From IMG/VR virus record IMGVR_UViG_3300029828_000006, positions 27,904-91,903 of that record: DNA of 64,000 bases; one strand, written 5' to 3'. Numbering within the stretch: the first letter of the stretch is position 1; each line of letters opens with the position of its first letter. The notes beneath the pieces were generated by a model, which was not told the DNA's origin, ran no database searches, and saw only the letters and a program-made list of their open reading frames with translations. Source of the DNA: a virus (taxonomy: Duplodnaviria > Heunggongvirae > Uroviricota > Caudoviricetes). The translations under genes were made by a program, and so were the position numbers. This document shows positions 1 to 64,000 of this stretch, piece by piece.

Positions 1-139
1 TGGAGTCCATTAATACAAAACCATCCGGTAGTAGAGTAATTATCAGGCCAGGCCCATACACCAACACTCCATACTTTACGGCGGCACACTTCAGCCTGTC
101 CTTCCCTGATTTTTTTTACCGCCTGCATGATGTCCATCA
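1..139 (-). CDS. partial ORF (start in window, 3' end beyond left edge); C-terminal-module protein of the antirepressor locus
   Basis: ATG at 137-135 overlaps the stop of the Rha ORF (TGATG coupling); product MDIMQAVKKIREGQAEVCRRKVW... resembles the 53166..53462 product (RERIKTGYAIVCRRVSW...). Confidence 0.35.
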
Positions 140-844
140 CTCACCTCCCCAACCGATCACCTGGAATTGCCCCATTTTGGGGTGATACCAGCGTTTTCCT
201 CGGTGTTCAGCCTCCGACATCATCCGGTTAAAAGCATTCATGAAGGGAGATAAGGCCACGATTGAACGACGCGACAATACCCCCTCTGGAGTTAAAAACT
301 CATGCGTATCTGTGGGGATCCGGTAAGCGTTGACCAGGTTGCGGCATTTGGCTTCGGTCAGGCCGCATTTTGCCGCCAGCTGGCGGTAGCCAATGTAACC
401 TTCCGGCATGTTGCCCTTCTTGATTTGCTCGACGGTTTCTACCACTTGGCTAACCTTTGACTCAACAACATGAAGCCGCTTTTGCTGCTGAACTGCATTT
501 GCAGCCATTGCGGCGATCATCTCTATTTCGGTCAACGGCTGGCGTGCTTGTTCTTCCAGTTCGCGCCAGCGGTCCACCAGCCGGGCGGTGAATTCGGGAG
601 AGAGCTGCGCAACGACAATAATGCTGTCTCGTTTGCCTTGCTCGCCTTCGAAGACGTAAGCCTCGACACTACGGCGTAGTCCTAAGTTATTGATTTTTTC
701 GAAAACCTGCAATGCAGGAAGTTGAATAACTCCAGATTTAGCCAGGCGCTCTATTGATATTTTTACGTTATCTGGACGACTTCCCACCAGCTCCGCGATC
801 TCAATGCTGGTCATTGATGGCTTTTCAAGAATGCAGATATCCAT
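137..844 (-). CDS. Rha-family phage regulatory protein / antirepressor (Ant-like)
   Basis: N-terminal MTSIEIAELVGSR...ISIERL Rha-type motif; overlaps upstream Icd-like ORF as in P1 immI; ~90% DNA-identical paralog at 53470..54108. Confidence 0.7.
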   Translation of the reverse strand: MDICILEKPSMTSIEIAELVGSRPDNVKISIERLAKSGVIQLPALQVFEKINNLGLRRSVEAYVFEGEQGKRDSIIVVAQLSPEFTARLVDRWRELEEQARQPLTEIEMIAAMAANAVQQQKRLHVVESKVSQVVETVEQIKKGNMPEGYIGYRQLAAKCGLTEAKCRNLVNAYRIPTDTHEFLTPEGVLSRRSIVALSPFMNAFNRMMSEAEHRGKRWYHPKMGQFQVIGWGGE

Positions 845-1068
845 CAGTGTGCCTCCGCAATTCCGGGATTGGTAATATTGCGATACCAGGGATTAGTGTT
901 TGGTTGTGGGGAAGTAGAGAAACGACCAGTAAGAACACCATGCTGATCAGGGATCAGAGAACGGGCTTCTTTTTCGGTTGCGGCAATTGCGAAGTGATCG
1001 CAGTGTTTTTGCAGGGAGTGGAAACGCCAGATGAATTCTGGACGTGAGCAAGGATTGGCATTAACCAT
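844..1068 (-). CDS. Icd-like host cell-division inhibitor (small immI protein)
   Basis: 74 aa, FIWRF motif, immediately upstream of and overlapping ant-like gene; SD GAGG 8-11 nt upstream of ATG. Confidence 0.5.
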   Translation of the reverse strand: MVNANPCSRPEFIWRFHSLQKHCDHFAIAATEKEARSLIPDQHGVLTGRFSTSPQPNTNPWYRNITNPGIAEAH

Positions 1069-1129
1069 AGTTACGGCCTCACTAACAGGTTTAACAACCT
1101 GCTACCCGCTGTCAAACAGGTGGCAGGAC

Positions 1130-1240
1130 GTGACAGGGTTGACAGACTGGCGTTAGTGAAACCAGCAGGCCGAAGCCTCCCCATCACGCCCCACCATAAT
1201 TCGGGCGTAACGCGGTTTACGGACACAAAAATACCGCAAT
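1130..1240 (-). ncRNA. candidate c4-type antisense RNA element in icd/ant leader
   Basis: Leader segment (+ coords 1152-1160 gttagtgaa) is the reverse complement of the icd RBS region (1077-1086 cctcactaac); exact RNA ends not determinable. Confidence 0.25.
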
Positions 1241-1417
1241 ATCGGAAATCTGCGGTTGTCCGCACTAACATTCAGGCTGTCAAACCTGGTCGCAGAATTT
1301 GCTACGACGGCATGAATATAAGCCTGAAAACATGGAAGATCAACTAAAAATTTCAGCAATGGATGACTTCAGTCGATGATGCAGATCATACATTCCGATT
1401 TAGAAACAGCAAATTAA

Positions 1418-1429
1418 TTTTCTAACACA
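1418..1429. promoter_or_regulatory. operator-like motif TTTTCTAACACA (putative C1-type repressor site) upstream of immI-like leader
   Basis: One of at least 7 copies of the same asymmetric motif found in intergenic regions upstream of operons; flanked by partial inverted copy TTAGAAA at 1400-1406. Confidence 0.4.
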
Positions 1430-1481
1430 GATTATCGAGCGAGCATTTTCCGATCATTGGGATGTTTTGTAGACACACAGG

Positions 1482-2444
1482 TCATCCCCTAAAGCCCGCC
1501 GGGATTGACCAATCCTCACGGTCAAATTCAGACCGATAGCCACGCTGTTTCATCAGGTCAAAGGCTTCACCAATGGTTGCACACCCCAGGGAGCCAGAAT
1601 AATCCATTGAGAAATCCAGGGCACTGGATTGTTTAGGCTTATTCACTGCGGTAGCGGCACTACGTATCCATGCAAATTTTTTTGCCAGCTTTTCAGCGGT
1701 ACGATACAGAGCCTGCCGTTTTGCGTGCCCCTCGTCTGAACGACGCTTTGCAGCTCTCGCTTTTGCCGCCGCCAGGCAGTGGTTGGTATGTTCTTCCCTG
1801 ATTACTGGTTTTTTATCCAGCACCCCATTATCCGCTTGAGAACTATCTGCTGGTGAAGCCTTTGGCTGAACCGCGCATGATCTTTCTCTTCTTTTTGCTA
1901 TAGAGTGACTCTTATTTTCTATTGGCTGTTCATTTTGAACATGGGGGGACTTGTTCAATTTGAACAGGGGGTTCCCAGTTTCAAAAAAATAACGAACCTT
2001 TGAAATCAACTGCTTAACCAGTTTTGTGGCGTTGGCAAATTTGATGCCCTGCTTACCCCCTATCTCCATTGCTACATGAATGAAGTGGAGAAATTGTGTC
2101 GTAAACCGATATACGTTACACACCTGGGCATTGTTATTCGCTACCTGATGTTGCTTAACAAGCATTCCGCACTTCGTCGCTTCAGCAAATGCCCGGCGCA
2201 CAGTAGAAATACTGCGTCCTGTAATCTCGGACATATCAGCATATGAGCGACGGATCATGTATTCATCGGTAGACCCTGCCAGGTTGGCGAACTCGGCAAT
2301 AATGGCGCTATGTGAAGGGGAAAGAAGACCGCTATGACGAGCAAAAAAACTCAACTGATGACCTTTGATTTTTTTGTGGTATTCAGTGTTGTTTTTATAC
2401 TCAGAAGTGTTGAAAGTTACTGAAACTGAATTTAAAATACTCAC
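1482..2444 (-). CDS. HTH DNA-binding protein, possible replication initiator (RepL-like position)
   Basis: 320 aa, predicted helix-turn-helix region (ITGRSISTVRRAF), basic C-terminal half; own operator-like motif upstream at 2616-2629; family not resolved. Confidence 0.3.
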   Translation of the reverse strand: MSILNSVSVTFNTSEYKNNTEYHKKIKGHQLSFFARHSGLLSPSHSAIIAEFANLAGSTDEYMIRRSYADMSEITGRSISTVRRAFAEATKCGMLVKQHQVANNNAQVCNVYRFTTQFLHFIHVAMEIGGKQGIKFANATKLVKQLISKVRYFFETGNPLFKLNKSPHVQNEQPIENKSHSIAKRRERSCAVQPKASPADSSQADNGVLDKKPVIREEHTNHCLAAAKARAAKRRSDEGHAKRQALYRTAEKLAKKFAWIRSAATAVNKPKQSSALDFSMDYSGSLGCATIGEAFDLMKQRGYRSEFDREDWSIPAGFRG

Positions 2445-2506
2445 CAGATAGTTCCGTGAAAAAATCTATCTACCGTATAAATCTATGGCAGTGGATTTAT
2501 ACACCC

Positions 2507-2539
2507 AAAAAGCCGCTTCTCAGCGGCTTTTGCTTTTTT
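2507..2539. terminator. bidirectional rho-independent terminator hairpin
   Basis: aaaaagccgcttctcagcggcttttgctttttt: GC stem flanked by A-run and T-run. Confidence 0.55.
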
Positions 2540-2615
2540 GGCAGTCGCTACCGGAGCAGTGACCGCGATCCTACTCGATCCCATCCACCAGGATCAACAG
2601 TGTATATAAATACAC

Positions 2616-2629
2616 TATGTTAGAAATTT
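2616..2629. promoter_or_regulatory. operator-like motif (reverse orientation AAATTTCTAACATA) upstream of 1482..2444
   Basis: Motif family TTTCTAACA; sits between terminator and start of the 320-aa gene. Confidence 0.35.
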
Positions 2630-2644
2630 AACTTAACAAGGCAA

Positions 2645-3643
2645 TCACCCCCTTCTAGAAACGAAGAGTAACGGGGTGGTGTTTTTGTTCTCCTTCGGTG
2701 ATAACTCTGGTTCTTTCTTGCCTGATACCGGTAAGCCATAAGTAGCATTTGCCCCAAGAGATTCAAGCATCGCAGCCACTATGCGGGCATCATCTTCAGA
2801 CTGCATACGGCAGAGCGCCCGGCGCTGTTCTGCGCTGATAAAAACAGGCATTTCCTGGATAGCGTCACGCAAAATCCGGCGGCATTGCTTTGCATTTTCC
2901 CCTTGGCTTTCCATCATCGCTGTTTGAGCGCGCAGCTTATCTCGAAGCTGTATGTTTTCCACTTCAAGGAGCATCAATTCTGATTCCAGGGCTTCACGAT
3001 GTGCAGATTCGAGCATGGCTTGCTGATTTTTCATTGCTGAAAAGTGGTGAACCAGATCCGTAGCTGCGTTATCGGTAAAACCTTGTTCGATAAGTGCTGC
3101 ATGAATAGCCGCATCGCGCTCTTCTACTGATTCAAGCATCAGGCTTTTCTTGTCGAGGCTGATATAGTTAGGCACAGTTACGTAATCAAAGCCGTGGAAA
3201 GACTTTACCAGGGATACCGATGAATCTGGACCAGATGTAGCCCACGACCAACCACCAGCACCAGAATTAATCATGCCCTGAACAATACGCCCGGTGTCTG
3301 TATCCAGTATTTCCTGCGTATGAGTAACAATGCCGTTGTCGTCAATCGAAATGTCGATAGTCCTGTTTGACGGCACGTTCTCCAATACAACAGGCTTCCC
3401 ATCTACCATCACAACAGAGACTTCCGGCAAGTTCAGGCTTTTCGTTTTGTTATAGTGCATCGCCCGGCGACCATGACCGTAATAACCATACATCTCACCC
3501 AGCGCGATACGCTCTTTTGTTTCTGGCGAGTTGAATGTGTCTCGTACCGACTGAATGACGTAATTTCGGTTGTTCTGCGGTGTGTGTTTGCGGATTTTCT
3601 CTACCAGGGAGAAGCGATCCGTAACAGTATTCAGTGATTGCAT
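2645..3643 (-). CDS. hypothetical phage virion/head-associated protein
   Basis: 332 aa ORF, last gene of the long minus-strand operon 10558->2645; no recognisable motif. Confidence 0.3.
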   Translation of the reverse strand: MQSLNTVTDRFSLVEKIRKHTPQNNRNYVIQSVRDTFNSPETKERIALGEMYGYYGHGRRAMHYNKTKSLNLPEVSVVMVDGKPVVLENVPSNRTIDISIDDNGIVTHTQEILDTDTGRIVQGMINSGAGGWSWATSGPDSSVSLVKSFHGFDYVTVPNYISLDKKSLMLESVEERDAAIHAALIEQGFTDNAATDLVHHFSAMKNQQAMLESAHREALESELMLLEVENIQLRDKLRAQTAMMESQGENAKQCRRILRDAIQEMPVFISAEQRRALCRMQSEDDARIVAAMLESLGANATYGLPVSGKKEPELSPKENKNTTPLLFVSRRG

Positions 3644-3656
3644 TATTTCCCTCCGG

Positions 3657-5339
3657 TTAATTGCTCATCACAAATTTTGCAAAGTTTATTAACTGTTCTG
3701 GCGTCCAGTTTTCCGGATCGTCACCGGACGACAACGGCGCGGATTCGTACATACCATGCTCGCTGTTTTGCTCTGATTCATTCGCCTTAAACTCTTTGAT
3801 CATGGTGTTGAGAGTGTCATCGTCGATGTGCAACTGCTCGGTGAACAGATAACGCATAAACGCGTCACTACCAGCCAGTTTCGGGTTGTTCTGGATCTGG
3901 TCCATAATTTGGGAGATGACAGCAACAAAGTTGGCGCGTGCATCCAGTTCTCGGTTTTCCTCTTCCTGGATAGCAGTGTTCATTGAGTTGAATTGCACGT
4001 CATAAGGGCGGTTTGTTTCGGTGTAAACCTTGCCGTATTTATAAGCGAGGTGAATGTCCAGAAGCCGATAAATAGTTCGCTGGGCGGCCTGTCTGATCCA
4101 GTTCGCACGCAATGCAGCCTGGATAGCAGTTTGCTGCCAGCCGCCTTCTCCAAGCCCTCCGCTCATCTGATCAGCCCAGCCAAGCATTGTTGCGTCAATG
4201 CCGAGGCTTGCAGCAAGCTGCCGGAGGTGAAACATAACGTCTTCGATACCACTGATATCTGCGGGTATGGATTGCGTATCAATGGTGATGCCGTTCTTCC
4301 CGTCTCCCATAACAGGTATCAGATGGTTAAGCACAGTCGGAATAGCGTTAGCATTAATCGACCTTTGCGCCACCAGGTCACTATGACGCTTCAATGCCTG
4401 GCTGACGCCACGCGTATAGTTCGCCGCATTAACCGGGTCCAGTGTGTTCGTCGTAAGAGCAATCAGGCGGTCAATTTTGGCTGCATTATTTCGCGTTGAT
4501 TTCAGCGCGGCGAGCGAAGCACATAAATTAAGGTAAGGTTCATAGCTGTATTCCAGGAATGAAGTTCCGTAATTCTGCGTCTCCATTAACGGCTTATCAG
4601 CCTGATCACTTAACAGTGAGTACCCTTTTGTGCCGTAGCTAACCGGAATAACTTTATGCTGTGGCGTCCAATAGGGATTTTTCATGGAAACCAGATTCCA
4701 CGGTTCGGTTATTACTCTGCGCAAACTATGCGTATCCAGGATGTAATCACCACTGAATCCAACCAGCTGGCTACCGCGATAAAATTCCTGGACGAAATGT
4801 GGCAGAGTGTAATAACTGGACTCAATGCCTGTTATCCCCCTGCCCTGTTCAGCATAAGGTCGGACATAAGACACCCCAAAGATCGCCATGATCATGGCCC
4901 ATGAAGGAAGTCCGTCATTAATCATCGCCCCCAAATCAGCGGTTAACTCTTCACATCTACTTACTGCCTCGGCATCGGAACCATCCTTTGGCGAAAGGAT
5001 GAATGCCTGTCCGGTTTTTTTTGAAGGCGCAAGCGCATGTGCAATGTGAATGTTTAAAGCCGTCGAGATAGTCGGGCTTTTAGCCATCGTTTCCAGGATG
5101 TTGTACTTTTGCAGGCGCTCGCCGGGCAGTTCAGCGGATAAAGAAATTGAATCTGCCTCACTCGTCATGCCATCGCTATTGCTCCCCAGGATGCCTGGAC
5201 GTAAAGCAGACAGGCCGGAACGAGCAACGACACTATGTCCGCTCGTAAAAACGACCGGATCGGCGGGCGTAACATCACCACCGTTGAAGGCTTTCTTCAA
5301 TGCTGACAGAAAGCCTTTATTTTTGTCTTTCGTTGCCAT
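3657..5339 (-). CDS. hypothetical large phage protein (portal or injected head protein candidate)
   Basis: 560 aa ORF with SD GGTGA before ATG; position in operon after antirestriction-like genes; no motif-level assignment. Confidence 0.3.
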   Translation of the reverse strand: MATKDKNKGFLSALKKAFNGGDVTPADPVVFTSGHSVVARSGLSALRPGILGSNSDGMTSEADSISLSAELPGERLQKYNILETMAKSPTISTALNIHIAHALAPSKKTGQAFILSPKDGSDAEAVSRCEELTADLGAMINDGLPSWAMIMAIFGVSYVRPYAEQGRGITGIESSYYTLPHFVQEFYRGSQLVGFSGDYILDTHSLRRVITEPWNLVSMKNPYWTPQHKVIPVSYGTKGYSLLSDQADKPLMETQNYGTSFLEYSYEPYLNLCASLAALKSTRNNAAKIDRLIALTTNTLDPVNAANYTRGVSQALKRHSDLVAQRSINANAIPTVLNHLIPVMGDGKNGITIDTQSIPADISGIEDVMFHLRQLAASLGIDATMLGWADQMSGGLGEGGWQQTAIQAALRANWIRQAAQRTIYRLLDIHLAYKYGKVYTETNRPYDVQFNSMNTAIQEEENRELDARANFVAVISQIMDQIQNNPKLAGSDAFMRYLFTEQLHIDDDTLNTMIKEFKANESEQNSEHGMYESAPLSSGDDPENWTPEQLINFAKFVMSN

Positions 5340-5403
5340 GAATCACCGCAAATTGTTTCCAGTTTTGCGGCAGCATAATCAGTATGTGATTTCAGCGGTT
5401 GGT

Positions 5404-6801
5404 TTAGTTTTCCGTACGGCAATTATTTAGATCTGTAGAATTTTCAAACATAGCAAAGTTCAGACCTTTCCCTTCGCCAAATTCACCCTCAATTTCATCA
5501 GATACAGCAGACAAAATACGACGCAGATCAACATCGCCACCGCCGAACATATCGCCCAATGCCTGTTGTTTATGAGTCAGCTCGTCGTTGATTTTTTGCG
5601 CCATTTTTTTGAATGCTGTCCCCATACGCTTCGCACTGCGATTATTTGCTACGATGAATAGCGCCAATGCCTCAGCTTCTGGTGTACTGTCGCCGAATAA
5701 CCCCCTTTGGGCGATCACTTCTTCAACGGCCTGACCGTTGTCTTTGGCTTCACGTACAAGATTAATTGCTTCCTGGAGTGCTGCTATCGCCTGTGTATCC
5801 AGGCCATTAACCTGCTCTATACCGTCCACTAAGCCTGTTACTGCGTCATGGTGAGCGTCGCCAGACAGCGACTGCATTTGCGCAAAATCGCTGGCTGCCG
5901 TATTTAATGCGGTCAGGATATTACGCATTTCCGGATCTGGCTCTTCCGACACCAGCCGAACAAGCCTTTCATCCTTGTACGCTTTGGCAAAAATTGCATT
6001 CTGGATGCGATCGATAAGCTGTTTCGTGGGACGCCCATCGGCAGTAAGCAAGCCTGCCGTCGCTGTATCGCCAATTTCGCGCAAAAACGCACGAATAAAC
6101 GCATCATTGGACCGCGCCAGCAGATTTCCATCATCTGAAGGATTAAATAGCGCCATGACGCTCTCAGTGAGAAATTGCGCATCCGCATACGCTTTTTCAC
6201 TTGCTGCCATCTCTTGCAGATCGCTAATGTTTGAATCGCGGGCAAATTGAGCGCGGTCTACATCTGTGAGTCTTTCTCGCACCAGTACGGGCATAGACAT
6301 TTGCGAAATTTCGTCAGGATTCAGACCAAACTCTTTCGCATGGTCGATCAGGTACTGGCGATACTCATCCGCCTGTCCTTGCTCATAGGCACGCCAGATA
6401 CCCATACTCCTTCCGTTGCCGGATTCAACAACGTTGTCCGGACCAACTATCGGCGCTCCGTGGCTGCTCATACCGGAATCCGTTAATTGTGCCGGGCGTA
6501 AATTGGAGGCAATACGGTTAACCTGGAGTTTGCTGGATAGCCGGGTACGATCTCGTGGTTGGAGTTCTTCCGGGAAGGCCGGGTTAATCGTACCGTCAAG
6601 GTTGTTCGAAATGATCAGACTGCTGGCATCAACGACCTTAAAAGCCGTCTTTACCTCTGCACCTTTGCTGGTGACTACGTAGCTACTTCGCCCCAGGCGT
6701 GTTTCTTTCCTCTCTAATGAAGAAACCAGAGCAATGACGCTGTTAATATCTGCGGCCCCGGAAAGCGCAGAAGTAACTGATTTGTTCAAAATACACTCCA
6801 A
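5404..6801 (-). CDS. hypothetical phage protein
   Basis: 465 aa ORF in same operon; function unassigned. Confidence 0.3.
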   Translation of the reverse strand: MECILNKSVTSALSGAADINSVIALVSSLERKETRLGRSSYVVTSKGAEVKTAFKVVDASSLIISNNLDGTINPAFPEELQPRDRTRLSSKLQVNRIASNLRPAQLTDSGMSSHGAPIVGPDNVVESGNGRSMGIWRAYEQGQADEYRQYLIDHAKEFGLNPDEISQMSMPVLVRERLTDVDRAQFARDSNISDLQEMAASEKAYADAQFLTESVMALFNPSDDGNLLARSNDAFIRAFLREIGDTATAGLLTADGRPTKQLIDRIQNAIFAKAYKDERLVRLVSEEPDPEMRNILTALNTAASDFAQMQSLSGDAHHDAVTGLVDGIEQVNGLDTQAIAALQEAINLVREAKDNGQAVEEVIAQRGLFGDSTPEAEALALFIVANNRSAKRMGTAFKKMAQKINDELTHKQQALGDMFGGGDVDLRRILSAVSDEIEGEFGEGKGLNFAMFENSTDLNNCRTEN

Positions 6802-6883
6802 CTATAGAGAAAGCTGTGAGTGTAAAAAGTGTGTGATTTATGTGAGAACAGATAAGTGAAAGGGGCATTTCAGCCCCTTTTGA

Positions 6884-7252
6884 TTACCCGGCATAACCGT
6901 TAGCTTTCACCCAGCTTATGGTCTGCTCTTTAGCCTGCTCCAACGTAAGGAACTCGCCAACATAGTTTGAGATCCCACGCAGCGCATCAATAAATTCCAT
7001 TTGTGTGGACTTTGTGAAGACACCGCCCAGGAAGTCAGTCACTATCTTAGGGACTTCATCTACAACAGGATCAGTCTGTTGTTGCGGTTCCGCTGCCGGT
7101 TGCGCGGCAGTCCCCAGGCCCAATTTCAGCATCACATCAACAATCTGCTTACCAATGGTGACGCGTTGCAATACTGGCGCAGTTTTCTGCGCCTGCATTA
7201 GATCTGATAGCTCTTTACCTAATTTCAGGCGGTCTAAAACAGAGATGGTCAT
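6884..7252 (-). CDS. small hypothetical phage protein
   Basis: 122 aa; start overlaps stop of upstream 656-aa gene. Confidence 0.3.
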   Translation of the reverse strand: MTISVLDRLKLGKELSDLMQAQKTAPVLQRVTIGKQIVDVMLKLGLGTAAQPAAEPQQQTDPVVDEVPKIVTDFLGGVFTKSTQMEFIDALRGISNYVGEFLTLEQAKEQTISWVKANGYAG

Positions 7253-9222
7253 TAAGCACCTCCCTGCTGAATTTCAGCCAGAATGTTGATCAGGTAGTCA
7301 ACTGCTGCACCAACAGTGGCTTCGTTCTCGTCGTATCGACCTGCACTGATTAGAGCGTTTGCTGCTTCCTGCACATGATCAAGTTCAGCACTAATGACCG
7401 TCAGATCGCGGGATGTAAACTGCTCCGGCACGGATTTCAGGTACTCCAGTGCTTTATCTGCCTCCTGATCAGCTTCATTTGCTGATTCACCCGTTTCTTC
7501 TGGCTCCTGTTCTGGTGCTGGTTGTGGTTGTGGTTGTGGTTGTGATTCTGGCTCAACCATATGCTCTGTTTTTACTTCGCTTGAATGATTTTGAAGGGCG
7601 TTATACACGTCCATAATGAAAAGGTTCTCCCCATCACTAAGTGGATACGCCACGTTTGGAAACGCTTTGCGGAAAAGAATTTTCACTTGCGCCTTGAATG
7701 TTTTCAGGTCACTGCCAAACAGGTCCACATAGCCATCAATATGTTTCGACATGCTGGACGCAACCAATTGGTCTGCAAAATCTTTCAGCTCATCTTCATC
7801 AGGAAGATAGAGCAACTCGTACTGGCTGACTTCTTCATCTGTCAGTTTACGGTCATACGTAATGATACCGTGACGAGCATATTCGTAATACTGATCAGCC
7901 TGGTCAGGACGATCAAGCACGGCTTTATTTCCATCCGGAACAGCACCAACACCAGCCGGGCGAGATTGAAGTGCATAGTGGTATTTACCTACATCTTGGC
8001 TCTCTGGTTGTAATACTGGGTTCGTTTCGGGGTCTGTCTGTGGTGGTTCGGAGTCTTCCAGCTGGCCTGGTAACACATCAACTTTATATTTATCTGCGTT
8101 ATGCTCTCGGTAGGCTTTAAGTAATTTGGTTGCAGCATCTGCCAAACTGCCTCCTTTGACAGCACTGGCATCAATACTGAATTTACCTTCAGGTGCTACT
8201 ATCGTAACGAAATTATCACTGCCGGACGTGACATAATTAACTTCAGCTCCATTATCCAGCACTGTTTTTCCGTCAATGGCAAGATTATGTTTTACATGTC
8301 GCAGCTGGTCACTAAACGCTCGTTCTTTCGTTTTTTCACCTTTAGCAGACAACAATTTATCGCGTTTTGCTTGTAATTCCTCGTTGATGGCTTTCTGGGC
8401 ATCAAGTTTTTTTTGCATCTCCGTAAGAGCAGCACGCTTTTCAGTCAGCCCACGTTGCGCAACTTCCACCTGATCAATCATTATTGACCGTTCTTCTGCC
8501 AGTTTATCTGCTTCATTGAGATAACTCTCAATATCTGCCTTCATTTTGTCCTGGCGCTCTTTTGCTTTCTTAAATTTTTCGCTGTTACGCTCAATCAAAT
8601 TAGATAGCGCCTGGCATACCTGGCTTAAAGAAACATCTCTCCCACCAATCGGGGCGACAACGTGAGTTACGTTACGTTTATTAAGTAAAAACTGAAATGC
8701 AACAAGCTCGTCGTTACTCTTTATTTTTGCCCCGTCAGCTGTTGGAGAGTGGAAAATTATGCTTGTACTCTGCCCGTCAGTAAGCGGTATCTGCGCGGTC
8801 AAAACAGGGATATTAGCTACCCGACGTACACGACCGATAATCGCACCACCAATACAATTACGTCCATTTTCATCGGTCCCAGCTTCATCAGTCCCTGCCA
8901 TAATATTCGTACCATTCAGGCCACGATTCAGCGCACGGACGAAAGCTCGCATTGTTTGAGCTAACCGAATTCTGGTTGTAGTTATGGACTCAAACATAGC
9001 TTCGTCAGACACAACCAGAATTTCATTGCCCATATAGGCAAGCTCAATATCTTCTAAGGTCGCCGCCTCAAAAATCAGGTCATCTTCGCTTAATTCTTCT
9101 GAAGACCAGCGACTTGGCATATAGCCGGGGATCGTATCAGCAAAAGTAGACTGAATATTAATTCGTAAAGGATTGTTAATCATGCTCATCCTCCAGGCGC
9201 GCGATTTCTTCTTTAAGAGCAC
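7252..9222 (-). CDS. large acidic phage protein (DarA-position candidate)
   Basis: 656 aa, central coiled-coil, acidic PQ-repeat linker (QPQPQPQP encoded by (GTTGTG)4 at 7520-7544); operon context after holin-like genes as in the P1 darA operon (from memory). Confidence 0.3.
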   Translation of the reverse strand: MLLKKKSRAWRMSMINNPLRINIQSTFADTIPGYMPSRWSSEELSEDDLIFEAATLEDIELAYMGNEILVVSDEAMFESITTTRIRLAQTMRAFVRALNRGLNGTNIMAGTDEAGTDENGRNCIGGAIIGRVRRVANIPVLTAQIPLTDGQSTSIIFHSPTADGAKIKSNDELVAFQFLLNKRNVTHVVAPIGGRDVSLSQVCQALSNLIERNSEKFKKAKERQDKMKADIESYLNEADKLAEERSIMIDQVEVAQRGLTEKRAALTEMQKKLDAQKAINEELQAKRDKLLSAKGEKTKERAFSDQLRHVKHNLAIDGKTVLDNGAEVNYVTSGSDNFVTIVAPEGKFSIDASAVKGGSLADAATKLLKAYREHNADKYKVDVLPGQLEDSEPPQTDPETNPVLQPESQDVGKYHYALQSRPAGVGAVPDGNKAVLDRPDQADQYYEYARHGIITYDRKLTDEEVSQYELLYLPDEDELKDFADQLVASSMSKHIDGYVDLFGSDLKTFKAQVKILFRKAFPNVAYPLSDGENLFIMDVYNALQNHSSEVKTEHMVEPESQPQPQPQPAPEQEPEETGESANEADQEADKALEYLKSVPEQFTSRDLTVISAELDHVQEAANALISAGRYDENEATVGAAVDYLINILAEIQQGGA

Positions 9223-9811
9223 GTGTCTTAGCTACTTCCTGAGACAAGGCAGCTTTAACATTACCCGTATCTTGCATTACTTTGTCTGACTTGCTCTGGA
9301 GTTTAGACAGTTTGTCGTTAGCATTAGCGATATCTTCACGGAGTGCATCACGTGATTCTTTCGCTTCAGCTAATTTCTGAGCGTTAGATTTAACTCCCTG
9401 CCGCTTCTTATTTCCGTCATCAATATTTTTTGCTGCACGAGCAAGTTTTCGAGCTAATGACTTCTGGAAAGAAGTTGCTCCACGATTAAATAAAGCCGCA
9501 AGAGATTGCCCCAAAGCCGACATTGTTTTTACTGGCTTGAACGGTACTGTTTTACCATTCAGTTTGATCCCAGATATATCACCGGTATCGTTAACCTGAA
9601 CTTCCATTGTCTGTTCATCAATACCAATAAGGGTAAACGTGCGCGTCATGATCCCATCTTTCTTCCTGCCATTACTTGCAGGGATCACCCTCGCTATCTT
9701 GTAACCACCTTTGCTGATTTCTTTGACGAGTTTTGCCAGCCCCTTTTCGTTTAACTCATCATAATTAAGAAGAACATAATTATTCTTATTTGACATCCCA
9801 GTCTCCTTCAC
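9176..9811 (-). CDS. hypothetical basic coiled-coil phage protein
   Basis: 211 aa, overlaps neighbours by 26-47 bp. Confidence 0.3.
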   Translation of the reverse strand: MKETGMSNKNNYVLLNYDELNEKGLAKLVKEISKGGYKIARVIPASNGRKKDGIMTRTFTLIGIDEQTMEVQVNDTGDISGIKLNGKTVPFKPVKTMSALGQSLAALFNRGATSFQKSLARKLARAAKNIDDGNKKRQGVKSNAQKLAEAKESRDALREDIANANDKLSKLQSKSDKVMQDTGNVKAALSQEVAKTRALKEEIARLEDEHD

Positions 9812-10232
9812 GCTTTTCGATCGTAAACTGGCGCTCTATGCAGTCATTGATAGGGAAAATGCGATAAAGCGGATTCAGTCGGCAGTTACCGTTAGTCAAT
9901 GTGACTTTCAGATCCCACTTCGTTGGCTCAAGATATTTCGTATCGATGAGCAAATACTCTTCTCTCTCACCGCGTTTTGAGGCGTCAACTGGTCGCGTTT
10001 TCCCTGAAATAACCACAGATGGATTTTTCAGGTCTTGCAACCAATATTCGATTTGAGCATTGCTGACCCAGCTTCGCTTAACACGTAGCGAAACAGGAAA
10101 TGCTATAGCTGATTCTTTCACTACAGCGTCACCAATACTCAAAATCTCAACACTCTTGCGACGAAAAATGAAACGGTCAATGATGGCAACAAATGCCATG
10201 ATAAAAATGAAATAATTTCCAAAGTTACCCAT
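9786..10232 (-). CDS. membrane-anchored protein (lysis-associated candidate, LydB position)
   Basis: 148 aa, single N-terminal TM helix (NYFIFIMAFVAIIDRFIF) then soluble domain; directly follows holin-like gene. Confidence 0.3.
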   Translation of the reverse strand: MGNFGNYFIFIMAFVAIIDRFIFRRKSVEILSIGDAVVKESAIAFPVSLRVKRSWVSNAQIEYWLQDLKNPSVVISGKTRPVDASKRGEREEYLLIDTKYLEPTKWDLKVTLTNGNCRLNPLYRIFPINDCIERQFTIEKREGDWDVK

Positions 10233-10558
10233 TATTTCTCTCCACCTTTTCCCCCATTCGCTATTACGCTTAAGAGATTCAAGACGTTACTAGCTCTGGA
10301 CTTCAAGCCCTGTAAAATTTCACTACCGTTGTTACTGGCAATCAGAACAACGCAGAAAATGATGCCTTCAGGCCATTCTTGGCTAACCGCCACCCCATAC
10401 CCCGCAAGCCCGGCTGTTACCGCAGTAAACAATTCACTCGCAAGATTGAGCAGGGACGCAGAAATGCGCCCGTCTCTAACTCCGAGAAGGAATACGCCGG
10501 TTCCACTTAGTAGGGATGTTATGACTACTACAGCCAGATTTTCATAATCTGCAAACAT
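10232..10558 (-). CDS. small multi-TM membrane protein, holin-like
   Basis: 108 aa, 3 predicted TM segments, first gene of operon; P1 lydA-like position. Confidence 0.4.
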   Translation of the reverse strand: MFADYENLAVVVITSLLSGTGVFLLGVRDGRISASLLNLASELFTAVTAGLAGYGVAVSQEWPEGIIFCVVLIASNNGSEILQGLKSRASNVLNLLSVIANGGKGGEK

Positions 10559-10634
10559 ACCCCTCCAGAAATAACATCTAATGCGCCACTAACTTAGTCA
10601 GTTTGTTATTTCCTTACAGGACATCTTCTAAAAT

Positions 10635-10660
10635 CTCCCCCCTTAACATACTAGGGGGGA
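10635..10660. promoter_or_regulatory. hairpin (C7/G7 stem) overlapping invertase ribosome-binding region
   Basis: tcccccc-ttaacatacta-gggggga ending 4 nt before invertase ATG at 10664. Confidence 0.4.
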
Positions 10661-10663
10661 CAT

Positions 10664-11224
10664 ATGCTTATTGGATACATTCGCGTATCAACTAATGACC
10701 AAAACACCGCTTTACAACGAAACGCCCTTGAAAGCGCAGGATGTGAGCTAATTTTTGAGGATAAGGCGAGCGGCAAAAAGGCTGAACGCCCAGGGTTAAA
10801 AAAGGTTCTGCGTATTATTTCCAGAGGTGACACCCTGGTCGTATGGAAGTTAGATCGTCTTGGGCGCAGCATGCGTCACTTGGTTGTGCTGGTGGAAGAG
10901 CTGCGTGACAGAGGCATTAACTTCCGAAGTCTCACTGACTCCATCGACACCAGTACACCAATGGGGCGCTTTTTCTTTCACGTAATGGGGGCGCTGGCAG
11001 AAATGGAACGTGAGCTTATCGTTGAACGTACACGCGCTGGACTTGATGCAGCTCGCGCAGAAGGTCGTATAGGTGGGCGTCGGCCTAAATACAAAGAAGA
11101 AACATGGCAGCAAATGCGGCGATTGCTGGAGAAGGGCATCCCCCGTAAGCAGGTTGCAATCATCTATGATGTGGCTGTTTCCACGCTTTATAAGAAGTTT
11201 CCGGCGTCATCATTTCAATCCTAA
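10664..11224 (+). CDS. cin: serine-recombinase DNA invertase (Cin/Gin/Pin/Hin family)
   Basis: 186 aa, MLIGYIRVSTNDQNT...VVWKLDRLGRS...GRFFFHVMGALAEMERELI; stop codon abuts left crossover site of an invertible tail-fibre segment. Confidence 0.9.
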   Translation: MLIGYIRVSTNDQNTALQRNALESAGCELIFEDKASGKKAERPGLKKVLRIISRGDTLVVWKLDRLGRSMRHLVVLVEELRDRGINFRSLTDSIDTSTPMGRFFFHVMGALAEMERELIVERTRAGLDAARAEGRIGGRRPKYKEETWQQMRRLLEKGIPRKQVAIIYDVAVSTLYKKFPASSFQS

Positions 11225-11241
11225 ACCTTGGTTTAAGAGAA
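11216..11241. promoter_or_regulatory. left crossover site (cix/gix-like, 12-2-12)
   Basis: caatcctaaacc TT ggtttaagagaa: dyad half-sites around 2-bp core; start of inverted homology with 15521-15546. Confidence 0.7.
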
Positions 11242-12873
11242 CTCGGTACCAGCGGTGAAAAGATCCCCCTGTTGAGTACGGCTAACACATGGAGTGCGCG
11301 CCAGACTTTCAACGGCGGGATCACCGGGGCGCTGACAGGGAACGCCGACACCGCGACGAAATTAAAAACAGCCATAAACATTAATGGCGTCAGATTCGAT
11401 GGTTCGGCTGACATTAATATCAATACTCTGGTATCGCGTGGTCGCGTAACGGCTCTGGGGGCGAATGCACAGGGGACATCCGGGATTCAGCTGTATGAGG
11501 CATACAACAATGGCTACCCTTCCCCCTATGGCAATGTGCTTCACCTTAAAGGTGCCACCGCTGCTGGCGAAGGTGAGTTATTCATTGGCTGGAGTGGCAC
11601 GAGTGGTGACCATGCGCCCGTACATATCCGTTCGCGGCGGGATACTGATTCTGCTAACTGGTCTGAATGGGCGCAGGTCTATACGTCAAAAGATTCCGTT
11701 CCCGGCGTTAATGCCAAAGGGAATCAGGACACCTCTGGTAATGCGGCTACAGCGACCAAGTTGCAGACAGCATGTACTATCAACGGTGTCTCGTTTGATG
11801 GTTCTAAAAATATTGAGCTAACGGCGGAAGATTTAAATCTACAGGAAACGGTAAACAAGGCTGATAACGCGGTTCAAAAGACAGGCGATACCTTGTCCGG
11901 TGGACTTACTTTTGAAAACGACTCAATCCTTGCCTGGATTCGGAATACTGACTGGGCGAAGATTGGTTTTAAAAATGATGCCGACAGCGATACTGATTCA
12001 TACATGTGGTTTGAAACAGGCGACAACGGCAATGAATATTTCAAATGGAGAAGTCGCCAGAGCACCACAACAAAAGACCTGATGAATCTTAAATGGGATG
12101 CTTTGTCTGTCCTTGTTAAAGCCCTTTTCAGCAGTGAAGTAAAAATATCGACAGTCAATGCACTAAGGATATTTAATTCATCTTTTGGTGCTATTTTTCG
12201 TCGTTCTGAAGAATGCCTGCATATCATCCCTACACGAGAGAATGAGGGGGAAAATGGTGATATAGGGCCACTACGTCCCTTTACACTTAATCTCAGAACT
12301 GGCCGTATAACTATGGGGCATGGTCTGGATGTTACAGGAGATATAACAACTAACGCCTGGGTGTATGCAAACAGGTTTGCTATTAACAGCAGTAATGGTA
12401 TGTGGATTCAGATGCGCGATAACAACGCTATCTTTGGGAAAAATATAGTTAACACTGATAGCGCCCAGGCATTGCTACGTCAGGACCATGCTGATCGCAA
12501 ATTTATGATTGGTGGTCTGGGGAATAAGCAATTTGGCATCTACATGATTAATAATTCAAGGACAGCCAATGGTACCGATGGTCAGGCGTACATGGATAAT
12601 AACGGGAACTGGCTTTGCGGCTCGCAAGTTATTCCCGGCAACTATGGCAATTTTGACTCCAGATATGTGAAAGATGTTCGACTTGGTTCACAGCAATATT
12701 ATGGAGTGAACAACTGGCAAACATGGAATTTCCAGTGCCCTTCAGGTCATGTATTGTCTGGTATTAATGTTCAGGATACAGGTTCCAACTCTGCCGATAA
12801 TATAGCGGGCGTTTATTACAGGCCCGTTCAAAAGTTTATAAATGGCACCTGGTATAATGTAGCGAGCGTTTAA
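11230..12873 (+). CDS. promoterless alternative tail-fibre C-terminal cassette (Sv')
   Basis: Reading frame open from the crossover site; N-terminal ~60 aa identical to residues ~485-545 of the expressed fibre; would fuse to constant part after inversion. Confidence 0.75.
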
Positions 12874-12874
12874 C

Positions 12875-13402
12875 ATGATGCACTTAAAGAACATAAAAGC
12901 GGGTAACGCTAAAACACTGGAACAGTATGAGTTAACAAAGAAACACGGAGTTATCTGGCTTTACTCTGAGGACGGAAAAAACTGGTATGAGGAAGTGAAA
13001 AACTTTCAGCCAGACACAATAAAGATTGTTTACGATGCAAATAATATTATTGTCGCCATCACTAAAGATGCCTCCACGCTTAACCCTGAAGGTTTTAGCG
13101 TCGTTGAGGTTCCTGATATTACAGCTAATCGTCGTGCTGATGATTCCGGTAAGTGGATGTTTAGGGACGGAGCTGTGGTTAAACGGATTTATACGGCAGA
13201 CGAGCAACAACAACAGGCCGAATCACAAAAGGCCGCGTTACTTTCCGAAGCAGAAAACGTTATTCAGCCACTGGAACGCGCTGTCAGGCTGAATATGGCG
13301 ACGGATGAGGAACGCGCACGACTGGAGTCATGGGAACGCTATAGTGTTCTGGTCAGCCGTGTGGATACGGCAAATCCTGAATGGCCACAAAAACCAGAGT
13401 AA
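12875..13402 (+). CDS. tail-fibre assembly protein, alternative copy (U')
   Basis: 175 aa, [11 protein letters not shown]...[14 protein letters not shown], paralog of 13431..13964. Confidence 0.8.
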
Positions 13403-13407
13403 AAATT

Positions 13408-13427
13408 AAGGCCCGATATCGGGCCTT
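13408..13427. terminator. bidirectional terminator hairpin at centre of invertible segment
   Basis: aaggcccgatatcgggcctt between convergent tfa genes. Confidence 0.55.
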
Positions 13428-13430
13428 CTC

Positions 13431-13964
13431 TCATTCTGGTTGTTCGGGAAACGTTACTGGCAGGCTGGAGGTGTCTGTAGATTCGACTTTCTGCGCAAAG
13501 AGCATCCACTCTGTTAATTTTTGTTTATTCTCGTCGGAAATGATGCCCAGCCGTAGCTGTGAGTCCCATAGCTGGGTTTTATCCCTGACGAGCTGTAGCA
13601 GGCTTTGCTTTTCATTTTCCGCCTGCTGCCTCTGCTCTTCCTCGGTATAAGTTCGCTTTACCACTACGCCATCTTTGAACATCCATTTACCCGAAATGTC
13701 AGCACGGCGATTTGCTGTAATATCAGGAACCTCAACGACGCTTGCGCCTTCTGGATTAATTGCTGAAACATCCTTTTCAATACAAATAATAACGCCGTTG
13801 TGGTCATAGACCATTTTCAACGTATCAGTCTGGAAATTCTTTTGTTCCTCATACCAGTTTTTTCCATCCTCTGTATAAAGCCATTTGATGTTAAATTGTT
13901 TCGTTAGCTGGTATTGCTCTTTTGTTTTAGGGTTGCCAGCAGTAATATTTTTTAAGTGCATCAT
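13431..13964 (-). CDS. tail-fibre assembly protein (U), currently expressed orientation
   Basis: 177 aa, MMHLKNITAGN... family; immediately downstream of fibre gene. Confidence 0.8.
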   Translation of the reverse strand: MMHLKNITAGNPKTKEQYQLTKQFNIKWLYTEDGKNWYEEQKNFQTDTLKMVYDHNGVIICIEKDVSAINPEGASVVEVPDITANRRADISGKWMFKDGVVVKRTYTEEEQRQQAENEKQSLLQLVRDKTQLWDSQLRLGIISDENKQKLTEWMLFAQKVESTDTSSLPVTFPEQPE

Positions 13965-13966
13965 AA

Positions 13967-16900
13967 TTAAATACTCCCCGCGTTATACCACGTTCCATTA
14001 ATGCAATACTGAATTGGCCTTGCCTGAGTTGTATCAATTAATTCATCACGGTTTCCGTTAACTGAACCAGTAACGACATAACCTGACCTGTCAGACCAGC
14101 CGGGACCATTCCATGTCTGAACAGATGACAGACCGCCAAGGCGAATACCTGTAATAAACCTTGAGTTACATTCTGCCTGCGTATATGCACCAACATCTCT
14201 CGCAGAGGGTTTGCGGGTTGTGGTGTAAAACTCTGACCAGTCAGCTTCAAAGCCATAACCATCACGCGCTGAACGATAAAAGATTCCGCCATTTCTGTAA
14301 TTCACGCGGAACTGTACAGCAGGGCAGCTCCCCGTATTCATATTGAAGTGGAGGATTAATGTCGATGCGCCACCAATATTTGCGTTATAGACCCCGCTAT
14401 TCCAGTTCCAGCCAACAGCTTTATCATTTCCGACAGTGCTTCCTGTTTGCCCTAAAGCAAATGCAGGCTGCTGGTTTTTCGTGTTGTAGTCTCGTCGCCA
14501 GCCAGGAGCATAAGCATCACCATGATTAATATAGGTGAATTGAGCGTTAGTAATTCCGCCGCCGCTGGACGTACTCGGCGTAGTAACGCGTATGGTCATT
14601 GCGCCGCGAGTGCCAATAACTTCCACCACAGCACCTGCAAGACAAATATTTCCGCAACCTGTATCTGTAATGACCTTATTATTTGCATAAGCCCATGAGC
14701 CTTTGCACATCCAGTAAGGATGGTTAAATGCTCCCTGACTCTCCAGCCACGAAATAAATTGCGCGGTTGTCCAGACCTGACTATCGCCACCAATATTCAG
14801 CCATGAGCTATATGCGCGGCAGGCACCAATATTTTTGGTGAAGGTATCTTTTCCTGGAATATCTGCGCCGTTCTGGTTTTTCTGCAATGATCCAGCGGCT
14901 AATTCTACGGTTTGCTCAAGATTTAAATCTTCCGCCGTTAACTCAATATTTTTAGAACCATCAAACGAGACACCGTTAATAGTACATGCTGTCTGCAATT
15001 TAGTCGCTGTAGCCGCATTACCAGAGGTATCCTGATCCCCTTTAGCATTGACGCCGGGAACGGAATCTTTTGACGTATAGATCTGCGCCCATTCGGACCA
15101 TGCCGCAGCAGTGCTATCTCTTTTGGATCGAATGAAAGCAGGTGCATGAGCGCCATTTGTGCCACTCCAGCCAATGAGCAACTCGCCTTCACCAGTGGAT
15201 GCTGCTCCCTTCAGGTGAAGTACATTCCCGTAAGTCGTTGGATAACCATTGTTGTATGCCTCATACATCTGCAATCCAGTAGCAGCACCTTGCGTTGTAC
15301 CGGTAAGCGCAGTAACGCGTCCTCTAGACGTAATTGTTGGTATCGAAATGTTCGTAGAACCATCGAACCTGACGCCATTAATGTTTATGGCTGTTTTTAA
15401 TTTCGTAGCGGTGTCGGCGTTCCCTGTCAGCGCCCCGGTGATCCCGCCGTTGAAAGTCTGGCGCGCACTCCATGTGTTAGCCGTACTCAACAGGGGGATC
15501 TTTTCACCGCTGGTACCGAGTTCTCTTAAACCAAGGTATTGGATAACGGCTAGTGTGCTTGTTTTAGCCAGAATATCGCGACCGACTGACGTTAAATCAG
15601 TCTGCGCTACCGTATCCTTACCGGTGAAATAAGGCAGTTTGTTTGCACCAGTCGCAAGGGCAGCAAGAGCGGTTAAAGTTGCATCAAGTGGCTGTTTCCC
15701 TGCCAGCGCATTTGTCATGGTTGTCGCAAAGTTCGGGTCATTGCCCAATGCTGCTGCAAGCTCATTCAGGGTATCAAGAGCTTCAGGTGATGAGCCGACC
15801 AATGCAGAGATAGCAGCCCGTACGTAAGCAGTCGTAGCGATCTGCGTATTGTTTGTGCCCTGTGCGGCGGTCGGCGCAGTAGGGACACCCGTTAATGCAG
15901 GGCTTGCCAAAGGCGCTTTGAGAGCCAGGGCATTGTTGATAGTTGTGCTGAAATTCGGGTCGTTATTGATCGCAGCCGCTATTTCTTTCAACGTATCCAA
16001 TGTGCTAGGCGCACCGTTGATAAGTGTCGTTATAGCTGCCTTAACAAAGGCTGTATTTGCAATCTGCGTGCTATTTGTGCCTTGTGAGGCCGTAGGCGCT
16101 GTCGGTGTACCTGTAAACGCCGGGCTTGCCAAAGGAGCTTTAAGAGCCAGTGCGTTATTGATAGTTTCGCTGAACTTTGGGTCGTTATTGATGGCTGCTG
16201 CAATTTCTTTCAGCGTGTCCATCGTTCCCGGAGCACCATTGATAAGCGCATTTATAGCAGCATAGACAAAGGCCGCATTTGCGATCTGTGTGTTGTTTGT
16301 ACCGGGTTCAGGTGTTGGCGAAGTCGGCGTACCTGACAGATGCGGACTATCGAGCGGAGCTTTTGTATCAACCAAATCATGGAGAGTTTTGACAGCCAGA
16401 GGTGTAGCCGCTTTTCTTTCTTCTGTACTGCTTATTTCATTAGAGAATTCGACACCAACAGCACGGTTAACCCGGTATTTAAGCACAATCATTTCTTTAG
16501 TCACAGCCGTTGCGCCGCTAGGCACGATAACTCGACATAATTCAATTTGATTCTGCCCAATAGTATTGTCCGTACGCGCGTAAATTCTTGCAGCACTGAC
16601 AGAAGATGCGCTATCTACCTGTGTCGTTTTTACACCATGTTCAAAATTGGCTTCCAGCACAATAATGTTTGTAGCCCCAGCCTTTACCGAGACAGTCACA
16701 TCTTCTATTTGCTGAACGGATATCTGAACATTATTTACATCTACTGAAGCAGCCCCTTTACCTTCTGAGTTTTCAGAAGTTACACGGACGCTCAACCCTG
16801 TGCCGGGAACTGGTTCAAATCCACAGTAAAAGCCAGGCAAAACAATATTTTTAAGTTTTCTGTTAAGAGCCGAACTACTATAGAGTTCGAAATATTGAAC

Positions 16901-16975
16901 ATCAGCAAGCAACGGCTGTGAAACACCAGAGGATAGTGTCATTATGTTGTTCGTTTTATCAGCCCCCATAATCAA
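13967..16975 (-). CDS. tail fibre protein (S-like): constant N-terminal part plus currently linked variable C-terminal part
   Basis: 1002 aa; three tandem ~74-aa fibre repeats; crossover falls at residue ~482. Confidence 0.85.
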   Translation of the reverse strand: MIMGADKTNNIMTLSSGVSQPLLADVQYFELYSSSALNRKLKNIVLPGFYCGFEPVPGTGLSVRVTSENSEGKGAASVDVNNVQISVQQIEDVTVSVKAGATNIIVLEANFEHGVKTTQVDSASSVSAARIYARTDNTIGQNQIELCRVIVPSGATAVTKEMIVLKYRVNRAVGVEFSNEISSTEERKAATPLAVKTLHDLVDTKAPLDSPHLSGTPTSPTPEPGTNNTQIANAAFVYAAINALINGAPGTMDTLKEIAAAINNDPKFSETINNALALKAPLASPAFTGTPTAPTASQGTNSTQIANTAFVKAAITTLINGAPSTLDTLKEIAAAINNDPNFSTTINNALALKAPLASPALTGVPTAPTAAQGTNNTQIATTAYVRAAISALVGSSPEALDTLNELAAALGNDPNFATTMTNALAGKQPLDATLTALAALATGANKLPYFTGKDTVAQTDLTSVGRDILAKTSTLAVIQYLGLRELGTSGEKIPLLSTANTWSARQTFNGGITGALTGNADTATKLKTAININGVRFDGSTNISIPTITSRGRVTALTGTTQGAATGLQMYEAYNNGYPTTYGNVLHLKGAASTGEGELLIGWSGTNGAHAPAFIRSKRDSTAAAWSEWAQIYTSKDSVPGVNAKGDQDTSGNAATATKLQTACTINGVSFDGSKNIELTAEDLNLEQTVELAAGSLQKNQNGADIPGKDTFTKNIGACRAYSSWLNIGGDSQVWTTAQFISWLESQGAFNHPYWMCKGSWAYANNKVITDTGCGNICLAGAVVEVIGTRGAMTIRVTTPSTSSGGGITNAQFTYINHGDAYAPGWRRDYNTKNQQPAFALGQTGSTVGNDKAVGWNWNSGVYNANIGGASTLILHFNMNTGSCPAVQFRVNYRNGGIFYRSARDGYGFEADWSEFYTTTRKPSARDVGAYTQAECNSRFITGIRLGGLSSVQTWNGPGWSDRSGYVVTGSVNGNRDELIDTTQARPIQYCINGTWYNAGSI
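15521..15546. promoter_or_regulatory. right crossover site (cix/gix-like)
   Basis: ttctcttaaacc AA ggtattggataa; closely matches Hin hixL TTCTTGAAAACC AA GGTTTTTGATAA (recalled from memory). Confidence 0.75.
15688..16363. repeat. ~222-bp tandem direct repeats (3 copies) inside tail-fibre gene
   Basis: Encode repeated IANAAFV..INGAP..LDTLKEIAAAINNDP..ALKAPLASPA units (residues ~205-430). Confidence 0.7.
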
Positions 16976-17418
16976 CCCTCAACTTGCTCGATTGTCATGA
17001 GAATACTGTAACGTTTACCTTTATAGAGGGTATCTTGCTGGGTGCAAAGCACACCAAAAGCCTGTTCCTCAGCATCAACAAGCACAAGCGTGTTAAAGTC
17101 GTAAGGCGTGTTATCCGGCATTCTTTCTTGAGGGAAGGCTGCATTGATAGTGATAATCCCATCCACACTGGACAATATCAGATCGGACACTGCAAACTGT
17201 TGAGCATCACTCAATTTAAAATCGAGTGGAATGTCAGCTATATTCCAGCCTCCTGCACCATTAGCAGTTACCAGACTAGATTTGCACCAATACGCCTTAG
17301 AGATAACAAAACGCGCACCTTTGCCGATCGCCGACTCAGCGCGGCGTGAATAATAGTAGGAAAGCAATTGCGCCTTATACAGGCGGTTACCATCTCTTGC
17401 CTTTAAATTTTCAGCCAT
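16972..17418 (-). CDS. tail protein (P1 R-position)
   Basis: 148 aa, overlaps fibre start by 4 bp. Confidence 0.35.
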   Translation of the reverse strand: MAENLKARDGNRLYKAQLLSYYYSRRAESAIGKGARFVISKAYWCKSSLVTANGAGGWNIADIPLDFKLSDAQQFAVSDLILSSVDGIITINAAFPQERMPDNTPYDFNTLVLVDAEEQAFGVLCTQQDTLYKGKRYSILMTIEQVEG

Positions 17419-17512
17419 ACGAACATAGCCCCTTCATAAGCAATGAACCAAAGGAGAGTATGCTCAGTTTGTGATTTCCGTTGTTCTTCCCCCAAATGCG
17501 GGGGAAGAATTA

Positions 17513-18358
17513 TTAAACAGGTTGAAGGTGGTAATCCAAAGGCCACGCATCGAGTGGGGTTACATCAAGATGTAATTGCTTTTCTGCCGTTCGGTTCGGT
17601 ATGGCGTTAAGAGAAATATTGTCTACCTGGCAGGAGATATCACTACGGGATAGCATATCAGCCATACTCTCAGTAACATAAACACCTTCAATTACCGAAA
17701 CATCCGTAGACAAGCAATTTAGTATTTCTGCCACTTCAGGGAATACAGCACTAAGCCGAAACGAGACGCCATCAAAAACAATATGCAATGGCAACAAAGG
17801 GGCTATTACTGTTTCGAAGTCAGATAACAATTTCTGCACAGCGGCTTCTTTATCCTGCTCTCCATATGAGCGATATAGCTTGTTCTGATCAACAACGACC
17901 AGCCCCCTTGATGTCAGGAAGAACTCACCGAATTGAGCCTGTGCCGTAGGTATTTCTATTTCGGTCGCAAAATATGAACCATAGGGGTGTTTTTCTATAT
18001 TTACAGGTGCATACAGCGGTTCCCAGCTAACAGGAATACAACCGAATTCACGCCAGAATGTCTGCTCAATAGGCAAGATAGTGCCTTTAAAGTGCACTTC
18101 ATCTAAACGTTGTGCCAGTAGCATTGGCCTACGGGCCTTATCTTTTTCAGTGATGACGAAAAAACGCCCGTATTCAGCAATGCGGGCATCCATATCCTCA
18201 CTGTCCATAGTGAAGAAGGATTTTCTGTTACTTATTCTTGTTAATATTGGTTCTACTGCCTCATTCCAGACATCCTGTAAAGCGTCGATAAAGGCACTCC
18301 AGAGATGTGAATCCTGTTTTACTTTAGTTAATCGTTCCTTAAGCCAATTATCTTTCAT
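17513..18358 (-). CDS. baseplate/tail protein (P1 gp16-position)
   Basis: 281 aa; gene order relative to fibre. Confidence 0.4.
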   Translation of the reverse strand: MKDNWLKERLTKVKQDSHLWSAFIDALQDVWNEAVEPILTRISNRKSFFTMDSEDMDARIAEYGRFFVITEKDKARRPMLLAQRLDEVHFKGTILPIEQTFWREFGCIPVSWEPLYAPVNIEKHPYGSYFATEIEIPTAQAQFGEFFLTSRGLVVVDQNKLYRSYGEQDKEAAVQKLLSDFETVIAPLLPLHIVFDGVSFRLSAVFPEVAEILNCLSTDVSVIEGVYVTESMADMLSRSDISCQVDNISLNAIPNRTAEKQLHLDVTPLDAWPLDYHLQPV

Positions 18359-18368
18359 GCCAACCTCA

Positions 18369-19799
18369 TTACGGGTAAGAAATGCTGAACGTTGAAGATT
18401 TCACGTCAAGATAAATGAAGTCATTAAAGTAAACAGCATCTTTCATATTTTGTATTGTTATGTCGTAAGACAGAAACATATCCAGAGACTCTATTACTCG
18501 CCAAATATCTTTAACTTTTACCTGTGCATAACATTGCTGGGAATCATCATCACTCTGTAGTAATAAACTGAATGATGAAGAATCACGGCCAAAATTATCT
18601 TCCAACGCTGCTTTAATAGTATTTTGAGCATCGTCTATCAGAACATTTTTACGTGCAATACCTATAAAATTTATAGTAAATGGCTGTTCATTTGTATCTA
18701 CATACTCGAACCGCTTGTTCAACTCATTTGGAACATTCTCTAGAGCTTTCAGTATTTCTGATTTTAGCTGAGCCTGGCTTACACCCGGTTTATGTCCGCA
18801 AAAGAAAATTTTGTTGATGTTTCGAACGTCAAACCCAGTTATTTTCTCTTGTAACGCTTCGCCCCAAACGTTCAACCATGAAGTTCCATGAACAACATTC
18901 TGAATGAATTGGCGATAATCACCGCCCCATACCACTTGTTCATCGTATGCAACATAATACTGAGCACGATTTCGAGTTTCTTCTGTAGTTTCCATACCAC
19001 TACCACCGGTAATGATCGAATCAGTTTTAAACTCTAGTGACTCCACATATTGAGCGATATTTCCAGCCGGTTCTAACTTTTGTCCTTCAGCCAAAGTATA
19101 GTCGCCAAGGCTAGCCATAACATCGATTCGAACCTGACAGCCTGCTGGAGGCATCATACCCATAGAACCATCACCAAACTTGACTCCAAGTTGTTCTGTA
19201 GGTTTATATGCCAATGAATAGTGTTTACTCTTGTCTCTGGACATTCTAAATAATGGGTTATATGTCCATTTTTCTTCTACGCCATCTGTAATAACATAAA
19301 CATCCAGGCTAGAGACTTCTTTTGTTAACTCTCTGGAAAGCAACAATGTCAGAAATAAAGTTTCCTTCTCAATATCAAATGTAACGCTAACGGCTTCATG
19401 CTGTTTAGTTTCTACGCCAGAAACAGTTCCTCCAGCAGGAATTACAACACTGTTAATAATTGCCAAAGGTGTTTGGTCATTGGCAAGCAATTCAGCCCCG
19501 GCTGGTAACGTAATATCCCGATCAGTTTTATTGGTTATAGACGTTGTTCCGTATGAAGCACTAACAAATCGCCCTACGTAGCTACGGTCTTCAGCAACCG
19601 CTAAAATACTTGAGCGGCGCGTAGCCGTTGAAATAAGTCCCTCAGTGAGGCCGCGGCTTGCAAATGTACGGGCAATATAAATAAGCTGTGATCCGAATAT
19701 AGCGTGCATCTGCACAAACTGACTATTTACAAATCGTGACCACCATGTGTTTTCATTTAACTTAGCGTTAAATTTGTCCAGTAATTCTGTAATCGTCAC
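18369..19799 (-). CDS. baseplate J-like protein (P1 BplA-position)
   Basis: 476 aa; follows gp25/W-like gene and precedes fibre genes as in contractile-tail baseplate modules. Confidence 0.45.
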   Translation of the reverse strand: MTITELLDKFNAKLNENTWWSRFVNSQFVQMHAIFGSQLIYIARTFASRGLTEGLISTATRRSSILAVAEDRSYVGRFVSASYGTTSITNKTDRDITLPAGAELLANDQTPLAIINSVVIPAGGTVSGVETKQHEAVSVTFDIEKETLFLTLLLSRELTKEVSSLDVYVITDGVEEKWTYNPLFRMSRDKSKHYSLAYKPTEQLGVKFGDGSMGMMPPAGCQVRIDVMASLGDYTLAEGQKLEPAGNIAQYVESLEFKTDSIITGGSGMETTEETRNRAQYYVAYDEQVVWGGDYRQFIQNVVHGTSWLNVWGEALQEKITGFDVRNINKIFFCGHKPGVSQAQLKSEILKALENVPNELNKRFEYVDTNEQPFTINFIGIARKNVLIDDAQNTIKAALEDNFGRDSSSFSLLLQSDDDSQQCYAQVKVKDIWRVIESLDMFLSYDITIQNMKDAVYFNDFIYLDVKSSTFSISYP

Positions 19800-20170
19800 G
19801 CGCCCACCCCACTTGATTTCTGCATAACAATATCCATGCTCCCACCTTTCGCATAAAAACTAATTAATAAAGAATCTTCAGAAATTGATGTGCAACGAAT
19901 CCCCTGCACATCCAAACCTGGCAAATCTTGTCGTAGTTTTTTCATCATTCTCCCTTCAATAGCCACTTCAACTATGTGCGAAGTTTCAGAGCCGAATGGT
20001 TCATGCTTAAATTCTTCCATTGGATTCCCCCATGAGGGTAAACCATAAACACTCCCTTCAGGGGTTCGTAACCACTCGTCAAGTCGGGCCATCCATGCTG
20101 CGGTACTTCCTTCTGCAATAATGACACCGCTCTCATTCGTTTGAAGTCTTGCGTCTATTTCATAAAGCAT
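19796..20170 (-). CDS. baseplate wedge protein, gp25/W-like
   Basis: 124 aa; size and position typical of GPW/gp25 family; weak motif match. Confidence 0.4.
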   Translation of the reverse strand: MLYEIDARLQTNESGVIIAEGSTAAWMARLDEWLRTPEGSVYGLPSWGNPMEEFKHEPFGSETSHIVEVAIEGRMMKKLRQDLPGLDVQGIRCTSISEDSLLISFYAKGGSMDIVMQKSSGVGA

Positions 20171-20175
20171 CTGTA

Positions 20176-23100
20176 TTAATCCTCAAGCAGAGCATCCAGC
20201 GACGGGTCATTAATAGTTGTGCTAGCACGTGGTCGCGGTTGCGGCTGCGATGTTTTGACAACCTTATCCGGATCGCCTTTTGTATTGTTCTTGTTCACAT
20301 TCAGAAGATCGTTCAGGATAGAGCAGATGTTATCCAGCGCCTTCAACATAGCAGGATCGTTATTTATAGTGTCAGTAGTTAATGGTTGTCTTATTCCGCT
20401 TCGTGCGAGGTCTGTTACAGTAGGAAGCTGTGGTGGCAAAGCAAGAAAAGGTTCTTGCACGGCTGACGCAGAGCCAAATATGGCATTATTGGCTTCGTTT
20501 GATATACCTCTAATGCTATCTGCGGTTTGTTGAATACCATTATTCAGCCAACTACCGGCGCTCCTGGTAAGCGGGCTAATAGCCCTGGCAATTGTTGAGT
20601 TCTGCCCAGTAGCCTGATAAACCAAATCATTAACAATGCCAGTGCCATCTACCCCACCAATAAGTTGTGAAACGTTATCGCCAATTGCAGGTAACACAGC
20701 AGAGCTAATACGTTTCAGACCTGTTAATGACGAGTCAAACAAAGAGCCAAGCACCCCCTTATCTTCACCATCAATTACCTTGTATCCATTGTCATAAACT
20801 GGAATCCCCCTTGAGTTTACAGAGATTTTTTCACTCTCTCTTGCCGAAGAAACACCGGAGAGAAGATCCACTGAAGGCATATCGCGTTCAGCTTTTGGTC
20901 TTTTTTGTAAAGCGTCTCTTATATCAGTTACCTGGCTTGCTTTTTGAAATCCAAAAGATTTACCGGTTAAGCTGGATATCTTTTCAGTAAGAGCCTGATC
21001 CATTCCTTTCGCTTTTTCGGAAAGCGAAGATATAGAACCAAACGAAGTCGCCGACGCAAAATCCTTAATCAGGCCAAGGCTTGTACCAGCAATGCTGGTA
21101 GCCGCACCTCCAAATAAATTACCTACCCCGCTGTCATTTATAGCGATTAATCTCTCAAGCAGACTTGATGGCGAGCCAGTATTAACATCAACATTCTCTG
21201 GATTAATCGGTTGCGATTGATTGCCTGTTTTTTGTGGCTTTTTGACTGTCTGAGCATGTTGTGCAACCTCAATTGGCTGTTGTGTTGCTGTCGGAACGGC
21301 ATTCAAAACTGGTTGAGCTGGAGATTTTCCATTAGCATATTTTACCTTGCGACCAACACTATATTGCGAATCGCGGGCAATTAGCTGACCACCATTTTCT
21401 TTCTGAATTTTATTAATCCGCGCCAATGTTTCGTCAGAGAATTGTCCCTCCCATCGACCAGTATTTGTGTTAAATGCCCCAAGAGCATTCTTTATGAACT
21501 CATTGTTAACCGCCGGGTTTCCACCTTCTTTCGTCGCTATTGCACGAACTAATTGCGTCATAACCTCTGGGTTGCTGACGTCTATTTTTTCATTAGGCGA
21601 GACGCCAAGATATTTGCTGACGTTATCAATATATTGATTAGTATTGTTCTCCTTTGGGGGTGCCCATTTGGAAATAATACTGGATACCGTCTGTAGCTTC
21701 TGATACCCAGCAGCGGCGCTGGTGCCGTTGTAATAGCTTGACACCTGGTTTGCCAGCGCCCTGATCCCTTCTTCAGGCGTGTTAAATCGCGCAAAACGTT
21801 GTTCACCTTTTGCATTTGGTGCTTCCAGCGTCGCCCCTTCCTGATTAGCGAAAACAAGGTTGCCGAGATTATTATTCCGGTAATTGCGGTTTTTAGCGTT
21901 GCTGCCACCAATATTCAGATCCGCTGCAATGGTGTTGCTGGTAGGGGCATTAAATTCAGCCGGGGAAGTATACCCGTGCTCACCAACACCATCTTCACCA
22001 TCACGCCCGCCTTGTAGCTGCTCACCTAAAGAATGAATCGCATCGACAGTTTTTTTGGTGCCGTCTTCAACAGCTTTTTTTACTTGTTTTGTGTTTTCGT
22101 CAGTGGATAAAAATGTATCCTTAAGGCTACCAAAAACAGATTTGGTGATATCTACCGCGCCGTTAACACCACGAGCAATATCTCCGGTATCAAAATTCTG
22201 AAGTTTTTCACCTGCTCTTTCAAATCCTAGCGCAGAAATTCCTTTCCCTATCAAGTTTGTTGCGCCCGACACCAAGCCCCCCATATCGAGCACATTAGCT
22301 GTTGCGTAAGCCGTTTTTTGCTGTTCGGATACAGCATCATCGTCACTTAAACCAAAGGCTGCCTTTTGCGCCTCTGTATCTGTGTAACCATCTATGGCGT
22401 CATATCCAGCCATTGCCAGCGAACCGATGATAGGGACCGCTCTCGCCGCTGTGGATGCTGCTGATTTAACTCCTATTTTTGCAGCACTTTTGAGGGCTAC
22501 AGATTCAGTTTTTTTCTTTGCAATGGCTTCGCCGGTTTTAATGGTGGCATCTTCAGCCACAACACCAGCTGACTTCACGGCCTTAGCAGTATTTTTTGTT
22601 TCCTTTGCAATCCCCTTTGATGTATCGCTGATAGTGCTTACATCTTTGGGTTTACTGATCTTATTTTTAACTACTTTTGCTGCTCCGACACCAGTGCCAG
22701 CTGCAGCACTACCGGCAGCAACTTTTTCGCCAACGGAGAGTGCTTTTTTCCCAAGATTGCGACCTTTCCTTTTCGATTTATTCCGTTTATTTTTTCCCGT
22801 TTGATCACCAATATTGATTTTATTTCTTCTGCTTGCTCGATTTTTCCAGAGATCACTTAAGCCGAACTTATTTCCAGAAGACACTGATTTCCGAAGCTTA
22901 ACTATCTCGTCAGAAACATTTTCCAGACCATCAATTATTTTGTTGTCATTGGTCTGAAGGATTTTGGTTTGCTCTTCTACTGCTTGTGCGGATTTTGTCT
23001 CAACAGCGTTATTAAACGCTTTTGCAGATGTTGCTTTTTGAGAATTCACCGCCGCCGGATAAGTAATTACTGGTGATATTGCTTTCGAGGTTGATGTTTC

Positions 23101-23958
23101 TTTTTTCCCCTTTTCTACCCATTCTTTAAGAGATTCTGCTTTACCTGTGATCTCTTTAGTTATGTCGTACATGCCACGAGCCGCCATCCATAACGGCCCA
23201 CCAGCACCGACACCAGCTGCATTTGTTAAAGACTCTTCACTGGAAGACTGATTGCCATCTACCCCCATAATGGAACCTAGCTTTCTGAGAAAGCCAGCTT
23301 GTAATTTTGCGTCGGCTTTACGTGCGTTCTGCAATTCTTTTTTTCTGGCTACATCCTCATTGCTTTTTTGGGATACAAAACGTCCATTACTATCCCGCAG
23401 CGGGCCTTTTAGACTTTGGGGGGATTGTGGTTCAAGAGGGGCTGAATTAGCAGCTACCGGTATAAAACCGTCCGATTTTCGGATGGTCTGACGTGATTGC
23501 ACGGAGCGAACACTTTCTGGTGTGTTCGTTGCAACGATAGAGCGGTCCACGGTTTGGTTTATCGGTGCCCTTTCCTTTTTAGCAGGGAGACGTTTTTTAT
23601 ATGGGTTAGTTTGGACATCTCTAACGCTATCAGATGTACTTTGCTCGTAGTCTTTACGCCTGCGTGATAGTCTGTTGCTAACTCTGCCTTGCCTTTCGTC
23701 CTGTTGAGTTATGGTGCTTGCCCCAGAAAGAATGGCGTCTTTTACCTCAGCAAGAGCTTTAAGTTCGTTTGTGCTCGCCTCCTGAATAGCGTCAATTATT
23801 GCGATACGGTCTTTATTCTCTTTCAAAATAACCTCTCTTTTACCAGCGCGATCAACGTTTCCCAGCTTGAGCTTTGTATTTTTCTTCCAGGGCTTTTGAC
23901 ATATGGAGTGCTCGCCATTGCGGTAATTGTTCAACGTCGCTAACGGGCTGATATCCAT
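20176..23958 (-). CDS. giant tail internal/injection protein (P1 Sit-like; tape-measure candidate)
   Basis: 1260 aa, Lys/Ala-rich N-terminal half, C-terminal globular domain; located where P1 sit lies; no classic SLT motif recognised. Confidence 0.5.
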   Translation of the reverse strand: MDISPLATLNNYRNGEHSICQKPWKKNTKLKLGNVDRAGKREVILKENKDRIAIIDAIQEASTNELKALAEVKDAILSGASTITQQDERQGRVSNRLSRRRKDYEQSTSDSVRDVQTNPYKKRLPAKKERAPINQTVDRSIVATNTPESVRSVQSRQTIRKSDGFIPVAANSAPLEPQSPQSLKGPLRDSNGRFVSQKSNEDVARKKELQNARKADAKLQAGFLRKLGSIMGVDGNQSSSEESLTNAAGVGAGGPLWMAARGMYDITKEITGKAESLKEWVEKGKKETSTSKAISPVITYPAAVNSQKATSAKAFNNAVETKSAQAVEEQTKILQTNDNKIIDGLENVSDEIVKLRKSVSSGNKFGLSDLWKNRASRRNKINIGDQTGKNKRNKSKRKGRNLGKKALSVGEKVAAGSAAAGTGVGAAKVVKNKISKPKDVSTISDTSKGIAKETKNTAKAVKSAGVVAEDATIKTGEAIAKKKTESVALKSAAKIGVKSAASTAARAVPIIGSLAMAGYDAIDGYTDTEAQKAAFGLSDDDAVSEQQKTAYATANVLDMGGLVSGATNLIGKGISALGFERAGEKLQNFDTGDIARGVNGAVDITKSVFGSLKDTFLSTDENTKQVKKAVEDGTKKTVDAIHSLGEQLQGGRDGEDGVGEHGYTSPAEFNAPTSNTIAADLNIGGSNAKNRNYRNNNLGNLVFANQEGATLEAPNAKGEQRFARFNTPEEGIRALANQVSSYYNGTSAAAGYQKLQTVSSIISKWAPPKENNTNQYIDNVSKYLGVSPNEKIDVSNPEVMTQLVRAIATKEGGNPAVNNEFIKNALGAFNTNTGRWEGQFSDETLARINKIQKENGGQLIARDSQYSVGRKVKYANGKSPAQPVLNAVPTATQQPIEVAQHAQTVKKPQKTGNQSQPINPENVDVNTGSPSSLLERLIAINDSGVGNLFGGAATSIAGTSLGLIKDFASATSFGSISSLSEKAKGMDQALTEKISSLTGKSFGFQKASQVTDIRDALQKRPKAERDMPSVDLLSGVSSARESEKISVNSRGIPVYDNGYKVIDGEDKGVLGSLFDSSLTGLKRISSAVLPAIGDNVSQLIGGVDGTGIVNDLVYQATGQNSTIARAISPLTRSAGSWLNNGIQQTADSIRGISNEANNAIFGSASAVQEPFLALPPQLPTVTDLARSGIRQPLTTDTINNDPAMLKALDNICSILNDLLNVNKNNTKGDPDKVVKTSQPQPRPRASTTINDPSLDALLED

Positions 23959-23972
23959 ATAGAGTCAGGTTG

Positions 23973-24794
23973 TTAATAATGGTTAGCCATCCATTCAGAT
24001 CTAATTGATGGGATAAACTCTCTATTGAGAAAGGGGACGTACAGTGTGGTTGTCACATCTGCACCCTCCTTAGCGTTTTTGCAATGTTGCGGAGGCAGGA
24101 TCAGTCGGCTTGTGCCTCTCTCAATAGACATTTTCAGGCCGTGGCGTAGGTCTTTTTGCATAAGCTGTATGCGAGCCACAAGCGGTGTAAACTCGGTTTC
24201 AAGCGCCATGCTTTCAATAATGTCAAAGCGTCGGTTAGCGGCCTGCGTGAAGTCCTCCGGATCGTCTTCAAGCGCCGTGCATAAAGCGAGTTCAGCAATC
24301 CGCATCCGTGCCACGCCAGCACTGTATTCGGGGCTTTTCATATCAGGAAGTGACGCTCGCATTCGTTCAAGGAGTTCCGCGCCTTTCCCGGTTAATGGTT
24401 TAAGTATCCAGTCAGTTGGTACTCCATTTACTGGTACGTTGGTTTTCACGTAAGGAGGTACAGTGAGTATTTCTACTGTTTGGGCCAGGTCGCTCAGGTT
24501 AATATCTGCATGATGCGTATTACCGCAGTGACTGCACTCATAGGAGTAGGTCATTACTGCATCGGGGCGCGAATTAATAAATATCCACCAAAGAGCAGTT
24601 CTGCGATCCTGAACTGTCCAGTTAGCACTGTCGTTAATTTCACCATCCTGCATAGAGTTAAGGTACTCTGTAGTAGTTGCCTCATCTTCTGCCGGGTTCA
24701 GGTCAGAATATTTCAGCGCATCCTTCACGGTAGGGGCGTGGAACTGAATTTCTGTCTCAGGACGGGAAGGCAATGGGAATTTTGGAATGTTCAA
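23973..24794 (-). CDS. hypothetical tail-operon protein (P1 PmgB-position)
   Basis: 273 aa; first gene of the tail operon. Confidence 0.3.
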   Translation of the reverse strand: MNIPKFPLPSRPETEIQFHAPTVKDALKYSDLNPAEDEATTTEYLNSMQDGEINDSANWTVQDRRTALWWIFINSRPDAVMTYSYECSHCGNTHHADINLSDLAQTVEILTVPPYVKTNVPVNGVPTDWILKPLTGKGAELLERMRASLPDMKSPEYSAGVARMRIAELALCTALEDDPEDFTQAANRRFDIIESMALETEFTPLVARIQLMQKDLRHGLKMSIERGTSRLILPPQHCKNAKEGADVTTTLYVPFLNREFIPSIRSEWMANHY

Positions 24795-24869
24795 TTATTC
24801 CTCCGAAAAGCAGGTATCTGTTCATTTTCCAGAGGATAGGGAGTGTGTGATTTGCGATGGGGATTGAAT

Positions 24870-25160
24870 GAAGATCTTTGCTGGTCGAGAAGCGATTATT
24901 GAGGGTGATTTTTACACCTTAAGTGACGCTACTCACATATCCACAGAGTATTTTTATAAACCTTTTTCCATTTTTAATCCTTTTTAGATCCTTTTTAGGC
25001 GTCGCTGGAGCCAGTAGTGGCGCGGGCTGTAGAGGAGGCTGGTGTAAGATTTGCCCTCAATTAAATACGATCGGTGTAAGATTTGCCCTCAAAAGGTGTA
25101 AGATTTGCCCTCAAAAGGTGTAGTAATTGCCCTCAAAGTGATGTAAAAATTGCCCTCACC
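24870..25160. promoter_or_regulatory. plasmid replication origin region (oriV): GATC sites, DnaA-box-like ATATCCACA, AT-rich tract, iterons
   Basis: GATC at 24873 and 24987; ATATCCACA at 24937-24945; inverted iteron 24899-24918; direct iterons 25041-25158 end just upstream of repA. Confidence 0.6.
25041..25158. repeat. five direct iterons (GGTGTAAGATTTGCCCTCAA, ~22-bp spacing)
   Basis: Exact copies at 25041, 25073, 25095; degenerate copies at 25117 and 25138. Confidence 0.85.
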
Positions 25161-25182
25161 ATTTGAAGGATCACACAGGGTT

Positions 25183-25938
25183 ATGAACAGAGCGGAATTA
25201 ACAGCAAAAGCCGTCAGCCTGATTGAGTCAGCGACACCTATTAGTCGTAGTTTGGCACAAGCCAATGAGATCACGGAGGCTGCTTATCACCTGACTCGCG
25301 ACCAAAAGCGACTGTTGTTTATTGTGGTGGGAAGACTTCGCTATGCTTCTAAGGATGGCGTTCTTGGTTCAGGTGCCTGTGAGTTGACGGTCAACGAATA
25401 TGCAGAGATGTATAATTTGCCCTCTGCTGAAGCCAGCAAGGATATTCGTAAGGCCATTTCAGGGCTTAGCGAGAAGAAAGTTACGATATATAACCCTGAT
25501 GAATCGACCGAATCAGAAGACAGTTATGAGTCTTATCCTTGGATGATTAAGGATGCCTATTCACCACGGCGCGGGACTTACATTATTCATCTTAATCCAT
25601 ATCTCATGCCGTTTTTTACTCTGCTTGATAAGAGATTCACAAGGCTGAATTTTACCGAAGTATCTCGCCTTACAAATCCTTATTCTATGCGGCTTTATGA
25701 GTCCTTATGCCAGTACAGGAAGGATGATGGAAGCGGCTTTGCCATACTTGGCGTCGAATGGATGCGGGAGCGTTATGGGTTACCAAAAAGCTATCAGCGG
25801 TATGCCGAATTTAAGAGAAGTTTTTTAACGAAGGCTGTAGCAGAGATTGAAAAAAATACAAAAATGAAAATAGTCTTCTCAGAGGTGACGGAAGGCGGCA
25901 AAGTTACCAGGATAAAATTTACCTATCAGCAGTCTTAA
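25183..25938 (+). CDS. repA: iteron-binding plasmid replication initiator (Rep_3 family RepA)
   Basis: Flanked by iteron arrays on both sides; track ORF starts at TTG 25150 inside the last iteron, ATG 25183 preferred. Confidence 0.7.
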   Translation: MNRAELTAKAVSLIESATPISRSLAQANEITEAAYHLTRDQKRLLFIVVGRLRYASKDGVLGSGACELTVNEYAEMYNLPSAEASKDIRKAISGLSEKKVTIYNPDESTESEDSYESYPWMIKDAYSPRRGTYIIHLNPYLMPFFTLLDKRFTRLNFTEVSRLTNPYSMRLYESLCQYRKDDGSGFAILGVEWMRERYGLPKSYQRYAEFKRSFLTKAVAEIEKNTKMKIVFSEVTEGGKVTRIKFTYQQS

Positions 25939-25939
25939 G

Positions 25940-26273
25940 GGCAATTTTTACACCCCTCTCAAGGTGTAGAATTTGCCCTTAACGATCGGCAATTGAGGGC
26001 AATTTTTACATCTTAATTGCATGTATCTTGTTATTAGCAAGTTGTGTTTTTATATAACGTATTGATATGTAAGGACTATGTAAAAATCGCCCTCAACCAA
26101 TATCGTGCGTATCGTGCATTCTTATTGCGCTTTTTTATTATCATTCACTGTGTTAACTGATTGATATTATTGAAATGTGTAAAGAATGCCTTCATTACAG
26201 ATGAATTGATGATGTAAAAAATGCCCTCAAAATTGCGCTACCTTCCCTACCCGCTATCGTTGAGGGCGTGGGT
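25940..26273. repeat. downstream iteron array (incA-like), mixed orientation
   Basis: Iteron-like units at 25940, 25963, 25994, 26079, 26212, 26259. Confidence 0.7.
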
Positions 26274-26319
26274 GCTGACGGGAAATGAGCAACCCTCCAG
26301 CACACATAATTAAAGCTAT

Positions 26320-27027
26320 TCAGAATTTGATCACTCCACTCACAGCCCCCTTTAACGCACTTGTAGCCATGCCAGCGGCACCGTTGACCAAAGCAGAAAC
26401 ACCTGAGCCTGCGGATGTGTATTTCTGGAAAGTGATTGGGTATGACAAGAACTCTGACACCTGATCACGTGAGCGTGTGATTTCCCCAAGTTGCGTAGGA
26501 AATACGCGCATTTCTTCTTCCAGTTCTTTTCCGCCGTCCTGAGTCACCCGGTAGACACGGATTTTCATCAGATATTCAGGAGGAAGGTTTATTGTTCCAT
26601 CAGGATTTGTTACACGAGAACGACGCTCTTTGAACCAGTCCATGATCTTGCCATCTTCGGTATCCCTCACGGTCATAGTGACCGGTCCGGCGCTAACATA
26701 GGTTGGCTTGCTGAATTCTACGCTGCCGATCACCTTGCTTTCTGTCTCAATGTTTCCACTGCTGTAGGTGATATCCTTCACGAACATATCGAAGCCGTTC
26801 AGGCCATCCACTTCAACGGTCCACTGCCACCCCTGGGCGTAACGGATACGCATAGCGGCAGCAACAATATTTTTCCCGTAGGCAATATCGCTACTGTAAT
26901 TCCCGCTTACCCCGCCGCCTGATATGGCTTTATCAAGAATGTCGCTAATGAGGTTGCTGGTGAATGATTTCGTGTTAAATGACAATGCGGTGGTCAACAT
27001 TCTACCAACGCTGCTGAAAATACTCAC
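26320..27027 (-). CDS. hypothetical late/virion protein
   Basis: 235 aa, last gene of late operon. Confidence 0.3.
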   Translation of the reverse strand: MSIFSSVGRMLTTALSFNTKSFTSNLISDILDKAISGGGVSGNYSSDIAYGKNIVAAAMRIRYAQGWQWTVEVDGLNGFDMFVKDITYSSGNIETESKVIGSVEFSKPTYVSAGPVTMTVRDTEDGKIMDWFKERRSRVTNPDGTINLPPEYLMKIRVYRVTQDGGKELEEEMRVFPTQLGEITRSRDQVSEFLSYPITFQKYTSAGSGVSALVNGAAGMATSALKGAVSGVIKF

Positions 27028-27042
27028 TCTGCGCCTCCAGCG

Positions 27043-27594
27043 TTAAAAAATGGTAGCCCCCGGAATAATGGCCCGGTTTGAGGACATTTTTTCCTCAATC
27101 TCCTGCACGCGGGCATATAGCGTGGCTTCATCGGGCAGATCGGAGTAGTCAAATTTCCCGTCGATGGACGCTCTACGCTGCCGGGCGACATTTCTTACAT
27201 TGATAAGCGCCTCCAGATATTCCTCCAGCATTCCAATGATTGCAGGAGGCACTTGCCATTCATCCAGCTCTCTGTCGCGTAGATTAACCAGATACAGCAT
27301 TCGAAAAGGCCAGCGTTCTGAACCTGTTAGTTCTAATTCAATAAATCCGGATAATTCATCCGAATAGACCAACAAGCCGTTGTTGTCGGTAACATGAACC
27401 AGAGAGAGATAATCTTCTGGCAACGGGATTGCAGTACCACCAGCTTTTTCAAGTTTTAACGTTTTCACTACCCCTGCCCTGTCCTGATACGTGGTCAGAG
27501 CTTTGATCAGGAATGCTTTCAACGTTTCTTCTTCACGCACAAGCAGCGGATTAAATCGCTCTTTAACGCTTTCTAATAATTCAATTGGTGTCAT
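27043..27594 (-). CDS. hypothetical late/virion protein
   Basis: 183 aa. Confidence 0.3.
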   Translation of the reverse strand: MTPIELLESVKERFNPLLVREEETLKAFLIKALTTYQDRAGVVKTLKLEKAGGTAIPLPEDYLSLVHVTDNNGLLVYSDELSGFIELELTGSERWPFRMLYLVNLRDRELDEWQVPPAIIGMLEEYLEALINVRNVARQRRASIDGKFDYSDLPDEATLYARVQEIEEKMSSNRAIIPGATIF

Positions 27595-27648
27595 TGTTGC
27601 CTACAACTCAATAACAAGGATGTTCCCGCCACAAGGGCGGGATAGGGA

Positions 27649-28140
27649 TTATTCCGCCCAGTTGTAAACAATGCGCAGGGAAGGTTTAACGACCGCCGTT
27701 ACGTCTTCGGATGAGAAGTCCACGGCGTCGGAATACACTTTGCAATGAGAATATGTGCGGATCAGACCTTTATGGTTACCGCTATTCGATTCAGCCGCCG
27801 CCTGTAAGGTAATTTCCAGATATTCTTTTCCGTATACCATCTGTTTTACAGCGGCGAGAACTGCGCCTTCGATAGTTTCCGCGCATGTGACCTGAAATTC
27901 ACCAGAGTTGCGTAATGGTCCGTGCTGGTTGAATTTCATGCCACCAGGGGCGTAATCCTCCACATCTTCACGTGTCATTTCTGGTAACTGAGCTGTACGA
28001 ACTAGTACAGACAGATGTTCGTAACCCTTAATGGTCATCCAATATTCAGAACCAATAAGTTTTTCGCCTGCAGCCAGGTTTTTATTAAACCGGGATTTTA
28101 GAAAGGCCATATCGGCTTTTGTATTTGCAAAACCGGACAT
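27649..28140 (-). CDS. tail tube protein candidate
   Basis: 163 aa, size and position downstream of sheath gene typical of myovirus tube proteins. Confidence 0.35.
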   Translation of the reverse strand: MSGFANTKADMAFLKSRFNKNLAAGEKLIGSEYWMTIKGYEHLSVLVRTAQLPEMTREDVEDYAPGGMKFNQHGPLRNSGEFQVTCAETIEGAVLAAVKQMVYGKEYLEITLQAAAESNSGNHKGLIRTYSHCKVYSDAVDFSSEDVTAVVKPSLRIVYNWAE

Positions 28141-28148
28141 AAATACTC

Positions 28149-28739
28149 CTACACAAAAACAGATGAGATATTGCTACGGTTGATCGATGTGTTACCGCTG
28201 CATTGCAGGGTTACCGTGTTATGAGTGAAATAGCCTTCCGGTGTGCGCGGGGCGTCCAGTTGGTAACTCACGCTTTTGATAACAACGTCGGTAAGGGCTA
28301 TGTTCCTACCTATGTTTAACGTTACTGTCTCCGGGCGACGACCGAATGGCGCTACATTGTTCAGTTCCGGCGATTCCATCTTCAGCAATGCTGTAATGGC
28401 TGCGTTCACTTCAAGTTGCGCGTTCGTTGTCGCCATGAAATCAATTACCAGATTAAATTCAGGCGGTTGCTGACCTTCCCAAACAAGCATTGAGTTGAAG
28501 AGGGTTTTTGTTGTTACGCCGGTTGCGGTCTGAAGCGTATCTGCAAGAGAGCCAGCCGCAGCGCTAATACCGCCAAGCAAACCTCCTACTGACTGGTTTT
28601 CAAATGGTGATTGCCACATTGATGACAGTTCTGCGGTAGATCCTTCACCGATATAACCGACGACCATATCCTCTGAAGAGAGGATATAAACCTTCATTAA
28701 CGGACTTATTCCGTCAGGCATTATCGCGCCGCAAATCAA
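28149..28739 (-). CDS. hypothetical late/virion protein
   Basis: 196 aa. Confidence 0.3.
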   Translation of the reverse strand: MICGAIMPDGISPLMKVYILSSEDMVVGYIGEGSTAELSSMWQSPFENQSVGGLLGGISAAAGSLADTLQTATGVTTKTLFNSMLVWEGQQPPEFNLVIDFMATTNAQLEVNAAITALLKMESPELNNVAPFGRRPETVTLNIGRNIALTDVVIKSVSYQLDAPRTPEGYFTHNTVTLQCSGNTSINRSNISSVFV

Positions 28740-28788
28740 ACGCTATTTCTCCCAGGTAGAGGCCACCTTTGCAGGCGGCCTATGTCAC

Positions 28789-29529
28789 TTACAAACCGCG
28801 TTTTTTGCGAATGCGCATTGATTTTTTGCGGTTGATATTCGCTACGGATGTATGTGCTTTGCGGCGTGCTTTTTTCAGCGCCTGTTTTTGCAATGACGTC
28901 ATGCGGCGAGGACGCGGGCGTTTACGGATGATGGTAACCTTGCCATCACGAACCACTTTTTTACGTACCGCTTCCAGCATTGCGCTATCACCACCAGCAA
29001 CGGTGTAAATGGCAATAGCTGTTTCCATCATGTCGGTGTCGCTTTCGGAAAGAGCGTCATAAACACGTTCGGCAGCTGAGTCATCTTCATCGTCGATCAT
29101 TTCGGTTACATCGTCCTGATCAGCGCCAAGCGCAACAGCTGCATCAGCAAGAGCTGCGAGAGCATCGTTATAAGCATCGATTTGCTCATCGGTGAAATCG
29201 GTGTCTTCATCGATATCAGCCAGGCCAGCCATAGTGATTGCTAATGCATCAAATGAGTCAGCCTCCGGATCACCATCTTCAACCCAACCAGCAAGCATGG
29301 AAGCTGCCAGGCTGCGCATATCACCTTGTGCACGGGATTCAACCGCTTCCATCATCGCGGTTTCAATGTCGTCTTTGGGCTTTGGTTGAGTGTCCTTTCC
29401 TTTCTGTCCTGCGCTTTCCAGCATGGCGTTATCATTATTGTCCTGCGTGGATTTATCACCGCTTTCAAAGCAGCCAGAACCGAAAATCGCACGCATAAAA
29501 GGATCAGCAGTATAATTTTTCATATTCAA
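28789..29529 (-). CDS. acidic protein with strongly basic C-terminal tail (scaffold/chaperone-like)
   Basis: 246 aa, D/E-rich body, C-terminal KRPRPRR...RKKRGL. Confidence 0.3.
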   Translation of the reverse strand: MNMKNYTADPFMRAIFGSGCFESGDKSTQDNNDNAMLESAGQKGKDTQPKPKDDIETAMMEAVESRAQGDMRSLAASMLAGWVEDGDPEADSFDALAITMAGLADIDEDTDFTDEQIDAYNDALAALADAAVALGADQDDVTEMIDDEDDSAAERVYDALSESDTDMMETAIAIYTVAGGDSAMLEAVRKKVVRDGKVTIIRKRPRPRRMTSLQKQALKKARRKAHTSVANINRKKSMRIRKKRGL

Positions 29530-29566
29530 ACCTCTCTCCCCCGCATCATTTAGCGGGGGTTATAAA

Positions 29567-31225
29567 TCAGCGCATCAGAATTGGCTTACCGACGATTCGG
29601 CGAGCTGTACCGGTCGGACAAACAGACCAGGACACTTCCCACAGATCGATGTCCTTTTGGACAACCTGAACAACATATGGATCTTCACCCTGGGACTTGT
29701 CACGTGGAGTAACCAGCGCACCGGCTGCAACGTAACGGTCAAGCAATTCAGTCATTGCTTTCATTAGCGTTTCTTTGGTAATGCCATCCGGTTCGTGCTT
29801 AATCGCCTGAGCTACTTCATAGAAATCTCTGGCGATGGCGTTCATCAAGGAAGACACATGCTGGAATCGCAGATAGTTGTTTTTGCTGTAAGTTGTTAAA
29901 GAGTCGTCAATGTAAACGGACCCGTCAGCAGCAACTGAAACTGGATTAATGCGCGCAAGAACGAACGCTTCACGATCAACTGCACCGATATTTGGAATTC
30001 GGGCAATGTTCTGTCGATCAATAATCGCGCGTGATATACCTGCCGGTGCGTAATGCCAACCACCAACATCCGGTACCAGCGCCACTCCTTTTGCTTTCGC
30101 TACGAATGCGTCGCAGCTAATGCCATAGACGACATTCATTCCAGTGAAAGTATCTCGGCAGGAGAGCGGGAAGTAGTAACGGCTTGGTTGATGTGAGCCG
30201 CCAAAACTATGGCTTTTCGCTTCTGAAATAGCGTTTTCAGGTGTCTGGTTGCCCTTCAGGTCATAGAACATGTCTACGCGAACATCTTCAGCCAGCTTTT
30301 TGATTGCGGCTAAGGCGGATGCGTCATAACAACCCAGTGACAGCAATGCGGTGTAATTAACCTCTGAAGCTTCGAGAACCTTTAATGCTTCCAGATAGTC
30401 TTCAGTGTCAATTTCGGACAGATCTCCATCAGTACCACCTTCAAAAGCCACATCCTCAAAAATGAGTTGAGCAGCGGATGCTTCTGCATTATCTGCCAGT
30501 ACGGCACCAATGCGAGTGGACTGGCTTTCAAGCAGTGTCGGAATCCATGCTGGTTGGCCCATGTCGTTAGTGCCTTCTGGATTGAAAGACACTTGGTGGC
30601 TTTCCAGCACCTCAATGGACCCATCGGTTTGTTTTTCTTTCAGCGTCAGCGTAAAGAGTTCGCTTTCTTCATCATCGCGAGTTAGTGATAACGTGCGATT
30701 TTGAGATGCATCACCATCTTTGATGAAGAATAATGCCTTCTCTTCACCTTTAATCTGGGGCGTCTCTTTGGGTGTGAAGGACACTGATTGAGTCGTTGCA
30801 GTTGAAGCAACACCAACGCTTAATGTGTCACCTGGATTTACTGTGGTTTCAGTAGGTTCAACGGAAAGTTCTTTGCTCGCCTTTGCCGCTTTTGCTTTGC
30901 CCACAACGGAAACAGAAATACCCGGCACCTTCATGTCTTTAGCGCAAACTCGAACGACATATCCAGAGCCGCCTTTTACTGCACGCTCCACGTGGCGATA
31001 TGGTTCAAATGCCGCGCCCTGGCGAGGGTGAATCGGTGAACCTAATACGCTTTGATAAGTCGTATCGTCAACTTTCAGTACCTTACCCGGTGCGCCACGA
31101 CGCGATATTACAAGCCCAGCAAAGACGGATGCGCCACCGCTGGTATTGGTGAGGGTAGCGTCAGCATTTACTGACATTACAGCAACGCCAGCTGCCTGCC
31201 CTACCGAAAAACTAATCTTATTCAT
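29567..31225 (-). CDS. contractile tail sheath protein
   Basis: 552 aa; N-terminal and C-terminal sequence patterns judged sheath-like. Confidence 0.55.
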   Translation of the reverse strand: MNKISFSVGQAAGVAVMSVNADATLTNTSGGASVFAGLVISRRGAPGKVLKVDDTTYQSVLGSPIHPRQGAAFEPYRHVERAVKGGSGYVVRVCAKDMKVPGISVSVVGKAKAAKASKELSVEPTETTVNPGDTLSVGVASTATTQSVSFTPKETPQIKGEEKALFFIKDGDASQNRTLSLTRDDEESELFTLTLKEKQTDGSIEVLESHQVSFNPEGTNDMGQPAWIPTLLESQSTRIGAVLADNAEASAAQLIFEDVAFEGGTDGDLSEIDTEDYLEALKVLEASEVNYTALLSLGCYDASALAAIKKLAEDVRVDMFYDLKGNQTPENAISEAKSHSFGGSHQPSRYYFPLSCRDTFTGMNVVYGISCDAFVAKAKGVALVPDVGGWHYAPAGISRAIIDRQNIARIPNIGAVDREAFVLARINPVSVAADGSVYIDDSLTTYSKNNYLRFQHVSSLMNAIARDFYEVAQAIKHEPDGITKETLMKAMTELLDRYVAAGALVTPRDKSQGEDPYVVQVVQKDIDLWEVSWSVCPTGTARRIVGKPILMR

Positions 31226-31292
31226 GCTGGTTCTTATCCTCTAAAGCGAGAGAACGAGGCAAGGCTACCCACGGTTAATGGGCAGCCTCTGA

Positions 31293-31571
31293 TCAGGATT
31301 CGCTTACCGTGAAGTTGTCGCCTACGGTTACTTCTTTCGTAGTTGGTTCAACACTGACGGCGCTTACGCTTTTAGGTGCCTCCCTAACAGTGACTGTGCA
31401 CTGTGCGGTTTTATTGCCGTCATTTGTTTTGATTGTCAGCACTGCCTGCCCGGCCTTAAGAGCGGTACATGTAGTGCCATCAACCTGGACAATTTCAGGG
31501 TGATCTGACTCAACAGTGAAAGATTTGTCTGTTGCGTCAGATGGCGTGATAGTTACTTGAATGTTTGCCAT
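31293..31571 (-). CDS. small Ig-like (BIG2-type) domain protein, decoration candidate
   Basis: 92 aa, all-beta pattern TVTVREAP... with Thr/Val-rich strands. Confidence 0.4.
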   Translation of the reverse strand: MANIQVTITPSDATDKSFTVESDHPEIVQVDGTTCTALKAGQAVLTIKTNDGNKTAQCTVTVREAPKSVSAVSVEPTTKEVTVGDNFTVSES

Positions 31572-31718
31572 TCTTTTCTCCTGAACGCCCCTTATTCAGG
31601 GGCGTGTTTTTGCCTTACTTCTGCTTTGTTTTTTTCTGTGCCTTTGAAGTGTTCGCGGCGATAGTTTCACCTTCATCTACGTCAAGTGACGTTGGTGATA
31701 CCGACACGTTCGCCACCA

Positions 31719-33416
31719 TCACTTTTTTTCGTTAACCTTGCCTGTCAGCATGTCGATAGCACCTTCTTTGGCACGAGTCAGACGCAGGCGGGTGAAGTAG
31801 TTTTCACCGTTGCGAGGATGTACTTCGTTGATGGCACTGCCCCAGAGAGTGGTACGGTTAACGAGAGACGGATTGGTTTCGTGCACGTAAGGGATTGCTG
31901 GGACTGCATCACCAGCAATCAGACCGGCTTTACCGATGCCTTCGCCACGCCCATAGAAGAAGATGTCATCCAGCCCGAAGTCATATCCCTGTGCCTGGAA
32001 TTGCTCACAGACAGGTTGCGGCACTTCGTAAATACGAATCGTGCCAAACAGGGTGCCGATGTACTGTACATACGGCGACTGAACGTAACCTGGTGCGATC
32101 TGGAAGTGCTGTGGAGGCAGAGAGCGCAGGAAGTTCGCGGCGTCACCACCAGCAAAGCCGCCACGAATACCCGTTGTCAGGGTACGATTTGCCATTTCTT
32201 GAGACAGAGCGTTTACTACGTGACGCAGGAGGCCGACCCAGGACTCATAGTTTTGAGCTTCCGGCAGAGCCACATCAAATTCACGACCATAAACGGTATG
32301 GAATACTAGGGTGCGCAGACGCATGATGTCAGTCTCATGGGAGATCCAGTTACGCATCGCGGAGAACTGAAGTGCCGCTAATTCAAGGCCGTGCTCACGG
32401 CTTAAATCGGATGCGGACATTACCGTGTGTTCGGATGCAATTACGTACTGGGACGGACGAACTTCGTACTTACGCATAGCCTGGTTGATCACCGGAATCA
32501 GGCTTGGATTGCGCTCGATGTTAATTTCGACCTGAACAGCAATTTCAGTACCTTCTGGCGGAGCCTGGGTAAATGTAATGTCAATGACACCAGTGTCATA
32601 GGCAACTTTGGCAGTCGCTGAGAAAGCATTACCTTTGCTGTCTTTAGCATTGAAATAAAGGTTGCCATCGCCGTCGTCAACTTTGGACGGTTTGCGGTTG
32701 ATCAGCAGTTTGTTATAACCAGCGCGAAGCGGGCAGGATTGTCCCTCAAAATTTTGGATGTCGAACTGGAAGGTTTTGGTGCTGCCATCCCCTTTAGTGG
32801 AAAGGGTATACAGGCGCTTCATTTGAGAATAAACACCAGCTGACTGCATATTCAGTTCGTCACCTTGTTTGAAGGTGCCGAATTTTGTGCCTGCTACGTT
32901 GACCAGTTCATAAATATTTGACTCGTCACGATCACAAGGAACAAAAGTACAGGCATCACTGGTAGCAGCGCCCAGAGAGGCAGGCAGAATTAGAGCAGCA
33001 TATTGAGCAACTTTCATTACGCCGTCAGAGCTACGCATTGATTGCGCGACAGACTCAAACATCGCCTTACCCGTGCCTTCATGGGTATCACTGGCACATT
33101 CAGTCATCAGGCGTTCAAGAGCCATGTGTGCGTTCGCCAGGATGTCACTTGCCGGGTAATGACCATGTTGACGTTTATACTCATGCAGAGACATAGCCCA
33201 CCCACCAGTGATCTGACGAGCGACCTCTGGATTTACGCCTTCAAACATAGGCACTTTCTGGATTGCTTTATCCAGGTTTTCCATCATTACTGCCTGGTCA
33301 GCAATCATGTTGCCTGCTGCATCGGTGGTCGGATCGACGGTCATAGCCATGACGCTTGCCGCCCGATTCATAATCTCGCGCTCGCGATCACGAGCTGGCT
33401 GAATGTTTTTATTCAC
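31719..33416 (-). CDS. major capsid protein candidate (~62 kDa precursor)
   Basis: 565 aa, first gene of late operon adjacent to sheath; GTG start with SD AGGG; size fits P1 gp23 precursor (from memory). Confidence 0.4.
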   Translation of the reverse strand: MNKNIQPARDREREIMNRAASVMAMTVDPTTDAAGNMIADQAVMMENLDKAIQKVPMFEGVNPEVARQITGGWAMSLHEYKRQHGHYPASDILANAHMALERLMTECASDTHEGTGKAMFESVAQSMRSSDGVMKVAQYAALILPASLGAATSDACTFVPCDRDESNIYELVNVAGTKFGTFKQGDELNMQSAGVYSQMKRLYTLSTKGDGSTKTFQFDIQNFEGQSCPLRAGYNKLLINRKPSKVDDGDGNLYFNAKDSKGNAFSATAKVAYDTGVIDITFTQAPPEGTEIAVQVEINIERNPSLIPVINQAMRKYEVRPSQYVIASEHTVMSASDLSREHGLELAALQFSAMRNWISHETDIMRLRTLVFHTVYGREFDVALPEAQNYESWVGLLRHVVNALSQEMANRTLTTGIRGGFAGGDAANFLRSLPPQHFQIAPGYVQSPYVQYIGTLFGTIRIYEVPQPVCEQFQAQGYDFGLDDIFFYGRGEGIGKAGLIAGDAVPAIPYVHETNPSLVNRTTLWGSAINEVHPRNGENYFTRLRLTRAKEGAIDMLTGKVNEKK

Positions 33417-33549
33417 GGTTAAGCCCTAAATTCGGGCGCGGCGTGAAGGTTCTTTTGACGGGCTAACAATACCTACTTTGTGATTTAGTCAATAGGTTTA
33501 GTAAAATAAAATATATTAACACGCATGTTGTTATGTGATTTAATTTTAG

Positions 33550-33563
33550 TTTTCTAACACAAA
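33550..33563. promoter_or_regulatory. operator-like motif TTTTCTAACACAAA 12 nt upstream of ATG 33575
   Basis: Same motif family as the other operator-like sites. Confidence 0.45.
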
Positions 33564-33574
33564 TTATTAGAGTT

Positions 33575-33967
33575 ATGGCGTATCGAATCTTTGTTTCGTA
33601 TAAAAATGGCGCTAAGAGCCACTCTCTGAACACAACAAGTCGCTTTCTTGTTGAGGCGCAGTTGGCATCAATTCTTGCTGAAAGTGAGATACTCTCGCTC
33701 GCTGAACGGATCGTTATCCAGTTTTCTGGTAGAGATATACTCAATGTCCCCGCCCTCACCCCGGCATCCGAAGTTATGGAATCAATTAAATGGCCTGTAT
33801 GCGGATGTCCTGCCAGGGTTGAAGAGCCGGTAACTGCAACGCTCTACATGCCGAAAGCTGTAAGAGATTGGCTTGCTATGGTTGGCAATGGGAAAGTCAG
33901 TGCTGGACTTCGCAAGTTAATTGAAATGGCAGATATTCCTGAGTTAAAAAATGCATGGCGACAATGA
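33575..33967 (+). CDS. hypothetical early protein
   Basis: 130 aa, operator-controlled position. Confidence 0.35.
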   Translation: MAYRIFVSYKNGAKSHSLNTTSRFLVEAQLASILAESEILSLAERIVIQFSGRDILNVPALTPASEVMESIKWPVCGCPARVEEPVTATLYMPKAVRDWLAMVGNGKVSAGLRKLIEMADIPELKNAWRQ

Positions 33968-33983
33968 GTAAACAAGGGACAAA

Positions 33984-34442
33984 ATGAGTCACGTTAACCC
34001 ATCAAAAACACAATATCGCTTAATGCTGGCGATCGCGTCAGCTATACCAACCAGCCTGAATCCCCCGACAGGCTATCCCGCTGTTGTTGATGATTGTTTT
34101 CAGTATTACGGAGAAGACATCCTGAGCCAGTCAAAAGCGCTCAAGCAGTTATGTAAGGCAGGTATTCTTCACTGTATCGGAGATCCGGACGATTTTGTTG
34201 TTATGCTGGCGGATCGTGACTCTTTTCTACTGTCCTGGAAAGCTGGTGCGCGCGAAGCACGTTTGGGGAATGGTATTGGTTACATAGACTATAGCGATTG
34301 TCCGCTGGCATTTGCTGGTGGATATATGCATTGGCATGAGCGAAATAGGGGCCGTCAGCGTCAGTATCGTTTGAGTGACTTTAACGTCTGTCACGGTTTC
34401 GAAGAAGCTGACAGCCAGGACATCTGGCTTCAGGAGCCTTGA
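33984..34442 (+). CDS. hypothetical early protein
   Basis: 152 aa. Confidence 0.35.
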   Translation: MSHVNPSKTQYRLMLAIASAIPTSLNPPTGYPAVVDDCFQYYGEDILSQSKALKQLCKAGILHCIGDPDDFVVMLADRDSFLLSWKAGAREARLGNGIGYIDYSDCPLAFAGGYMHWHERNRGRQRQYRLSDFNVCHGFEEADSQDIWLQEP

Positions 34443-34762
34443 TCCCCCTTCCCTTCCCAAATCTCCCTGTTTCTTTGGTTATTCAGTGCGTTTCGTTGGT
34501 TGCATTCGTCGATCGTGCTGAATAACTGTTCAGCGTATGTCGGATACTTGTTTAACAGCACTGGCGTGTCTTCTGGCACTAAACAAGGGGAGTAATCAAT
34601 CAGATTTGCCTGCGGCCTGCTGGTGGCTTCTACGGTAATTTTCACTGGCACGCTGGTTGATGGCTTTTGCCCGTTCCCGCTGCATCCTGATAACGTCATC
34701 AGGCACACGCACATCGTTAATCCCAGCACGGCGTAACGCATTTTCAAGGCGAGTGATTTCAT
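34430..34762 (-). CDS. outer-membrane lipoprotein, o-spanin (Rz1-like), overlapping the i-spanin gene
   Basis: Signal peptide plus lipobox LSGC; ORF overlaps the 3' end of the 34596..35069 gene in another frame. Confidence 0.55.
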   Translation of the reverse strand: MKSLALKMRYAVLGLTMCVCLMTLSGCSGNGQKPSTSVPVKITVEATSRPQANLIDYSPCLVPEDTPVLLNKYPTYAEQLFSTIDECNQRNALNNQRNREIWEGKGDQGS

Positions 34763-35069
34763 TCTGGCTTTCCTCCCGTTGTTTGATTAGGTTGGCATTC
34801 AGTTCTGCTGTTTTGCGCTGGTACTCCTTTTCCAGTGCTTTAATTCTTTCGTTTTCGGACAGCATGGCTGAGCGAGCGTTCTCACTTAACTGTAATGCGG
34901 TAGAAAGCGTGTTGTTCGTGCTTTCCAGTTGTGATTTTGAGTCTTCAAGCGATCGGACATACCTGATGTGTTCGATAACTGCCGTCGTTGTTCGGTAAAT
35001 TCCAGAAATGGCTAAAAGCGCAATTACAATCAAAATTATCTTTTTCAAAACCATCCTCTTTAGGTTCAT
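34596..35069 (-). CDS. i-spanin (Rz-like): N-terminal TM anchor plus periplasmic coiled coil
   Basis: 157 aa, TM IILIVIALLAISGIY, then heptad-rich segment. Confidence 0.55.
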   Translation of the reverse strand: MNLKRMVLKKIILIVIALLAISGIYRTTTAVIEHIRYVRSLEDSKSQLESTNNTLSTALQLSENARSAMLSENERIKALEKEYQRKTAELNANLIKQREESQNEITRLENALRRAGINDVRVPDDVIRMQRERAKAINQRASENYRRSHQQAAGKSD

Positions 35070-35124
35070 CTTTGGTGTTAAACATGTACCAATTCACATC
35101 CTTTTGTGTTCCTAAGTGGTGTTG

Positions 35125-35931
35125 CTATTGTTCCTTTTTGGTGTTCTTTTGGAGCGCATCGATAACGCCTTGTGGCATGATTAAACTGATTGCCGGACTC
35201 ATTACTGCATCATCCAGTAGAGAACCAGTTAACGTGATGGCGACAGCGTTCTCTAAACCTTTGGTTGCCTGAGTGGTTGACGTTTTAATGCGACCTGTAA
35301 GGGTTACGACACTCTCACTTGCTGAGTTAATTTCGGAGAGTAAAACTTCGGCGGCTGCCACTGCTTCCCGTAAAGCATCAATTTCATCCTGAGTAATGAC
35401 TGGAGCCTGAGCGCCCCCAGCACCACCCTGTCCACCATTGCTATCACCACCACCAGCACTTCCGGCAGCTTCTATTTTTGCGTTAATGGCGTTCATGGCG
35501 GTTTTCAGAGCATCAAGTTTTAGCGCCGCCAATGCGTCCGTTAATGAATGCGGTATGGAAACATTACCCATCCCCTCCACGAGAGCGAATGCTGGCGTGG
35601 GTGCCAGTTCATTACCTTTTGCGTGGCATTCCCAGCCAATCTTCATCTGTAACAGCTCTGATGGCTTGGTGTATGGGGAAAGAGAATCAGCCAGTAATGA
35701 AGACGCTTTGCTGGCCTCATTGAGCTGTTCAGAAAAGCCAAGCAATTGAGTAGTCCAGGCCGAAACAGAATCAGGATAGGCTTTATCGGCGTGAACTATT
35801 CCCTGTATGGCGCTGGCGAGCGATGAGGCTTTTACAGAAGCTGCCCGGCTTATGGTTATAGATTCTGGTGTAGAGATACCGGCATCTGACAGAATTTTGA
35901 AGGCTTTAACTTCACCTATTGAATCAAGCAT
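35125..35931 (-). CDS. hypothetical protein with Gly-rich linker
   Basis: Likely start MLDSIG at 35931 (ATGA overlap with PAAR-like gene); AGSAGGGDSNGGQGGAGGA linker. Confidence 0.3.
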   Translation of the reverse strand: MLDSIGEVKAFKILSDAGISTPESITISRAASVKASSLASAIQGIVHADKAYPDSVSAWTTQLLGFSEQLNEASKASSLLADSLSPYTKPSELLQMKIGWECHAKGNELAPTPAFALVEGMGNVSIPHSLTDALAALKLDALKTAMNAINAKIEAAGSAGGGDSNGGQGGAGGAQAPVITQDEIDALREAVAAAEVLLSEINSASESVVTLTGRIKTSTTQATKGLENAVAITLTGSLLDDAVMSPAISLIMPQGVIDALQKNTKKEQ

Positions 35932-36215
35932 TATGCAACCTGAAAAATATCCTCGCCGTTGGCGATAACAGAACCACAAGAAAGCGGATCGCCTACACAG
36001 ACAACTCCCTTTCCACCTATCGAAAACCATACTCGCGTCGATACAGCTGCCCCTGGATGTGCACTGTTACCGTCAGTGTGACTGGGAAACATGGCACCAT
36101 CTACAACAATTGGCTTACCGTTAACGGTGAACCAGGGAACAGTTTCAGCTACCAGTCGCGGCGGAAATCCTCCGTGACCAGAACAAAGGGTGTCGCTGGT
36201 GGCTATTGCGCTCAT
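35931..36215 (-). CDS. PAAR-like spike-tip protein
   Basis: 94 aa, Cys/His/Gly-rich PAAR-type pattern (CSGHGG...VNGKPIVVDGAM...CVGDPLSCGSVIANG). Confidence 0.5.
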   Translation of the reverse strand: MSAIATSDTLCSGHGGFPPRLVAETVPWFTVNGKPIVVDGAMFPSHTDGNSAHPGAAVSTRVWFSIGGKGVVCVGDPLSCGSVIANGEDIFQVA

Positions 36216-36239
36216 TCTTCACCTCCTGGTTATCCTCCT

Positions 36240-36457
36240 ATTGTCATCACTTTGTTATTTCGTCATTCAAACTGAGAGTTAAATTTCGGAATATTTTTGT
36301 ATTCTCAATTCATTCTCAAATAAATCTCACTGTCAGACCATCATTCATTGGGTGATTAAGATATTCTCAAAGTGAACTCAATAATCACTCTTTTTTATCT
36401 CTTTTGGTGTGGATTTTTGGGTGCTTCTCTTTTAAAATTGCATTTTGATTCTCAAAT
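36240..36457. repeat. parC-like centromere with repeated ATTCTCAA units upstream of parM
   Basis: Units at ~36310, 36323, 36370, 36447 in AT-rich region. Confidence 0.5.
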
Positions 36458-36481
36458 GTGTCTCAGAAGTGGAGCAAGAAG

Positions 36482-37438
36482 ATGCGCATTTTTATCGATG
36501 ATGGTTCAACCAATATCAAAATGCTGTGGGAGCACGACGGGGAAACTCGCACTCACATCAGCCCTAACAGCTTTAAGCGCGGATGGTCAGCAACATTTGG
36601 TGCGGGCAAGCCGTTTAACTATGTCATTGACGACGAAAAGTATTCGTATGATTTGATCTCGCCAGATGTTCTGCCGACGAATAACGTGGAATGGCAATAC
36701 AGCCCGCTTAACGTCCTGGCTGTTCACCATGCCCTGCTGACAAGTGGCATTGAGCCGCAGGAAGTAGAAATTGTGGTCACGCTGCCTCTGGCGGAGTTTT
36801 ACGACGACGACGCGCAATACAATCTCGATAACATCGAGCGCAAGAAAGCCAGCCTTATGCGCCCCGTCACGCTGAATAAAGGCAATGTGTTCACGATTAA
36901 GAAAGTTACGGTACGCCCGGAGTCTATTCCGGCAGGAATTGGCCTGTGCGACAATCTGAACCCTGCCCATTCTGTTCTTATCGTCGATTTGGGTGGAACT
37001 ACCCTTGATGTTTCAATGGTCGCCGGGCAAATGACGGCAGTTTCCCGTGTTTTTGGCGATTCGAATCTTGGCGTCTCTCTGGTTACCAGGGAAGTAAGGC
37101 AAGCACTTGCCAGAGCCAATACCGAAACGTCAAATTACAATGTCGATCAGCTCATTATTAACCGCCACGATGAAGATTATCTGAACGACAATATCAATGA
37201 CCCATCAGCGATTGGTGATGTGAAAAAGGCCATTGCCGCAAGCATTGATCGTCTGCGTACCCGCGTTCTTGATGTGATTGGCGACTTTAAAGGATATACG
37301 CATGTCATGGTGATCGGTGGTGGCGCACCGCTGGTGGCAGATGCAATTCGCGAGCAAGTTAATATTCGTGATGACCGTTTCTTCGTGGCGGATGACCCGC
37401 AACTTGCTCTTGTTCATGGCCTGAAAGCAATCGGTTAA
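36482..37438 (+). CDS. parM: actin-like plasmid segregation ATPase ParM/StbA
   Basis: MRIFIDDGSTNIK...ISPNSFKR...WQYS..NV.AVHHALLTSG...DLGGTTLD...GYTHVMVIGGGA matches R1 ParM recalled from memory; SD GGAG before ATG 36482. Confidence 0.85.
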   Translation: MRIFIDDGSTNIKMLWEHDGETRTHISPNSFKRGWSATFGAGKPFNYVIDDEKYSYDLISPDVLPTNNVEWQYSPLNVLAVHHALLTSGIEPQEVEIVVTLPLAEFYDDDAQYNLDNIERKKASLMRPVTLNKGNVFTIKKVTVRPESIPAGIGLCDNLNPAHSVLIVDLGGTTLDVSMVAGQMTAVSRVFGDSNLGVSLVTREVRQALARANTETSNYNVDQLIINRHDEDYLNDNINDPSAIGDVKKAIAASIDRLRTRVLDVIGDFKGYTHVMVIGGGAPLVADAIREQVNIRDDRFFVADDPQLALVHGLKAIG

Positions 37439-37445
37439 CGAGGTA

Positions 37446-37790
37446 ATGTCCATGTCTCAGGAACGTAAGAAAGTGATGATTTATCTTCGCCCAGAGGCTT
37501 ATGCCAATGAAAAGGCGGCGAGCGAGAAGATAAAAAAACATAGCGATATGGCAAGAACCGCATTGTTGGCAGGGCTTGCGCTGGGAGAAGTCGATAGCAG
37601 GCTTCCAGGATTACTGGCTTCCCTGCTGACCGAAGATAATAATCCGGAGCTGATCCGAAAAATGCTGGCATCCTTCCTGGAACTACCAGCTGCGGTTGAG
37701 GAGCGCCCTGCCTCCATTGAGCCAGTGAAGGAGCAAGTTGTTGCCAAAAGCGCGTCGGCGCGCAATCTGGCTGACTCTCTACCTGATTGA
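37446..37790 (+). CDS. parR: ParR/StbB-like partition adaptor
   Basis: 114 aa immediately after parM; RTALLAGLALG motif. Confidence 0.6.
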   Translation: MSMSQERKKVMIYLRPEAYANEKAASEKIKKHSDMARTALLAGLALGEVDSRLPGLLASLLTEDNNPELIRKMLASFLELPAAVEERPASIEPVKEQVVAKSASARNLADSLPD

Positions 37791-37808
37791 CAGAAGATGT
37801 GCTGGTTT

Positions 37809-37835
37809 AAGGCTGCAAATTGCAGCCTTTTTTAT
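37809..37835. terminator. rho-independent terminator after parR
   Basis: aaggctgcaaattgcagcctttttt. Confidence 0.6.
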
Positions 37836-37843
37836 GCCTTAAT

Positions 37844-37917
37844 GGTGCCTAATTGGTGTTAATCTGGCACCAGTTAGGTGCTGTTATGGTGCAGTTTTGT
37901 ATCTGGTTCCAATTTGG
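37844..37917. repeat. centromere-like GGTGC(A)CC repeat cluster upstream of parA
   Basis: ggtgcctaattggtg / tggcaccagttaggtgc / ggtgcag / ggttccaatttgg. Confidence 0.45.
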
Positions 37918-38077
37918 GGCTGATTTCGTGTTAAATAGGATGCAATATAAGGTGTATTTGGTCTGATTGATGTTATACTTTGCCAAACATTCATGACTCC
38001 ATTATAGAGCCTGTCCCGCATCAAAAAGGCTCTTATCTGGAACCGTTTTGATACCAAAATCACACCGAGGAACGGAT

Positions 38078-38719
38078 ATGATTATATTGGTAGTCAGCCA
38101 AAAAGGTGGCTGTGGAAAATCAACCACAAGCGTAAACATCTGTGCGGAGCTTGCCCGCGCAAATAAGGATGTAGTGTTACTAGATGCAGACAAGCAAGGA
38201 ACAGCTGCCCGCTGGGCAGCTGACCGTAACACGGCAGAGGTTTCTCCTGTTATTCATTGTGTCCAGAAGTTTGGTAATATTCGAGAAACACTTCTCGATC
38301 TGGATAAGCGTTATGAATTTGTAGTTGTTGATACAGCCGGGCGCGATAGCAAAGAGATGCGTACAGGCATAACCGCTGCAGATATTGTGTTGGTCCCATT
38401 CAGACCATCTCAACCAGATTTAGACACGCTGGCACACTTTGTTGAAGTGTTTGAAGAGGCTTTGGACCTGATGCCTAATCCTAGCATTAAGGCGTTCGCA
38501 GTCTTAACAATGGCCCCATCCAATCCGGTTGTGAATGAAACCAATGAGGCCAAAGAGTACCTGGCTGAATATCCGCAACTGAAGTTGCTGAAAACCATCA
38601 TTCGTGATCGTAAGGTTTACCGCGATTGCATGGCTGAAGGGAAGGGCGTTGTTGAGATGGACAACGGGAAAGCTAAAGGTGAAATCCAGATGTTGGTTAA
38701 GGAGTTATTAAGTGATTAA
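38078..38719 (+). CDS. parA: ParA/Soj-family partition ATPase (small type Ib)
   Basis: Walker A VVSQKGGCGKST; ATG 38078 with SD GAGGA preferred over track TTG 38048. Confidence 0.85.
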   Translation: MIILVVSQKGGCGKSTTSVNICAELARANKDVVLLDADKQGTAARWAADRNTAEVSPVIHCVQKFGNIRETLLDLDKRYEFVVVDTAGRDSKEMRTGITAADIVLVPFRPSQPDLDTLAHFVEVFEEALDLMPNPSIKAFAVLTMAPSNPVVNETNEAKEYLAEYPQLKLLKTIIRDRKVYRDCMAEGKGVVEMDNGKAKGEIQMLVKELLSD

Positions 38720-38999
38720 GCCTCGTAAATCGGTAAAAGCCCCCGAAGTAAAAGACCCCGATCTTGAACGCCGAATTGAGGATTTTGCCAGTAAGGCTGA
38801 TTTGGTGCCAGGTGAGCAACCAGAAGACAACAAAGTGCTCGATAAGGACGCTCCACGTGATTTTAAATCTATTCGTGTTGGTTTCAATGAATACGAGTAC
38901 CAGGTACTTGATGCGTTAAGTAAAAAGCATAATCGCAGCAAATTGAATATGATCCGCCATGCTATCCTCATGTTAGCGGAGTCTGAGGAAGCAAAATAA
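38712..38999 (+). CDS. ParG-like small partition protein
   Basis: 95 aa, GTG start overlapping parA stop; C-terminal RHH-like segment. Confidence 0.5.
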   Translation: MIKPRKSVKAPEVKDPDLERRIEDFASKADLVPGEQPEDNKVLDKDAPRDFKSIRVGFNEYEYQVLDALSKKHNRSKLNMIRHAILMLAESEEAK

Positions 39000-39039
39000 A
39001 GTCTTTCAGGTTGGTTTTAGAACTTAAAAAGTCTTGAAC

Positions 39040-39110
39040 CAAAGGTGCACCAATACACCACTAATTTGGTGCACCTTTACATCCTTTTTGGTTCCAATTG
39101 TGTACCATTT
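39040..39110. repeat. palindromic centromere-like repeat downstream of parG (GGTGCACCAA / TTGGTGCACC)
   Basis: Inverted repeat 39044-39076 plus ggttccaattg at 39090. Confidence 0.45.
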
Positions 39111-39267
39111 GTCATTAATTTACTTATGCGCAAAAGTGGGCTTCATGAAAAAGCTCATTATTGAAATAACGATAGAAAGCAATTTCTAATCAACTAGTGG
39201 TTGTCAGCCTATTCGGCTTATAAGATCATACGCTGTTATACGTAGTTTACGCTTTGAGGAATCCACA

Positions 39268-40929
39268 ATGAGTGAGGCAGAAGCCCGCCCGACTAACTTT
39301 ATTCGTCAGATCATCGATGAAGATCTGGCCAGTGGTAAGCACACCACAGTACATACCCGTTTCCCGCCGGAACCGAATGGCTATCTGCATATTGGTCATG
39401 CGAAATCTATCTGCCTGAACTTCGGGATCGCCCAGGACTATAAAGGCCAGTGCAACCTGCGTTTCGACGACACTAACCCGGTAAAAGAAGATATCGAGTA
39501 TGTTGAGTCGATCAAAAACGACGTTGAGTGGTTAGGTTTTCACTGGTCTGGTAACGTCCGTTACTCCTCCGATTATTTTGATCAGCTCCACGCCTATGCG
39601 ATCGAACTGATAAATAAAGGCCTGGCGTATGTTGATGAACTGACACCGGAACAGATCCGCGAATACCGCGGCACCCTGACGCAGCCGGGTAAAAACAGCC
39701 CGTACCGCGACCGCAGCGTTGAAGAGAACCTGGCGCTGTTCGAAAAAATGCGTACCGGTGGTTTTGAAGAAGGTAAAGCCTGCCTGCGTGCGAAAATCGA
39801 CATGGCGTCGCCATTTATCGTAATGCGCGATCCGGTGCTGTACCGCATTAAATTTGCTGAACACCACCAGACTGGCAACAAGTGGTGCATCTACCCGATG
39901 TACGACTTCACCCATTGCATCAGCGATGCGCTGGAAGGTATTACGCACTCTCTGTGTACGCTTGAGTTCCAGGACAACCGCCGCCTGTACGACTGGGTGC
40001 TGGACAACATCACCATTCCTGTTCACCCGCGCCAGTACGAATTCTCGCGCCTGAATCTGGAATACACCGTGATGTCCAAGCGTAAGCTGAACCTGCTGGT
40101 GACCGACAAGCACGTTGAAGGCTGGGATGACCCGCGTATGCCGACCATTTCCGGTCTGCGTCGTCGTGGTTACACTGCGGCTTCTATTCGTGAGTTCTGC
40201 AAACGCATCGGCGTGACCAAGCAGGACAACACCATTGAAATGGCGTCGCTGGAATCCTGCATCCGTGAAGATCTCAACGAAAATGCCCCGCGCGCAATGG
40301 CGGTTATCGATCCGGTGAAACTGGTTATCGAAAACTACCAGGGCGAAGGCGAAATGGTCACCATGCCGAACCATCCGAACAAACCGGAAATGGGTAGCCG
40401 TCAGGTGCCGTTTAGCGGTGAGATTTGGATCGACCGCGCCGATTTCCGCGAAGAAGCTAACAAGCAGTACAAACGTCTGGTGCTGGGTAAAGAAGTGCGT
40501 CTGCGTAATGCTTACGTCATTAAGGCTGAACGCGTGGAGAAAGATGCCGAAGGCAATATCACCACCATCTTCTGTACTTATGACGCCGACACCTTAAGCA
40601 AAGATCCGGCAGATGGTCGTAAAGTGAAAGGCGTTATTCACTGGGTGAGCGCGGCACATGCGCTGCCGGTTGAAATCCGCCTGTACGATCGTCTGTTCAG
40701 CGTGCCGAACCCAGGTGCTGCGGATGATTTCCTGTCGGTGATTAACCCGGAATCGCTGGTGATCAAACAGGGTTTTGCTGAACCGTCGCTGAAAGAAGCG
40801 GTAGCGGGTAAAGCATTCCAGTTTGAGCGTGAAGGTTATTTCTGCCTCGACAGCCGCCATTCTACGGCGGAAAAACCGGTATTTAACCGCACCGTTGGGC
40901 TGCGTGATACCTGGGCGAAGTTAGGTTAA
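39268..40929 (+). CDS. glnS: glutaminyl-tRNA synthetase
   Basis: 553 aa with class I HIGH ([13 protein letters not shown]) and VMSKR (KMSKS-type) motifs; matches E. coli GlnRS recalled from memory almost throughout. Confidence 0.95.
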
Positions 40930-40953
40930 TAGGTATTTCGCCACATAAAAAAG

Positions 40954-40979
40954 AAAACGCCGCTACTGCGGCGTTTTTT
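40954..40979. terminator. bidirectional terminator between glnS and Dam-methylase gene
   Basis: aaaacgccgctactgcggcgtttttt. Confidence 0.65.
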
Positions 40980-41883
40980 ACTTCATTATTGCAATTATAT
41001 CGTTAGCAACTACACGTTTTGACGCCTTGCAGGACACCGACCGTCTGGCTGCCATATGATGTACTTTAAACCCGTTTCCTTCATATAGTTCACGGATGTT
41101 TGGCGCACCACTATTTGTTATCACTACCTTAGCGCCGCGCTGGTGGGCTTCCACCAATAGAGATACCAGCCGTTTCTGTTCGTCGAAACGGAAGCTATTT
41201 CCTGAATAACTGGTAAACCCTTCTGTATCCGGCAGCGGTTCATACGGCGGATCGCAAAAAATCACATCGCCTTCACCAGCCGCCTCGATGACGCCAGCAA
41301 AGTCACCTGATACAAAGGACGTGTTTTTGAGGACGTCATCAGCCAAAAATGCCTCCATCTCTGCATGTGGGAAGTAGGGCGCTTTGTATTTGCCATACCC
41401 CACGTTGAACTCGCCATTTTGGTTGTACCGCGTTACGCCATTAAAACAGTGCCGATTAAGGTACAAAAAGGCGGCAGCATGATGTAGCTGGTCATACTTT
41501 CCTCTGTTAAATGCCTCACGCACTTCGAGGTAAGCGTCAGCGTTGTTGTAATTTTGGAAAAAACTATATGACAGCGTGACGAGCGAATGTCCTTCTCGCT
41601 GCAATGTCTGATAGAAGTTAATCAGGTCACCGTTAATATCATTAAGCAGGTTGTGGCAAAATCCTGCATTCGTAAATACGGAACCGCCACCAACGAATGG
41701 TTCTATTAACCGCTTACCGTGTGGTAGATGCTCAAGCACTGTAGGCAATTCTGAGAATTTACCACCTACCCATTTGAATATCGGACGCTCATATTCATCC
41801 GGAGTCCGAATGGTGCGCATATAGCTAATTTCAGCCATCGTATCCTGTTTTTCTATGGCTATGCTTGCTATAGATTTACTCAT
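40978..41883 (-). CDS. Dam-family DNA adenine (N6) methyltransferase
   Basis: FKWVGGK...EPFVGGGSVF and DPPY motifs; ATG 41883 overlaps stop of upstream gene (ATGAGTAA). Confidence 0.85.
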   Translation of the reverse strand: MSKSIASIAIEKQDTMAEISYMRTIRTPDEYERPIFKWVGGKFSELPTVLEHLPHGKRLIEPFVGGGSVFTNAGFCHNLLNDINGDLINFYQTLQREGHSLVTLSYSFFQNYNNADAYLEVREAFNRGKYDQLHHAAAFLYLNRHCFNGVTRYNQNGEFNVGYGKYKAPYFPHAEMEAFLADDVLKNTSFVSGDFAGVIEAAGEGDVIFCDPPYEPLPDTEGFTSYSGNSFRFDEQKRLVSLLVEAHQRGAKVVITNSGAPNIRELYEGNGFKVHHMAARRSVSCKASKRVVANDIIAIMK

Positions 41884-42526
41884 AGAGCACCCCCTTATTC
41901 GCTTCGAAAACTGCCTTTGCGAATCCATGTGGAGTAGCACTTCGAAAATTAGCCCTGTCAGGCCCTGGTGGCGCGGCATGGATTCTGTTATCTGGCTTGC
42001 CTAATGATTCGTCCATTAGGGCATCAGGCATGACAAAGCCCTGGCCGCTCCAGAGGCATGTTTTTTTGGTGTAGTTATCTTCCTGACAATATGCAGTGAA
42101 GAAGTAAGGGTGAAAGATGTGATCTGGCTTACGCCAGAATGTCGATATTTTGCTGACCGGATTTTCAATCATGTACGGACAACCGATCATCTTTGCAATG
42201 TCATAACACTGCCAGACAACCTGCATTGCTTTGAACTGGAAAAACGGATCTTTGTCAGCCTTATGCGCAAACCAGCGCGCACCGGAAACAGCAAGGTCCG
42301 TGCACGGCGGAAAACCAGCTAAAAACACAATACGTTGTAAATTATTTCGGAGAAAAGCATAAACTTCATCACTATCGATAATCGCACTGATACGTGTCAG
42401 AACTGCGCCTGATTGCATCAGCTCATCTCTGGTCTCTGCGTGTTGTGGATCGACGATAACAGCATCTATACCATGCTCCAGCCAGGGGGCGACCATTTTC
42501 CCCGTGAAATCACAAAGACTCACCAT
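41876..42526 (-). CDS. divergent C5-cytosine methyltransferase-like protein
   Basis: GFPPC..AVSGAR (PCQ-type motif IV) and ENP (ENV-type motif VI); likely start MVSLCDF at 42526, 14 nt after rdgC stop. Confidence 0.5.
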   Translation of the reverse strand: MVSLCDFTGKMVAPWLEHGIDAVIVDPQHAETRDELMQSGAVLTRISAIIDSDEVYAFLRNNLQRIVFLAGFPPCTDLAVSGARWFAHKADKDPFFQFKAMQVVWQCYDIAKMIGCPYMIENPVSKISTFWRKPDHIFHPYFFTAYCQEDNYTKKTCLWSGQGFVMPDALMDESLGKPDNRIHAAPPGPDRANFRSATPHGFAKAVFEANKGVLYE

Positions 42527-42539
42527 CAGAGGTCTATTG

Positions 42540-43445
42540 TTAACGTTCTGCTTCACCACCAACGGCCTCCACCAGCGAAGTGAACATCGCGGATAATTCA
42601 GCAGTAAACAGGATAAAGTCAGCGTCAAATCGTTGCGCAACATCCTCTCGATCAATATCGTCGTTCTGGTCGTACAATTCGTCGCTGAACGACAAAGCCT
42701 TGATACTCATATCGTCATTCAGTCTGAAAAATGCACGGTCTTGCCAGTTAACCGCAACTGTGGTTGCAACCTTACCAGCTTCTATATGACTCATGATCTC
42801 GTCGGATAGCAGGTCCACTTTTTTGCAGCGGACCGCGCCGCCATCATCAAGCAATGCTTTTAAGGTCGCTTCCTCACCGGCACGGAAACCGTTCGGGAAG
42901 CCATTTTTAATCCAGCCAGTGATGGTCAGTTCTAATGGGTCTTTCGGAGAGAAGGGGACAACGGGCAAGCTGCCAAGCGATTTCCGTAACAAAGCCAGCT
43001 GATCCTCTGCTTTTTTAGCACTGCTGGCCTCGACAAAAACCAGATGATTGCTTCGGTCTATCAGGATTTTAGCGACTGATTTTCTCGTGAAAGCACGAGG
43101 AAGCAGAGAGTGAAGCACTTCATCCTTCAGCGAATCTTTTTCAGTCTTCTTCAGCTTTCTGTCTTGCTCTTCTTCAAGTGTCAGGATTTTTTTCTGTAAC
43201 TCTTCTTTGAGCACTTGAGAGGGTAGGATTTTTTCCTCTCGTTTATGCTGTATCAGAAGAAAACCCTGGTATTCATGGGTGAGGTTGTCACCAAGAACGG
43301 AGGTCCAACCAGCTTTAGCCATATCCTGAGAACCGCATGGGGTAAACACAAACTTGCTAAGGGCTGCATTTACTTCTGCAGTATCCCAGCTAACTTCGCG
43401 TGAAAGACGATAGATGAAGATATTTTTGAAAGCGACTGATCTCAT
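42540..43445 (-). CDS. rdgC: RdgC-like recombination-associated protein
   Basis: 301 aa; [12 protein letters not shown]...[11 protein letters not shown]...[21 protein letters not shown]...RFDADFIL resembles E. coli RdgC (from memory). Confidence 0.75.
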
Positions 43446-43454
43446 GTCTCACCA

Positions 43455-43492
43455 TTTGTGTTAGAAAATACATATTAATTATCTAACACAAA
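43455..43492. promoter_or_regulatory. pair of inverted operator-like motifs upstream of rdgC
   Basis: TTTGTGTTAGAAAA (43455-43468) and TTATCTAACACAAA (43479-43492); first copy lies 10 nt from rdgC ATG. Confidence 0.5.
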
Positions 43493-43504
43493 TGGGTGCA
43501 TTTT

Positions 43505-44158
43505 CTATCCTTTCTTGAAATCGAAGTTGCCAGCAGTGGCCTGAAAGGTTCCTCCTGCCTTGAAAGCTATGTCTCCGTTAGCGGTGACAGCTATATTTTC
43601 CCCATTAACATTGATGTTGTTGGCTGATTTGACGTTAACACTCCCTCCTGCATTCACGATTACATCAGCCGGACCAATGATATATATCTGCCCGGACTCA
43701 TTCATGCCAATCCTTGAGCCTGCTGCCGTATTGGCAATTTCATAGCCGCCACCAGCAGTTCGTACTTCAAGAATATTGTTGCGGTGAATAACGAAGTCTT
43801 TCGTTGCTGAGATTTGGGGGCGGGGAGGTGCTCCATCTACTTCCGGCGGCGTCCAGCCGTTGCCTTTGCCAGATGCTTCTGGTGCAACGTTTGGAATTCC
43901 TCCCGGTGCATCCTGAGCGGCACCAACTATCATTGGGCGTCTGGTGTCTATTCGACCGTTAACATCTAAATAAGGAAACTCTACCCAGACCAGGTCACCT
44001 TTGACTGTAGGTACAAAAGCGTTCCCGATGGGTAACTGGTATTCCGCCCAGGGTAGATCGTCATCAGGAACGCCATTCCAGTCAGGTAAAACACGGACTT
44101 GAGCACGCATAAGCCCTGCCGGGTGCACAGTTCCAACAATTTGCGCTCTACGCTTCAT
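43505..44158 (-). CDS. baseplate spike protein (gpV/VgrG-like OB fold plus beta-helix)
   Basis: 217 aa; RAQVRVLPDWNGV...VPTVKGDLVWVEF...RPMIVGA then repetitive VNxGGxVNV beta-helical tail. Confidence 0.55.
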   Translation of the reverse strand: MKRRAQIVGTVHPAGLMRAQVRVLPDWNGVPDDDLPWAEYQLPIGNAFVPTVKGDLVWVEFPYLDVNGRIDTRRPMIVGAAQDAPGGIPNVAPEASGKGNGWTPPEVDGAPPRPQISATKDFVIHRNNILEVRTAGGGYEIANTAAGSRIGMNESGQIYIIGPADVIVNAGGSVNVKSANNINVNGENIAVTANGDIAFKAGGTFQATAGNFDFKKG

Positions 44159-45135
44159 TTGTTAGGCACTCCCAATATCATTCGTGTTGTGTAGCCTACG
44201 CGGTCCTCAAAGTGCGCAACATTTTTTACTATCAGCTTACGGGGCATTGATTCATCAATGCGGTTTTCCTGGTCATAGCGGTATACGATAATCTCTATTA
44301 CCATCCCCGGTTTTATATCAGGATTGCCTGCGACTTCTATATCCATTTTGGGGACGAGAGACAGCTGCATATTGCGAAGAGTTTCCATATCAGAGTCGGA
44401 TATATAACGCACTGGGAGTGAGCTATCGCCATATTCGACGTAGCCATCGGTCATGGAATACCCAACAAAACGATATTGATTCTTTGCTGTTGTCGCATGT
44501 TCCTGTTGGAGTAGGCGCATTTTGGACAAAGTGTATTCTGCTTTAGGGTTATTCCCCTCGTAGGTAAATGATGGCGTTTGCTTCATCAGATCAGCCAGGG
44601 TATAAAAGTTAAATTCCCCCCGACATACCCAACACAATGCACCTTTGTCTCGCGCTATCTCCGAAAGCATTTTTGACGGTTTGTCACCGGCATTCAGATG
44701 ATATGTAACTGCGCGTTTTAGCACGCTGCTGGTAATTTTAAGTTTGCCGGAATATGCCTTGAATATAGCGTCTGGTGTTTTGTTGGTATGTAAATTTGTG
44801 CGCGGGGAGGGGATCTTAAACCTGCGCACGTCTTCACTGACAGCAATAACGGTAACAACATCACCAGCCAGCATTGCAGACGTAACAAAGAAATCTGTTT
44901 TAAAAGTGCCTGCATTACCGTTTGGATCGCCCATTTCAGCCACCAGCGATGCACCGTATTTGGCTTTCCAGTCATCAATTACGGTGCCGGTAGCGTCATG
45001 AATTTCCAGTTTTAGCAAAGGGGCTTTGAGGCTGGTTTTTTCTACATATACTGCGGTAAAAATCCAGTCTCGTGGCACTTTGTTATCGTTAATGAGCACT
45101 GACTGTAGAAAATATTGTTGTAACTCCTGGGCCAC
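44155..45135 (-). CDS. hypothetical tail/baseplate protein
   Basis: 326 aa, translationally coupled to spike gene. Confidence 0.3.
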   Translation of the reverse strand: MAQELQQYFLQSVLINDNKVPRDWIFTAVYVEKTSLKAPLLKLEIHDATGTVIDDWKAKYGASLVAEMGDPNGNAGTFKTDFFVTSAMLAGDVVTVIAVSEDVRRFKIPSPRTNLHTNKTPDAIFKAYSGKLKITSSVLKRAVTYHLNAGDKPSKMLSEIARDKGALCWVCRGEFNFYTLADLMKQTPSFTYEGNNPKAEYTLSKMRLLQQEHATTAKNQYRFVGYSMTDGYVEYGDSSLPVRYISDSDMETLRNMQLSLVPKMDIEVAGNPDIKPGMVIEIIVYRYDQENRIDESMPRKLIVKNVAHFEDRVGYTTRMILGVPNK

Positions 45136-45138
45136 TTA

Positions 45139-45906
45139 TCACCCCATAGATATCGAGGTTTCGGTAATAATACGTTTTGCGTCCAACTCCCATGCTGTGA
45201 TCACGTCTGCAATCACACTTATCGGCGCTTGTGTGGCATAAATACGCTCTTCTCCAATTGGTGCTGAAACATCCGTAAAGCCGACTTCTTTGGCATCCTG
45301 TATCGAGCAAATCAGCGGGACCGGGACACGAACAAGGTGAGTGGTTGCTTCAAATTGTGTACCTGTCATCAGGCGAAGCCGTGCGCCCAGCGAATTACAC
45401 ATCAGACTCATGGTCGCTTTATCAGTTGCCATTAACGTAACGTCATACGTCAGAATGGCCTGGGTGTATTCCAGTTCTGCTAAAGGCATTCCGGTATCCG
45501 GTTCGCAAAAACTGGCTACTTTTTTGCGGTCAATCTGCTGATCATCGTTGATATAATTGATATCCATAGTGCGTGAGATATTGACCAGGGGGAGAGCATC
45601 CCGGTTAATGTTCTGGTTTTCAGGTTTTCTCCCTTGCCCGGCATTTGCGCGACGAACTGCTTTAAGAAACTCGATCGCATTGTCGAAACGGGCCACATAG
45701 ACACGCTCTGCTGGTGGACGATTCAGGAATGACGCAAAGCGTTTTTCTTCCGGCGCGGGGGCCACCAGTAAGATATCAGAAAAAATGTTGCTGATTAGCG
45801 TCGCAAACGCGTTATCCACGTTTTCAAAGCCCGTGGTCTGGAATTTTCCTGTGCGTGAGGTTTGCCATTCACCTGTTCGCGCCAGGAGGGTTTTATTTGA
45901 AGTCAT
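45139..45906 (-). CDS. hypothetical virion protein
   Basis: 255 aa. Confidence 0.3.
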   Translation of the reverse strand: MTSNKTLLARTGEWQTSRTGKFQTTGFENVDNAFATLISNIFSDILLVAPAPEEKRFASFLNRPPAERVYVARFDNAIEFLKAVRRANAGQGRKPENQNINRDALPLVNISRTMDINYINDDQQIDRKKVASFCEPDTGMPLAELEYTQAILTYDVTLMATDKATMSLMCNSLGARLRLMTGTQFEATTHLVRVPVPLICSIQDAKEVGFTDVSAPIGEERIYATQAPISVIADVITAWELDAKRIITETSISMG

Positions 45907-46706
45907 TCGATCACTCCGTTTTGAGTCGTATCAAAATTCCTGGCAGGTATGCAGTAGTAAAGCGAACCAACATGCTGTGTGCCGTAGCTAAAAATACGGT
46001 GCACGTACCACCAGCGGCGCGCTACGCCGTTTACCATCTCTTCATTCCATTCAAGAATTGAGCCGACGGGGACGTTATTTGCTGCAATACGCAGAATCAG
46101 AACATCATCGGTTAAGCCATCCTGCTCACCGTCTGCGTCAATCGCATGGAAAGAGTCACGCCCGTCAGGGTTATCCAGCACATAAACGATTTCAGGTTCC
46201 TGGTAAGTCAGTTCGCGTTGGTTGTTATCCAGTTCAGTGAATGACTCTTCTCCTGTTTCGTCGCTGACTACCCCATATGTGCCAACATCTGGTCGATATA
46301 AGAGAGCCTGAAACGCGTCTGGGCTGGATTCAATAATCAGCATCCAGTCTGCGCGGATTTGGTCGTTAAAGGCTTTATGCCCGTTATAGCGTGCTTTTAA
46401 CTGTGGAGTCGGTTCTCTGCCAGCCAGGGAAGATGGAAGTATGGCTATATCTGATTCGCCAGCATCCGGAGTAAGGCCACCGTTGCTATCAGCAAAATTA
46501 TCATGGCTATCAGCTTGGGCGGCGGGTTGCTCTTCCAGAATGCTGAATGAATCCGAACCGGTATTGCCATGTTCCGGCGCGCCTCCTGCATTCGCTTCAA
46601 TCGGCGCTGGCGTTTCTCTCTGCGTGCTGTCATGTTCTGACTCCTTACTTGCCAGGTTTGCATCGTCAGCAAACCATTCGTCAAAACGGCCCATAAGCAT
46701 CCTCAA
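45903..46706 (-). CDS. hypothetical protein with acidic disordered N-terminus
   Basis: 267 aa. Confidence 0.3.
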   Translation of the reverse strand: MRMLMGRFDEWFADDANLASKESEHDSTQRETPAPIEANAGGAPEHGNTGSDSFSILEEQPAAQADSHDNFADSNGGLTPDAGESDIAILPSSLAGREPTPQLKARYNGHKAFNDQIRADWMLIIESSPDAFQALLYRPDVGTYGVVSDETGEESFTELDNNQRELTYQEPEIVYVLDNPDGRDSFHAIDADGEQDGLTDDVLILRIAANNVPVGSILEWNEEMVNGVARRWWYVHRIFSYGTQHVGSLYYCIPARNFDTTQNGVIE

Positions 46707-46856
46707 AGGTCGATCTGTCAGGTATCGAAAGGAAGATTTTCTGGAGATTGTGATTTTGGATGAAGGAGGGGGAATTCATAAAATGCACTTGCGCACAGTG
46801 CAACGGTGCGCTATAGTTATGGCATTCGGTAATCATCACGGAGGATCAAATGACTA

Positions 46857-47159
46857 ATGACCAAAAAAATTAACATAAAGGATTTCAGGGATGCGTGGCT
46901 TGATGATTTTTTTGAATTTTCAACACCACATAGAAAGATACCTCCTGATATTCATATGACATTGTCACGGAAGTTGGACATTATCAATGCCGCAACTACC
47001 TGTAAGGATTTAAGATCACCACCAGGTAATCGGTATGAGGAACTGTCAGGGAAGCTAAATGGCTATTCATCAGTAAGGGTGAATAAGCAATATAGGTTAA
47101 TTTTTAAGTGGGTTAACGGAAAGGCCGAGGACTTGTATCTCGACCCTCACAAATACTAA
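46857..47159 (+). CDS. higB: HigB toxin (RelE/ParE superfamily)
   Basis: 100 aa, C-terminal RVNKQYRLIFKWVNGKAEDLYLDPHKY matches HigB pattern. Confidence 0.8.
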   Translation: MTKKINIKDFRDAWLDDFFEFSTPHRKIPPDIHMTLSRKLDIINAATTCKDLRSPPGNRYEELSGKLNGYSSVRVNKQYRLIFKWVNGKAEDLYLDPHKY

Positions 47160-47229
47160 AACAGATACCCGGTTACGGACCGGGTTCTGACCAGAGTCCA
47201 CTTAATACGCACGCTAGTAAGGGCAAAAA

Positions 47230-47568
47230 ATGAAACAGGCAACCAGAAAACCGACGACCGTAGGTGATATCCTGCTGTACGAATACCTGGAGCCGTTAGA
47301 GCTGAAGATCAACGAGTTAGCAGAAATACTTCATGTTCATCGTAACACCGTAAGTGCTCTTGTTAATAACAATCGTAAGCTAACGATGGATATGGCATAT
47401 CGCCTGGCAAAAGCATTCGATACTTCTGTAGATTTTTGGATTAATCTTCAGACCGCAGTAGATCTGTGGGAAGTCGAAAATGATATGCGCGTTCAGGAAG
47501 AGTTAAGTCGTATCAATACTGCTGAAAAATTTATTTCTCAGCGGAACCTGAATAAAAAAGCAGCCTGA
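47230..47568 (+). CDS. higA: HigA antitoxin (XRE-type HTH)
   Basis: 112 aa, LAEILHVHRNTVSALVNNNRKLT HTH, FWINLQ motif. Confidence 0.8.
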   Translation: MKQATRKPTTVGDILLYEYLEPLELKINELAEILHVHRNTVSALVNNNRKLTMDMAYRLAKAFDTSVDFWINLQTAVDLWEVENDMRVQEELSRINTAEKFISQRNLNKKAA

Positions 47569-47586
47569 TATAGTAAAACACATACA

Positions 47587-47618
47587 AAAAGCCCACTTAG
47601 CAAGTGGGCTTTCCTTTG
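47587..47618. terminator. terminator after higA
   Basis: aaaagcccacttagcaagtgggctttcctttg. Confidence 0.55.
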
Positions 47619-47624
47619 TAATTA

Positions 47625-47825
47625 ATGAACATTAAACCTATCCGTACAGAACAAGATTATGAGGCCGCACTGCGTGCGGTCGAACCGATGTTCGATAACG
47701 AACCGGAAATGAATACTCCGGAAGGTGATTTCTTTGAGGTTATGAGTCTTCTCATTGAGGAGTACGAGAAGAAACATTACCCAATTCAACCACCATCACC
47801 TGTTGAATCTTTTAACTATCCATAA
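47625..47825 (+). pseudogene. truncated two-domain HigA-like antitoxin (N-terminal domain only; HTH domain missing)
   Basis: 66 aa PIRTEQDYEAAL...EGDFFEVMSLLIEEYEKKHYPI then stop where the HTH domain normally follows; abrupt drop to AT-rich DNA begins here. Confidence 0.5.
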
Positions 47826-47846
47826 TAAAAGTAATCAGGATAAGCT

Positions 47847-48575
47847 ATGATGTCAGAAAAAGTTAAAGATAATCCGTCTATAAATGAAACAGAACTAAAA
47901 TCATTTTCTGAAATAATAAAAGATAAAATATTTAACAAGGTTTTTGCATATGTTGTCATTTCTTTTCTAATTTTTAACTGGAAGGATATTTTAATTATAT
48001 TAAAGTCAAAGGACGACATCCTATATACATTATCTATTGTTTCTGTTGGTGGTAATGTCCCGTTCATTGATAATTGGATTGTATCCCCGTGGGTTTATCA
48101 CGTTGTAATCCCATTTATTTATGGAGTATTTGCATCTGTGTTAGCTCCTGTTCTCACACTGAAGATATCTAAGCTAACAAGTAAATTATACACTGAAATA
48201 AGATATTTAGATGAAGTTGCTGATTATGATAAAAGAATAGAATTGCAAAGAAAGAAAACAAAGTTAAATCAAGCAACCAATGACGCTAAATATTCAAAAC
48301 AAATCTTAGATGAAAATGAAAATAAACTTAATGACTTGGTTGCGAAACAGCGAGAAATTTGTGGCGCGATAAAACTATTGCATACTGATGTTGGCAGTAT
48401 TATTGAACTATATAAAAATAAGGGGGTTAGCATTGAATCTCCGCAAGATTTATGTGATTTTATAGTCGCTATAAAAAGCACATCATTCTATAATGATGAC
48501 AAGCATTTTAATAAATTGGTGTCTGATATTTCCAGTTTGTTTGATAATACTGGAATTGATCTTTCAAAAAAATGA
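47847..48575 (+). CDS. low-GC 2-TM membrane protein with cytoplasmic coiled-coil domain (accessory gene; exclusion/defence candidate)
   Basis: 242 aa; TM helices ~33-50 and ~80-105; markedly AT-rich codon usage unlike neighbours. Confidence 0.5.
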   Translation: MMSEKVKDNPSINETELKSFSEIIKDKIFNKVFAYVVISFLIFNWKDILIILKSKDDILYTLSIVSVGGNVPFIDNWIVSPWVYHVVIPFIYGVFASVLAPVLTLKISKLTSKLYTEIRYLDEVADYDKRIELQRKKTKLNQATNDAKYSKQILDENENKLNDLVAKQREICGAIKLLHTDVGSIIELYKNKGVSIESPQDLCDFIVAIKSTSFYNDDKHFNKLVSDISSLFDNTGIDLSKK

Positions 48576-48581
48576 AAGCCC

Positions 48582-48621
48582 AGCATAAACTACTAGGCTA
48601 TGTGTGGTTTATGCTTTTTTT
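48582..48621. terminator. terminator hairpin shared by convergent genes
   Basis: agcataaac...gtttatgct followed by TTTTTTT. Confidence 0.55.
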
Positions 48622-49802
48622 ACATACTCCATGAACATTTTTTCAGCTTGTGCTGGTGGTGTTCCAGCCATGACAAGCGCATCAATGAACGCCTGCTTCT
48701 TCAGTGCGAACTGATCGGCAAGGCGTTGCTGAAGCTCCTTGTTTTTCTGTTTCTCACGTTGCAAGGCCGCTTCTTTTGCTGCCGCCCGTTTTTTCTGTGC
48801 ATCTGACAACTTTCTGGCCTTGGTCAATTGGTCACGTAGTTTGTCGATCTTGCCGTTGTCCTTTGCCAGTTTTGTACTTAAAGCTGCCTGGCGCTTCTGA
48901 TAGAGCCTCCATTCGCGTTTGGCGGCTTCAACGTTCGTTTTACTGCTACGATTGCGATTAAACTCCTTCTCGTCTTCTTTTGAGAAGTGTTTGGTTGTAC
49001 GGCGGCGATCGTCACCAAATGCAATTTGCGTTGCAGCCTTTTGTAGCGCACGAGCAATACTCATTTGCCAACTGGCGGACTGTAACCGCGTCATTGAGTG
49101 GATCACGTGTTTACAGGCGACGCCTTGCAGCTTCGGGTTGCGAACTTTTGGATAGGCGTATTCTTTTGGCGGTGCCAGGGCAAAGTTACCCGCAGTGGCG
49201 ATGTAACGATACCAGTATTGATGACGACCACAGTCACAATCGAAAGACACTCGCCCGGCGCACAGTGATTTAGTGATTTTGAGAGCTGATTTATCGTCTT
49301 CTGCGATGTCATCAACCATCTGATCCCATTCTTCAAAGCGTATCCGGACGATATGGTGCTGGTGGACGGATATATCCGATGCTTCTACGCGGATATTAAT
49401 CACATTGTGGCGAAGAGATACGGGTGTAGCTCTTTTGATACCAGATCCGTCATCCACGGCGTTATTTGCACGCTTAATATCGATTGCCTGGCTGGATGCC
49501 ACCAGCTGGGCGTATGTGATGCCAGCCGTCTTGCTGTCATATTTTTCGCGCGTTTTACTCCGTAGCTTTTCGAAACCTTTCAGGTCGTCTCGCGTGAAGA
49601 ACGTGCCGCCTTTTTTCTTCCCTAACTTGAGAATATCTTCGGCGGATTTGTTCCTCAGTCTACCTGGCGTCAGCGTCCGGTGAGCTTGTCGGCGCTTACG
49701 GGTTTGTTCTTTCCTGATAAGGTCGAATAAACGCGTGAAGTCCTTAGAGGACAGGCCGTCAGTGATATAGCGCCCGTCCTGGTTTTTCAGGAAATCAGGC
49801 AT
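48609..49802 (-). CDS. SWIM-type zinc-finger protein with basic coiled-coil C-terminus
   Basis: 397 aa; CDCGRHQYW...ACKHVIH (CxC...CxH). Confidence 0.4.
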   Translation of the reverse strand: MPDFLKNQDGRYITDGLSSKDFTRLFDLIRKEQTRKRRQAHRTLTPGRLRNKSAEDILKLGKKKGGTFFTRDDLKGFEKLRSKTREKYDSKTAGITYAQLVASSQAIDIKRANNAVDDGSGIKRATPVSLRHNVINIRVEASDISVHQHHIVRIRFEEWDQMVDDIAEDDKSALKITKSLCAGRVSFDCDCGRHQYWYRYIATAGNFALAPPKEYAYPKVRNPKLQGVACKHVIHSMTRLQSASWQMSIARALQKAATQIAFGDDRRRTTKHFSKEDEKEFNRNRSSKTNVEAAKREWRLYQKRQAALSTKLAKDNGKIDKLRDQLTKARKLSDAQKKRAAAKEAALQREKQKNKELQQRLADQFALKKQAFIDALVMAGTPPAQAEKMFMEYVKKA

Positions 49803-50124
49803 TTTCTATCTCCGGTTCCGCGCTTGCGTAATCACGGATCTTGTTCCTCAGCCATGCCACATCAGGAAGAGTTAACGTGGTCCCTGCGGGCATTTCTTCC
49901 ATTTCTGACTCATGGCCCACCAGCACCCGGAATACCCAGCGCAAATCTGCATTGCCATACGCCCTGTAGGCTGCAAGGTCTGAACGATATACTTCATCAA
50001 TCTTTATCGTGTACTGGAAATTATCAGAGTGATACTCCGATACCCGCTTAATCATTTCCTGGTGAAACAGCGCACGAAAAATATCGTCTTCAATGTACCT
50101 ATCGTCGAGTCTGCTATAGCCCAT
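49795..50124 (-). CDS. hypothetical protein
   Basis: 109 aa, overlaps downstream gene by 8 bp. Confidence 0.3.
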   Translation of the reverse strand: MGYSRLDDRYIEDDIFRALFHQEMIKRVSEYHSDNFQYTIKIDEVYRSDLAAYRAYGNADLRWVFRVLVGHESEMEEMPAGTTLTLPDVAWLRNKIRDYASAEPEIENA

Positions 50125-50452
50125 AACAAAGCCTCTCAGTCATAACCTGGGGGAAACTGTATGCAGGGTGTGAAATGCGAGAAACAGACAGGCCACCAGT
50201 TCAGGGGGATGTGGTTCATAAATCCCCTCACTGGTGACAAGTGACTTTCATTAATCTTTATGCGGGGGCCAGCTTCATTTGCTGGCATTAGATTAAAAAT
50301 CAAACGGAGTAAATGACATGGATGTTATCTTCGAATTATTAATGCTAATTGATCTGTTTATGAACGCTTCATTGACCACTCAAATACTCGCGTCAATATT
50401 TTTGTTACTCTTCTACCTGGTATTGAGGGAGTTAACAAAGCTACTAATGTGA

Positions 50453-51106
50453 TCAAAGTATCACGGTATCTTCATCAACTTCTTTCCCAGTCAGCGACTT
50501 TGGCTGGGAGGTGCCTGCTTTAACTTTTTCATGCCCAATAATGGACAGGAACGAAGCGAGTATGCCTGTTTTTTGCTCTTTCTCGACTGTACCGGTCATC
50601 TGCTCTACGTAATCCGCACTGGCAACATTGTGGTATACGGTCGCGTAGCAACACAGGATCATCAAAATATGTTCCGGCCTGATATCCTGCCAGTTCACCC
50701 GGTAAACTTCTTCTCCGTTACCGTTGTATTCGGTGTCAACGATGGAGTCGGGAATTTCGAAAGCACCTTTATTGTTTTGCGGCAGGGATAATAGCTTCTG
50801 GAGTTTTAGCTCTCTGTATCTTTCCATCCCTACGATGATCGCAGCTCTGCCGTCGGCATGACGTGTCTTGAGTGTTACCTGGCTTGCTCCGGTGCCAGCG
50901 GAGATCGTTGGCGTAATTTCGTCTACCAGCACCTTAAATTTGCTTTTCCGCAGGGCTGCTATAGCTGGAGGAATCTTTTGCTTTTGTTCCAATGCTGACG
51001 CGGGAAGGGGTTTTACTTCGTTAATCACGAGAGCACCGTCTTTCAGTATTGCAGTGAGCATTTGCGGTTTGCTGGTGGTCAGGCTGAATATTGCTATCTT
51101 CTCCAT
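50453..51106 (-). CDS. hypothetical protein
   Basis: Likely start MEKIAIF at 51106 with strong SD GGAGGAAGGA; track ORF extends to 51148. Confidence 0.35.
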   Translation of the reverse strand: MEKIAIFSLTTSKPQMLTAILKDGALVINEVKPLPASALEQKQKIPPAIAALRKSKFKVLVDEITPTISAGTGASQVTLKTRHADGRAAIIVGMERYRELKLQKLLSLPQNNKGAFEIPDSIVDTEYNGNGEEVYRVNWQDIRPEHILMILCCYATVYHNVASADYVEQMTGTVEKEQKTGILASFLSIIGHEKVKAGTSQPKSLTGKEVDEDTVIL

Positions 51107-51133
51107 TGTCCTTCCTCCACGGATGACGGATAC

Positions 51134-51165
51134 AAAAAAAGGCCGCACATGGCGGCCTGCTTTGG
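51134..51165. terminator. rho-independent terminator (minus direction)
   Basis: Reverse complement gives ggccgccatgtgcggcc followed by TTTTTTT. Confidence 0.5.
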
Positions 51166-51452
51166 CGTTATGACTCCCTACCGCGCTTCGGCTGAAAGTT
51201 AATCGTCAAAAGAACCTTCAACGGGAGCCGTTAGCGCGATGGATTATGTGCAGTTTGTGATTTCCAGAATAGTGTCAACCACTTTTTGAGGATTTTATTA
51301 TTTGACCGAAACTTGGCCTAAATCATGTTGATGTAGTTGATTGTTTTTATAACATAAAACCTCATTTTGTTTACATGAAGGACGGGGTAGTGAAGTTAAG
51401 GGTTTTAGGGACCGCGCTCGCGGCTAAGATGGTAAAGTATGGAGTTAATGAA

Positions 51453-52286
51453 ATGTTTTTTATAAAAAATGGAAAAAGATGTTCCTCAACAATACTTGCT
51501 ACTGTTGTTGCTCTCTCTGTTCCCACATTTGCCTTTGCTTATGATTTTAGCAAAATTGACTGTAATGCCCCTAAAACCAGACAGATGTTAATCGATGATT
51601 ATAATGAACTGCTGAAGGACGATCAGGAAGCAATCTCTGTAATTGATGCTTATAATCAGATCAATGAGATAAGAGAAAAAAATAAGCTCCAATGTCTGGG
51701 AACGTATGAATTCTCTGATGGAAGTGCGCTTAGGGTTAGATATAAGTTATATTTAAATAGCCTCGGCACACCCATATATGAATTTGCTCCAGTTGAGGAA
51801 TTAACGCAGGATGATGTAAGCGCATCTATTCATAATTCCCCTGCAACTCCTGCAAGCATGGCTGGACATGATAAAAAAAATAATGGTGAAACGTATGCCT
51901 GTAAGGTGGCTGTAACTTACAAGGGGGAGCGTTCTAACTATATGGGGGATTCCGGAACATGGGATCGTGTGATTACTGACTATGGCACTTATTTTTCATG
52001 GGATTTGCCACGCGGAAACCGAGGCAACAGCACAGGTCAGGATGCTTTTAGTGGCATGGACGAATCAAAGCCTGTATTAGAAAATCAGCTAGTGAGAAAG
52101 GAAACTGAAAAAGATGGTAGCGTGGTTGATGAATTTAGGACTGATGTAAGTTATGGGGAAAAACAACCAGTTCATAAGTTTGTATATGCTCGTAGAATAA
52201 AACCTACAGGCATGAGAGAGTATTATGTTACGGATTTAACAGACAAGCGGGCGTTTATGTTTCTGAATTGTCAGAGAGATTCGTGA
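51453..52286 (+). CDS. secreted protein (signal peptide), low GC
   Basis: ATG 51453 with SD GGAG; MFFIKNGKRCSSTILATVVALSVPTFAFA signal peptide; track ORF starts 51375. Confidence 0.45.
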   Translation: MFFIKNGKRCSSTILATVVALSVPTFAFAYDFSKIDCNAPKTRQMLIDDYNELLKDDQEAISVIDAYNQINEIREKNKLQCLGTYEFSDGSALRVRYKLYLNSLGTPIYEFAPVEELTQDDVSASIHNSPATPASMAGHDKKNNGETYACKVAVTYKGERSNYMGDSGTWDRVITDYGTYFSWDLPRGNRGNSTGQDAFSGMDESKPVLENQLVRKETEKDGSVVDEFRTDVSYGEKQPVHKFVYARRIKPTGMREYYVTDLTDKRAFMFLNCQRDS

Positions 52287-52293
52287 TTGACAT

Positions 52294-52321
52294 AGCAGGC
52301 TTACTATTAAGCCTGCTTTTT
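52294..52321. terminator. bidirectional terminator
   Basis: agcaggcttactattaagcctgcttttt. Confidence 0.6.
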
Positions 52322-52325
52322 GGCT

Positions 52326-52685
52326 TTACTCGGTAATAGTTTTGCAGTTGTTTTGATTTAATGACAATCCTAGCTTGCTAGCAGCCAACTCATTTTCTGT
52401 GTGAGAACCAGCAAAAATGAAGCCTTGTTTTATCTTATTTACGGTGAAATATTTATTATACATGAACGCCCAGATAAATGAGGCAATCCACGGGCCAATT
52501 CCGGCTGTGAGGAATGCCAGTATCAGCATCACTACAAATACCCCAATAAAAGTTATAAAGTCTTTCCTGAACAAAGCTGGAAAAGCACCAAACAAGAATG
52601 TAGTCCAGGAAAAACCATAAAAACCGGTGATTGATTCGCCAGTTTGAGGGTTTTCAAGTTTAATTTTAGTAGCCACGATTATCAT
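52326..52685 (-). CDS. small inner-membrane protein (2 TM)
   Basis: 119 aa, hydrophobic segments FSWTTFLFGAFPALF and IGVFVVMLILAFLTAGIGPWIASFIWAF. Confidence 0.4.
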   Translation of the reverse strand: MIIVATKIKLENPQTGESITGFYGFSWTTFLFGAFPALFRKDFITFIGVFVVMLILAFLTAGIGPWIASFIWAFMYNKYFTVNKIKQGFIFAGSHTENELAASKLGLSLNQNNCKTITE

Positions 52686-52821
52686 CCTTTTACATAAAAA
52701 ACATATAGTTATAGTGCTGTGTGAGATTCTAATGTTACTAATTTACACTTTGTAATGCAATTAAATAACTTTAGGCAGTGGAAGTAACTATTCGTGGCAG
52801 ACTATCGTTAAGACCTTTCAA

Positions 52822-53106
52822 TTATGGTTGCTGTAAATGGAGGGGAACAGCCTGTTCTATCATCCCGCGTATCAAGCCAACTTCAAGTAGTTCCTCGTAT
52901 TCCCAGTATCTGTTTGTTACCAGATCCAGGCTGGCTATGACCTTGTGCCGGTCATTCGGCATAGCCAATTTTTCTGCTATAACCATCAGTGAAAACTCTT
53001 CATCCAGTAGAATTTGATAGCAGTTTTTTGATAGTTCCACTTCCCTTATGAGACTGAAACGTCGCTGGATTGTGGCAGCAGAGTAAGTGAAATCTATTTT
53101 CTTCAT
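52822..53106 (-). CDS. hypothetical protein
   Basis: 94 aa. Confidence 0.3.
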   Translation of the reverse strand: MKKIDFTYSAATIQRRFSLIREVELSKNCYQILLDEEFSLMVIAEKLAMPNDRHKVIASLDLVTNRYWEYEELLEVGLIRGMIEQAVPLHLQQP

Positions 53107-53165
53107 CGTGCGGAGAATCCGGTTATTTAGTAGTTAAAGCCCCGGACAGGCCGGGGCAACAGTAA

Positions 53166-53462
53166 TTAACTAACAATCCAGTCCGTAGCAACAACATCCT
53201 CTGGAGCTAAATCAATCGCATGGATTTTCCCATCCCGGATAGTGCGCCAGTGCTTTCGTGATCCACCTTCGGGCCACACCCATACACCTTCAGGCCAGGA
53301 TACTCGACGGCATACGATTGCATAGCCTGTTTTAATCCTCTCTCTGGCGGTATGCAACGACAGGTTTGCCTTTGGACTTTCAGGCACAGGATGGTGGATT
53401 GCCTGAAACATCCCCATCTTTGGATGATACCAGCGTTTATTGCGTGGTTCTGCCTCCGACAT
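53166..53462 (-). CDS. antirepressor-locus C-terminal-module protein (separate gene)
   Basis: ATG at 53462 preceded by AGGUG SD 7 nt after Rha stop; MSEAEPRNKRWYHPKMG... homologous to the tail of 137..844 and to the partial ORF at 1..139. Confidence 0.45.
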   Translation of the reverse strand: MSEAEPRNKRWYHPKMGMFQAIHHPVPESPKANLSLHTARERIKTGYAIVCRRVSWPEGVWVWPEGGSRKHWRTIRDGKIHAIDLAPEDVVATDWIVS

Positions 53463-53469
53463 CACCTGC

Positions 53470-54108
53470 TTAAAGGCTTTCCGGAAGGGGGGCCATGGCC
53501 ACAATGGAGCGTCGCGCAAGCAAACCATCGGGAGTTAAAAACTCATGCGTATCGGTGGGAATCCGGAAAGCGTTAACCAGGTTGCGGCATTTGGCTTCAG
53601 TCAGGCCACATTTCGCCGCCAGCTGGCGGTAGCCAATGTAGCCTTCCGGAATATTGCCTTTCTTTATTTGCTCGAGTGTTTCAGCGACCATCGATACTTG
53701 TGCTGATACCTCGGCTACCTGGGCATTTACGGCGTTGATCCGGCGTTCATGCTCAAGATGCATTTGCGCCATTTCAGCCAGAATTTCGGCTTTTGATTTT
53801 AACTGTACCCGGGCATTCTCCAGTTCGCGCCAGCGGTCCACCAGCCGGGCGGTGAATTCGGGAGAGAGCTGCGCGACGACGACAATACTATCGCGCTTGC
53901 CTTGCTCGCCTTCGAAGAAATAGGCTTTTGTGTATTTATTAGGGCTAAGTGATTGATTATTCTCAACTGTAGCCAATGGCGTATGTTGGATAACTCCTTT
54001 AGCAACAAGTCTTTCGATGCTGCGTTTAACATCAGAGTGACGACTTCCCACCAGTTCCGCGATCTCAATGCTGGTCATTGTCGCTTTTTGAGAGATGGAC
54101 AGATTCAT
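53470..54108 (-). CDS. Rha-family phage regulatory protein / antirepressor (second copy)
   Basis: 212 aa, MTSIEIAELVGSR motif; ~90% DNA identity with copy at 137..844 over the conserved core. Confidence 0.7.
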   Translation of the reverse strand: MNLSISQKATMTSIEIAELVGSRHSDVKRSIERLVAKGVIQHTPLATVENNQSLSPNKYTKAYFFEGEQGKRDSIVVVAQLSPEFTARLVDRWRELENARVQLKSKAEILAEMAQMHLEHERRINAVNAQVAEVSAQVSMVAETLEQIKKGNIPEGYIGYRQLAAKCGLTEAKCRNLVNAFRIPTDTHEFLTPDGLLARRSIVAMAPLPESL

Positions 54109-54323
54109 CAGTGCACCTCCACGCAGTTCATTGGCAGATTCCAGTAATTGAGGATCTCCATCGCATCAAGAGTGAAGCGAGCAGCAAAAATGCAGGGTTC
54201 TTCGGGAAGGTATGAGCGCGCCTCTGCTTCGGTAGCAGCCATTACGCAGATATAAAGGTGTTTTTGGCAGGAATAGAAACGCCAGATAAATTCAGAATGA
54301 GTTGGGGTAGGGATAGTAGCCAT
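54108..54323 (-). CDS. Icd-like small protein (second copy)
   Basis: 71 aa, FIWRF motif, strong SD AAGGAGG. Confidence 0.5.
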   Translation of the reverse strand: MATIPTPTHSEFIWRFYSCQKHLYICVMAATEAEARSYLPEEPCIFAARFTLDAMEILNYWNLPMNCVEVH

Positions 54324-54389
54324 ATTGGCAGCCTCCTTTGACTAAGTTAAGGAGCTACCGCGTGAGGTTCCAATCTCAATGGCGGTAGC

Positions 54390-54480
54390 ACTGACTGGGT
54401 TGGAACTACCGGCGTCAAAGGGAACCGGCCTGCCTTTCGGCAGCCCAGCCAGCACTACCATTGATCTCTGAGCTAAACGC
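54390..54480 (-). ncRNA. candidate c4-type antisense RNA element in second icd/ant leader
   Basis: + strand 54414-54422 gtcaaaggg is reverse complement of RBS-region cctttgac at 54335-54342. Confidence 0.25.
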
Positions 54481-55121
54481 TAAGTATGGCTGTGCGATGG
54501 CATGACACAAAAAAAGACGCGTTCGGCGTCTGTGTCGCCTTTGACATTATCCGGGGTTCCAATCCCGGCACCCGTTTTTCTAAGGTGCCGTAGAAATATA
54601 CCCCACGATAATGCCAGGGCGCAACAGTCAGTATTTTATGCTTTGGCGGATTTCTTCCGGGCTTGCTTGCAGGCGTAGGCCATTGCTTTAGCTTTCACTT
54701 CATCCAGCTTCCCGGTGATCACTTCTTTTCCGAGAGTGACAAACCAGTCATAGCAACCGCCAGTAATGTTCTTGATTTGAAAGTTGAGGTAGCGAACAGT
54801 CATTTTGACACCCCCAGCGCGAGTAAAGAATGCAGATTATCGCGTGAGTGGTGGACGACGAGTGATGGGAAAAGACTGTAGTTGTTCATAGTGTAGTGAC
54901 TCCTTGCTTTCGGAGCCGCCATCGACTGTTCCACGGTCTGGTGGCGGCGCAATAAAGGCTGGAACACCGTGAGTCAACGGGGGCTTTTCAGCCACCTATA
55001 TTGCACCGCCATAGGTATGGCGGCGGCAATAATACGAAAAACTAAACAGTTTGTCTCAAAAAGTTGACCGGTGTGCCAATCGGTAGTGAATGTACATCGG
55101 TGAAATTCACAATTCAACTTA

Positions 55122-55136
55122 AAATGTTAGAAAACT
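55122..55136. promoter_or_regulatory. operator-like motif (reverse orientation, AGTTTTCTAACAT) far upstream of second immI-like module
   Basis: Motif family; abuts stop of ref-like gene. Confidence 0.35.
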
Positions 55137-55713
55137 AATTTATCAATTCAATCGCCATCTGATACAACGTCATTTCATCGGCATTGTGCCGCATGAAATC
55201 TGCTTTTCCGCCTATTTTTCCGTCAGCATGAACAGGGACCAGCCAGGGATATTGTTCTCGGACCTCGGCTGGCGCTGCGTACTGGTGGTGCCATTTACAC
55301 AAAGGGAGGACATATTTATGCGCGTTCTCTACCGTTCTCCCGAAGATATGGTGCAGGGATACCACAGGGCTATGTTGCCCGTGAATATGGCAGGCAATGC
55401 AGGGGAGAGTACCGATAGCGGTCTGTATCCGGCGTTCATCGGCTGTGAGTGATCTGCCCTTCAGGCCGCGTGACGTGCGTGTTTTTTTGGGCGGAGCGGA
55501 TACCGCTTTATCTTTTCTCCGCTGTTCATATTGCTTTGCTTTTTCAATTTTCTTTTGCCGATATTCAGGCGATGCGGCTTTTTCTCTCGCTCGCTGCTGC
55601 TGGCGTTGAGCTTGTTGAAGGCGCTTTGCCCTTTGTTCCTCTCGCCAGGCTGGGTCAGCCAATTTTTGCATGGCTTTTTGTCTCTGTTTCTCCCAATAGC
55701 TCTGTTTCTGCAT
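55135..55713 (-). CDS. ref: HNH endonuclease, P1 Ref-like
   Basis: 192 aa; Lys/Arg/Gln-rich N-terminal ~80 aa then LPCIACHIHG...SLHHI.GRT...LPLCKWHHQ...AAPAEVREQYPWLVPVHADG HNH core. Confidence 0.6.
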   Translation of the reverse strand: MQKQSYWEKQRQKAMQKLADPAWREEQRAKRLQQAQRQQQRAREKAASPEYRQKKIEKAKQYEQRRKDKAVSAPPKKTRTSRGLKGRSLTADERRIQTAIGTLPCIACHIHGQHSPVVSLHHIFGRTVENAHKYVLPLCKWHHQYAAPAEVREQYPWLVPVHADGKIGGKADFMRHNADEMTLYQMAIELIN

Positions 55714-55781
55714 GATGGCAGTCTCTTACTTTTCAACGATTTTTCTATGATTGATCATAACCGTTAGATATTCAAAATTGA

Positions 55782-55796
55782 TTTTCTAACACAAAA
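55782..55796. promoter_or_regulatory. operator-like motif TTTTCTAACACAAAA in divergent ref / early-operon promoter region
   Basis: Motif family; partial inverted copy GTTAGATA at 55763-55770. Confidence 0.45.
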
Positions 55797-55830
55797 CATT
55801 AATATCATCACTGATAAATGTTTGGAGGAC

Positions 55831-55986
55831 ATGATGCTTATAGCTTTAAGTGCGATCCACCAGCCATCTGTGAATGAGATTGGCCTGTTCTATGTGTTGG
55901 TTTTCGGGGCGTTGGCGCTACTTGAGCTTGGTATTGAGCTTTTCGCAGTGCTTATGTTTTGCGTCACGATTCTGGGGAAATTTTGA
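55831..55986 (+). CDS. small hydrophobic membrane protein (51 aa), first gene of early operon
   Basis: SD GGAGGAC before ATG 55831; stop overlaps next ATG (TGATG); below the ORF-track size cutoff. Confidence 0.4.
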   Translation: MMLIALSAIHQPSVNEIGLFYVLVFGALALLELGIELFAVLMFCVTILGKF

Positions 55987-56597
55987 TGGTGAAACGTGTT
56001 TTGAAAATTTACATCGCGGGGCCGATGACTGGTTATCCAGATTACAACCGTGCGGCGTTTAATGCGAAAGCGAGCGAGTTGATGGCTGAAGGGCATATCG
56101 TTCTGAATCCAGCTGTGTTACCTGGTGGCCTTTGTCAGAGTGAATACATGGATATTTGCCTGGCAATGGTGCGTTCTGCTGATGCGATCTACTTGCTCAA
56201 TCGATGGGAGGAATCGATTGGTGCTCGTGCAGAGCACGCGCTGGCTGAAAAGCTGGGGCTGACTGTAATTTATGAGTCACCAACCAACATTGAATGCCAG
56301 GTTGCTCCGCATATTTACCGGGAACTGGTCAATGCACTGCGTGATATCGCTGCTGTATATCACGGCACAGAACAGCTTCGTGAGCGTTTAGCCCATACCA
56401 TTTCCTATTACCTGTCTTTATCTCATGAGCACAAGCTCCGCCAGAAGGTAATGATCAAATTTATCATGAGGTTATCGAAATCCCTGGCAAACGCCGATCC
56501 AAAGAATCCATTACCGAAAGAGGCAATGAATTACCTGAAGTCCTGCAACGTTGTTTCTGAAGATGGCGTTCTTTTGGTTAGAAGGAGTTCTGCGTGA
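55986..56597 (+). CDS. nucleoside 2-deoxyribosyltransferase-like protein (DUF4406-like)
   Basis: KIYIAGPMTG N-terminal motif; start MVKRVL at 55986. Confidence 0.4.
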   Translation: MVKRVLKIYIAGPMTGYPDYNRAAFNAKASELMAEGHIVLNPAVLPGGLCQSEYMDICLAMVRSADAIYLLNRWEESIGARAEHALAEKLGLTVIYESPTNIECQVAPHIYRELVNALRDIAAVYHGTEQLRERLAHTISYYLSLSHEHKLRQKVMIKFIMRLSKSLANADPKNPLPKEAMNYLKSCNVVSEDGVLLVRRSSA

Positions 56598-56911
56598 GCT
56601 GGCGGGGATGGGGAAGGGCAGAAATCATGATACTCCGCCAGTGCGCCGGAACTATGACGGTCGAGAGTATTGGGAAGCTGATCGGTCGTACCGGTGATGC
56701 CGTCAGGACTAAAGCGCGGGAGTTGGGGATCAGCATGATTCTGAAAGGAGACTTTCATCCGTCAGCCAAATACCGGCAGAGCGATATAGAACTGGCACGG
56801 CAGCTTCATCAGTGTGGTGTTCCCCGCCGTGAGATCGCGGAAAAACTCGAAATGCCCCTGGGCATGATTAATCAGTACGTTTATTTCGAAAGGAGAGTGT
56901 ATGAAGTCTGA
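56594..56911 (+). CDS. hypothetical early protein
   Basis: 105 aa, ATGA-coupled. Confidence 0.3.
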   Translation: MSWRGWGRAEIMILRQCAGTMTVESIGKLIGRTGDAVRTKARELGISMILKGDFHPSAKYRQSDIELARQLHQCGVPRREIAEKLEMPLGMINQYVYFERRVYEV

Positions 56912-57389
56912 AGGTTTAACGCCCGCACAACTGGCAGAGCGTAACGCTGAGTATGTAACGGAAATTTCCCGACTTGAGAAAGCGTGTGCTGCGCTGGCGG
57001 CGGAGAATGCTGGGCTGAAACATGCAATGGCTGTAACTCTTGAGCATGTGTCGGTCACGGATGCAGGGCAGGCCGGAGTTGCTGCAATGATTATCAACGA
57101 TGCCCTGCACCACAGCGAAACTCCAGCCACCAATGCTTTTCTGGCTGAAATTCGTGCGGCGGCTCGCAACGAGGGGATTAACTATACCGCAAGCCGTCTT
57201 GCTGCTGCTTTCAACCACGGATTTATCAATAAGTCTTTACGTGAAGTTTTCGACGTTACGCGCATGATTCTGTCAGCGAAAGAAGAGTTGGCTAATGAAC
57301 CGCACCCGATTGATGGCCTGTCCGGTGAATATGCGGAGAAATCCCTTGAAGAATGGGCGGAACAGATTCGCAAAGGAGCTGACAAGTGA
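56901..57389 (+). CDS. coiled-coil early protein (Ea22-like), paralog of 57805..58590
   Basis: Shared module AAENAGLK...FLAEIRAAARNEG..A.R.AAAF..GFI. Confidence 0.35.
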   Translation: MKSEGLTPAQLAERNAEYVTEISRLEKACAALAAENAGLKHAMAVTLEHVSVTDAGQAGVAAMIINDALHHSETPATNAFLAEIRAAARNEGINYTASRLAAAFNHGFINKSLREVFDVTRMILSAKEELANEPHPIDGLSGEYAEKSLEEWAEQIRKGADK

Positions 57390-57796
57390 AGAGGATGATT
57401 TTTGTGGCGGCATTGCTGACCATTACCCAACAGGCGCAGGCTTCAGCAGTTATTGTGGCATCTACCGCCGCGACCACGGCTGCTGTAGCTGCTGCGAACT
57501 CTGCGAATATCGCAAACCAACAGTCACAGCGTGCTGCCAATGCATCAGCCAGTGTTCACCCGATCGCCATTAAGACCGGCAAGAAAAATATAGGTTTCAT
57601 AACATGCGGCAAACGTTCTGACGAGGCTGTAGGTTCACTTGGATGTACGGTATATGGGGATAGTGAGAGTAGAGAAATTCCATGGAAAACGTGGCCCGGA
57701 TACGTTCTCGGATCGAAGCTCCCTGCCAGCTACGAAGTAAATGCCGTATCGTTTGATCACTATAACGGCGTGGCAACTGTCTATTTTACATACTGA
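57386..57796 (+). CDS. secreted protein (signal peptide)
   Basis: MKRMIFVAALLTITQQAQA signal peptide. Confidence 0.4.
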   Translation: MKRMIFVAALLTITQQAQASAVIVASTAATTAAVAAANSANIANQQSQRAANASASVHPIAIKTGKKNIGFITCGKRSDEAVGSLGCTVYGDSESREIPWKTWPGYVLGSKLPASYEVNAVSFDHYNGVATVYFTY

Positions 57797-57804
57797 GGCT
57801 CCGC

Positions 57805-58590
57805 ATGAAATTCTCCAAATTTTCTGAGTTGGTGAATCGTATTTTGTCCAACAACCACAGCCATCGTCGCGATATGGATGTAACGATCATTGTTCATTCG
57901 CCTGGCAGCATTGGTTCAACACCCTCAGTTGAGGTTCAGTCAATTCACGCTGGTTTTGATTGGGATTCCGGGAAAGTGCTGATTTTCCCTGCACAGCCAC
58001 TGACTACGCTAACACCAGAACAGATTACTGATATTACTGATAGTGTGCGCAAAGGTCAGTCCTGGCACGCATATCAGGAATACAAGAAGCATAAAGAGCA
58101 GTTGGAAAAATTATCGATTGAACTTGATACCGCAAAACAGCGCATTGCAGAGCTGGAGGGTAATCGCGCGGCGCTGGCTGCGGAGAATGCGAGACTGAAG
58201 GCGATATGTGAGGATCGCCGCACGTTCATTATGAATGGCGTGCAGCTTGGTTTTATCAAGGTGCCAACAGTGGAAATAGATCCAGCTCTTGAAACAATTC
58301 GTATCGCCCTATCACCACAAAAAACCACTCCTGCGACCGACACTTTCCTGGATGAAGTGAAGACTGAAGCACGCAAGGAGGGCGCTTACTTTGTGGCGAA
58401 CAGGATGCTGGCTGCCTGGAAAGCTGGTTTTATTGATGATACTGCGAAGAACGCCGCGGATATTGCCCGGATGATTCTTACCTCTACTGAGTTTATGGCT
58501 AATGCGCGGGAAGGCGATTTTGACCGCTCATTCTCTGATGGCGTTCTCGAAGATATCGCCGAACAGCTTAGAAAAGGAGGTAAACAGTGA
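57805..58590 (+). CDS. coiled-coil early protein (Ea22-like), paralog of 56901..57389
   Basis: 261 aa; AAENARLK and C-terminal module shared with 56901..57389. Confidence 0.35.
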   Translation: MKFSKFSELVNRILSNNHSHRRDMDVTIIVHSPGSIGSTPSVEVQSIHAGFDWDSGKVLIFPAQPLTTLTPEQITDITDSVRKGQSWHAYQEYKKHKEQLEKLSIELDTAKQRIAELEGNRAALAAENARLKAICEDRRTFIMNGVQLGFIKVPTVEIDPALETIRIALSPQKTTPATDTFLDEVKTEARKEGAYFVANRMLAAWKAGFIDDTAKNAADIARMILTSTEFMANAREGDFDRSFSDGVLEDIAEQLRKGGKQ

Positions 58591-58835
58591 GTAATACCGC
58601 ACGACTACAGCTTGGTTTTTCACCGCTATCAAAAACCATCGTGTTGGCAAAAATGCGTGACTTAGGGGATGGAACAAAACGTCGTGTCGGCAATGATCGC
58701 GGTCGTGATGTAACCAACGAGGCCGCACAACTCGTTTGGCATCTAGTCATGGCTGAAGGCGGTGAAATTAATTGGGAGCTGGATGATGGTTCTCGCATGG
58801 TATTGAAGGCAGAAAAGCAGGAGCCACCACAGTGA
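58587..58835 (+). CDS. small hypothetical early protein
   Basis: 82 aa, ATGA-coupled. Confidence 0.3.
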   Translation: MSNTARLQLGFSPLSKTIVLAKMRDLGDGTKRRVGNDRGRDVTNEAAQLVWHLVMAEGGEINWELDDGSRMVLKAEKQEPPQ

Positions 58836-59107
58836 ATATCGACACCACGATAACAATCGATACGGCCCTAAATACCGGTCTGGCACTTTTCGGTTGGCTT
58901 TACATCATGTCCCGTACCTGGCGATGGCTGGGTTCCATTTTCCTAAAAGAGTGGAAAAAACGGCGCAAACAGGAACTACGCCAGAAGGCATTAGAAGCGT
59001 TCTATGACGCATTTGAGCTTAGCCGCATTGAACCAGGCACAACAGCCAGAATAGCGACAAAAGGCGACCTGATGATAGTGATGTTCAGACAGGAGAAAAC
59101 CAAATGA
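58832..59107 (+). CDS. small hypothetical early protein
   Basis: 91 aa. Confidence 0.3.
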   Translation: MNIDTTITIDTALNTGLALFGWLYIMSRTWRWLGSIFLKEWKKRRKQELRQKALEAFYDAFELSRIEPGTTARIATKGDLMIVMFRQEKTK

Positions 59108-59328
59108 CAGAACAGACGATGACAAATCGCGAACTTGTTGATGCCGCGATTGAACTTGCTGGCGATTTTTATTCCATGATGGGTTACGAGCATCGACCTG
59201 GTTTTAAGTATTGGGAGTCACCGCATCCGCAAGAACAACAGGTGTTTGAAATGGCCTGCCGTGCTTTTGAGGTTATTCGCGGTTCTGATGTGATGGAGGC
59301 CGTTGCCGACTTGGAGGATGAAGAGTGA
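59104..59328 (+). CDS. small hypothetical early protein
   Basis: 74 aa. Confidence 0.3.
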   Translation: MTEQTMTNRELVDAAIELAGDFYSMMGYEHRPGFKYWESPHPQEQQVFEMACRAFEVIRGSDVMEAVADLEDEE

Positions 59329-59636
59329 GCATCATTAAAGAAATGCCGGTAGAACGTGATGAATATGGCTGCTGGACACATCCGGAGTATGAGAAGTTTT
59401 GCGCAGGTCGTGAATATATTTCCACTGAGGAATTTGACGCCTGGATGAAGGAAAATAATCTTCAGTGGACTATTCGCAGTATGGATGAAGATGATTTTGA
59501 TCTGGACGCAGCTGGACCCGATATTGCCGCCTGGGAACCGGAGCGACCAGAGGGTGAAGGCTGGTTTGTTGGCTCTATCCATGACACTGAAGATGGTCCA
59601 GTTTGTATCTGGCTGCGGGAGAAGGTTGCCGCATGA
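59325..59636 (+). CDS. small hypothetical early protein
   Basis: 103 aa. Confidence 0.3.
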
Positions 59637-60325
59637 TCCAGGCTATGCATGAAGTGAATTTATATAGCCGTATTGATGGTTCTGGCTACAGAAACATATG
59701 GGTTGTTGGTGATCTGCATGGTTGCTACACCAGACTGATGTCCGAACTCCATCGTGTGGATTTTGACCCGGCGCAGGATTTACTGATATCGGTTGGCGAC
59801 CTTATCGATCGCGGCACCGAAAATGTTGAATGCCTGGAGCTATTGCAGATGCCCTGGTTTCGGTCGGTTATGGGAAACCACGAGCGATTAATGATCGATG
59901 CGTTAAGTCCTGATGGCAACGTGAATAACTGGCTAATGAATGGCGGGCAATGGTTCTTCATGCTGGACGCTGATCAGGAAATATTAGCCAGGGCGCTGGT
60001 GGAGCTGGTAAGACGTCTGCCCTATATCATTGAGTTGAACACCGGGCATGAAACTATCGTTATAGCCCATGCCGACTATCCAGGTGGAGAGTACCAGTTC
60101 GGTAAGGATGTGTCGCTTTTTGATGTTGTCTGGTCGCGCAGTCGCGTCGGTGATTCGATAGATGGCATTGGTGGAGAAATCACAGGCGCAGATCGCTTTA
60201 TCTTTGGGCACACACCGGTACGAAGACCAAAAGCATACTGGAATCAGCACTACATAGACACTGGCGCGGTTTTTTGCGGAAATCTGACGCTAATGCATGT
60301 GAAGGGAGGGCAGCTTAAAGTCTGA
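59633..60325 (+). CDS. Ser/Thr protein phosphatase (lambda PPase family)
   Basis: GDLHG, GDLIDRG, GNHE motifs; ATG 59633 overlaps previous stop (ATGA); track ORF starts 59603. Confidence 0.8.
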
Positions 60326-60351
60326 TCAAATCATTTACGCACTCAAAATAC

Positions 60352-60382
60352 GTTAGAACATTGATTTTAGTTTTCTAACATA
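60352..60382. promoter_or_regulatory. operator-like inverted pair (GTTAGAA ... TTTTCTAACATA) upstream of 60423
   Basis: Motif family. Confidence 0.4.
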
Positions 60383-60422
60383 TTATTTTACCACTCGGAA
60401 CAAAACAGAGTCGGTATGCATT

Positions 60423-61418
60423 ATGAGTGCAATAATCACCCCATATGTCGTAAATGAAACTGGTGTGGCTGTCTTTCCTGTAGATAAGCCCACCAGCAAT
60501 TACATCGGCGCAGGACGCCGTTTTCTTATATCCCCATTGCCGCGCGAACAGGTTGAAAACACCCCTGATGGCGTCGTGGACCTGAATTATTCCCTGGTTG
60601 CCAACCAGTCACTGACACCCTTTTTTCAAAGTGAGCGCGTATTTAATGCGTTAGGTGGTGAGGATTCTATCGTTCACTGGGTTAGCACCAACATTCACGA
60701 TTGCCAGGCGCATGATAAGCGTGATTGTAGCCACCAGCTAACCACTCACTTCTATAACGGTTCTGCCGTTCGCCTGTGCTGGAAGCATGATGCGGAATAC
60801 ATGATGAAGGGGTACGGCAAGCTTGACGACCAGCTATCCCTGAATCGCGCCAACTGGATTATGAACTGGGCCGCCAGCGAGTTAAAACTTCCGCCAGACC
60901 GCGATCTTAGCATGGTTGAACTCACCTTTTGGGCCATTCGCCGGAATCTTAAAGACGAGCTACCTGATGAAGCTGGTCGCATTGCATTTTGTCAGCCAAA
61001 GCCTGAGATCCCTACAGGCACTCTGAAAGAGTCGGATATCACCTGGGAGCACAGCACCCGCGAGCTGGTGGATATTACCGCAGAGCAGATCGTCAACCTG
61101 TCTGTAGATGAAGATTCCGGCCTGCTTTATATGCGCCGACCAAAAACGGTCCTCGGTAAAAGCCCGGCTTATCTCCGGTTTGTGGTTTCTCGTCCGTGCA
61201 TCGGATGCGGTGGAAAAGTTAATCACCCGTTCATGTACCGCGCCCGCTCGTTAAACGAACACGATCGCTGGGCTGTTCCTCTTTGCGATGAATGCGCCAG
61301 AAGCGCAGAAAACGATGTCCGGGCATGGGAAAAAACGCATGGCATACGCCTTTACGTAGCCGCTAACCAGCTTTTCGATTTCGCCATCGAGCGCGGAGTG
61401 ATCACGTTCAATAACTGA
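60423..61418 (+). CDS. hypothetical protein with Cys/His zinc-binding-like cluster
   Basis: 331 aa; CIGCGG...HPF...PLCDEC. Confidence 0.3.
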   Translation: MSAIITPYVVNETGVAVFPVDKPTSNYIGAGRRFLISPLPREQVENTPDGVVDLNYSLVANQSLTPFFQSERVFNALGGEDSIVHWVSTNIHDCQAHDKRDCSHQLTTHFYNGSAVRLCWKHDAEYMMKGYGKLDDQLSLNRANWIMNWAASELKLPPDRDLSMVELTFWAIRRNLKDELPDEAGRIAFCQPKPEIPTGTLKESDITWEHSTRELVDITAEQIVNLSVDEDSGLLYMRRPKTVLGKSPAYLRFVVSRPCIGCGGKVNHPFMYRARSLNEHDRWAVPLCDECARSAENDVRAWEKTHGIRLYVAANQLFDFAIERGVITFNN

Positions 61419-61431
61419 TGGGAACAATGCA

Positions 61432-61731
61432 ATGAGTCAAGGTAATGGTGACGGAGCTGCAAAGTGCAGAATCTCCACTTGTTTGATTAATGACAAAAAA
61501 ATAGAACCGTGCGCGGCGTTGGCACAATCCCTGGAGCAGGATGCTGAATACACGACGCGGAAAGGTCTGCTGAAATACAAAATCTATAACCATGAATTAA
61601 TTCATTCACAAGACCTGATCATGCTGCGGTCAGGCGAGCTTTCTAAATCGCCGATTCGAATTTCATTTTGCCCGTTCTGTGGTGAAAGTCTGAAAACGTG
61701 GGAAGCGGAGGCAACCAGTGATCAAAATTAA
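61432..61731 (+). CDS. small hypothetical protein
   Basis: 99 aa, CPFCG motif. Confidence 0.3.
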   Translation: MSQGNGDGAAKCRISTCLINDKKIEPCAALAQSLEQDAEYTTRKGLLKYKIYNHELIHSQDLIMLRSGELSKSPIRISFCPFCGESLKTWEAEATSDQN

Positions 61732-62527
61732 CTATCAAGAACTGCGCGAGGCGGCGGAACAGGCAACGCAAGATGAATGGGTAGCATATATTTTGCCGGG
61801 TCATAACGGCATTTATCCTGCGCGCACGTCTGAGGGTAGGCATTGCGGATACTTTATTGACTGGCCTGGCATTGATGGACAAAGGAATGCTGGTGCTAAT
61901 GCCCGTTATATCGCGTCTATCCCACCAAAAGTTGCGCTGGCACTCCTGGCCGAAATTAAGTGCCTGGAAGACACAAATATTGATGCCATGTGCCGAATTG
62001 CAGAACTGGAAAAACAATGCGCTGAATGGGAGCGAAAAGCATTAAGCAACTTTGAAGAGTGTGCTGCTATGGCTGAACGTATCGAAGAGTTGCAGACAAA
62101 CTCTGCACCAGGTTCGTTTGGCATCATCGGTGAAAATATTCGAACACAGGATAATCGAATAACGTCAGACCCTATGTTTTGTGTGTATCAAAAGCGCGAA
62201 ATCGTTGTTGATGCTGATTATGACTATGACCGGATTGTCTGGGTTGATGAAGATGGCAATGAAGCCAATAAACGCCAAAGTCGTCGTCTCGAACTACTTC
62301 ACGAAAACTTTCGAGAGCCACCAGAAAAATGGCGGCGCGTTGCTGTGAAAGATATTGATGAATTCGTGACCTGCTGTTTCACCGAGCAGGGTTGTAAAGA
62401 CTACTTGGCAGCCAATGGTCACAATCTTCGCTTGCCTTTTATATATGTAAAAAGCGGTTTCAGGAACGCTGAATATATCGGCATAAGAAACTGGCTTGCT
62501 GGCATTCGCATCAAAGGAGGTGAGTAA
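61718..62527 (+). CDS. hypothetical early protein
   Basis: 269 aa. Confidence 0.3.
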   Translation: MIKINYQELREAAEQATQDEWVAYILPGHNGIYPARTSEGRHCGYFIDWPGIDGQRNAGANARYIASIPPKVALALLAEIKCLEDTNIDAMCRIAELEKQCAEWERKALSNFEECAAMAERIEELQTNSAPGSFGIIGENIRTQDNRITSDPMFCVYQKREIVVDADYDYDRIVWVDEDGNEANKRQSRRLELLHENFREPPEKWRRVAVKDIDEFVTCCFTEQGCKDYLAANGHNLRLPFIYVKSGFRNAEYIGIRNWLAGIRIKGGE

Positions 62528-62700
62528 TGCGTGTGGCATGTATCGGCTTGTTACCGTACCCGACTCGTTTTTGGGCTTCTGCGCTAATTGCAAAGCCACA
62601 TGTCCTGATGGCTGACAACATCATCCCGGCACCAAAGCGCCGCCATACCGGTATTGCAGCGGCACGACGAGCAGCAAAGAAACGCAGGAGAGCAAAACGA
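62527..62700 (+). CDS. small basic protein (57 aa), below track cutoff
   Basis: ATG overlaps previous stop; C-terminal RRAAKKRRRAKR; stop overlaps next ATG. Confidence 0.3.
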
Positions 62701-62882
62701 TGAAAAACCGTAAAGCAAAGATTCTGTTAGTTCGTAGAAACGCCCCTAGCGTCTGGCAGTGGGTGAGACTCAGCAACCGACGGATGGGGTTGATGAAATA
62801 TTACGGGATGATGGATTGTTGTTTTTGCAAAAAGCCTACCGCGGCACAGAACAGGCGGAAGAAAGGGTACGCAGTACGATGA
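62700..62882 (+). CDS. small basic protein, tandem paralog 1 (MKNRKAK...)
   Basis: 60 aa; paralog follows immediately. Confidence 0.35.
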   Translation: MKNRKAKILLVRRNAPSVWQWVRLSNRRMGLMKYYGMMDCCFCKKPTAAQNRRKKGYAVR

Positions 62883-63060
62883 AAAACCGTAAAGCAAAGA
62901 TGCTTATTTCCCGTGTATACAGACGTTGCCATCCCAGCCAGTGGTTGAGAGTTAGCAATCGCCGTGTGGTGTTGTACTTATATTCTGGAATTGCCAGAGA
63001 GGGAGTCCGAGATAAGCGCAGCGCGGCGCAAAACCGCTGGAAAAACCACCTGCGCACTAA
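62700..63060. repeat. diverged tandem duplication (~180-bp unit x2)
   Basis: Both units start ATGAAAAACCGTAAAGCAAAGAT and share internal blocks. Confidence 0.6.
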
Positions 63061-63070
63061 AGGAGACTGA
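62879..63070 (+). CDS. small basic protein, tandem paralog 2 (MKNRKAK...)
   Basis: Internal ATG 62879 of track ORF 62759..63070; same N-terminus as paralog 1. Confidence 0.35.
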   Translation: MKNRKAKMLISRVYRRCHPSQWLRVSNRRVVLYLYSGIAREGVRDKRSAAQNRWKNHLRTKGD

Positions 63071-63071
63071 T

Positions 63072-63281
63072 ATGGCTATTGCCGCAAGTTACACCATGCA
63101 TCTCTACTGTGATTGTCGCCAGTGTACAAATGGTAAATATCAAACGCCAGACTTCGGTGAGTATATCGGTACGTCATGGGCTGGCTGTGCAAAAGAGGCG
63201 CGCAAGGACGGCTGGCGAATAAGCAAAGACAAAACACGTGCTTTTGCGCCCGGGCATAAAGTTTTGAGGATTAACAAATGA
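63072..63281 (+). CDS. small Cys-rich protein
   Basis: 69 aa MAIAASYTMHLYCDCRQCTNGKY...; internal ATG of track ORF 62964..63281. Confidence 0.3.
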   Translation: MAIAASYTMHLYCDCRQCTNGKYQTPDFGEYIGTSWAGCAKEARKDGWRISKDKTRAFAPGHKVLRINK

Positions 63282-64000
63282 CAACTATTACCAGAGAAAA
63301 CGCGGAAATTAAATCATTCATCACTGGTTTCCTGAGCGACCCGGCGCACGACAACCAATCTACAGACAGCCTGCTTGCCAATGTGTTTCGTATCGCACAG
63401 GCATCGCTGGAAGCAGAGCCTATTGGTGAAGTTTCAGAGAAGCGACACGGCCTTGTTATGGATGGAACGGTAGACCTTGGCGGGAAATCAACTTATCGCA
63501 TCATTAAGGGAGAAAAAGCGATGAAGTTGTTGCCGTTGGGGACGAAGTTTTATACCGCACCGCCAGCGCCGGTAATACAGGCTGATGTCGCGCAAGCAAT
63601 TGAAAATCTCAAGCAGAAATTAGTGGAATGCAATCGCTATAACTACTGCGCAGATGCAGTTAAGGGCGTAGAGGATGCCTGCCACGCTGCCATGCTTCAG
63701 GGTATCCAACCTGTAAGCCAAACTTACAACTTGCCAGAATTAATCGAAGGGATGGAAGTTTCCATTGATGTAAGCACTTGTGATGCTGATTTAGGTAATC
63801 GCTATTTCGGCACCGTCACCGAGGCGTTAGAACTTGATACAGCCAAGAATGGTTACATCCTCCTGGTTCAGGACGCAGAGCCAAACTTCGATGTAAATGG
63901 CAACTCTCCGGTAACTCCGGATAGTTGGATAAGCTGTAGTGATCGAATGCCTGAAAAGGGCCAGAACGTGCTTATTTCGGTGAATTTCGATAGCTCTCTG
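63279..64000 (+). CDS. partial ORF running off right edge (prophage early protein, DUF551-like C-terminal region)
   Basis: ATG 63279 (ATGA overlap); open frame to window end: MTTITRENAEIKSF...SWISCSDRMPEKGQNVLISVNFDS. Confidence 0.35.

What the first reader, a model, noticed from the sequence alone, without database searches (positions are those of the whole stretch)
47625..48621. Low-GC 2-TM coiled-coil gene inserted where an antitoxin HTH domain should be
The 66-aa ORF at 47625..47825 matches only the N-terminal domain of two-domain HigA-like antitoxins and stops where the HTH domain should begin. Exactly there the sequence switches to strongly AT-rich DNA encoding a 242-aa protein with two TM helices and a cytoplasmic coiled-coil domain, followed by a terminator. 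It lies directly downstream of an intact higBA pair. The architecture is reminiscent of membrane effectors of exclusion or abortive-infection systems, and the compositional break suggests recent acquisition.
Basis: partly seen in the sequence, partly recalled or inferred. Interest (0 to 1): 0.6.

Follow-up and report, generated by a model that had tools for sequence, protein, structure and literature searches.

The report
Antitoxin remnant beside hypervariable membrane gene
In a D6-like E. coli phage-plasmid, a leftover half of an old antitoxin gene sits next to an intact, very AT-rich gene for a membrane-anchored coiled-coil protein of unknown function; that gene was not inserted recently but is the long-standing, highly variable occupant of this spot, which makes it a reasonable but untested candidate for phage exclusion.

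Summary
There is a 66-aa ORF (47625-47825) equal to the N-terminal domain of a K-12-type HigA, and a 242-aa 2-TM/coiled-coil ORF (47847-48575) at 29% GC, the lowest in the window, downstream of an intact PF05015-type higBA.

The "insertion/recent acquisition" reading is not supported. Phage D6 and other relatives carry a full-length 119-aa HigA (N-domain + HTH) and a homologous low-GC 242-259-aa membrane gene directly after it. The window is 200 bp shorter. P1 has nothing in this slot.

The membrane gene is the constant occupant. Backbones that are 97-100% identical carry at least six alleles that are only 33-76% identical to each other. The membrane module is conserved and the cytoplasmic coiled coil is variable. 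dN/dS is about 0.2 within the window allele.

Ancestrally it is the third gene of a higB-higA-TM trio, seen in three diverged lineages. In the window lineage higB was replaced by another higBA cassette with its own terminator. That left the old HigA without toxin, operator or ribosome-binding site, and its HTH was then lost.

The family has no Pfam, PADLOC, PDB or fold match. Its function is inferred only: most likely a prophage-encoded membrane exclusion/abortive-infection protein.

The parts
45903..46706 (-). P1 gene-7-like tail gene; left flank of the accessory slot
   Evidence: It is 96-100% identical across the D6-like loci. D6 annotates it as 'similar to P1 gene 7'. In P1, gene 7 lies 4 nt from gene 25.
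46753..47621 (+). Swapped-in higBA cassette of the PF05015/TIGR02607 type, with its own promoter region and terminator. HigB is 46857-47159, HigA is 47230-47568, and the hairpin is 47588-47612.
   Evidence: Pfam and NCBIfam give full-length matches. The hairpin has 11-13 pairs on both strands. Sequence shared with the alternative configuration (L003) ends after CTGGAGATTGTGATTT and resumes only at the ATG of the relic ORF.
47625..47825 (+). 66-aa relic of a K-12-type HigA antitoxin (D6 orf72). The N-terminal domain is kept, and the HTH and the intergenic hairpin are deleted. The ORF is identical to D6 through 47786 and has a diverged tail at 47787-47825.
   Evidence: There is no Shine-Dalgarno sequence and only 12 nt between the terminator and the ATG, whereas L003 has a GGAG supplied by the higB 3' end. 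The window contains no PF09907 HigB and no operator palindrome.
47839..47842 (+). AGGA Shine-Dalgarno sequence, 4 nt upstream of the membrane gene's ATG at 47847
   Evidence: Read directly from the sequence.
47847..48575 (+). 242-aa membrane protein (phrog_8191 family). It has a conserved N-terminal helix, two TM helices, a variable cytoplasmic coiled coil and a small helical C-terminal domain. GC is 29.2%.
   Evidence: dN/dS is about 0.2-0.25 within this allele.
48577..48622 (.). Allele-specific hairpin(s) and a T-run after the stop codon, acting as a terminator; they overlap the 3' end of gene 25
   Evidence: Each allele has its own hairpin, and high identity to relatives resumes at the 3' end of gene 25.
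48609..49802 (-). P1 gene-25-like tail gene; right flank of the slot
   Evidence: It is 98-100% identical across the D6-like loci and 57% identical to P1 gp25.

Best explanation
This is the accessory slot between tail genes 7 and 25 of a D6-like (P1-related) phage-plasmid.

**Shown**
- The constant occupant of the slot is a gene for a roughly 240-aa inner-membrane protein. It has a conserved 2-TM module, a hypervariable cytoplasmic coiled coil and a small C-terminal helical domain.
- Ancestrally this is the third gene of a K-12-type higB-higA-TM operon.
- In the window's lineage, the promoter and higB were replaced by an unrelated higBA cassette that ends in its own terminator. The old higA (D6 orf72) was left without toxin, operator or ribosome-binding site.
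- A 200-bp loss, linked to the arrival of the present membrane-gene allele, then removed its HTH. The 66-aa ORF is a decaying relic, not a gene interrupted by an insertion.
- The membrane gene is intact, under purifying selection, and is one of at least six very divergent alleles exchanged between nearly identical backbones.

**Inferred (mechanism)**
- The protein acts on its own as a prophage-encoded exclusion or abortive-infection determinant.
- The variable cytoplasmic coiled-coil/C-terminal part recognises a component of an incoming phage or rival element.
- The conserved membrane module then blocks entry or compromises the inner membrane.
For: **Slot is accessory.** In P1 and in Cronobacter phage JK004, genes 25 and 7 are adjacent.

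**No gain of the membrane gene.**
- D6 has a 119-aa orf72 plus a 242-aa orf73 that is about 60% identical to the window protein.
- The window is exactly 200 bp shorter between the two start codons.
- The low GC is shared by other alleles (L003 is 27-33%).
- There are no flanking repeats.

**Hypervariable cassette.**
- Across the D6-like IMG/VR and metagenome loci (L018 is a more distant P1-like backbone), tail genes are 96-100% identical and orf72 is 93-100%. The membrane protein is 37-100% identical.
- Six alleles are 33-76% identical pairwise.
- By region, residues 22-62 are 74% identical, the TM2 region 55%, the coiled coil 25% and the C-terminus 34%.
- Each allele has its own terminator, and identity resumes at gene 25.
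- L019 is a mosaic allele.

**Functional gene.** dN/dS is 0.17-0.28 in most within-allele pairs, against 0.03-0.18 for gp25.

**Ancestral trio higB(PF09907)-higA-TM.**
- D6-like loci L003, L016 and L019.
- P1-like elements with a 139-aa HigA: L018, L032 and L036.
- Klebsiella plasmids.
- A non-P1 phage, L024.

**Relic status of the 66-aa ORF.**
- Terminator 12 nt upstream and no SD.
- No operator and no cognate HigB in the window.
- A parallel decay series in another phage lineage: L024 has the full trio, L025 has TacAT plus a 68-aa HigA N-domain relic plus TM, and L043 has TacAT plus TM.
- Truncated or frameshifted copies of this HigA are common elsewhere without any TM gene nearby.

**Autonomy and mobile-element context of the TM gene.** Solitary copies occur in:
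- P1-like slots (L021, L022);
- the end of a P2-like tail cluster (L023);
- a lambdoid nin region (L040);
- ICE-like and WYL-regulator islands (L033, L037);
- next to an ATPase and a Dcm methyltransferase (L026);
- beside umuC-like genes (L028, L035).

Against: - No convincing promoter could be assigned to the window copy, so expression in the lysogen is unproven.
- Allele diversity could reflect import of old, diverged cassettes rather than an arms race.
- Some alleles are inactivated: L017 by frameshift, L019 by truncation, and the Klebsiella copies by IS903B. The gene is therefore dispensable.
- The repeated position just 3' of TA cassettes suggests a functional tie to TA modules that this explanation treats as merely historical or regulatory.
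- The origin of the diverged 39-nt tail of the relic ORF is unresolved.
Confidence: 0.55

Rival explanations
1. One reading: a foreign low-GC membrane gene recently inserted into a two-domain antitoxin gene and replaced its HTH-coding half.
For: There is a sharp GC break at the end of the truncated ORF. Only 21 nt separate the truncated ORF from the membrane gene.
Against: - Relatives with an intact HTH already have a homologous low-GC membrane gene directly downstream.
- The window is 200 bp shorter, not longer.
- The membrane gene occupies the same slot in more distant P1-like phages that have no antitoxin.
- There are no flanking repeats.
- The window-type configuration is found in about 70-80 plasmids with 1-4% divergence in the gene, so it is not very recent.
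Confidence: 0.03
2. The 66-aa N-domain protein is kept because it is functional. It could neutralise or regulate the membrane protein (a minimal antitoxin-toxin pair). Alternatively it could act as an HTH-less decoy that neutralises K-12-type HigB toxins of the host or of rival elements.
For: - Two independent N-domain-only ORFs lie immediately upstream of family members: the window and L025.
- The ORF is open in all 8 window-type IMG/VR loci and in L002, and is matched in roughly 80 plasmids.
- It forms its own PHROG, phrog_10398 (66/66).
- In E. coli HigA the HTH is C-terminal. From my own recollection of Yang et al. 2016, not verified here, the N-terminal part contacts HigB.
Against: - There is no SD, and a terminator lies 12 nt upstream.
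- The decay series ends in complete loss (L043, L021, L022).
- The membrane gene is often solitary, so it is not an obligately neutralised toxin.
- orf72 is nearly invariant while the membrane protein's cytoplasmic part is hypervariable.
- Miscellaneous truncated copies of this HigA are common with no TM gene nearby.
- RefSeq mostly does not call the ORF.
Confidence: 0.12
3. The membrane protein is a working third component of a tripartite HigB-HigA-TM system, for example an effector, sensor or membrane anchor regulated by HigA. In the window it is an orphan whose original function is lost or rewired.
For: - The trio is conserved in three diverged lineages, with HigA and TM diverging together between lineages.
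- It moved as a unit into Klebsiella plasmids.
- There is precedent for three-gene HigBA-derived defence systems, PD-lambda-2 and TAC. The HigB and HigA of the trio hit the PD-Lambda-2_A and _B profiles.
Against: - The membrane gene persists under purifying selection without the cognate HigB and with a crippled HigA.
- It also follows unrelated TA cassettes that have their own terminators.
- It is frequently solitary.
- The same HigBA type exists without it, for example on an IncX1 plasmid.
- Within D6-like elements there is no covariation between HigA and TM alleles.
Confidence: 0.18
4. The membrane protein has a non-defence role for the element, or is a nearly neutral passenger. Candidate roles are modulation of lysis timing, envelope or lysogenic conversion, or plasmid-prophage maintenance.
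For: - There is no homology to any defence family.
- D6-like phage-plasmids are reported to carry almost no recognised defence systems.
- Occasional pseudogenisation is seen.
Against: - P1 and JK004 lack the gene, so it is not needed for morphogenesis or lysis.
- A passenger would not show dN/dS of about 0.2.
- A passenger or housekeeping gene would not show a conserved membrane module paired with a hypervariable cytoplasmic domain across backbones that are 97-100% identical.
Confidence: 0.12

Closest known systems
E. coli K-12 HigB/HigA (YgjN/YgjM; PDB 5IFG, 5YCL), a type II toxin-antitoxin
   Same: - D6 orf72, the full-length form of the 66-aa ORF, aligns over both domains with K-12 HigA (E=8e-8).
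- In relatives it directly follows a PF09907 HigB that aligns with K-12 HigB (E=1e-7).
- The gene order is toxin first, with the HTH at the C-terminus.
   Different: In the window the HTH, the cognate HigB, the operator and the ribosome-binding site are all absent. K-12 higBA has no membrane-protein third gene (from my own knowledge of the K-12 locus, not checked here).
PD-lambda-2 (Vassallo et al. 2022, PMC9519451), a three-gene HigBA-derived abortive-infection system
   Same: - The HigB of the trio hits PD-Lambda-2_A (E=1e-41).
- orf72 hits positions 1-119 of PD-Lambda-2_B (E=4e-43).
- Both have a three-gene layout with an accessory third gene.
   Different: [quoted passage not shown]
- Here HigA has no peptidase (119 aa against a 402-position profile), and the third gene is a 2-TM coiled-coil protein with no PADLOC hit.
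- The window itself lacks the A component.
Prophage-encoded single-gene membrane exclusion/abortive-infection proteins, e.g. lambda RexB, P22 SieA, T4 Imm (named from my own knowledge)
   Same: - It is an accessory gene in a temperate phage, not needed for morphogenesis.
- It is a small predicted inner-membrane protein.
- Its composition is AT-rich and moron-like.
- It shows allelic diversity in conserved backbones.
   Different: There is no sequence or fold similarity to any of these. The long cytoplasmic coiled coil is not a feature of those proteins. No phenotype is known.
N-terminal 2-TM effector modules fused to cytoplasmic sensor domains in CBASS, Pycsar or retron systems, and SLATT domains (named from my own knowledge)
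   Same: The architectural logic is the same: a conserved short 2-TM module plus a variable cytoplasmic domain.
   Different: No SLATT or other 2-TM effector Pfam family is among the families listed for 23 family members. There is no nucleotide-sensor domain and no partner cyclase or reverse transcriptase in the locus.
Toxin-antitoxin-chaperone (HigBAC/CmdTAC) tripartite systems
   Same: It is a HigBA-type pair with a conserved third gene downstream, and some such systems defend against phage.
   Different: The third gene there is a SecB-like chaperone that binds a C-terminal extension of the antitoxin. Here it is a membrane coiled-coil protein, and orf72 has no such extension.

Membership tests
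K-12-type HigA antitoxin (for the 66-aa ORF) | N-terminal domain homologous to the family | tested here: met
   It is 91% identical to residues 1-65 of D6 orf72. orf72 aligns with PDB 5YCL/5IFG HigA. PD-Lambda-2_B positions 1-65 match at E=2.5e-16.
K-12-type HigA antitoxin (for the 66-aa ORF) | C-terminal Xre-type HTH DNA-binding domain | tested here: not met
   The window ORF has no Pfam hit. D6 orf72 has HTH_3 at residues 63-115. The alignment shows the HTH-coding 200 bp missing.
K-12-type HigA antitoxin (for the 66-aa ORF) | Cognate PF09907 HigB immediately upstream, translationally coupled, with an autoregulated palindromic operator | tested here: not met
   There is no PF09907 HigB anywhere in the 64-kb window. 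A terminator and no SD lie upstream, in contrast to L003. The operator-like palindrome is absent.
HigB/HigA of the PF05015/TIGR02607 type (upstream pair 46857-47568) | Full-length toxin and antitoxin domains, with the toxin first | tested here: met
   PF05015 matches 1-91/91 at E=4e-35. TIGR02607 scores 102.5 bits against a cut-off of 47.7.
PD-lambda-2 defence system | A: HigB-like protein. B: HigA-like HTH fused to a peptidase. C: P4-antitoxin-related protein. | tested here: not met
   - The A-type HigB is present only in relatives, not in the window.
- The B match covers only profile positions 1-119 of 402, with no peptidase.
- The third gene has no PADLOC hit.
SLATT / known 2-TM defence effectors / Abi families (for the 242-aa protein) | Significant profile match to a SLATT, Abi or other defence-effector family | tested here: not met
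   - PADLOC gives no hit at E<=1.
- Pfam gives only BRE1 at E=0.026, which is coiled-coil noise.
- Scanning 23 family members gives only scattered coiled-coil families.
- NCBIfam gives none.
SLATT / known 2-TM defence effectors / Abi families (for the 242-aa protein) | Fold similarity to a characterised membrane effector | tested here: inconclusive
Prophage-encoded exclusion/abortive-infection moron | Accessory gene, absent from close functional relatives of the phage, with its own terminator and atypical composition | tested here: met
   P1 and JK004 have genes 25 and 7 adjacent. The gene has the lowest GC in the window and an allele-specific hairpin.
Prophage-encoded exclusion/abortive-infection moron | Protects the lysogen against infection by other phages or elements | not testable with these tools
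   This needs plating or competition assays. The only indirect evidence is allele hypervariability in conserved backbones.
Tripartite TA-derived module (higB-higA-TM) | Conserved three-gene synteny across diverged lineages | tested here: met
   The trio is seen in relatives L003/L016/L019, L018/L032/L036, L031 and L024. The window itself retains only a relic of higA plus the TM gene.
Tripartite TA-derived module (higB-higA-TM) | Functional dependence between the TA pair and the third gene | not testable with these tools
   Arguments against strict dependence are the solitary TM genes and HigBA of this type without a TM gene.
Mobile insertion (IS, transposon or cassette) carrying the 242-aa gene | Flanking direct or inverted repeats, or an empty site in close relatives | tested here: not met
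   No meaningful flanking repeats were found. All D6-like relatives examined have a homologue at the site.

The most novel reading that the evidence does not exclude
The 2-TM coiled-coil family is the effector or phage sensor of a previously unrecognised modular defence architecture. A type II TA cassette (K-12-type HigBA, PF05015 HigBA or TacAT, swapped freely) would sit directly upstream of a hypervariable membrane protein. The TA part would supply infection-responsive control, and the membrane protein would execute exclusion or abortive infection. Under this reading the HTH-less HigA N-domain in the window would be a retained adaptor rather than debris.
Probability: 0.12. Interest if true: 0.7.

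Novelty: new member of a known kind. Interest (0 to 1): 0.4.

Why it matters
D6-like phage-plasmids are widespread in E. coli, Shigella and Salmonella, yet they are reported to carry almost no recognised defence systems.

This locus is a fixed slot in an otherwise 97-100% conserved backbone. It holds at least six very divergent alleles of one uncharacterised membrane protein, and that pattern usually marks genes involved in conflicts between phages or plasmids.

The family is small: about 50 clusters at 50% identity among 1.8 billion proteins. It is unannotated and can be tested by simple cloning.

The locus also gives a clear natural series of antitoxin decay after toxin replacement. This is a caution against reading every truncated ORF next to a compositional break as an insertion.

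Tried and rejected
**Searches that gave nothing informative**
- AlphaFold with only 4 sequences gave a poor model (pLDDT 54). It was repeated with 23 sequences (pLDDT 75).
- A profile search of PDB sequences returned coiled-coil noise.
- Pfam, NCBIfam and PADLOC gave nothing for the membrane protein. PHROGs place it only in families of unknown function.
- Rfam gave only sub-threshold hits on the terminator hairpin.
- The repeat search found no insertion signature.
- Promoter scanning found no convincing promoter for the membrane gene.
- The genome-contig scan with the wide alignment failed for lack of a conserved block. The narrower alignment found one chromosomal solitary copy.
- The search for an orf72 operator in the window was negative.

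**Ideas considered and rejected**
- That stand-alone HigA N-domain proteins form a real family. The short homologues have heterogeneous lengths and junk tails, typical of frameshifts and partial genes. Two that were checked have no TM gene nearby.
- That the locus is a PD-lambda-2 system (see the membership test).
- A phage structural or lysis role, because P1 lacks the gene.
Full report
**Where the window comes from.** The region 46700-48900 is 99-100% identical to many non-mobilisable E. coli, Salmonella and Shigella plasmids of about 90 kb. It is 90% identical, in two aligned pieces, to Escherichia phage D6, a P1-related plasmid prophage. The finding lies between homologues of P1 tail genes 7 (45903-46706, minus strand) and 25 (48609-49802, minus strand).

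**Checking the observation.** The ORFs are as described: 66 aa at 47625-47825 and 242 aa at 47847-48575.
- The upstream pair is an intact PF05015 HigB-like toxin with a TIGR02607 HigA.
- GC falls to 23-35% over 47800-48600. At 29.2% the 242-aa gene is the most AT-rich 729-bp stretch of the whole window (z = -4.8).
- The protein has two hydrophobic segments centred near residues 42 and 95.
- In an AlphaFold model built on 23 family members (pLDDT 75), a single helix runs from TM2 through residue 192, followed by a small helical domain.
- Hairpins and a T-run follow the stop codon.
- The 66-aa ORF has no Pfam domain. It is 91% identical to residues 1-65 of the 119-aa D6 orf72.
- D6 orf72 has HTH_3 at residues 63-115. 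It aligns over both domains with E. coli K-12 HigA (5YCL/5IFG, E=8e-8), whose HTH is C-terminal.

**What the comparison with relatives shows.** Phage D6 has, in the same place, higB, higA, a full-length orf72 and a 242-aa orf73 that is a homologue of the window protein (60% identical over residues 19-242 by tblastn; 56% full-length).
- The window and D6 are identical from upstream of the relic ORF through 47786 and then diverge.
- The distance between the two start codons is 222 bp in the window and 422 bp in D6, so the window is 200 bp shorter. The lost segment is the HTH-coding half of orf72 and a small conserved hairpin that follows it in all other alleles.
- The same-slot homologue in a metagenomic relative (L003) is 27-33% GC. 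The low GC is therefore a property of the gene family, not a mark of recent arrival.
- No repeats flank the gene.
- P1 and Cronobacter phage JK004 have genes 25 and 7 directly adjacent. The whole 1.9-kb block is an accessory island of the D6-like lineage, oriented against the late tail operon.

**A hypervariable gene in a conserved backbone.** I compared the 16 IMG/VR loci and the related metagenome contig L003 (L018 is a more distant P1-like backbone).
- In the D6-like loci, tail genes 7 and 25 are 96-100% identical to the window, the higBA pair is 99-100% and orf72 is 93-100%. The membrane protein ranges from 37% to 100%.
- At least six alleles exist, 33-76% identical to each other.
- One allele is a mosaic of two others and is truncated, and one is frameshifted.
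- Variability is uneven. The pre-TM1 helix, TM1 and the KSKDD motif are 74% identical among alleles. The TM2 region is 55%, the coiled coil 25% and the C-terminal domain 34%.
- Each allele carries its own hairpin after the stop codon, and high identity resumes at the 3' end of gene 25.
- Within the window-type allele dN/dS is 0.17-0.28 in most pairs, against 0.03-0.18 for gene 25. It is a constrained coding gene.
- Every locus with a window-type allele has the truncated orf72, and every D6-like locus with another allele has the full-length one.
- In PLSDB, 148 plasmids carry a family member. Of these, 71 are window-type (>=90% identical) and 77 are below 60% identical.
- The truncated form of orf72 is present in roughly 80 plasmids. 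That figure comes from the 83 of 598 records that cover less than 80% of the query.

**Origin of the arrangement.** Two upstream configurations exist.
- In L003, L016 and L019, orf72 lies 3 nt after a PF09907 HigB (start codon 4 nt after the stop). The 3' end of that higB supplies a GGAG for orf72, and its promoter overlaps a GTCCCA..TGGGAC palindrome. This HigB hits PADLOC PD-Lambda-2_A (E=1e-41) and K-12 HigB (E=1e-7). Here orf72 is the cognate antitoxin.
- In D6 and the window, that promoter and higB have been replaced by the PF05015-type higBA cassette from about 46753 to 47621. The cassette ends in a strong bidirectional hairpin (47588-47612) only 12 nt before the orf72 ATG, and there is no Shine-Dalgarno sequence.
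- The window has no PF09907 HigB and no copy of the palindrome.

orf72 is therefore an orphan with nothing to neutralise or bind, and loss of its HTH is what would be expected next.

A second, unrelated phage lineage shows the same series. L024 has HigB, a 138-aa HigA and the TM gene. L025 has TacA/TacT with a terminator, a 68-aa HigA N-domain relic and the TM gene. L043 has TacA/TacT followed directly by the TM gene. Miscellaneous truncated and frameshifted copies of this HigA are also common in other genomes with no TM gene nearby.

**The membrane-protein family.** It is small and uncharacterised.
- A word-indexed search of 5.8 billion proteins found 7 clusters. An exhaustive profile search of 1.84 billion representatives found 50.
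- Members are 205-270 aa and share an NW-x-x-I...KSK-x-DI motif after TM1 and an LP-x3-G-x2-A-x4-P motif in TM2. N44, P89, G93 and P101 are invariant in 23 sequences.
- There is no hit in Pfam, NCBIfam, PADLOC or PDB sequences. It belongs to phrog_8191, of unknown function. Fold searches give only generic coiled coils.

Its genomic contexts are all mobile or accessory:
- the same gene 7/25 slot of more distant P1-like phages with no TA at all (L021, L022);
- the end of a P2-like tail cluster (L023);
- a lambdoid nin region (L040);
- next to an ATPase and a Dcm-type methyltransferase (L026);
- beside umuC-like genes (L028, L035);
- an ICE-like island and a WYL-regulator island (L033, L037);
- one solitary chromosomal copy in Enterobacter (L020).

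The trio higB-higA-TM recurs with a 139-aa HigA in Enterobacter and other P1-like elements (L018, L032, L036). It also recurs in about 46 Klebsiella IncFIB/HI1B plasmids, where IS903B splits the TM gene, and with a 138-aa HigA in phage L024. HigBA of the 119-aa type also exists without it, for example on an IncX1 plasmid.

**How it most likely works.**

*Shown.* The relic status of the 66-aa ORF. The long residence, autonomy and constraint of the membrane gene. Its allelic hypervariability, concentrated in the cytoplasmic part.

*Inferred.* The protein is a prophage-encoded exclusion or abortive-infection determinant. The variable coiled-coil/C-terminal region would recognise an incoming phage or rival-element component, and the conserved 2-TM module would act at the inner membrane.

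I put about 0.85-0.9 on the evolutionary account and about 0.4 on the functional one. Expression is unproven, because no convincing promoter was found.

**Rival explanations.**
- A functional HTH-less N-domain, acting as antitoxin or decoy.
- A truly tripartite HigBA-TM system.
- A non-defence or passenger role.

**Comparison with what is known.**
- The 66-aa ORF is a fragment of a K-12-type HigA. It fails the family's defining features other than the N-domain.
- The locus is not a PD-lambda-2 system: there is no peptidase, the third gene differs, and the window has no A component.
- The membrane protein resembles prophage exclusion proteins and 2-TM effector-plus-sensor proteins in architecture only.
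- D6-like phage-plasmids are reported to carry almost no recognised defence systems, so this slot is an unannotated candidate.

**Verdict.** The insertion and recent-acquisition interpretation is wrong. The antitoxin fragment is ordinary TA decay. The adjacent gene belongs to an uncharacterised, hypervariable, mobile-element-associated membrane-protein family that is worth a simple phage-exclusion test. Interest is moderate.

Noticed in passing
window 46707-46856 and 48577-48599: The accessory block lies antisense inside what is a continuous late tail operon in P1 (genes 26-25-7-24-6). The hairpin at 48577-48599 is followed on the minus strand by TTCATTTTTT, so late transcription may stop after gene 25. 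Gene 7 may then need its own promoter in the 150-bp region it shares divergently with higB.
   Followed up: no
L025 4708-4914 (IMGVR_UViG_2906128962_000004); L024; L043: An unrelated phage lineage of about 90-97 kb shows a second, independent HigA N-domain-only ORF (68 aa) just upstream of a family member, after a TacA/TacT cassette with its own terminator. Its relatives have either the full HigB-HigA-TM trio or TacAT directly followed by TM.
   Followed up: partly
L031 4153-6500 (K. pneumoniae plasmid pKp1198) and about 45 other Klebsiella plasmids: The same higB-higA-TM trio, with the HigA near-identical to those of the P1-like elements L018/L032, sits on large IncFIB/IncHI1B plasmids among IS elements. 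In the listed records the TM gene shows the same partial match (residues 18-173). Most of these records annotate an IS903B/IS5-family transposase under the match; in L031 no transposase is annotated, but a roughly 1.1-kb insertion splits the gene.
   Followed up: partly
L019 3977-4420; L017 3811-4440: One D6-like allele is a mosaic (the N-terminus is L003-type; from TM1 onward it is L016-type) and stops at 147 aa. Another is frameshifted at about residue 205. This shows recombination within the gene and occasional inactivation.
   Followed up: partly
L026 1744-5451 (IMGVR_UViG_3300048921_000549): A distant family member (218 aa) directly follows a 603-aa ATPase-like protein and a Dcm-type cytosine methyltransferase, which is a defence-island-like neighbourhood.
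   Followed up: no
window 47588-47612: A strong bidirectional hairpin (11-13 pairs) lies between higA and the relic ORF. It gives sub-threshold Rfam hits (Trp_leader, RefA9) that are almost certainly terminator look-alikes.
   Followed up: yes
window about 52100-52830: This is the second most AT-rich stretch of the window (36.5% GC). It overlaps small minus-strand ORFs (52326-52685 and 52822-53106) and may be another accessory gene block.
   Followed up: no

What the first reader, a model, noticed from the sequence alone, without database searches (positions are those of the whole stretch)
48609..50124. SWIM zinc-finger protein module of unknown function in the accessory patch
A 397-aa protein with a CxC...CxH SWIM-type finger and a long basic coiled-coil tail, translationally linked to a 109-aa partner, sits between the low-GC insertion and other unassigned genes. 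It does not fit an obvious phage morphogenesis role.
Basis: seen in the sequence. Interest (0 to 1): 0.4.

Follow-up and report, generated by a model that had tools for sequence, protein, structure and literature searches.

The report
Phage P1 gene-25-type zinc-finger assembly protein
These two genes are the phage D6 copies of phage P1's virion-assembly genes 26 and 25, not an accessory module, but gene 25's product, whose role has never been explained, does carry a conserved SWIM-like zinc finger and is encoded beside head-to-tail joint genes in many phages.

Summary
ORF 48609-49802(-) encodes a 397-aa protein with pI 10.1. It overlaps the 109-aa ORF 49795-50124(-) by 8 nt. It carries an invariant CxC-x38-CKH motif and a long basic helix.

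The window is a D6-like P1-family phage-plasmid, 99.7% identical to D6 here. The pair are the annotated orthologues of P1 genes 26 and 25. Gene 26 encodes a LysM-type baseplate protein that has been solved in P1 baseplates. Gene 25 is labelled "tail stability" from amber mutants. Both belong to the core late operon 26-25-7-24-6-5. In D6 a low-GC toxin-antitoxin/defence block splits that operon.

New here:
- The family is large (685 clusters at 50% identity) and uniformly basic.
- Its tightest link is to the next gene, the acidic stopper gp7, usually with a 1- or 4-nt overlap.
- Short homologues sit in neck gene blocks of Gram-positive myophages (hhalign 98%).

P1 gp25 is weakly detected in virions and is absent from all solved P1 structures. 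My best reading is a low-copy or transient factor in head-tail joining, at about 0.5 confidence. The gene itself is already known.

The parts
49795..50124 (-). Orthologue of P1 gene 26 (D6 orf75). A 109-aa acidic (pI 4.8) LysM / T4 gp53-like inner-baseplate protein, called 'plug' in the P1 structure paper, present in 6 copies.
   Evidence: phrog_1269 at 2.3e-36. phmmer matches P1 Gp26 chains 9ay5_S/9vzk at E 1e-16. D6 annotation. P1 baseplate structures (PMC12810830 and bioRxiv 10.1101/2025.07.21.665459).
48609..49802 (-). Orthologue of P1 gene 25 (D6 orf74). A 397-aa protein with pI 10.07. Layout: N-terminal basic helices, a beta-sheet plus SWIM-like Zn-finger core, a long basic helix, and a small C-terminal helical motif.
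   Evidence: 99.5% amino-acid identity to D6 orf74 and 57% to P1 gp25 over residues 1-334. phrog_1722 at 4e-197. 685 clusters (at 50% identity) match at E<=1e-3. AF2 model has pLDDT 84.3 and pTM 0.73.
49068..49445 (-). Core domain, residues about 120-245: three beta strands, helices and the zinc finger. This is the part shared with the short homologues in Gram-positive myophages.
49107..49238 (-). Putative Zn-binding signature C189-D-C191 ... C230-K-H232, together with the conserved 38-residue loop GRHQYWYRY..G..PxE..PK.RNP.L.G between the two halves. This is the most conserved stretch of the protein.
   Evidence: Invariant columns in A1, A3 and A5. Spacing is 36-38 in 42 of 43 members. Pfam SWIM scores 13.6 bits, but only after 27 residues of the loop are removed.
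48669..48932 (-). Long basic helix, residues 291-378, with 24 K+R against 11 D+E. Its sequence and length vary between homologues. There is a weak heptad pattern.
   Evidence: AF2 secondary structure. Composition. Heptad test. Variable columns in A3. The P1 record notes similarity to the myosin II heavy chain.
49795..49802 (-). 8-nt overlap ATGCCTGA: the stop codon of the gene-26 homologue lies inside the start of the gene-25 homologue. GGAG lies upstream.
   Evidence: Sequence read directly.
48577..48599 (-). Terminator-like hairpin followed by a T-run, 10 nt after the gene-25 stop codon, at the junction with the inserted block.
   Evidence: Consensus scan: 9 pairs, tail TTCATTTTTT. Sequence. 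Function not tested.
46857..48575 (+). Context. A low-GC block on the opposite strand that separates gene 25 from gene 7 in D6. It holds a HigB-like toxin, a HigA antitoxin, a truncated PD-Lambda-2_B-like ORF and a 242-aa protein of unknown function.
   Evidence: Genes 25 and 7 are adjacent in P1 and in 35 of 39 related loci.
45903..46706 (-). Context. Orthologue of P1 gene 7, the stopper of the head-tail connector. It is strongly acidic (net -31). In most relatives it is the gene translationally coupled to gene 25.
   Evidence: phmmer matches P1 Gp7 chain 9ums_B at 6e-43. PMC12810830. Charge and adjacency statistics.
43505..45906 (-). Context. Orthologues of P1 genes 24 (tail terminator), 6 (baseplate hub) and 5 (spike), which form the rest of the operon.
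   Evidence: PHROG matches. D6 annotation. Roles in P1 from PMC12810830.

Best explanation
The two ORFs are core late morphogenetic genes of a D6-like, P1-family phage-plasmid.

The 109-aa protein is the LysM-type inner-baseplate protein gp26. This is shown.

The 397-aa protein is the orthologue of P1 gp25. It belongs to a large family of strongly basic proteins built around a SWIM-like Cys2-Cys-His zinc finger. This is shown by homology, invariant ligands and a predicted fold. Zinc binding itself is inferred.

I infer that gp25 acts at the head-tail joint (the neck) rather than as a tail or baseplate brick. In this reading it is made together with the acidic stopper gp7. It binds gp7, and possibly the DNA end held in the connector channel, through its basic zinc-finger core and helices. 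It is needed for the filled head's connector to be completed so that the tail, capped by the terminator gp24, docks stably. It would stay in the virion only in a few flexible or asymmetric copies, or leave after assembly.

In D6 the ancestral 25-7 coupling has been broken by an inserted toxin-antitoxin/defence block.
For: Orthology and morphogenetic role:
- Megablast gives 99.7% identity to D6. The D6 record annotates the genes as 'similar to P1 gene 25' and 'similar to P1 gene 26'.
- tblastn gives 57% identity to P1 gp25. PHROG matches are to tail families.
- P1 gene 25 is labelled 'tail stability' in the P1 record. The label is attributed to Lobocka et al..
- The P1 operon LP26-26-25-7-24-6-5 is annotated.

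SWIM-like core:
- Invariant C-x-C...C-K-H.
- Pfam SWIM is the only recurring family (4 of 43 members).

Neck association:
1. In 39 loci, including IMG/VR contigs that share only about 30-40% identity with the distant query used to find them, gene 25 is directly followed by the gene-7 homologue in 35. In 28 of those the overlap is 4 or 1 nt. Gene 26 directly precedes gene 25 in only 28 of 38 loci.
2. P1 gp7 is the connector stopper and gp24 the tail terminator (PMC12810830). Genes 7 and 25 carry the same 'tail stability' label, and gene 24 is 'baseplate or tail stability'.
3. Short homologues (hhalign 98.6% and 98.2%) lie inside neck blocks. These are Bacillus phage HSE3, Streptococcus phage GXN1 and two metagenomic contigs. 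The gene order there is adaptor (T4 gp13-like), then the SWIM protein, then tail-completion and sheath-stabilizer proteins, then sheath and tube.
4. Charges are complementary. gp25 homologues have pI 9.3-10.65 and average about +34. gp7 homologues have pI 4.05-4.73 and average about -24.

Low copy or transient presence:
- P1 gp25 gave 2 peptides (8.4% coverage) in purified virions, similar to gp7, which is present in 6 copies.
- It is absent from the P1 connector, tail and baseplate models and from the PDB by sequence.
Against: - No direct evidence places gp25 at the neck. It was not seen in any P1 reconstruction.
- In P1-like genomes the same operon also holds baseplate genes (26, 6, 5), and the gene is translationally coupled to gene 26 in D6. 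Synteny alone is therefore ambiguous.
- I could not show that the genes downstream of the short homologues, or of the Acinetobacter phage ABMM1 homologue, are gp7 homologues (hhalign probability about 0.2%).
- The net charges of gp25 and gp7 do not co-vary significantly (Spearman -0.26, p 0.13).
- CRISPRi knock-down of P1 gene 25 lowered plating only about 10-fold and the gene was scored non-essential (PMC10695390).
- I could not read the primary description of the amber-mutant phenotype (Walker & Walker 1983). I rely on labels in later papers and records.
- Zinc binding and the model's metal-site geometry were not checked.
Confidence: 0.5

Rival explanations
1. gp25 is a baseplate or tail assembly factor that works with its upstream partner gp26, the LysM protein. 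For example, it could be a chaperone or a transient hub/wedge assembly cofactor, like the roles proposed for T4 gp26 and gp51. Loss of it would give unstable tails.
For: - The 8-nt overlap with the gene-26 homologue in D6.
- Gene 26 directly precedes gene 25 in 28 of 38 loci, including Acinetobacter phage ABMM1.
- Acidic gp26 (pI 4.8) against basic gp25.
- The historical 'tail' label and the PHROG 'tail protein' name.
- Gonzales et al. suggest that gp7, gp16 and gp25 may be chaperones or cofactors (PMC9024508).
Against: - The 26-25 link is looser than the 25-7 link. Other genes are inserted between 26 and 25 in about 10 of 38 loci.
- gp26 homologues are not consistently acidic (pI 4.05-9.42).
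- Xanthomonas phage Rb1 and the short Gram-positive homologues have no adjacent gp26-like gene and lie in neck blocks upstream of the sheath and tube genes, with the baseplate genes beyond those.
- The label 'tail stability' was also given to gp7, which turned out to be a head-side connector protein.
Confidence: 0.2
2. gp25 is a virion-internal DNA-binding protein. It would bind the genome end in the unusually wide P1 connector channel, acting as a plug or end-holder. It would be ejected with the DNA, as a functional analogue (not a homologue) of T4 gp2 or Mu N.
For: - Net charge about +30 across the family, with conserved Arg, Lys and aromatic residues in the finger loop.
- Low-level presence in virions without any ordered density.
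- The P1 connector channel is about 40 A at its narrowest, wider than in Mu, E217, Pam3 and phiTE (PMC12810830).
- In T4, the basic end-protector gp2 (pI 10.1) is encoded next to the head-completion gene 4, the terminator gene 3 and gene 53. This arrangement mirrors 26-25-7-24.
- P1 abortively transduced DNA is reported to be circular with its ends joined by a protein (PMC8593670).
Against: - No homology to T4 gp2 (hhalign probability 0.08%).
- SWIM domains often mediate protein-protein rather than DNA contacts. This rests on my own knowledge of Shu2/Sws1, MEKK1 and ZSWIM8.
- The ends of P1 and D6 DNA are rich in Chi sites, and P1 is thought to use RecBCD for circularisation. That argues against capped ends (bioRxiv 10.1101/2021.07.08.451572).
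- No DNA-binding data exist.
- The GXN1 homologue is acidic overall (pI 5.0).
Confidence: 0.12
3. One reading: an accessory or defence (phage-exclusion) or regulatory nucleic-acid-binding module that is not needed for virion morphogenesis. The 'MvaT' annotation of the Rb1 homologue would fit a regulator.
For: - It lies next to a low-GC toxin-antitoxin/defence block.
- It is basic and carries a zinc finger.
- The Rb1 homologue is annotated 'transcriptional regulator MvaT'.
- CRISPRi scored P1 gene 25 as non-essential.
Against: - GC content is 0.51 across 49001-50000 against 0.38 for the insert.
- It is conserved, in a fixed place among structural genes, in every P1-like genome examined and in distant myophages.
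- The 'tail stability' label comes from amber mutants with morphogenesis defects.
- It was detected in virions.
- Only one marginal PADLOC match (E 0.007, on the helical tail), and no Pfam H-NS/MvaT or HTH match.
Confidence: 0.03

Closest known systems
Phage P1 gp25 ('tail stability' protein; PHROG 1722/4315)
   Same: Direct orthologue. 57% identity over residues 1-334, the same length, the same operon position after gene 26, and the same helical C-terminal tail.
   Different: The C-terminal ~60 residues have diverged. In D6 the gene is cut off from gene 7 by an inserted block and is followed by a terminator-like hairpin. The mechanism of P1 gp25 is itself unknown.
SWIM zinc-finger domain (Pfam PF04434; e.g. 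ZSWIM8, Shu2/Sws1, MEKK1, MuDR/FAR1)
   Different: The spacer between CxC and CxH is 36-38 residues and is itself highly conserved. From memory of Makarova et al. 2002, the classical spacer is about 6-25 residues. No member reaches the Pfam gathering score. I found no paper in the searched library that links SWIM to a phage virion or assembly protein.
T4 head-completion / DNA end-protector proteins gp4 and gp2
   Same: A comparable genomic setting next to the gp53-like, terminator and neck genes. gp2 is similarly basic (pI 10.1). Both are low-copy and linked to head-tail joining (the T4 roles come from the record's annotation).
   Different: No sequence or profile similarity. gp2, gp4 and gp3 lack the Cys/His motif. 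This is an analogy only.
Tail-completion and neck accessory proteins of other phages (lambda gpZ, SPP1 gp16.1, P2 gpR/gpS; PHROG 'tail completion or Neck1')
   Same: Low-copy proteins encoded between the connector and sheath/tube genes, whose loss gives non-joining or unstable tails. This rests on my own knowledge. The short SWIM homologues sit next to such genes.
   Different: No homology was detected. Those proteins are small, lack zinc fingers and lack a long basic helix.

Membership tests
P1 gp25 family (PHROG 1722) | Full-length sequence homology to P1 gp25 | tested here: met
   phrog_1722 at E 4e-197 over residues 2-396. tblastn gives 57% identity to P1 gp25. The D6 record annotates the gene as similar to P1 gene 25.
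P1 gp25 family (PHROG 1722) | Position in the late operon 26-25-7-24-6-5 | tested here: met
   Same order on the - strand of the window. A 1.9-kb + strand block is inserted between genes 25 and 7.
P1 gp25 family (PHROG 1722) | Loss of function gives a tail-stability / morphogenesis defect | not testable with these tools
   Known only from the P1 amber-mutant literature as relayed by PMC9024508 and the P1 record. CRISPRi gave an efficiency of plating of 0.11.
SWIM zinc finger (PF04434) | CxCxnCxH signature with conserved ligands | tested here: met
   C189, C191, C230 and H232 are invariant in A1, A3 and A5.
SWIM zinc finger (PF04434) | Short spacer (about 6-25 residues) between CxC and CxH | tested here: not met
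   The spacer is 36-38 residues in 42 of 43 members and 42 in the other. The classical range is quoted from memory of the original description.
SWIM zinc finger (PF04434) | Score above the Pfam gathering threshold (19.6 bits) | tested here: not met
   No hit on the native protein. 13.6 bits after artificial removal of 27 loop residues. 4 of 43 members match, best E 0.01.
SWIM zinc finger (PF04434) | SWIM-type fold: beta strands carrying CxC packed against a helix that starts at CxH | tested here: met
SWIM zinc finger (PF04434) | Binds one zinc ion | not testable with these tools
LysM-type inner-baseplate protein (P1 gp26 / T4 gp53-like), for the 109-aa ORF | Homology to P1 Gp26 as built in the baseplate structures | tested here: met
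   phmmer E 1e-16 to 9ay5_S/9vzk over residues 4-99. phrog_1269 at 2e-36. Pfam Phage_gp53 and Phage_tail_X match only weakly (E about 0.05).
T4 gp2 DNA end protector | Sequence or profile homology to T4 gp2 | tested here: not met
   hhalign probability 0.08%.
Anti-phage defence systems (PADLOC) | Match to a defence-protein model | tested here: not met
   Only PDC-S66 at E 0.0072 on the helical tail for gp25, and nothing for gp26.

The most novel reading that the evidence does not exclude
The gp25 family is a previously unrecognised class of neck-lumen, SWIM-zinc-finger DNA-end-binding proteins. A few copies would hold the first-ejected genome end in the wide connector channel of P1-type myophages. 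They would leave with the DNA. Through the dimerising basic helix they could tie two DNA ends together. This would identify the long-unknown protein that joins the ends of P1 abortively transduced DNA.
Probability: 0.1. Interest if true: 0.7.

Novelty: already known. Interest (0 to 1): 0.33.

Why it matters
P1 is the classical transducing phage, and two recent cryo-EM studies assign nearly every virion protein. gp25 remains unplaced, although it is labelled as a tail-stability gene and has been detected in virions. Showing that gp25 is a conserved SWIM-like zinc-finger protein gives a concrete hypothesis for this missing piece, because the protein is very basic, is genetically tied to the acidic stopper gp7, and has relatives inside the neck gene blocks of unrelated myophages. 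The hypothesis can be tested by point mutants, head-versus-tail complementation and asymmetric reconstruction of the neck. For genome annotation, the result warns against two errors. One is reading this gene as an accessory or defence gene because a toxin-antitoxin/defence block has inserted next to it. The other is calling it a regulator, as in the 'MvaT' annotation of the Xanthomonas phage Rb1 homologue.

Tried and rejected
- PDB sequence searches with the protein, the family profile (A3), the core profile (A5) and the two Gram-positive homologues found nothing meaningful.
- Pfam and NCBIfam gave no hit on the native protein.
- Homology to T4 gp2 was rejected. T4 gp4 and gp3 were inspected and lack the motif.
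- I tested whether the genes downstream of the short homologues and of the ABMM1 homologue are gp7 homologues. hhalign probability was about 0.2%. This is inconclusive, because each target was a single sequence.
- Charge co-variation between gp25 and gp7 was not significant.
- An apparent 896-aa 'fusion' ORF in L102 is a wrong-frame artefact of high-GC DNA. My greedy ORF caller also missed the Rb1 gene for the same reason.
- A search of the paper library for 'SWIM', 'zinc finger', 'bacteriophage', 'virion' and 'tail' together found nothing relevant.
- Lobocka 2004, Walker & Walker 1983 and Gilcrease & Casjens 2018 are not held in the library. The mutant phenotype is therefore second-hand.
- I did not pursue P1-type late-promoter motifs upstream of D6 genes 26 and 7. 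The sequences were read but no reliable consensus was to hand.
Full report
**1. What is in the sequence**

One is 49795..50124(-), 109 aa. The other is 48609..49802(-), 397 aa.

They overlap by 8 nt, ATGCCTGA. A GGAG lies 9 nt before the downstream ATG, so translational coupling is plausible.

The 397-aa protein has pI 10.07, with 84 K+R against 48 D+E. Its only cysteines apart from C181 form the pattern C189-D-C191 ... C230-K-H232.

AlphaFold2, run with a 32-sequence alignment, gives a confident model (pLDDT 84.3, pTM 0.73). It shows a mixed alpha/beta core and a single long helix at 291-378, followed by a short terminal helix. The long helix carries a modest heptad signal: a/d occupancy is 0.46 against 0.33 ± 0.04 in shuffles. 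'Coiled coil' remains a reasonable but unproven reading of the tail.

**2. What the locus is**

Megablast shows the 1516-bp region is 99.7% identical to Escherichia phage D6, a P1-like plasmid prophage.

The D6 record annotates the two genes as orf75 'baseplate wedge subunit, similar to P1 gene 26' and orf74 'tail protein, similar to P1 gene 25'. Downstream it annotates homologues of P1 genes 7, 24, 6 and 5, and upstream a homologue of mat.

PHROG profiles agree. The 397-aa protein matches phrog_1722 'tail protein' at 4e-197. The 109-aa protein matches phrog_1269 'baseplate wedge subunit' at 2e-36.

In P1 the six genes 26-25-7-24-6-5 form one block behind the late promoter LP26. In D6 a 1.9-kb low-GC block on the opposite strand sits between genes 25 and 7. 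Its GC is 0.38 against about 0.47-0.51 around it. It holds:
- a HigB-like toxin;
- a HigA antitoxin (TIGR02607, 8e-30);
- a short ORF that matches the N-terminus of PD-Lambda-2_B;
- a 242-aa protein of unknown function.

So the 'accessory patch' is an insertion into a core operon. The flagged genes are not part of it.

**3. What is known about the two proteins in P1**

P1 gp26 was modelled on T4 gp53 and built as six copies in two independent baseplate reconstructions. These are bioRxiv 10.1101/2025.07.21.665459 and PMC12810830, where it is called the plug. The D6 protein matches those PDB chains (9ay5, 9vzk) at E 1e-16.

P1 gp25 is different. It carries the label 'tail stability'. Gonzales et al. 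found it in purified virions with only two peptides (8.4% coverage). That is comparable to gp7, with two peptides and 11.1% coverage. They report no HHpred match above 50% and an unknown function, and suggest it could be a chaperone or cofactor (PMC9024508).

The whole-virion cryo-EM paper lists the proteins it could assign. These include gp7 as connector stopper, gp24 as tail terminator, gp6 as hub and gp5 as spike. gp25 is not among them.

No PDB chain matches gp25, whether I search with the single sequence or with family profiles.

CRISPRi knock-down of P1 genes 25 and 26 lowered plating about 10-fold, and both were scored non-essential. The authors flag that amber mutants exist for both genes (PMC10695390).

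**4. The zinc finger**

C189, C191, C230, K231 and H232 are invariant in three alignments:
- 32 homologues of 44-88% identity;
- 43 homologues reaching 22% identity;
- a core alignment that includes two Gram-positive phage proteins.

The 36-38-residue spacer is itself the most conserved part of the protein, with consensus GRHQYWYRY.AT.G...P.E..FPK.RNP.L.G..CKH.

Pfam's SWIM model does not hit the native sequence. It scores 13.6 bits, against a gathering score of 19.6, only if 27 spacer residues are removed. Among 43 family members it is the only Pfam family that recurs, in 4 members with best E 0.01.

I conclude that the core is SWIM-like, with a family-specific conserved loop. It does not meet Pfam's formal criteria. 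Zinc binding itself is inferred.

**5. Distribution and gene neighbourhood**

A profile search of 1.84 billion cluster representatives found 685 clusters at E<=1e-3 and 353 at E<=1e-10. Most listed proteins are 330-450 aa.

Among isolated phages the family occurs in the P1 group, D6, Cronobacter phage JK004, Acinetobacter phage ABMM1 and Xanthomonas phage Rb1.

I fetched 160 IMG/VR loci. I then clustered the ORFs of 39 loci that carry the gene: D6, P1, ABMM1 and 36 distant IMG/VR loci.

The recurring order is (TerS-like)-TerL-mat-26-25-7-24-6-5-(major capsid protein).
- Gene 25 is immediately followed by the gene-7 homologue in 35 of 39 loci. In 28 of those the overlap is 4 or 1 nt.
- Gene 26 immediately precedes gene 25 in 28 of 38 loci, and other genes are inserted there in several lineages.
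- The exceptions to 25-7 adjacency are D6 itself, two loci with inserted genes, and ABMM1, where the next gene is not recognisably gp7.

The gp25 homologues are uniformly basic, with pI 9.3-10.65 and a mean net charge near +34. The gp7 homologues are uniformly acidic, with pI 4.05-4.73 and a mean near -24. The other operon members are not consistently charged. The two charges do not co-vary significantly.

**6. Short homologues in neck modules**

tblastn with the ABMM1 protein also hit two large Gram-positive myophages.
- Bacillus phage vB_BceM-HSE3 gp067 is 181 aa.
- Streptococcus phage vB_SagM-GXN1 has an unannotated 289-aa ORF.

Both carry C.C...PAKITNP..G.ACKH. They align to the family profile with hhalign probabilities of 98.6% and 98.2%.

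In HSE3 the gene lies between the major capsid protein and the sheath gene. The order is: adaptor Ad2 (phrog_211), an unknown protein, the SWIM protein, an unknown protein, 'tail completion or Neck1' (phrog_222), 'tail sheath stabilizer' (phrog_227), sheath, tube. GXN1 shows the same placement between 'neck protein' and 'tail sheath'.

Two metagenomic short forms repeat it.
- One contig runs T4 gp13-like, three genes, the SWIM protein, four small genes, sheath, T4 gp19-like tube.
- The other runs the SWIM protein, three small genes, sheath, tube.

Three of the four short forms are basic (pI 9.6-9.8). GXN1 is acidic. The conserved unit is thus the beta-sheet plus zinc-finger core, and its conserved address is the head-tail joint gene block.

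**7. Mechanism I consider most likely**

Shown:
- orthology to P1 gp25 and gp26;
- membership of a core late operon;
- an invariant Cys2-Cys-His signature in a SWIM-like predicted fold;
- family-wide basicity;
- the tight 25-7 gene coupling;
- the neck-module location of distant homologues.

From the literature:
- gp7 is the stopper and gp24 the terminator;
- gp25 is weakly present in virions but unresolved;
- genes 7 and 25 share the 'tail stability' label, and gene 24 is annotated 'baseplate or tail stability'.

Inferred: gp25 works at head-tail joining. I think it binds the acidic stopper, and possibly the DNA end in the connector channel. That channel is about 40 A wide in P1, wider than in four other myophages. 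On this view gp25 is needed to finish a connector to which the terminator-capped tail can attach stably. It would remain only in a few disordered copies or leave after assembly. I put this at about 0.5.

Rivals:
- A gp26-linked baseplate or tail assembly cofactor, 0.2.
- A true DNA-end-binding, ejected protein, 0.12. It is attractive because P1 abortive transductant DNA has its ends joined by a protein (PMC8593670). It is weakened by the lack of any homology to T4 gp2 and by the Chi-rich, RecBCD-dependent ends of P1 and D6 DNA.
- An accessory, defence or regulatory function, 0.03.

**8. Comparison, novelty and verdict**

The gene pair is already catalogued: D6 orf74/orf75 and P1 genes 25/26. 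As a genomic feature it is 'already known', and the claim that it is outside morphogenesis is wrong.

Three things do not appear in the papers I could search:
- the SWIM-like nature of the gp25 family;
- its size and uniform charge;
- its conserved coupling to the stopper and to neck modules in unrelated myophages.

This gives a modest, testable lead on one of the last unplaced P1 proteins linked to the virion. Interest 0.33.

Noticed in passing
window 46857-48575 (+ strand): A low-GC (0.38) block inserted between genes 25 and 7. It holds a HigB-like toxin (100 aa), a HigA antitoxin (TIGR02607, 8e-30), a 66-aa ORF matching the N-terminus of the defence protein PD-Lambda-2_B (2.5e-16), and a 242-aa protein of unknown function (phrog_8191). 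It looks like a defence/addiction island sitting inside a structural operon.
   Followed up: partly
window 47807-47915 versus D6 NC_050154 (L001 10999-11307): The window is not identical to the D6 reference. A 309-nt stretch of D6 orf72 ('transcriptional regulator', 119 aa) is replaced by 109 nt, which leaves only the 66-aa ORF 47625-47825. Identity over 47916-52000 as a whole is only 93%, although the gene 25/26 part is 99.7% identical.
   Followed up: partly
window 48577-48599 (-) and 46784-46802 (-): Terminator-like hairpins lie directly after the gene-25 stop and just upstream of gene 7. If they are functional, the insertion has split the ancestral 26-25-7-24-6-5 transcript, and genes 7-24-6-5 need their own promoter in D6.
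   Followed up: no
window 50453-51148 (-) and loci L086-L153: The mat ('maturation control') homologue (phrog_1837, no Pfam match) is conserved in 30 of the clustered loci. In many distant relatives it sits directly after the large terminase and before gene 26. Its role is as unexplained as that of gene 25.
   Followed up: no
window 45903-46706 (-): The D6 stopper (gp7) homologue has a long, very acidic and probably disordered N-terminal extension. Only residues 102-260 align to the P1 Gp7 chain 9ums_B. gp7 homologues are strongly acidic throughout the family, with pI 4.05-4.73.
   Followed up: partly
L003 7800-8879 (Xanthomonas phage Rb1, PQ569993): The gp25 homologue is annotated 'transcriptional regulator MvaT'. 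It carries the full CxC...CKH core and lies next to the major capsid gene, so this is probably a mis-annotation.
   Followed up: partly
L167 6518-7387 (Streptococcus phage vB_SagM-GXN1, PQ819873): An unannotated 289-aa ORF in the neck region is a SWIM-core homologue. That record annotates only 40 features in 176 kb.
   Followed up: partly
P1 genes 25 and 26 (literature): CRISPRi against P1 genes 25 and 26 reduced plating only about 10-fold. Polar effects on the downstream genes 7, 24, 6 and 5, which were scored essential, would have been expected. This hints at incomplete knock-down or at internal promoters in the operon (PMC10695390).
   Followed up: no
D6 record 59925-61586 (about window 39270-40930): The D6 annotation lists a phage-plasmid-encoded glutaminyl-tRNA synthetase (GlnS-like) a few kb from the tail operon. 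I did not examine it in the window.
   Followed up: no

What the first reader, a model, noticed from the sequence alone, without database searches (positions are those of the whole stretch)
50318..52685. Accessory patch: candidate small hydrophobic peptide, secreted low-GC protein, small membrane protein
Between the SWIM module and the second immI-like module lie (i) an unannotated 44-aa hydrophobic ORF (50318-50452 +, MDVIFELLMLIDLFMN...), (ii) a 217-aa gene with a strong RBS placed directly behind a terminator, (iii) a low-GC secreted protein with a clean signal peptide, and (iv) a 2-TM membrane protein. This is moron-like cargo that could alter the host surface or exclude other phages.
Basis: seen in the sequence. 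Interest (0 to 1): 0.4.

Follow-up and report, generated by a model that had tools for sequence, protein, structure and literature searches.

The report
Sim-like cassette beside phage core genes
In a D6-type (P1-like) phage-plasmid, this stretch joins two conserved phage genes (a real 44-residue membrane peptide and the Mat maturation gene) to a swappable low-GC cassette that makes one periplasmic and one membrane protein, probably to keep other phages out; most of it is ordinary, though how these genes are controlled is new.

Summary
The window is a D6-like P1-family phage-plasmid (97% to phage D6, 100% to E. coli plasmids). The interval is not one accessory patch.

Core part:
- The 44-aa ORF is D6 orf77. 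It is intact in 45 of 47 loci, variable sites fall 6/5/21 by codon position, and pN/pS is 0.08-0.27, so it is a real gene. An invariant P1-type late-promoter box precedes it.
- The 217-aa gene is a homologue of P1 Mat (33% identity, E 7e-41). It sits behind a late-promoter motif specific to the D6 lineage and an ultraconserved ~105-nt leader that ends in the terminator.

Accessory part:
- Only 51433-52880 (GC 0.38) is accessory. Other D6-like plasmids carry different secreted-protein cassettes at this position.
- It encodes a periplasmic protein: signal peptide, SimB-like domain (46% identity to P1 SimB), then a beta-barrel domain with no recognisable function.
- It also encodes a small membrane protein from a chromosomal proteobacterial family.

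Exclusion of superinfecting phage at the cell envelope is the best-supported function, but it is inferred. The gene content was already annotated or noted in the literature. New here are proof that the peptide is coding, the cassette anatomy, the lineage's late-promoter motif, and a 17-nt complementarity between the mat leader and the capsid mRNA leader.

The parts
50237..50258 (+). Invariant 22-mer ACAAGTGACTTTCATTAATCTT. It reads as a P1-type late promoter: -22 box AAGTGACTT at 50239-50247, a 4-nt spacer, and a -10 TAATCT at 50252-50257.
   Evidence: Identical in all five aligned lineages, including the 75%-diverged pB2C type, whose flanks carry indels. The box matches P1 LPmat exactly (AAGTGACTT cagt CAGAAT) and resembles P1 LPpac (ATGTGACTT tcgt TACCCT). 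It is the only exact copy in the window. Dependence on Lpa is inferred.
50269..50285 (+). Hairpin CCAGC-N7-GCTGG in the 5' leader of the small gene.
   Evidence: Retained, and lengthened by changes on both arms, in pB2C (CCAGCTC-GATAGT-GAGCTGG).
50318..50452 (+). orf77: a 44-aa single-pass hydrophobic peptide gene (MDVIFELLMLIDLFMNASLTTQILASIFLLLFYLVLRELTKLLM).
   Evidence: Intact in 45 of 47 loci. Variable sites fall 6/5/21 by codon position, p=1.9e-4, and pN/pS is 0.08-0.54. Matches PHROG 38362. 37 protein clusters, all from roughly 90-kb plasmid-like contigs. tblastn finds it only in 101 Escherichia, Salmonella and Shigella plasmids.
50453..51106 (-). mat: homologue of the P1 maturation-control protein Mat (217 aa).
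   Evidence: BLASTP against P1 Mat gives 33% identity over 208 aa, E 7e-41. The D6 annotation calls it 'similar to P1 gene mat'. PHROG 1837.
51130..51240 (-). Ultraconserved mat leader RNA ending in an intrinsic terminator (stem 51158-51140, T-run to 51133). It contains CGUUGAAGGUUCUUUUGACG at 51223-51204.
   Evidence: 0 variable columns at 51150-51239 among 20 sequences, against 2-13 (mostly 6-10) per 30 nt inside mat. Near-invariant in lineages 82% diverged. Terminator found by the scan. Compensatory stem change in E. hormaechei. No Rfam family matches.
51243..51263 (-). D6-lineage late-promoter motif AAATCACAAACT-gca-CATAAT in front of mat.
   Evidence: The pattern AAATCACAnACT-N4-A-N3-T has 8 matches in the window, all on the minus strand, against 0.10 expected. 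Four lie directly upstream of mat, the sit operon, the capsid gene and the R/tail-fibre genes, one upstream of gene 7, and three inside annotated genes; a ninth site precedes the D6 lysozyme gene.
51375..51432 (+). Conserved left flank of the cassette slot. It holds the shared 5' end of the cassette's first gene (MKDGVVKLRVLGTALAA...), in frame with the secreted protein.
   Evidence: The same N-terminus starts the unrelated secreted proteins of the alternative cassettes in L008 and L010. Homology with those loci ends at 51427-51433.
51433..52880 (.). Swappable low-GC cassette (type A, 1.45 kb).
   Evidence: Boundaries. GC 0.383. Cassette types counted. PMC6799933 also notes divergence around simB.
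51453..52286 (+). Periplasmic two-domain protein (277 aa): signal peptide 51453-51539, SimB-like domain 51540-51800, variable linker, beta-barrel C-domain 51888-52283.
   Evidence: 46% identity to full-length P1 SimB, E 1e-27. No similarity to SimC. The two domains occur separately and in other fusions. The C-domain AlphaFold model has pLDDT 91. Fold matches are generic small barrels and uncharacterised phage proteins.
52294..52317 (+). Intrinsic terminator after the secreted-protein gene.
   Evidence: 10-bp stem followed by TTTTTGG.
52326..52685 (-). Small inner-membrane protein with 2-3 membrane spans; the likely start is GTG 52676 (116 aa).
   Evidence: 183 homologues, many in proteobacterial chromosomes. 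It is a single gene among housekeeping genes in Cedecea. No Pfam family matches; DUF2628 scores only 12 bits in a homologue against a cut-off of 23. In D6-like loci it always accompanies the C-domain protein.
52822..53106 (-). pmgF homologue. Its 3' end lies inside the cassette; the rest forms the conserved right flank, leading to the second immI module.
   Evidence: D6 annotation. Homology resumes at about 52881. C4 RNA lies at 54378-54465.
33441..33460 (-). Outside the finding: the 5' leader of the capsid-gene mRNA, complementary to the mat leader.
   Evidence: A 17-nt perfect complement; the next best anywhere in the window is 11 nt, and the maximum in 200 shuffles is 15. It sits 6 nt after the -10 of a D6-type late promoter. 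All 4 substitutions seen in other lineages keep pairing as G.U.

Best explanation
The interval is a junction in a D6-type P1-family phage-plasmid. On one side lies conserved phage core; on the other lies a swappable envelope cassette that corresponds functionally to the P1 sim locus.

Core part (shown). orf77 encodes a 44-aa single-pass membrane peptide under purifying selection. It is read from a promoter with the architecture of a P1 late promoter. Convergent with it is mat, the homologue of P1's maturation-control gene.

How mat is expressed (inferred). mat is transcribed from a late promoter specific to the D6 lineage, through an invariant leader of about 105 nt that ends in an intrinsic terminator 27 nt before the start codon. 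Most transcripts should therefore stop as a short RNA, and mat is made only on read-through. Genes 26 and 25 have no late promoter of their own, so they probably depend on the same read-through.

Cassette part. The anatomy is shown; the function is inferred. Positions 51433-52880 form one of at least three alternative cassettes. These are exchanged by recombination between a conserved left flank, which supplies the promoter and the first codons of a signal peptide, and pmgF on the right. This version exports a two-domain protein to the periplasm: a SimB-like domain and a disulfide-closed beta-barrel. It also places a small protein in the inner membrane.

Most likely function. The two proteins act at the envelope of the lysogen and interfere with a superinfecting phage after adsorption, while its genome is being delivered. 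This is what P1 Sim does. T4 Spackle plus Imm, and P22 SieA, do the same kind of thing by other means. The interchangeable N-terminal domain and the alternative cassettes would set which phages are blocked.
For: Identity of the element.

orf77 is coding:
- It is intact in 45 of 47 loci carrying the upstream box, giving 13 peptide variants.
- Variable sites fall 6/5/21 by codon position, p=1.9e-4, and pN/pS is 0.08-0.27.
- The frame and length hold even in the 75%-diverged pB2C type, whose non-coding flanks carry indels.

Its promoter: an invariant 22-mer containing an exact copy of the P1 LPmat box, followed by N4 and TAATCT.

mat:
- Homologous to P1 Mat at E 7e-41.
- The D6-type late-promoter motif occurs 8 times against 0.10 expected, and one copy lies before mat.
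- Terminator. The leader has no variable column in 90 nt.
- The leader, the terminator (with a compensatory change) and the mat-26-25 gene order are kept in an Enterobacter plasmid.

Cassette:
- Boundaries and GC of 0.383.
- Alternative cassettes encode other secreted proteins that share the same N-terminus.
- Among 36 informative loci: 13 carry the SimB-like/C-domain fusion (11 type A, 2 with an extra protein A), 3 carry an alternative N-domain fused to the C-domain, and 20 carry type B. The membrane-protein gene accompanies the C-domain protein in all 14 loci where that flank is held, and is never found with type B.

Link to Sim: 46% identity to full-length P1 SimB, including the signal peptide and both cysteines. 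P1 SimA, SimB and SimC all begin with signal-peptide-like sequences. P1 sim lies next to immI, and so does this slot. PMC6799933 independently calls the gene a simB homologue and notes that it is replaced in a sister plasmid.
Against: - The function was never tested. SimB is only a 'putative accessory' in P1; the protein assigned the superimmunity function in the P1 record is SimC, which has no homologue here.
- No PADLOC model, Pfam family or solved structure matches any of the four proteins.
- The C-domain fold is a generic small barrel.
- SimB-like proteins and the membrane-protein family also occur as isolated chromosomal genes with no phage context. They could serve the host.
- No promoter for the cassette could be defined, so expression in the lysogen is assumed.
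- The co-occurrence of the membrane protein and the C-domain protein could reflect shared descent rather than shared function.
- The orf77 promoter is P1-type, whereas all eight other late-promoter-like sites in the window are D6-type. D6 Lpa is only 31% identical to P1 Lpa. When orf77 is expressed is therefore uncertain.
Confidence: 0.55

Rival explanations
1. The cassette is a lysogenic-conversion or host-fitness module with no role in phage exclusion. The periplasmic SimB-like/barrel protein would bind or inhibit a host or competitor envelope factor, for example a muramidase, a colicin or a small ligand. The membrane protein would be a borrowed housekeeping stress protein.
Against: The only characterised relatives belong to the P1 superimmunity locus. 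The slot sits next to an immunity module, and its contents turn over between close relatives, which is typical of genes involved in conflict between phages. The fold hits are weak and generic.
Confidence: 0.25
2. The terminated mat leader is itself a trans-acting late RNA. The transcript of about 105 nt that ends at the terminator pairs with the extreme 5' end of the capsid-gene mRNA and tunes its stability or translation. On this view the 'terminator in front of the 217-aa gene' is the 3' end of a small-RNA gene as well as an attenuator of mat.
For: The leader's only long complement in 64 kb is a 17-nt perfect match at the predicted 5' end of the capsid mRNA. The next best is 11 nt, and 200 shuffles reach at most 15. 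Both sites lie just downstream of D6-type late promoters. Across two further lineages, all 4 substitutions within the duplex keep pairing as G.U. The leader is more conserved than the mat coding sequence. The capsid-side segment is unpaired in the predicted fold.
Against: No true double compensatory change was seen. Four of four wobble-preserving transitions gives only p of about 0.06. The folding z-score of the leader is unremarkable at -1.5. The leader-side segment is partly buried in a predicted hairpin. A DNA site for a protein, used in both orientations, would also explain an inverted repeat. There are no expression data.
Confidence: 0.3
3. orf77 is a trap aimed at P1-type phages. Its promoter keeps the P1 Lpa box rather than the D6 one, so the late activator of a superinfecting P1 or P7 switches on a membrane-damaging peptide, and the infection aborts.
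For: The box matches P1 LPmat 9 of 9 and has P1 spacing, whereas the eight other late-promoter-like sites in the window use a different motif. D6 has a single Lpa, 31% identical to P1 Lpa. The promoter is invariant. The product is a small hydrophobic peptide, like type I toxins. An Enterobacter relative lacks the whole orf77 unit, so it is dispensable for the phage.
Against: The site is where P1 has its shared LP26/LPpmgL box, so it may simply be an inherited late promoter that D6 Lpa still uses. The D6 motif shares the half-site AA(A/G)TCAC with the reverse complement of the P1 box. A second P1-type-like site lies next to a D6-type-like site in D6 at about 9040-9069. Toxicity is untested.
Confidence: 0.08
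4. The 44-aa ORF is not translated. The conserved sequence would act as a non-coding or antisense RNA against the mat-26 read-through transcript.
For: It is convergent with mat with no gap, and it lies inside the likely mat-26-25 late transcript. PGAP does not call it.
Against: Third-position bias of 21 of 32 variable sites, pN/pS well below 1, exact length kept in 45 of 47 loci and in a 75%-diverged variant, and a conserved start codon with a Shine-Dalgarno sequence in most lineages.
Confidence: 0.05

Closest known systems
Phage P1 sim (superimmunity) locus: simA, simB, simC
   Same: A SimB-homologous domain (46% identity, with the signal peptide and both cysteines). All products are predicted to be exported. 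Both lie beside an immI (c4-icd-ant) module. P1 simA, simB and simC are non-essential for plaque formation.
   Different: There is no simA or simC. The SimB-like domain is fused to a 130-aa beta-barrel domain absent from P1. The locus is not divergent from c4: it lies beyond pmgF, paired with a membrane-protein gene, and the whole unit is an exchangeable cassette.
Phage D6 orf77-orf80 (NC_050154) and D6-like plasmids such as pYU39_89
   Same: 97% identical DNA with the same gene order. D6 already annotates orf77, mat, a simB-like gene and orf80. PMC6799933 names the simB homologue and notes that it is replaced in pSL26_91.
   Different: This copy differs only in detail, for example a frameshifted ant nearby. 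The present analysis adds evidence that orf77 is coding, the domain structure of the secreted protein, the cassette limits and the regulatory motifs. None of these appears in the annotation or in the papers I could read. The D6 genome paper (Gilcrease and Casjens 2018) was not available to me.
P1 Mat and its promoter region (Omat, Pmat, LPmat)
   Same: A homologous protein, and a late promoter directly upstream.
   Different: The late-promoter motif is AAATCACAnACT-N3-(-10) rather than AAGTGACTT-N4-(-10). There is no P1-type C1 operator anywhere in the window. A terminator-bearing leader lies between promoter and gene, which P1 lacks. Here mat precedes genes 26 and 25 rather than lying beside ref and res.
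Envelope-level superinfection exclusion: T4 Spackle with Imm, and P22 SieA
   Same: A periplasmic protein and/or a small inner-membrane protein made by the resident phage blocks genome delivery by an incoming phage (abstracts of PMC7677548 and PMC10883804, listed; T4 Imm is from my own knowledge).
   Different: There is no sequence or fold relationship. The resemblance is only in the kind of mechanism, and it is inferred.
Lambda PR'-tR' with the 6S RNA and Q antitermination (from my own knowledge)
   Same: A late promoter followed within about 100 nt by an intrinsic terminator that must be read through before the downstream late genes are made.
   Different: No Q homologue or Q-binding element was identified. 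Only mat shows this layout here, plus gene 26 in the Enterobacter relative. The short RNA here also has a candidate target in trans.
Type I toxin peptides such as Hok, TisB and Ldr (from my own knowledge)
   Same: A hydrophobic single-pass peptide of about 44 aa, with a structured 5' leader and an overlapping antisense transcript.
   Different: No homology. The promoter looks like a phage late promoter. No dedicated antitoxin RNA was identified, and toxicity is untested.

Membership tests
P1 SimB family | Sequence homology over the whole SimB length, including the signal peptide and the two cysteines | tested here: met
   BLASTP gives 46% identity over residues 2-111 of the 111-aa SimB, E 1e-27. 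A profile search finds stand-alone SimB-like proteins of 100-120 aa.
P1 SimB family | Single-domain protein of about 111 aa, encoded together with simA and simC and divergent from c4 | tested here: not met
   The protein is 277 aa with an extra C-terminal domain. There is no SimC or SimA similarity in any D6-like locus. pmgF and a membrane-protein gene separate it from immI.
P1 SimB family | Contribution to superimmunity | not testable with these tools
   Needs plating and DNA-entry assays. Even for P1 SimB the role is annotated as putative.
P1 Mat (maturation control) | Sequence homology to P1 Mat | tested here: met
   33% identity, 56% positives over 208 aa, E 7e-41.
P1 Mat (maturation control) | Late promoter immediately upstream | tested here: met
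   A D6-type motif lies at 51263-51243. The motif has 8 sites against 0.10 expected. That these are late promoters is inferred from their positions before the sit, capsid, tail and lysozyme genes.
P1 Mat (maturation control) | P1-type C1 operator (Omat) at the promoter | tested here: not met
   There is no match to ATTGCTCTAATAAATTT with up to 3 mismatches anywhere in the window.
P1-type late promoter (Lpa-dependent) | 9-bp inverted-repeat box at about -22, 4 nt upstream of a -10 hexamer | tested here: met
   AAGTGACTT-tcat-TAATCT at 50239-50257. Compare LPmat, LPsit, LP26 and LPpac in the P1 record. It is invariant across lineages.
P1-type late promoter (Lpa-dependent) | Activation by Lpa | not testable with these tools
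   D6 Lpa is 31% identical to P1 Lpa. The other late-promoter-like sites in the window use a different motif.
Pfam DUF2628 (the name some sources give to homologues of the membrane protein) | Score at or above the Pfam gathering threshold | tested here: not met
   The window protein gives no hit at E up to 10. The best homologue scores 12.4 bits against a cut-off of 23.
Known anti-phage defence systems (PADLOC) | Match to any defence-protein model | tested here: not met
   No hit at E up to 0.1 for any of the four proteins or for the alternative cassette proteins.
Type I toxin-antitoxin | Small hydrophobic membrane peptide | tested here: met
   44 aa. The maximum mean Kyte-Doolittle value over 15 residues is 2.5, and the hydrophobic segment spans residues 17-40.
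Type I toxin-antitoxin | Dedicated antisense RNA antitoxin, and toxicity on overexpression | not testable with these tools
   Only the convergent mat transcript overlaps it. No Rfam family matches.
Rho-independent terminator | G+C-rich hairpin followed by a U-run, with the hairpin kept by compensatory change | tested here: met
   AGGCCGC-CATGT-GCGGCCT plus T7. In E. hormaechei the stem is AGCCGC...GCGGCT, a G-C to A-U change.

The most novel reading that the evidence does not exclude
Late gene control in D6-type phage-plasmids uses elements not described for P1.

- A lineage-specific late-promoter motif: AAATCACAnACT, then 3 nt, then the -10 hexamer.
- At mat, an invariant leader ending in a terminator. 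The terminated RNA of about 105 nt would pair with the 5' end of the capsid mRNA. A small RNA would then link the maturation-control locus to capsid synthesis.
- Beside it, an orphan P1-type late promoter drives a 44-aa membrane peptide. This would let the prophage respond to the late activator of a different phage.
Probability: 0.2. Interest if true: 0.65.

Novelty: new variant of a known kind. Interest (0 to 1): 0.4.

Why it matters
D6-like phage-plasmids are common in E. coli, Salmonella and Shigella: 100 of 5426 complete E. coli genomes match this stretch. They also share hosts with P1-like elements that carry resistance genes.

If the cassette excludes phages, the alternative versions at this position would be a simple marker of which phages a lysogen resists. 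The fusion of a SimB-like domain to a barrel domain would also give the poorly understood P1 Sim system a second, dissectable member.

The small gene is a clear example of a conserved micro-protein that automatic annotation misses.

The late-promoter motif and the mat leader make P1-family late regulation testable with a few reporter fusions and Northern blots. Antitermination in this family has long been suspected but never shown (PMC10695390).

Tried and rejected
- Pfam, NCBIfam and PADLOC gave nothing for any of the four proteins. PHROGs gave only families of unknown function.
- Sequence search of the PDB gave nothing for Mat or for the secreted-protein profile.
- The full-length AlphaFold model of the secreted protein was poor (pLDDT 58). 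Its Foldseek hits against the PDB were not significant. One local match of the SimB-like domain to an 84-aa designed helix-plus-sheet protein was too weak to use.
- Rfam found no family in 50000-53200.
- I looked for P1-type late promoters upstream of the other late operons and found none. A k-mer count then revealed the D6-type motif.
- I first read AAGTGGTTG-acac-TATTCT as a P1-like LPmat and rejected it, because that box is not conserved.
- No convincing sigma-70 promoter could be defined for the cassette gene or for mat (and inspection).
- RNA duplexfold between the two leaders was uninformative, because it allows very large loops. I replaced it with a longest-perfect-complement statistic.
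- The P1 genome paper (Lobocka 2004) and the D6 genome paper (Gilcrease and Casjens 2018) are not held in the library. Statements about them rest on the GenBank annotations and on papers that cite them.


Full report
WHAT THE ELEMENT IS

The 2.7 kb around the finding is 97.3% identical to Escherichia phage D6. It is 100% identical to several E. coli plasmids of about 90 kb. All 103 matching places in complete E. coli genomes lie on plasmids. The window is therefore a D6-type member of the P1 family of phage-plasmids.

The D6 annotation gives this gene order: tail gene 25, baseplate gene 26, orf76, orf77, mat, a 'simB-like' gene, orf80, pmgF, ant, icd. PGAP calls the same genes hypothetical and leaves out orf77. 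Rfam finds a C4 antisense RNA at 54378-54465 and an isrK-like RNA at 54510-54588. It finds another C4 at 1116-1201 with a c4 a1/b1 target element at 1269-1321. The plasmid therefore has two immI modules.

THE 44-aa ORF IS A REAL GENE

I retrieved 47 places that carry the sequence just upstream of the ORF, from related phage and plasmid records and from viral and metagenome collections.

- The ORF is intact and exactly 44 codons long in 45 of them. Of the other two, one is cut by the end of its contig and one is rearranged.
- There are 23 distinct DNA versions and 13 distinct peptides.
- Within the main group, variable sites fall 6, 5 and 21 at codon positions 1, 2 and 3. The binomial p for 21 or more of 32 at the third position is 1.9e-4.
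- pN/pS against the window copy is 0.08-0.27.
- In the pB2C-type plasmids the first 27 codons are only about 60% identical at the DNA level. The neighbouring non-coding DNA carries indels of 7 and 3 nt. The ORF still keeps its start, frame, length and hydrophobic pattern, with pN/pS of 0.5.

The peptide has a short N-terminal helix-like segment and one strongly hydrophobic stretch at about residues 17-40, ending in RELTKLLM. Homologues exist only in D6-like plasmids of Escherichia, Salmonella and Shigella. A more distant Enterobacter hormaechei relative lacks the whole unit, and there mat is followed by gene 26 after 59 nt.

THE PROMOTER OF THE SMALL GENE

About 60-80 nt upstream of the start codon lies a 22-mer, ACAAGTGACTTTCATTAATCTT (50237-50258). 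It is identical in every lineage, including the one whose flanks are 75% identical.

It has the architecture that the P1 record annotates for late promoters: a 9-bp box at -22, then 4 nt, then a -10 hexamer.

- This site: AAGTGACTT tcat TAATCT.
- P1 LPmat: AAGTGACTT cagt CAGAAT.
- P1 LPpac: ATGTGACTT tcgt TACCCT.
- P1 LPsit and LP26: AAATGACTA N4 TAGAAT.

In P1 the same position, upstream of gene 26, holds a shared box that serves LP26 and the divergent LPpmgL. The P1 gene there, pmgL, is unrelated to orf77. A hairpin in the 5' leader (50269-50285) is kept through changes on both arms.

Activation by Lpa is an inference, and an uncertain one, for the reason given in the next section.

A LATE-PROMOTER MOTIF SPECIFIC TO THE D6 LINEAGE

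I found no further P1-type late promoter upstream of the late operons. A k-mer count over upstream regions then gave AAATCAC(A).

The pattern AAATCACAnACT-N4-A-N3-T has 8 matches in the window, all on the minus strand like the late operons. Shuffled sequence gives 0.10.

- Four sites lie directly upstream of mat (51263), the sit/tail operon (24853), the capsid gene (33486) and the R/tail-fibre genes (17477). P1 has LPmat and LPsit at the first two of these positions. A late promoter before the capsid gene is what one expects. For the tail-fibre genes the correspondence to P1's late promoter Ps is from my own knowledge.
- One lies upstream of gene 7 (46756).
- Three lie inside annotated genes (5392, 6839, 10611).
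- One more precedes the D6 lysozyme gene, outside the window.

I conclude that this is the D6-type late promoter. This is inferred from position. D6 has one Lpa homologue, only 31% identical to P1 Lpa.

The promoter of orf77 is therefore the odd one out. Either D6 Lpa still accepts the ancestral box, or the site answers to a P1-type activator. The two motifs share the half-site AA(A/G)TCAC when the P1 box is read on the opposite strand. The window also has no P1-type C1 operator, which fits a repressor with a different operator sequence.

THE 217-aa GENE AND THE TERMINATOR IN FRONT OF IT

The protein is a homologue of P1 Mat: 33% identity over 208 residues, E 7e-41. Mat is listed as essential in the older literature, although a CRISPRi knock-down missed it.

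It lies on the mat strand, and its U-run ends 27 nt before the ATG, so there is no room for a promoter between them. Upstream of it is the D6-type late promoter (51263-51243).

The stretch from the predicted start near 51236 to the terminator is the most conserved DNA in the region.

- It has 0 variable columns in 51150-51239 among 20 sequences, against 2-13 (mostly 6-10) per 30 nt inside mat.
- It is almost unchanged in lineages whose mat genes are about 82% identical.
- It is present in the Enterobacter plasmid with a compensatory G-C to A-U change in the terminator stem.
- In that plasmid gene 26 also has its own D6-type motif followed by a terminator-like hairpin.

My reading, which is inferred: late transcripts mostly end as an RNA of about 105 nt, and mat needs read-through. 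In this lineage genes 26 and 25 have no late-promoter motif of their own, so they probably need the same read-through. In kind this resembles lambda PR'-tR'. PMC10695390 notes that antitermination in P1 is suspected but not shown.

AN UNEXPECTED COMPLEMENTARITY

The leader contains CGUUGAAGGUUCUUUUGACG. Its reverse complement, 17 nt exact, lies at 33460-33444 on the same transcribed strand. That is 6 nt after the -10 of the D6-type promoter of the capsid gene, at the predicted 5' end of the capsid mRNA. Many D6-like plasmids annotate this gene as 'capsid protein'.

- It is the longest perfect complement of the leader anywhere in the 64 kb.
- The next best are 11 nt.
- 200 shuffles of the leader never exceed 15 nt.
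- Four substitutions fall within the duplex in two other lineages: three C-to-U opposite G, and one A-to-G opposite U. All four keep pairing as G.U.

This is suggestive (about p=0.06) but is not proof of covariation. A protein-binding site used in both orientations remains possible.

THE CASSETTE

Compared with three diverged D6-like plasmids, homology ends at 51427-51433 and resumes at about 52881, inside the 3' end of pmgF. The 1454 bp between these points has a GC of 0.383, against 0.48 for mat and 0.466 for the whole window.

In the other plasmids the slot holds different genes, and these also encode proteins with signal peptides. Those proteins begin with the same residues (MKDG.VKLRVLG...) as the in-frame N-terminal extension of the ORF here. 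The conserved left flank therefore supplies the expression signals and the start of a signal peptide, and recombination swaps what follows.

In this cassette the incoming gene brought its own ribosome-binding site and a complete signal peptide (ATG 51453). The mature protein is the same whichever start is used.

Among the 36 loci with informative content:

- 11 have this type A cassette;
- 2 have type A plus an extra 'protein A';
- 3 have a different helical N-terminal domain fused to the same C-domain;
- 20 have type B, two other secreted proteins.

The membrane-protein gene accompanies the C-domain protein in all 14 loci where that flank is held, and is never found with type B. In complete E. 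coli genomes, 37 of the 100 matching plasmids cover at least 80% of the query. PMC6799933 had already noted that the simB region is replaced in one Salmonella D6-like plasmid.

THE SECRETED PROTEIN

Residues 8-116 match the whole of P1 SimB: 46% identity, E 1e-27, including the signal peptide and both cysteines. The remainder has no similarity to SimC.

The family is small. There are 11 clusters among 5.8 billion proteins. An exhaustive profile search of 1.84 billion representatives gives 31 hits. These split into three groups:

- stand-alone SimB-like proteins of 100-120 aa;
- stand-alone C-domain proteins of 145-170 aa, with signal peptides;
- C-domains fused to other N-terminal regions.

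The protein is thus modular: signal peptide, SimB-like domain, variable linker, then C-domain. The C-domain has an invariant YFSWDLPRGNRGNSTGQD-type motif and one cysteine near each end.

- outer-membrane barrels;

The viral structure library gives only uncharacterised phage proteins. I read no function from this. In the weaker full-length model the SimB-like domain is one helix packed on a four-stranded sheet.

One stand-alone SimB-like gene lies in an ordinary chromosomal neighbourhood. One stand-alone C-domain gene lies among many small unknown genes, in a context that looks like a phage or plasmid.

THE MEMBRANE PROTEIN

It has 183 homologues down to about 40% identity in enterobacteria, Burkholderiales and alpha-proteobacteria. 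In Cedecea it is a lone gene between Usp, SDR and LysR genes. It belongs to no Pfam family, and the DUF2628 label given by some sources is not supported. It looks like a gene captured from a host chromosome.

FUNCTION

Nothing here measures function. The best-supported reading is exclusion of superinfecting phage at the cell envelope. The reasons are these:

- The only studied relatives belong to the P1 superimmunity locus.
- All products of the slot are exported or inserted in the membrane.
- The slot adjoins an immunity module.
- Its content turns over between close relatives.

Points against:

- The protein assigned the superimmunity function in the P1 record is SimC. From my own knowledge, Maillou and Dreiseikelmann 1990 purified a processed, exported Sim protein. 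SimC is absent here.
- No defence model matches.
- Both protein families also occur in chromosomes.

For orf77 I commit only to this: it is a small inner-membrane protein, probably made late. Roles in lysis timing or membrane perturbation are guesses.

VERDICT

The gene content was already annotated in D6 and noted in one population study.

New here are:

- proof that the small ORF is coding;
- the cassette limits and its modular proteins;
- the D6-type late-promoter motif;
- the conserved terminator-bearing mat leader and its complement in the capsid leader;
- the orphan P1-type promoter.

These are of moderate interest and easy to test.

Noticed in passing
window 5372-5392, 6819-6839, 10591-10611, 17457-17477, 24833-24853, 33466-33486, 46736-46756, 51243-51263 (all minus strand): A motif AAATCACAnACT, then 3 nt, then a -10-like hexamer. 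It occurs 8 times against 0.10 expected. Four sites lie directly before mat, the sit operon, the capsid gene and the R/tail-fibre genes, one before gene 7, and three inside annotated genes. It looks like the late promoter of the D6 lineage and differs from the P1 late-promoter box.
   Followed up: partly
window 33441-33460 (-) and 51204-51223 (-): A 17-nt perfect complementarity between the ultraconserved mat leader RNA and the predicted 5' end of the capsid mRNA. All four substitutions seen in other lineages keep pairing as G.U. It could be an RNA-RNA interaction in trans.
   Followed up: partly
window 53166-54108 (-): The ant (Rha-family antirepressor) gene of the second immI module is split into ORFs of 212 and 120 aa. 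D6 has one gene of 313 aa, and PGAP marks the gene here as a pseudogene. The second immunity module may be partly inactive in this plasmid.
   Followed up: no
window 46857-48575: A second low-GC island (0.36 overall, 0.29 for its last gene) lies between tail genes 25 and 7. It holds a HigB/HigA-type toxin-antitoxin pair, a truncated helix-turn-helix gene and a 242-aa protein of unknown function. Other D6-like plasmids carry different genes there (L008, L066), so it is another variable slot. Gene 7 has its own D6-type late-promoter motif just downstream of it.
   Followed up: no
L009 2812-3383 (pB2C_96): In this plasmid type a second higBA pair is inserted between gene 26 and the orf77 promoter. 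The first half of orf77 comes from a much more diverged lineage, yet it remains in frame.
   Followed up: partly
L066 12146-14340 (Enterobacter hormaechei p60214CZ_1): This distant relative has no orf77. Gene 26 follows mat after 59 nt that hold a D6-type promoter motif and a terminator-like hairpin. The slot upstream of mat holds a single 277-aa secreted protein that is a fusion of the two type B cassette proteins.
   Followed up: partly
L054 (phage D6) 9020-9069 (-): A D6-type-like motif (AAATCACAATTC gaa TGTATT) is followed 8 nt later by a P1-type-like late promoter (AGGTAACTT aaca TAGAAT). Both read into about 1.2 kb of D6 with no annotated gene (7851-9084). This lies outside the window.
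   Followed up: no
window 39268-40929 (+): The plasmid carries a full-length glutamine-tRNA ligase gene (glnS, as annotated by PGAP on the identical plasmid), which is unusual cargo for a phage-plasmid.
   Followed up: no
window 54510-54588 (-): An isrK-like Hfq-binding small RNA (Rfam, 61 bits, threshold 50) lies just upstream of the C4 RNA in the second immI module only. The first module has a c4 a1/b1 target element instead.
   Followed up: no
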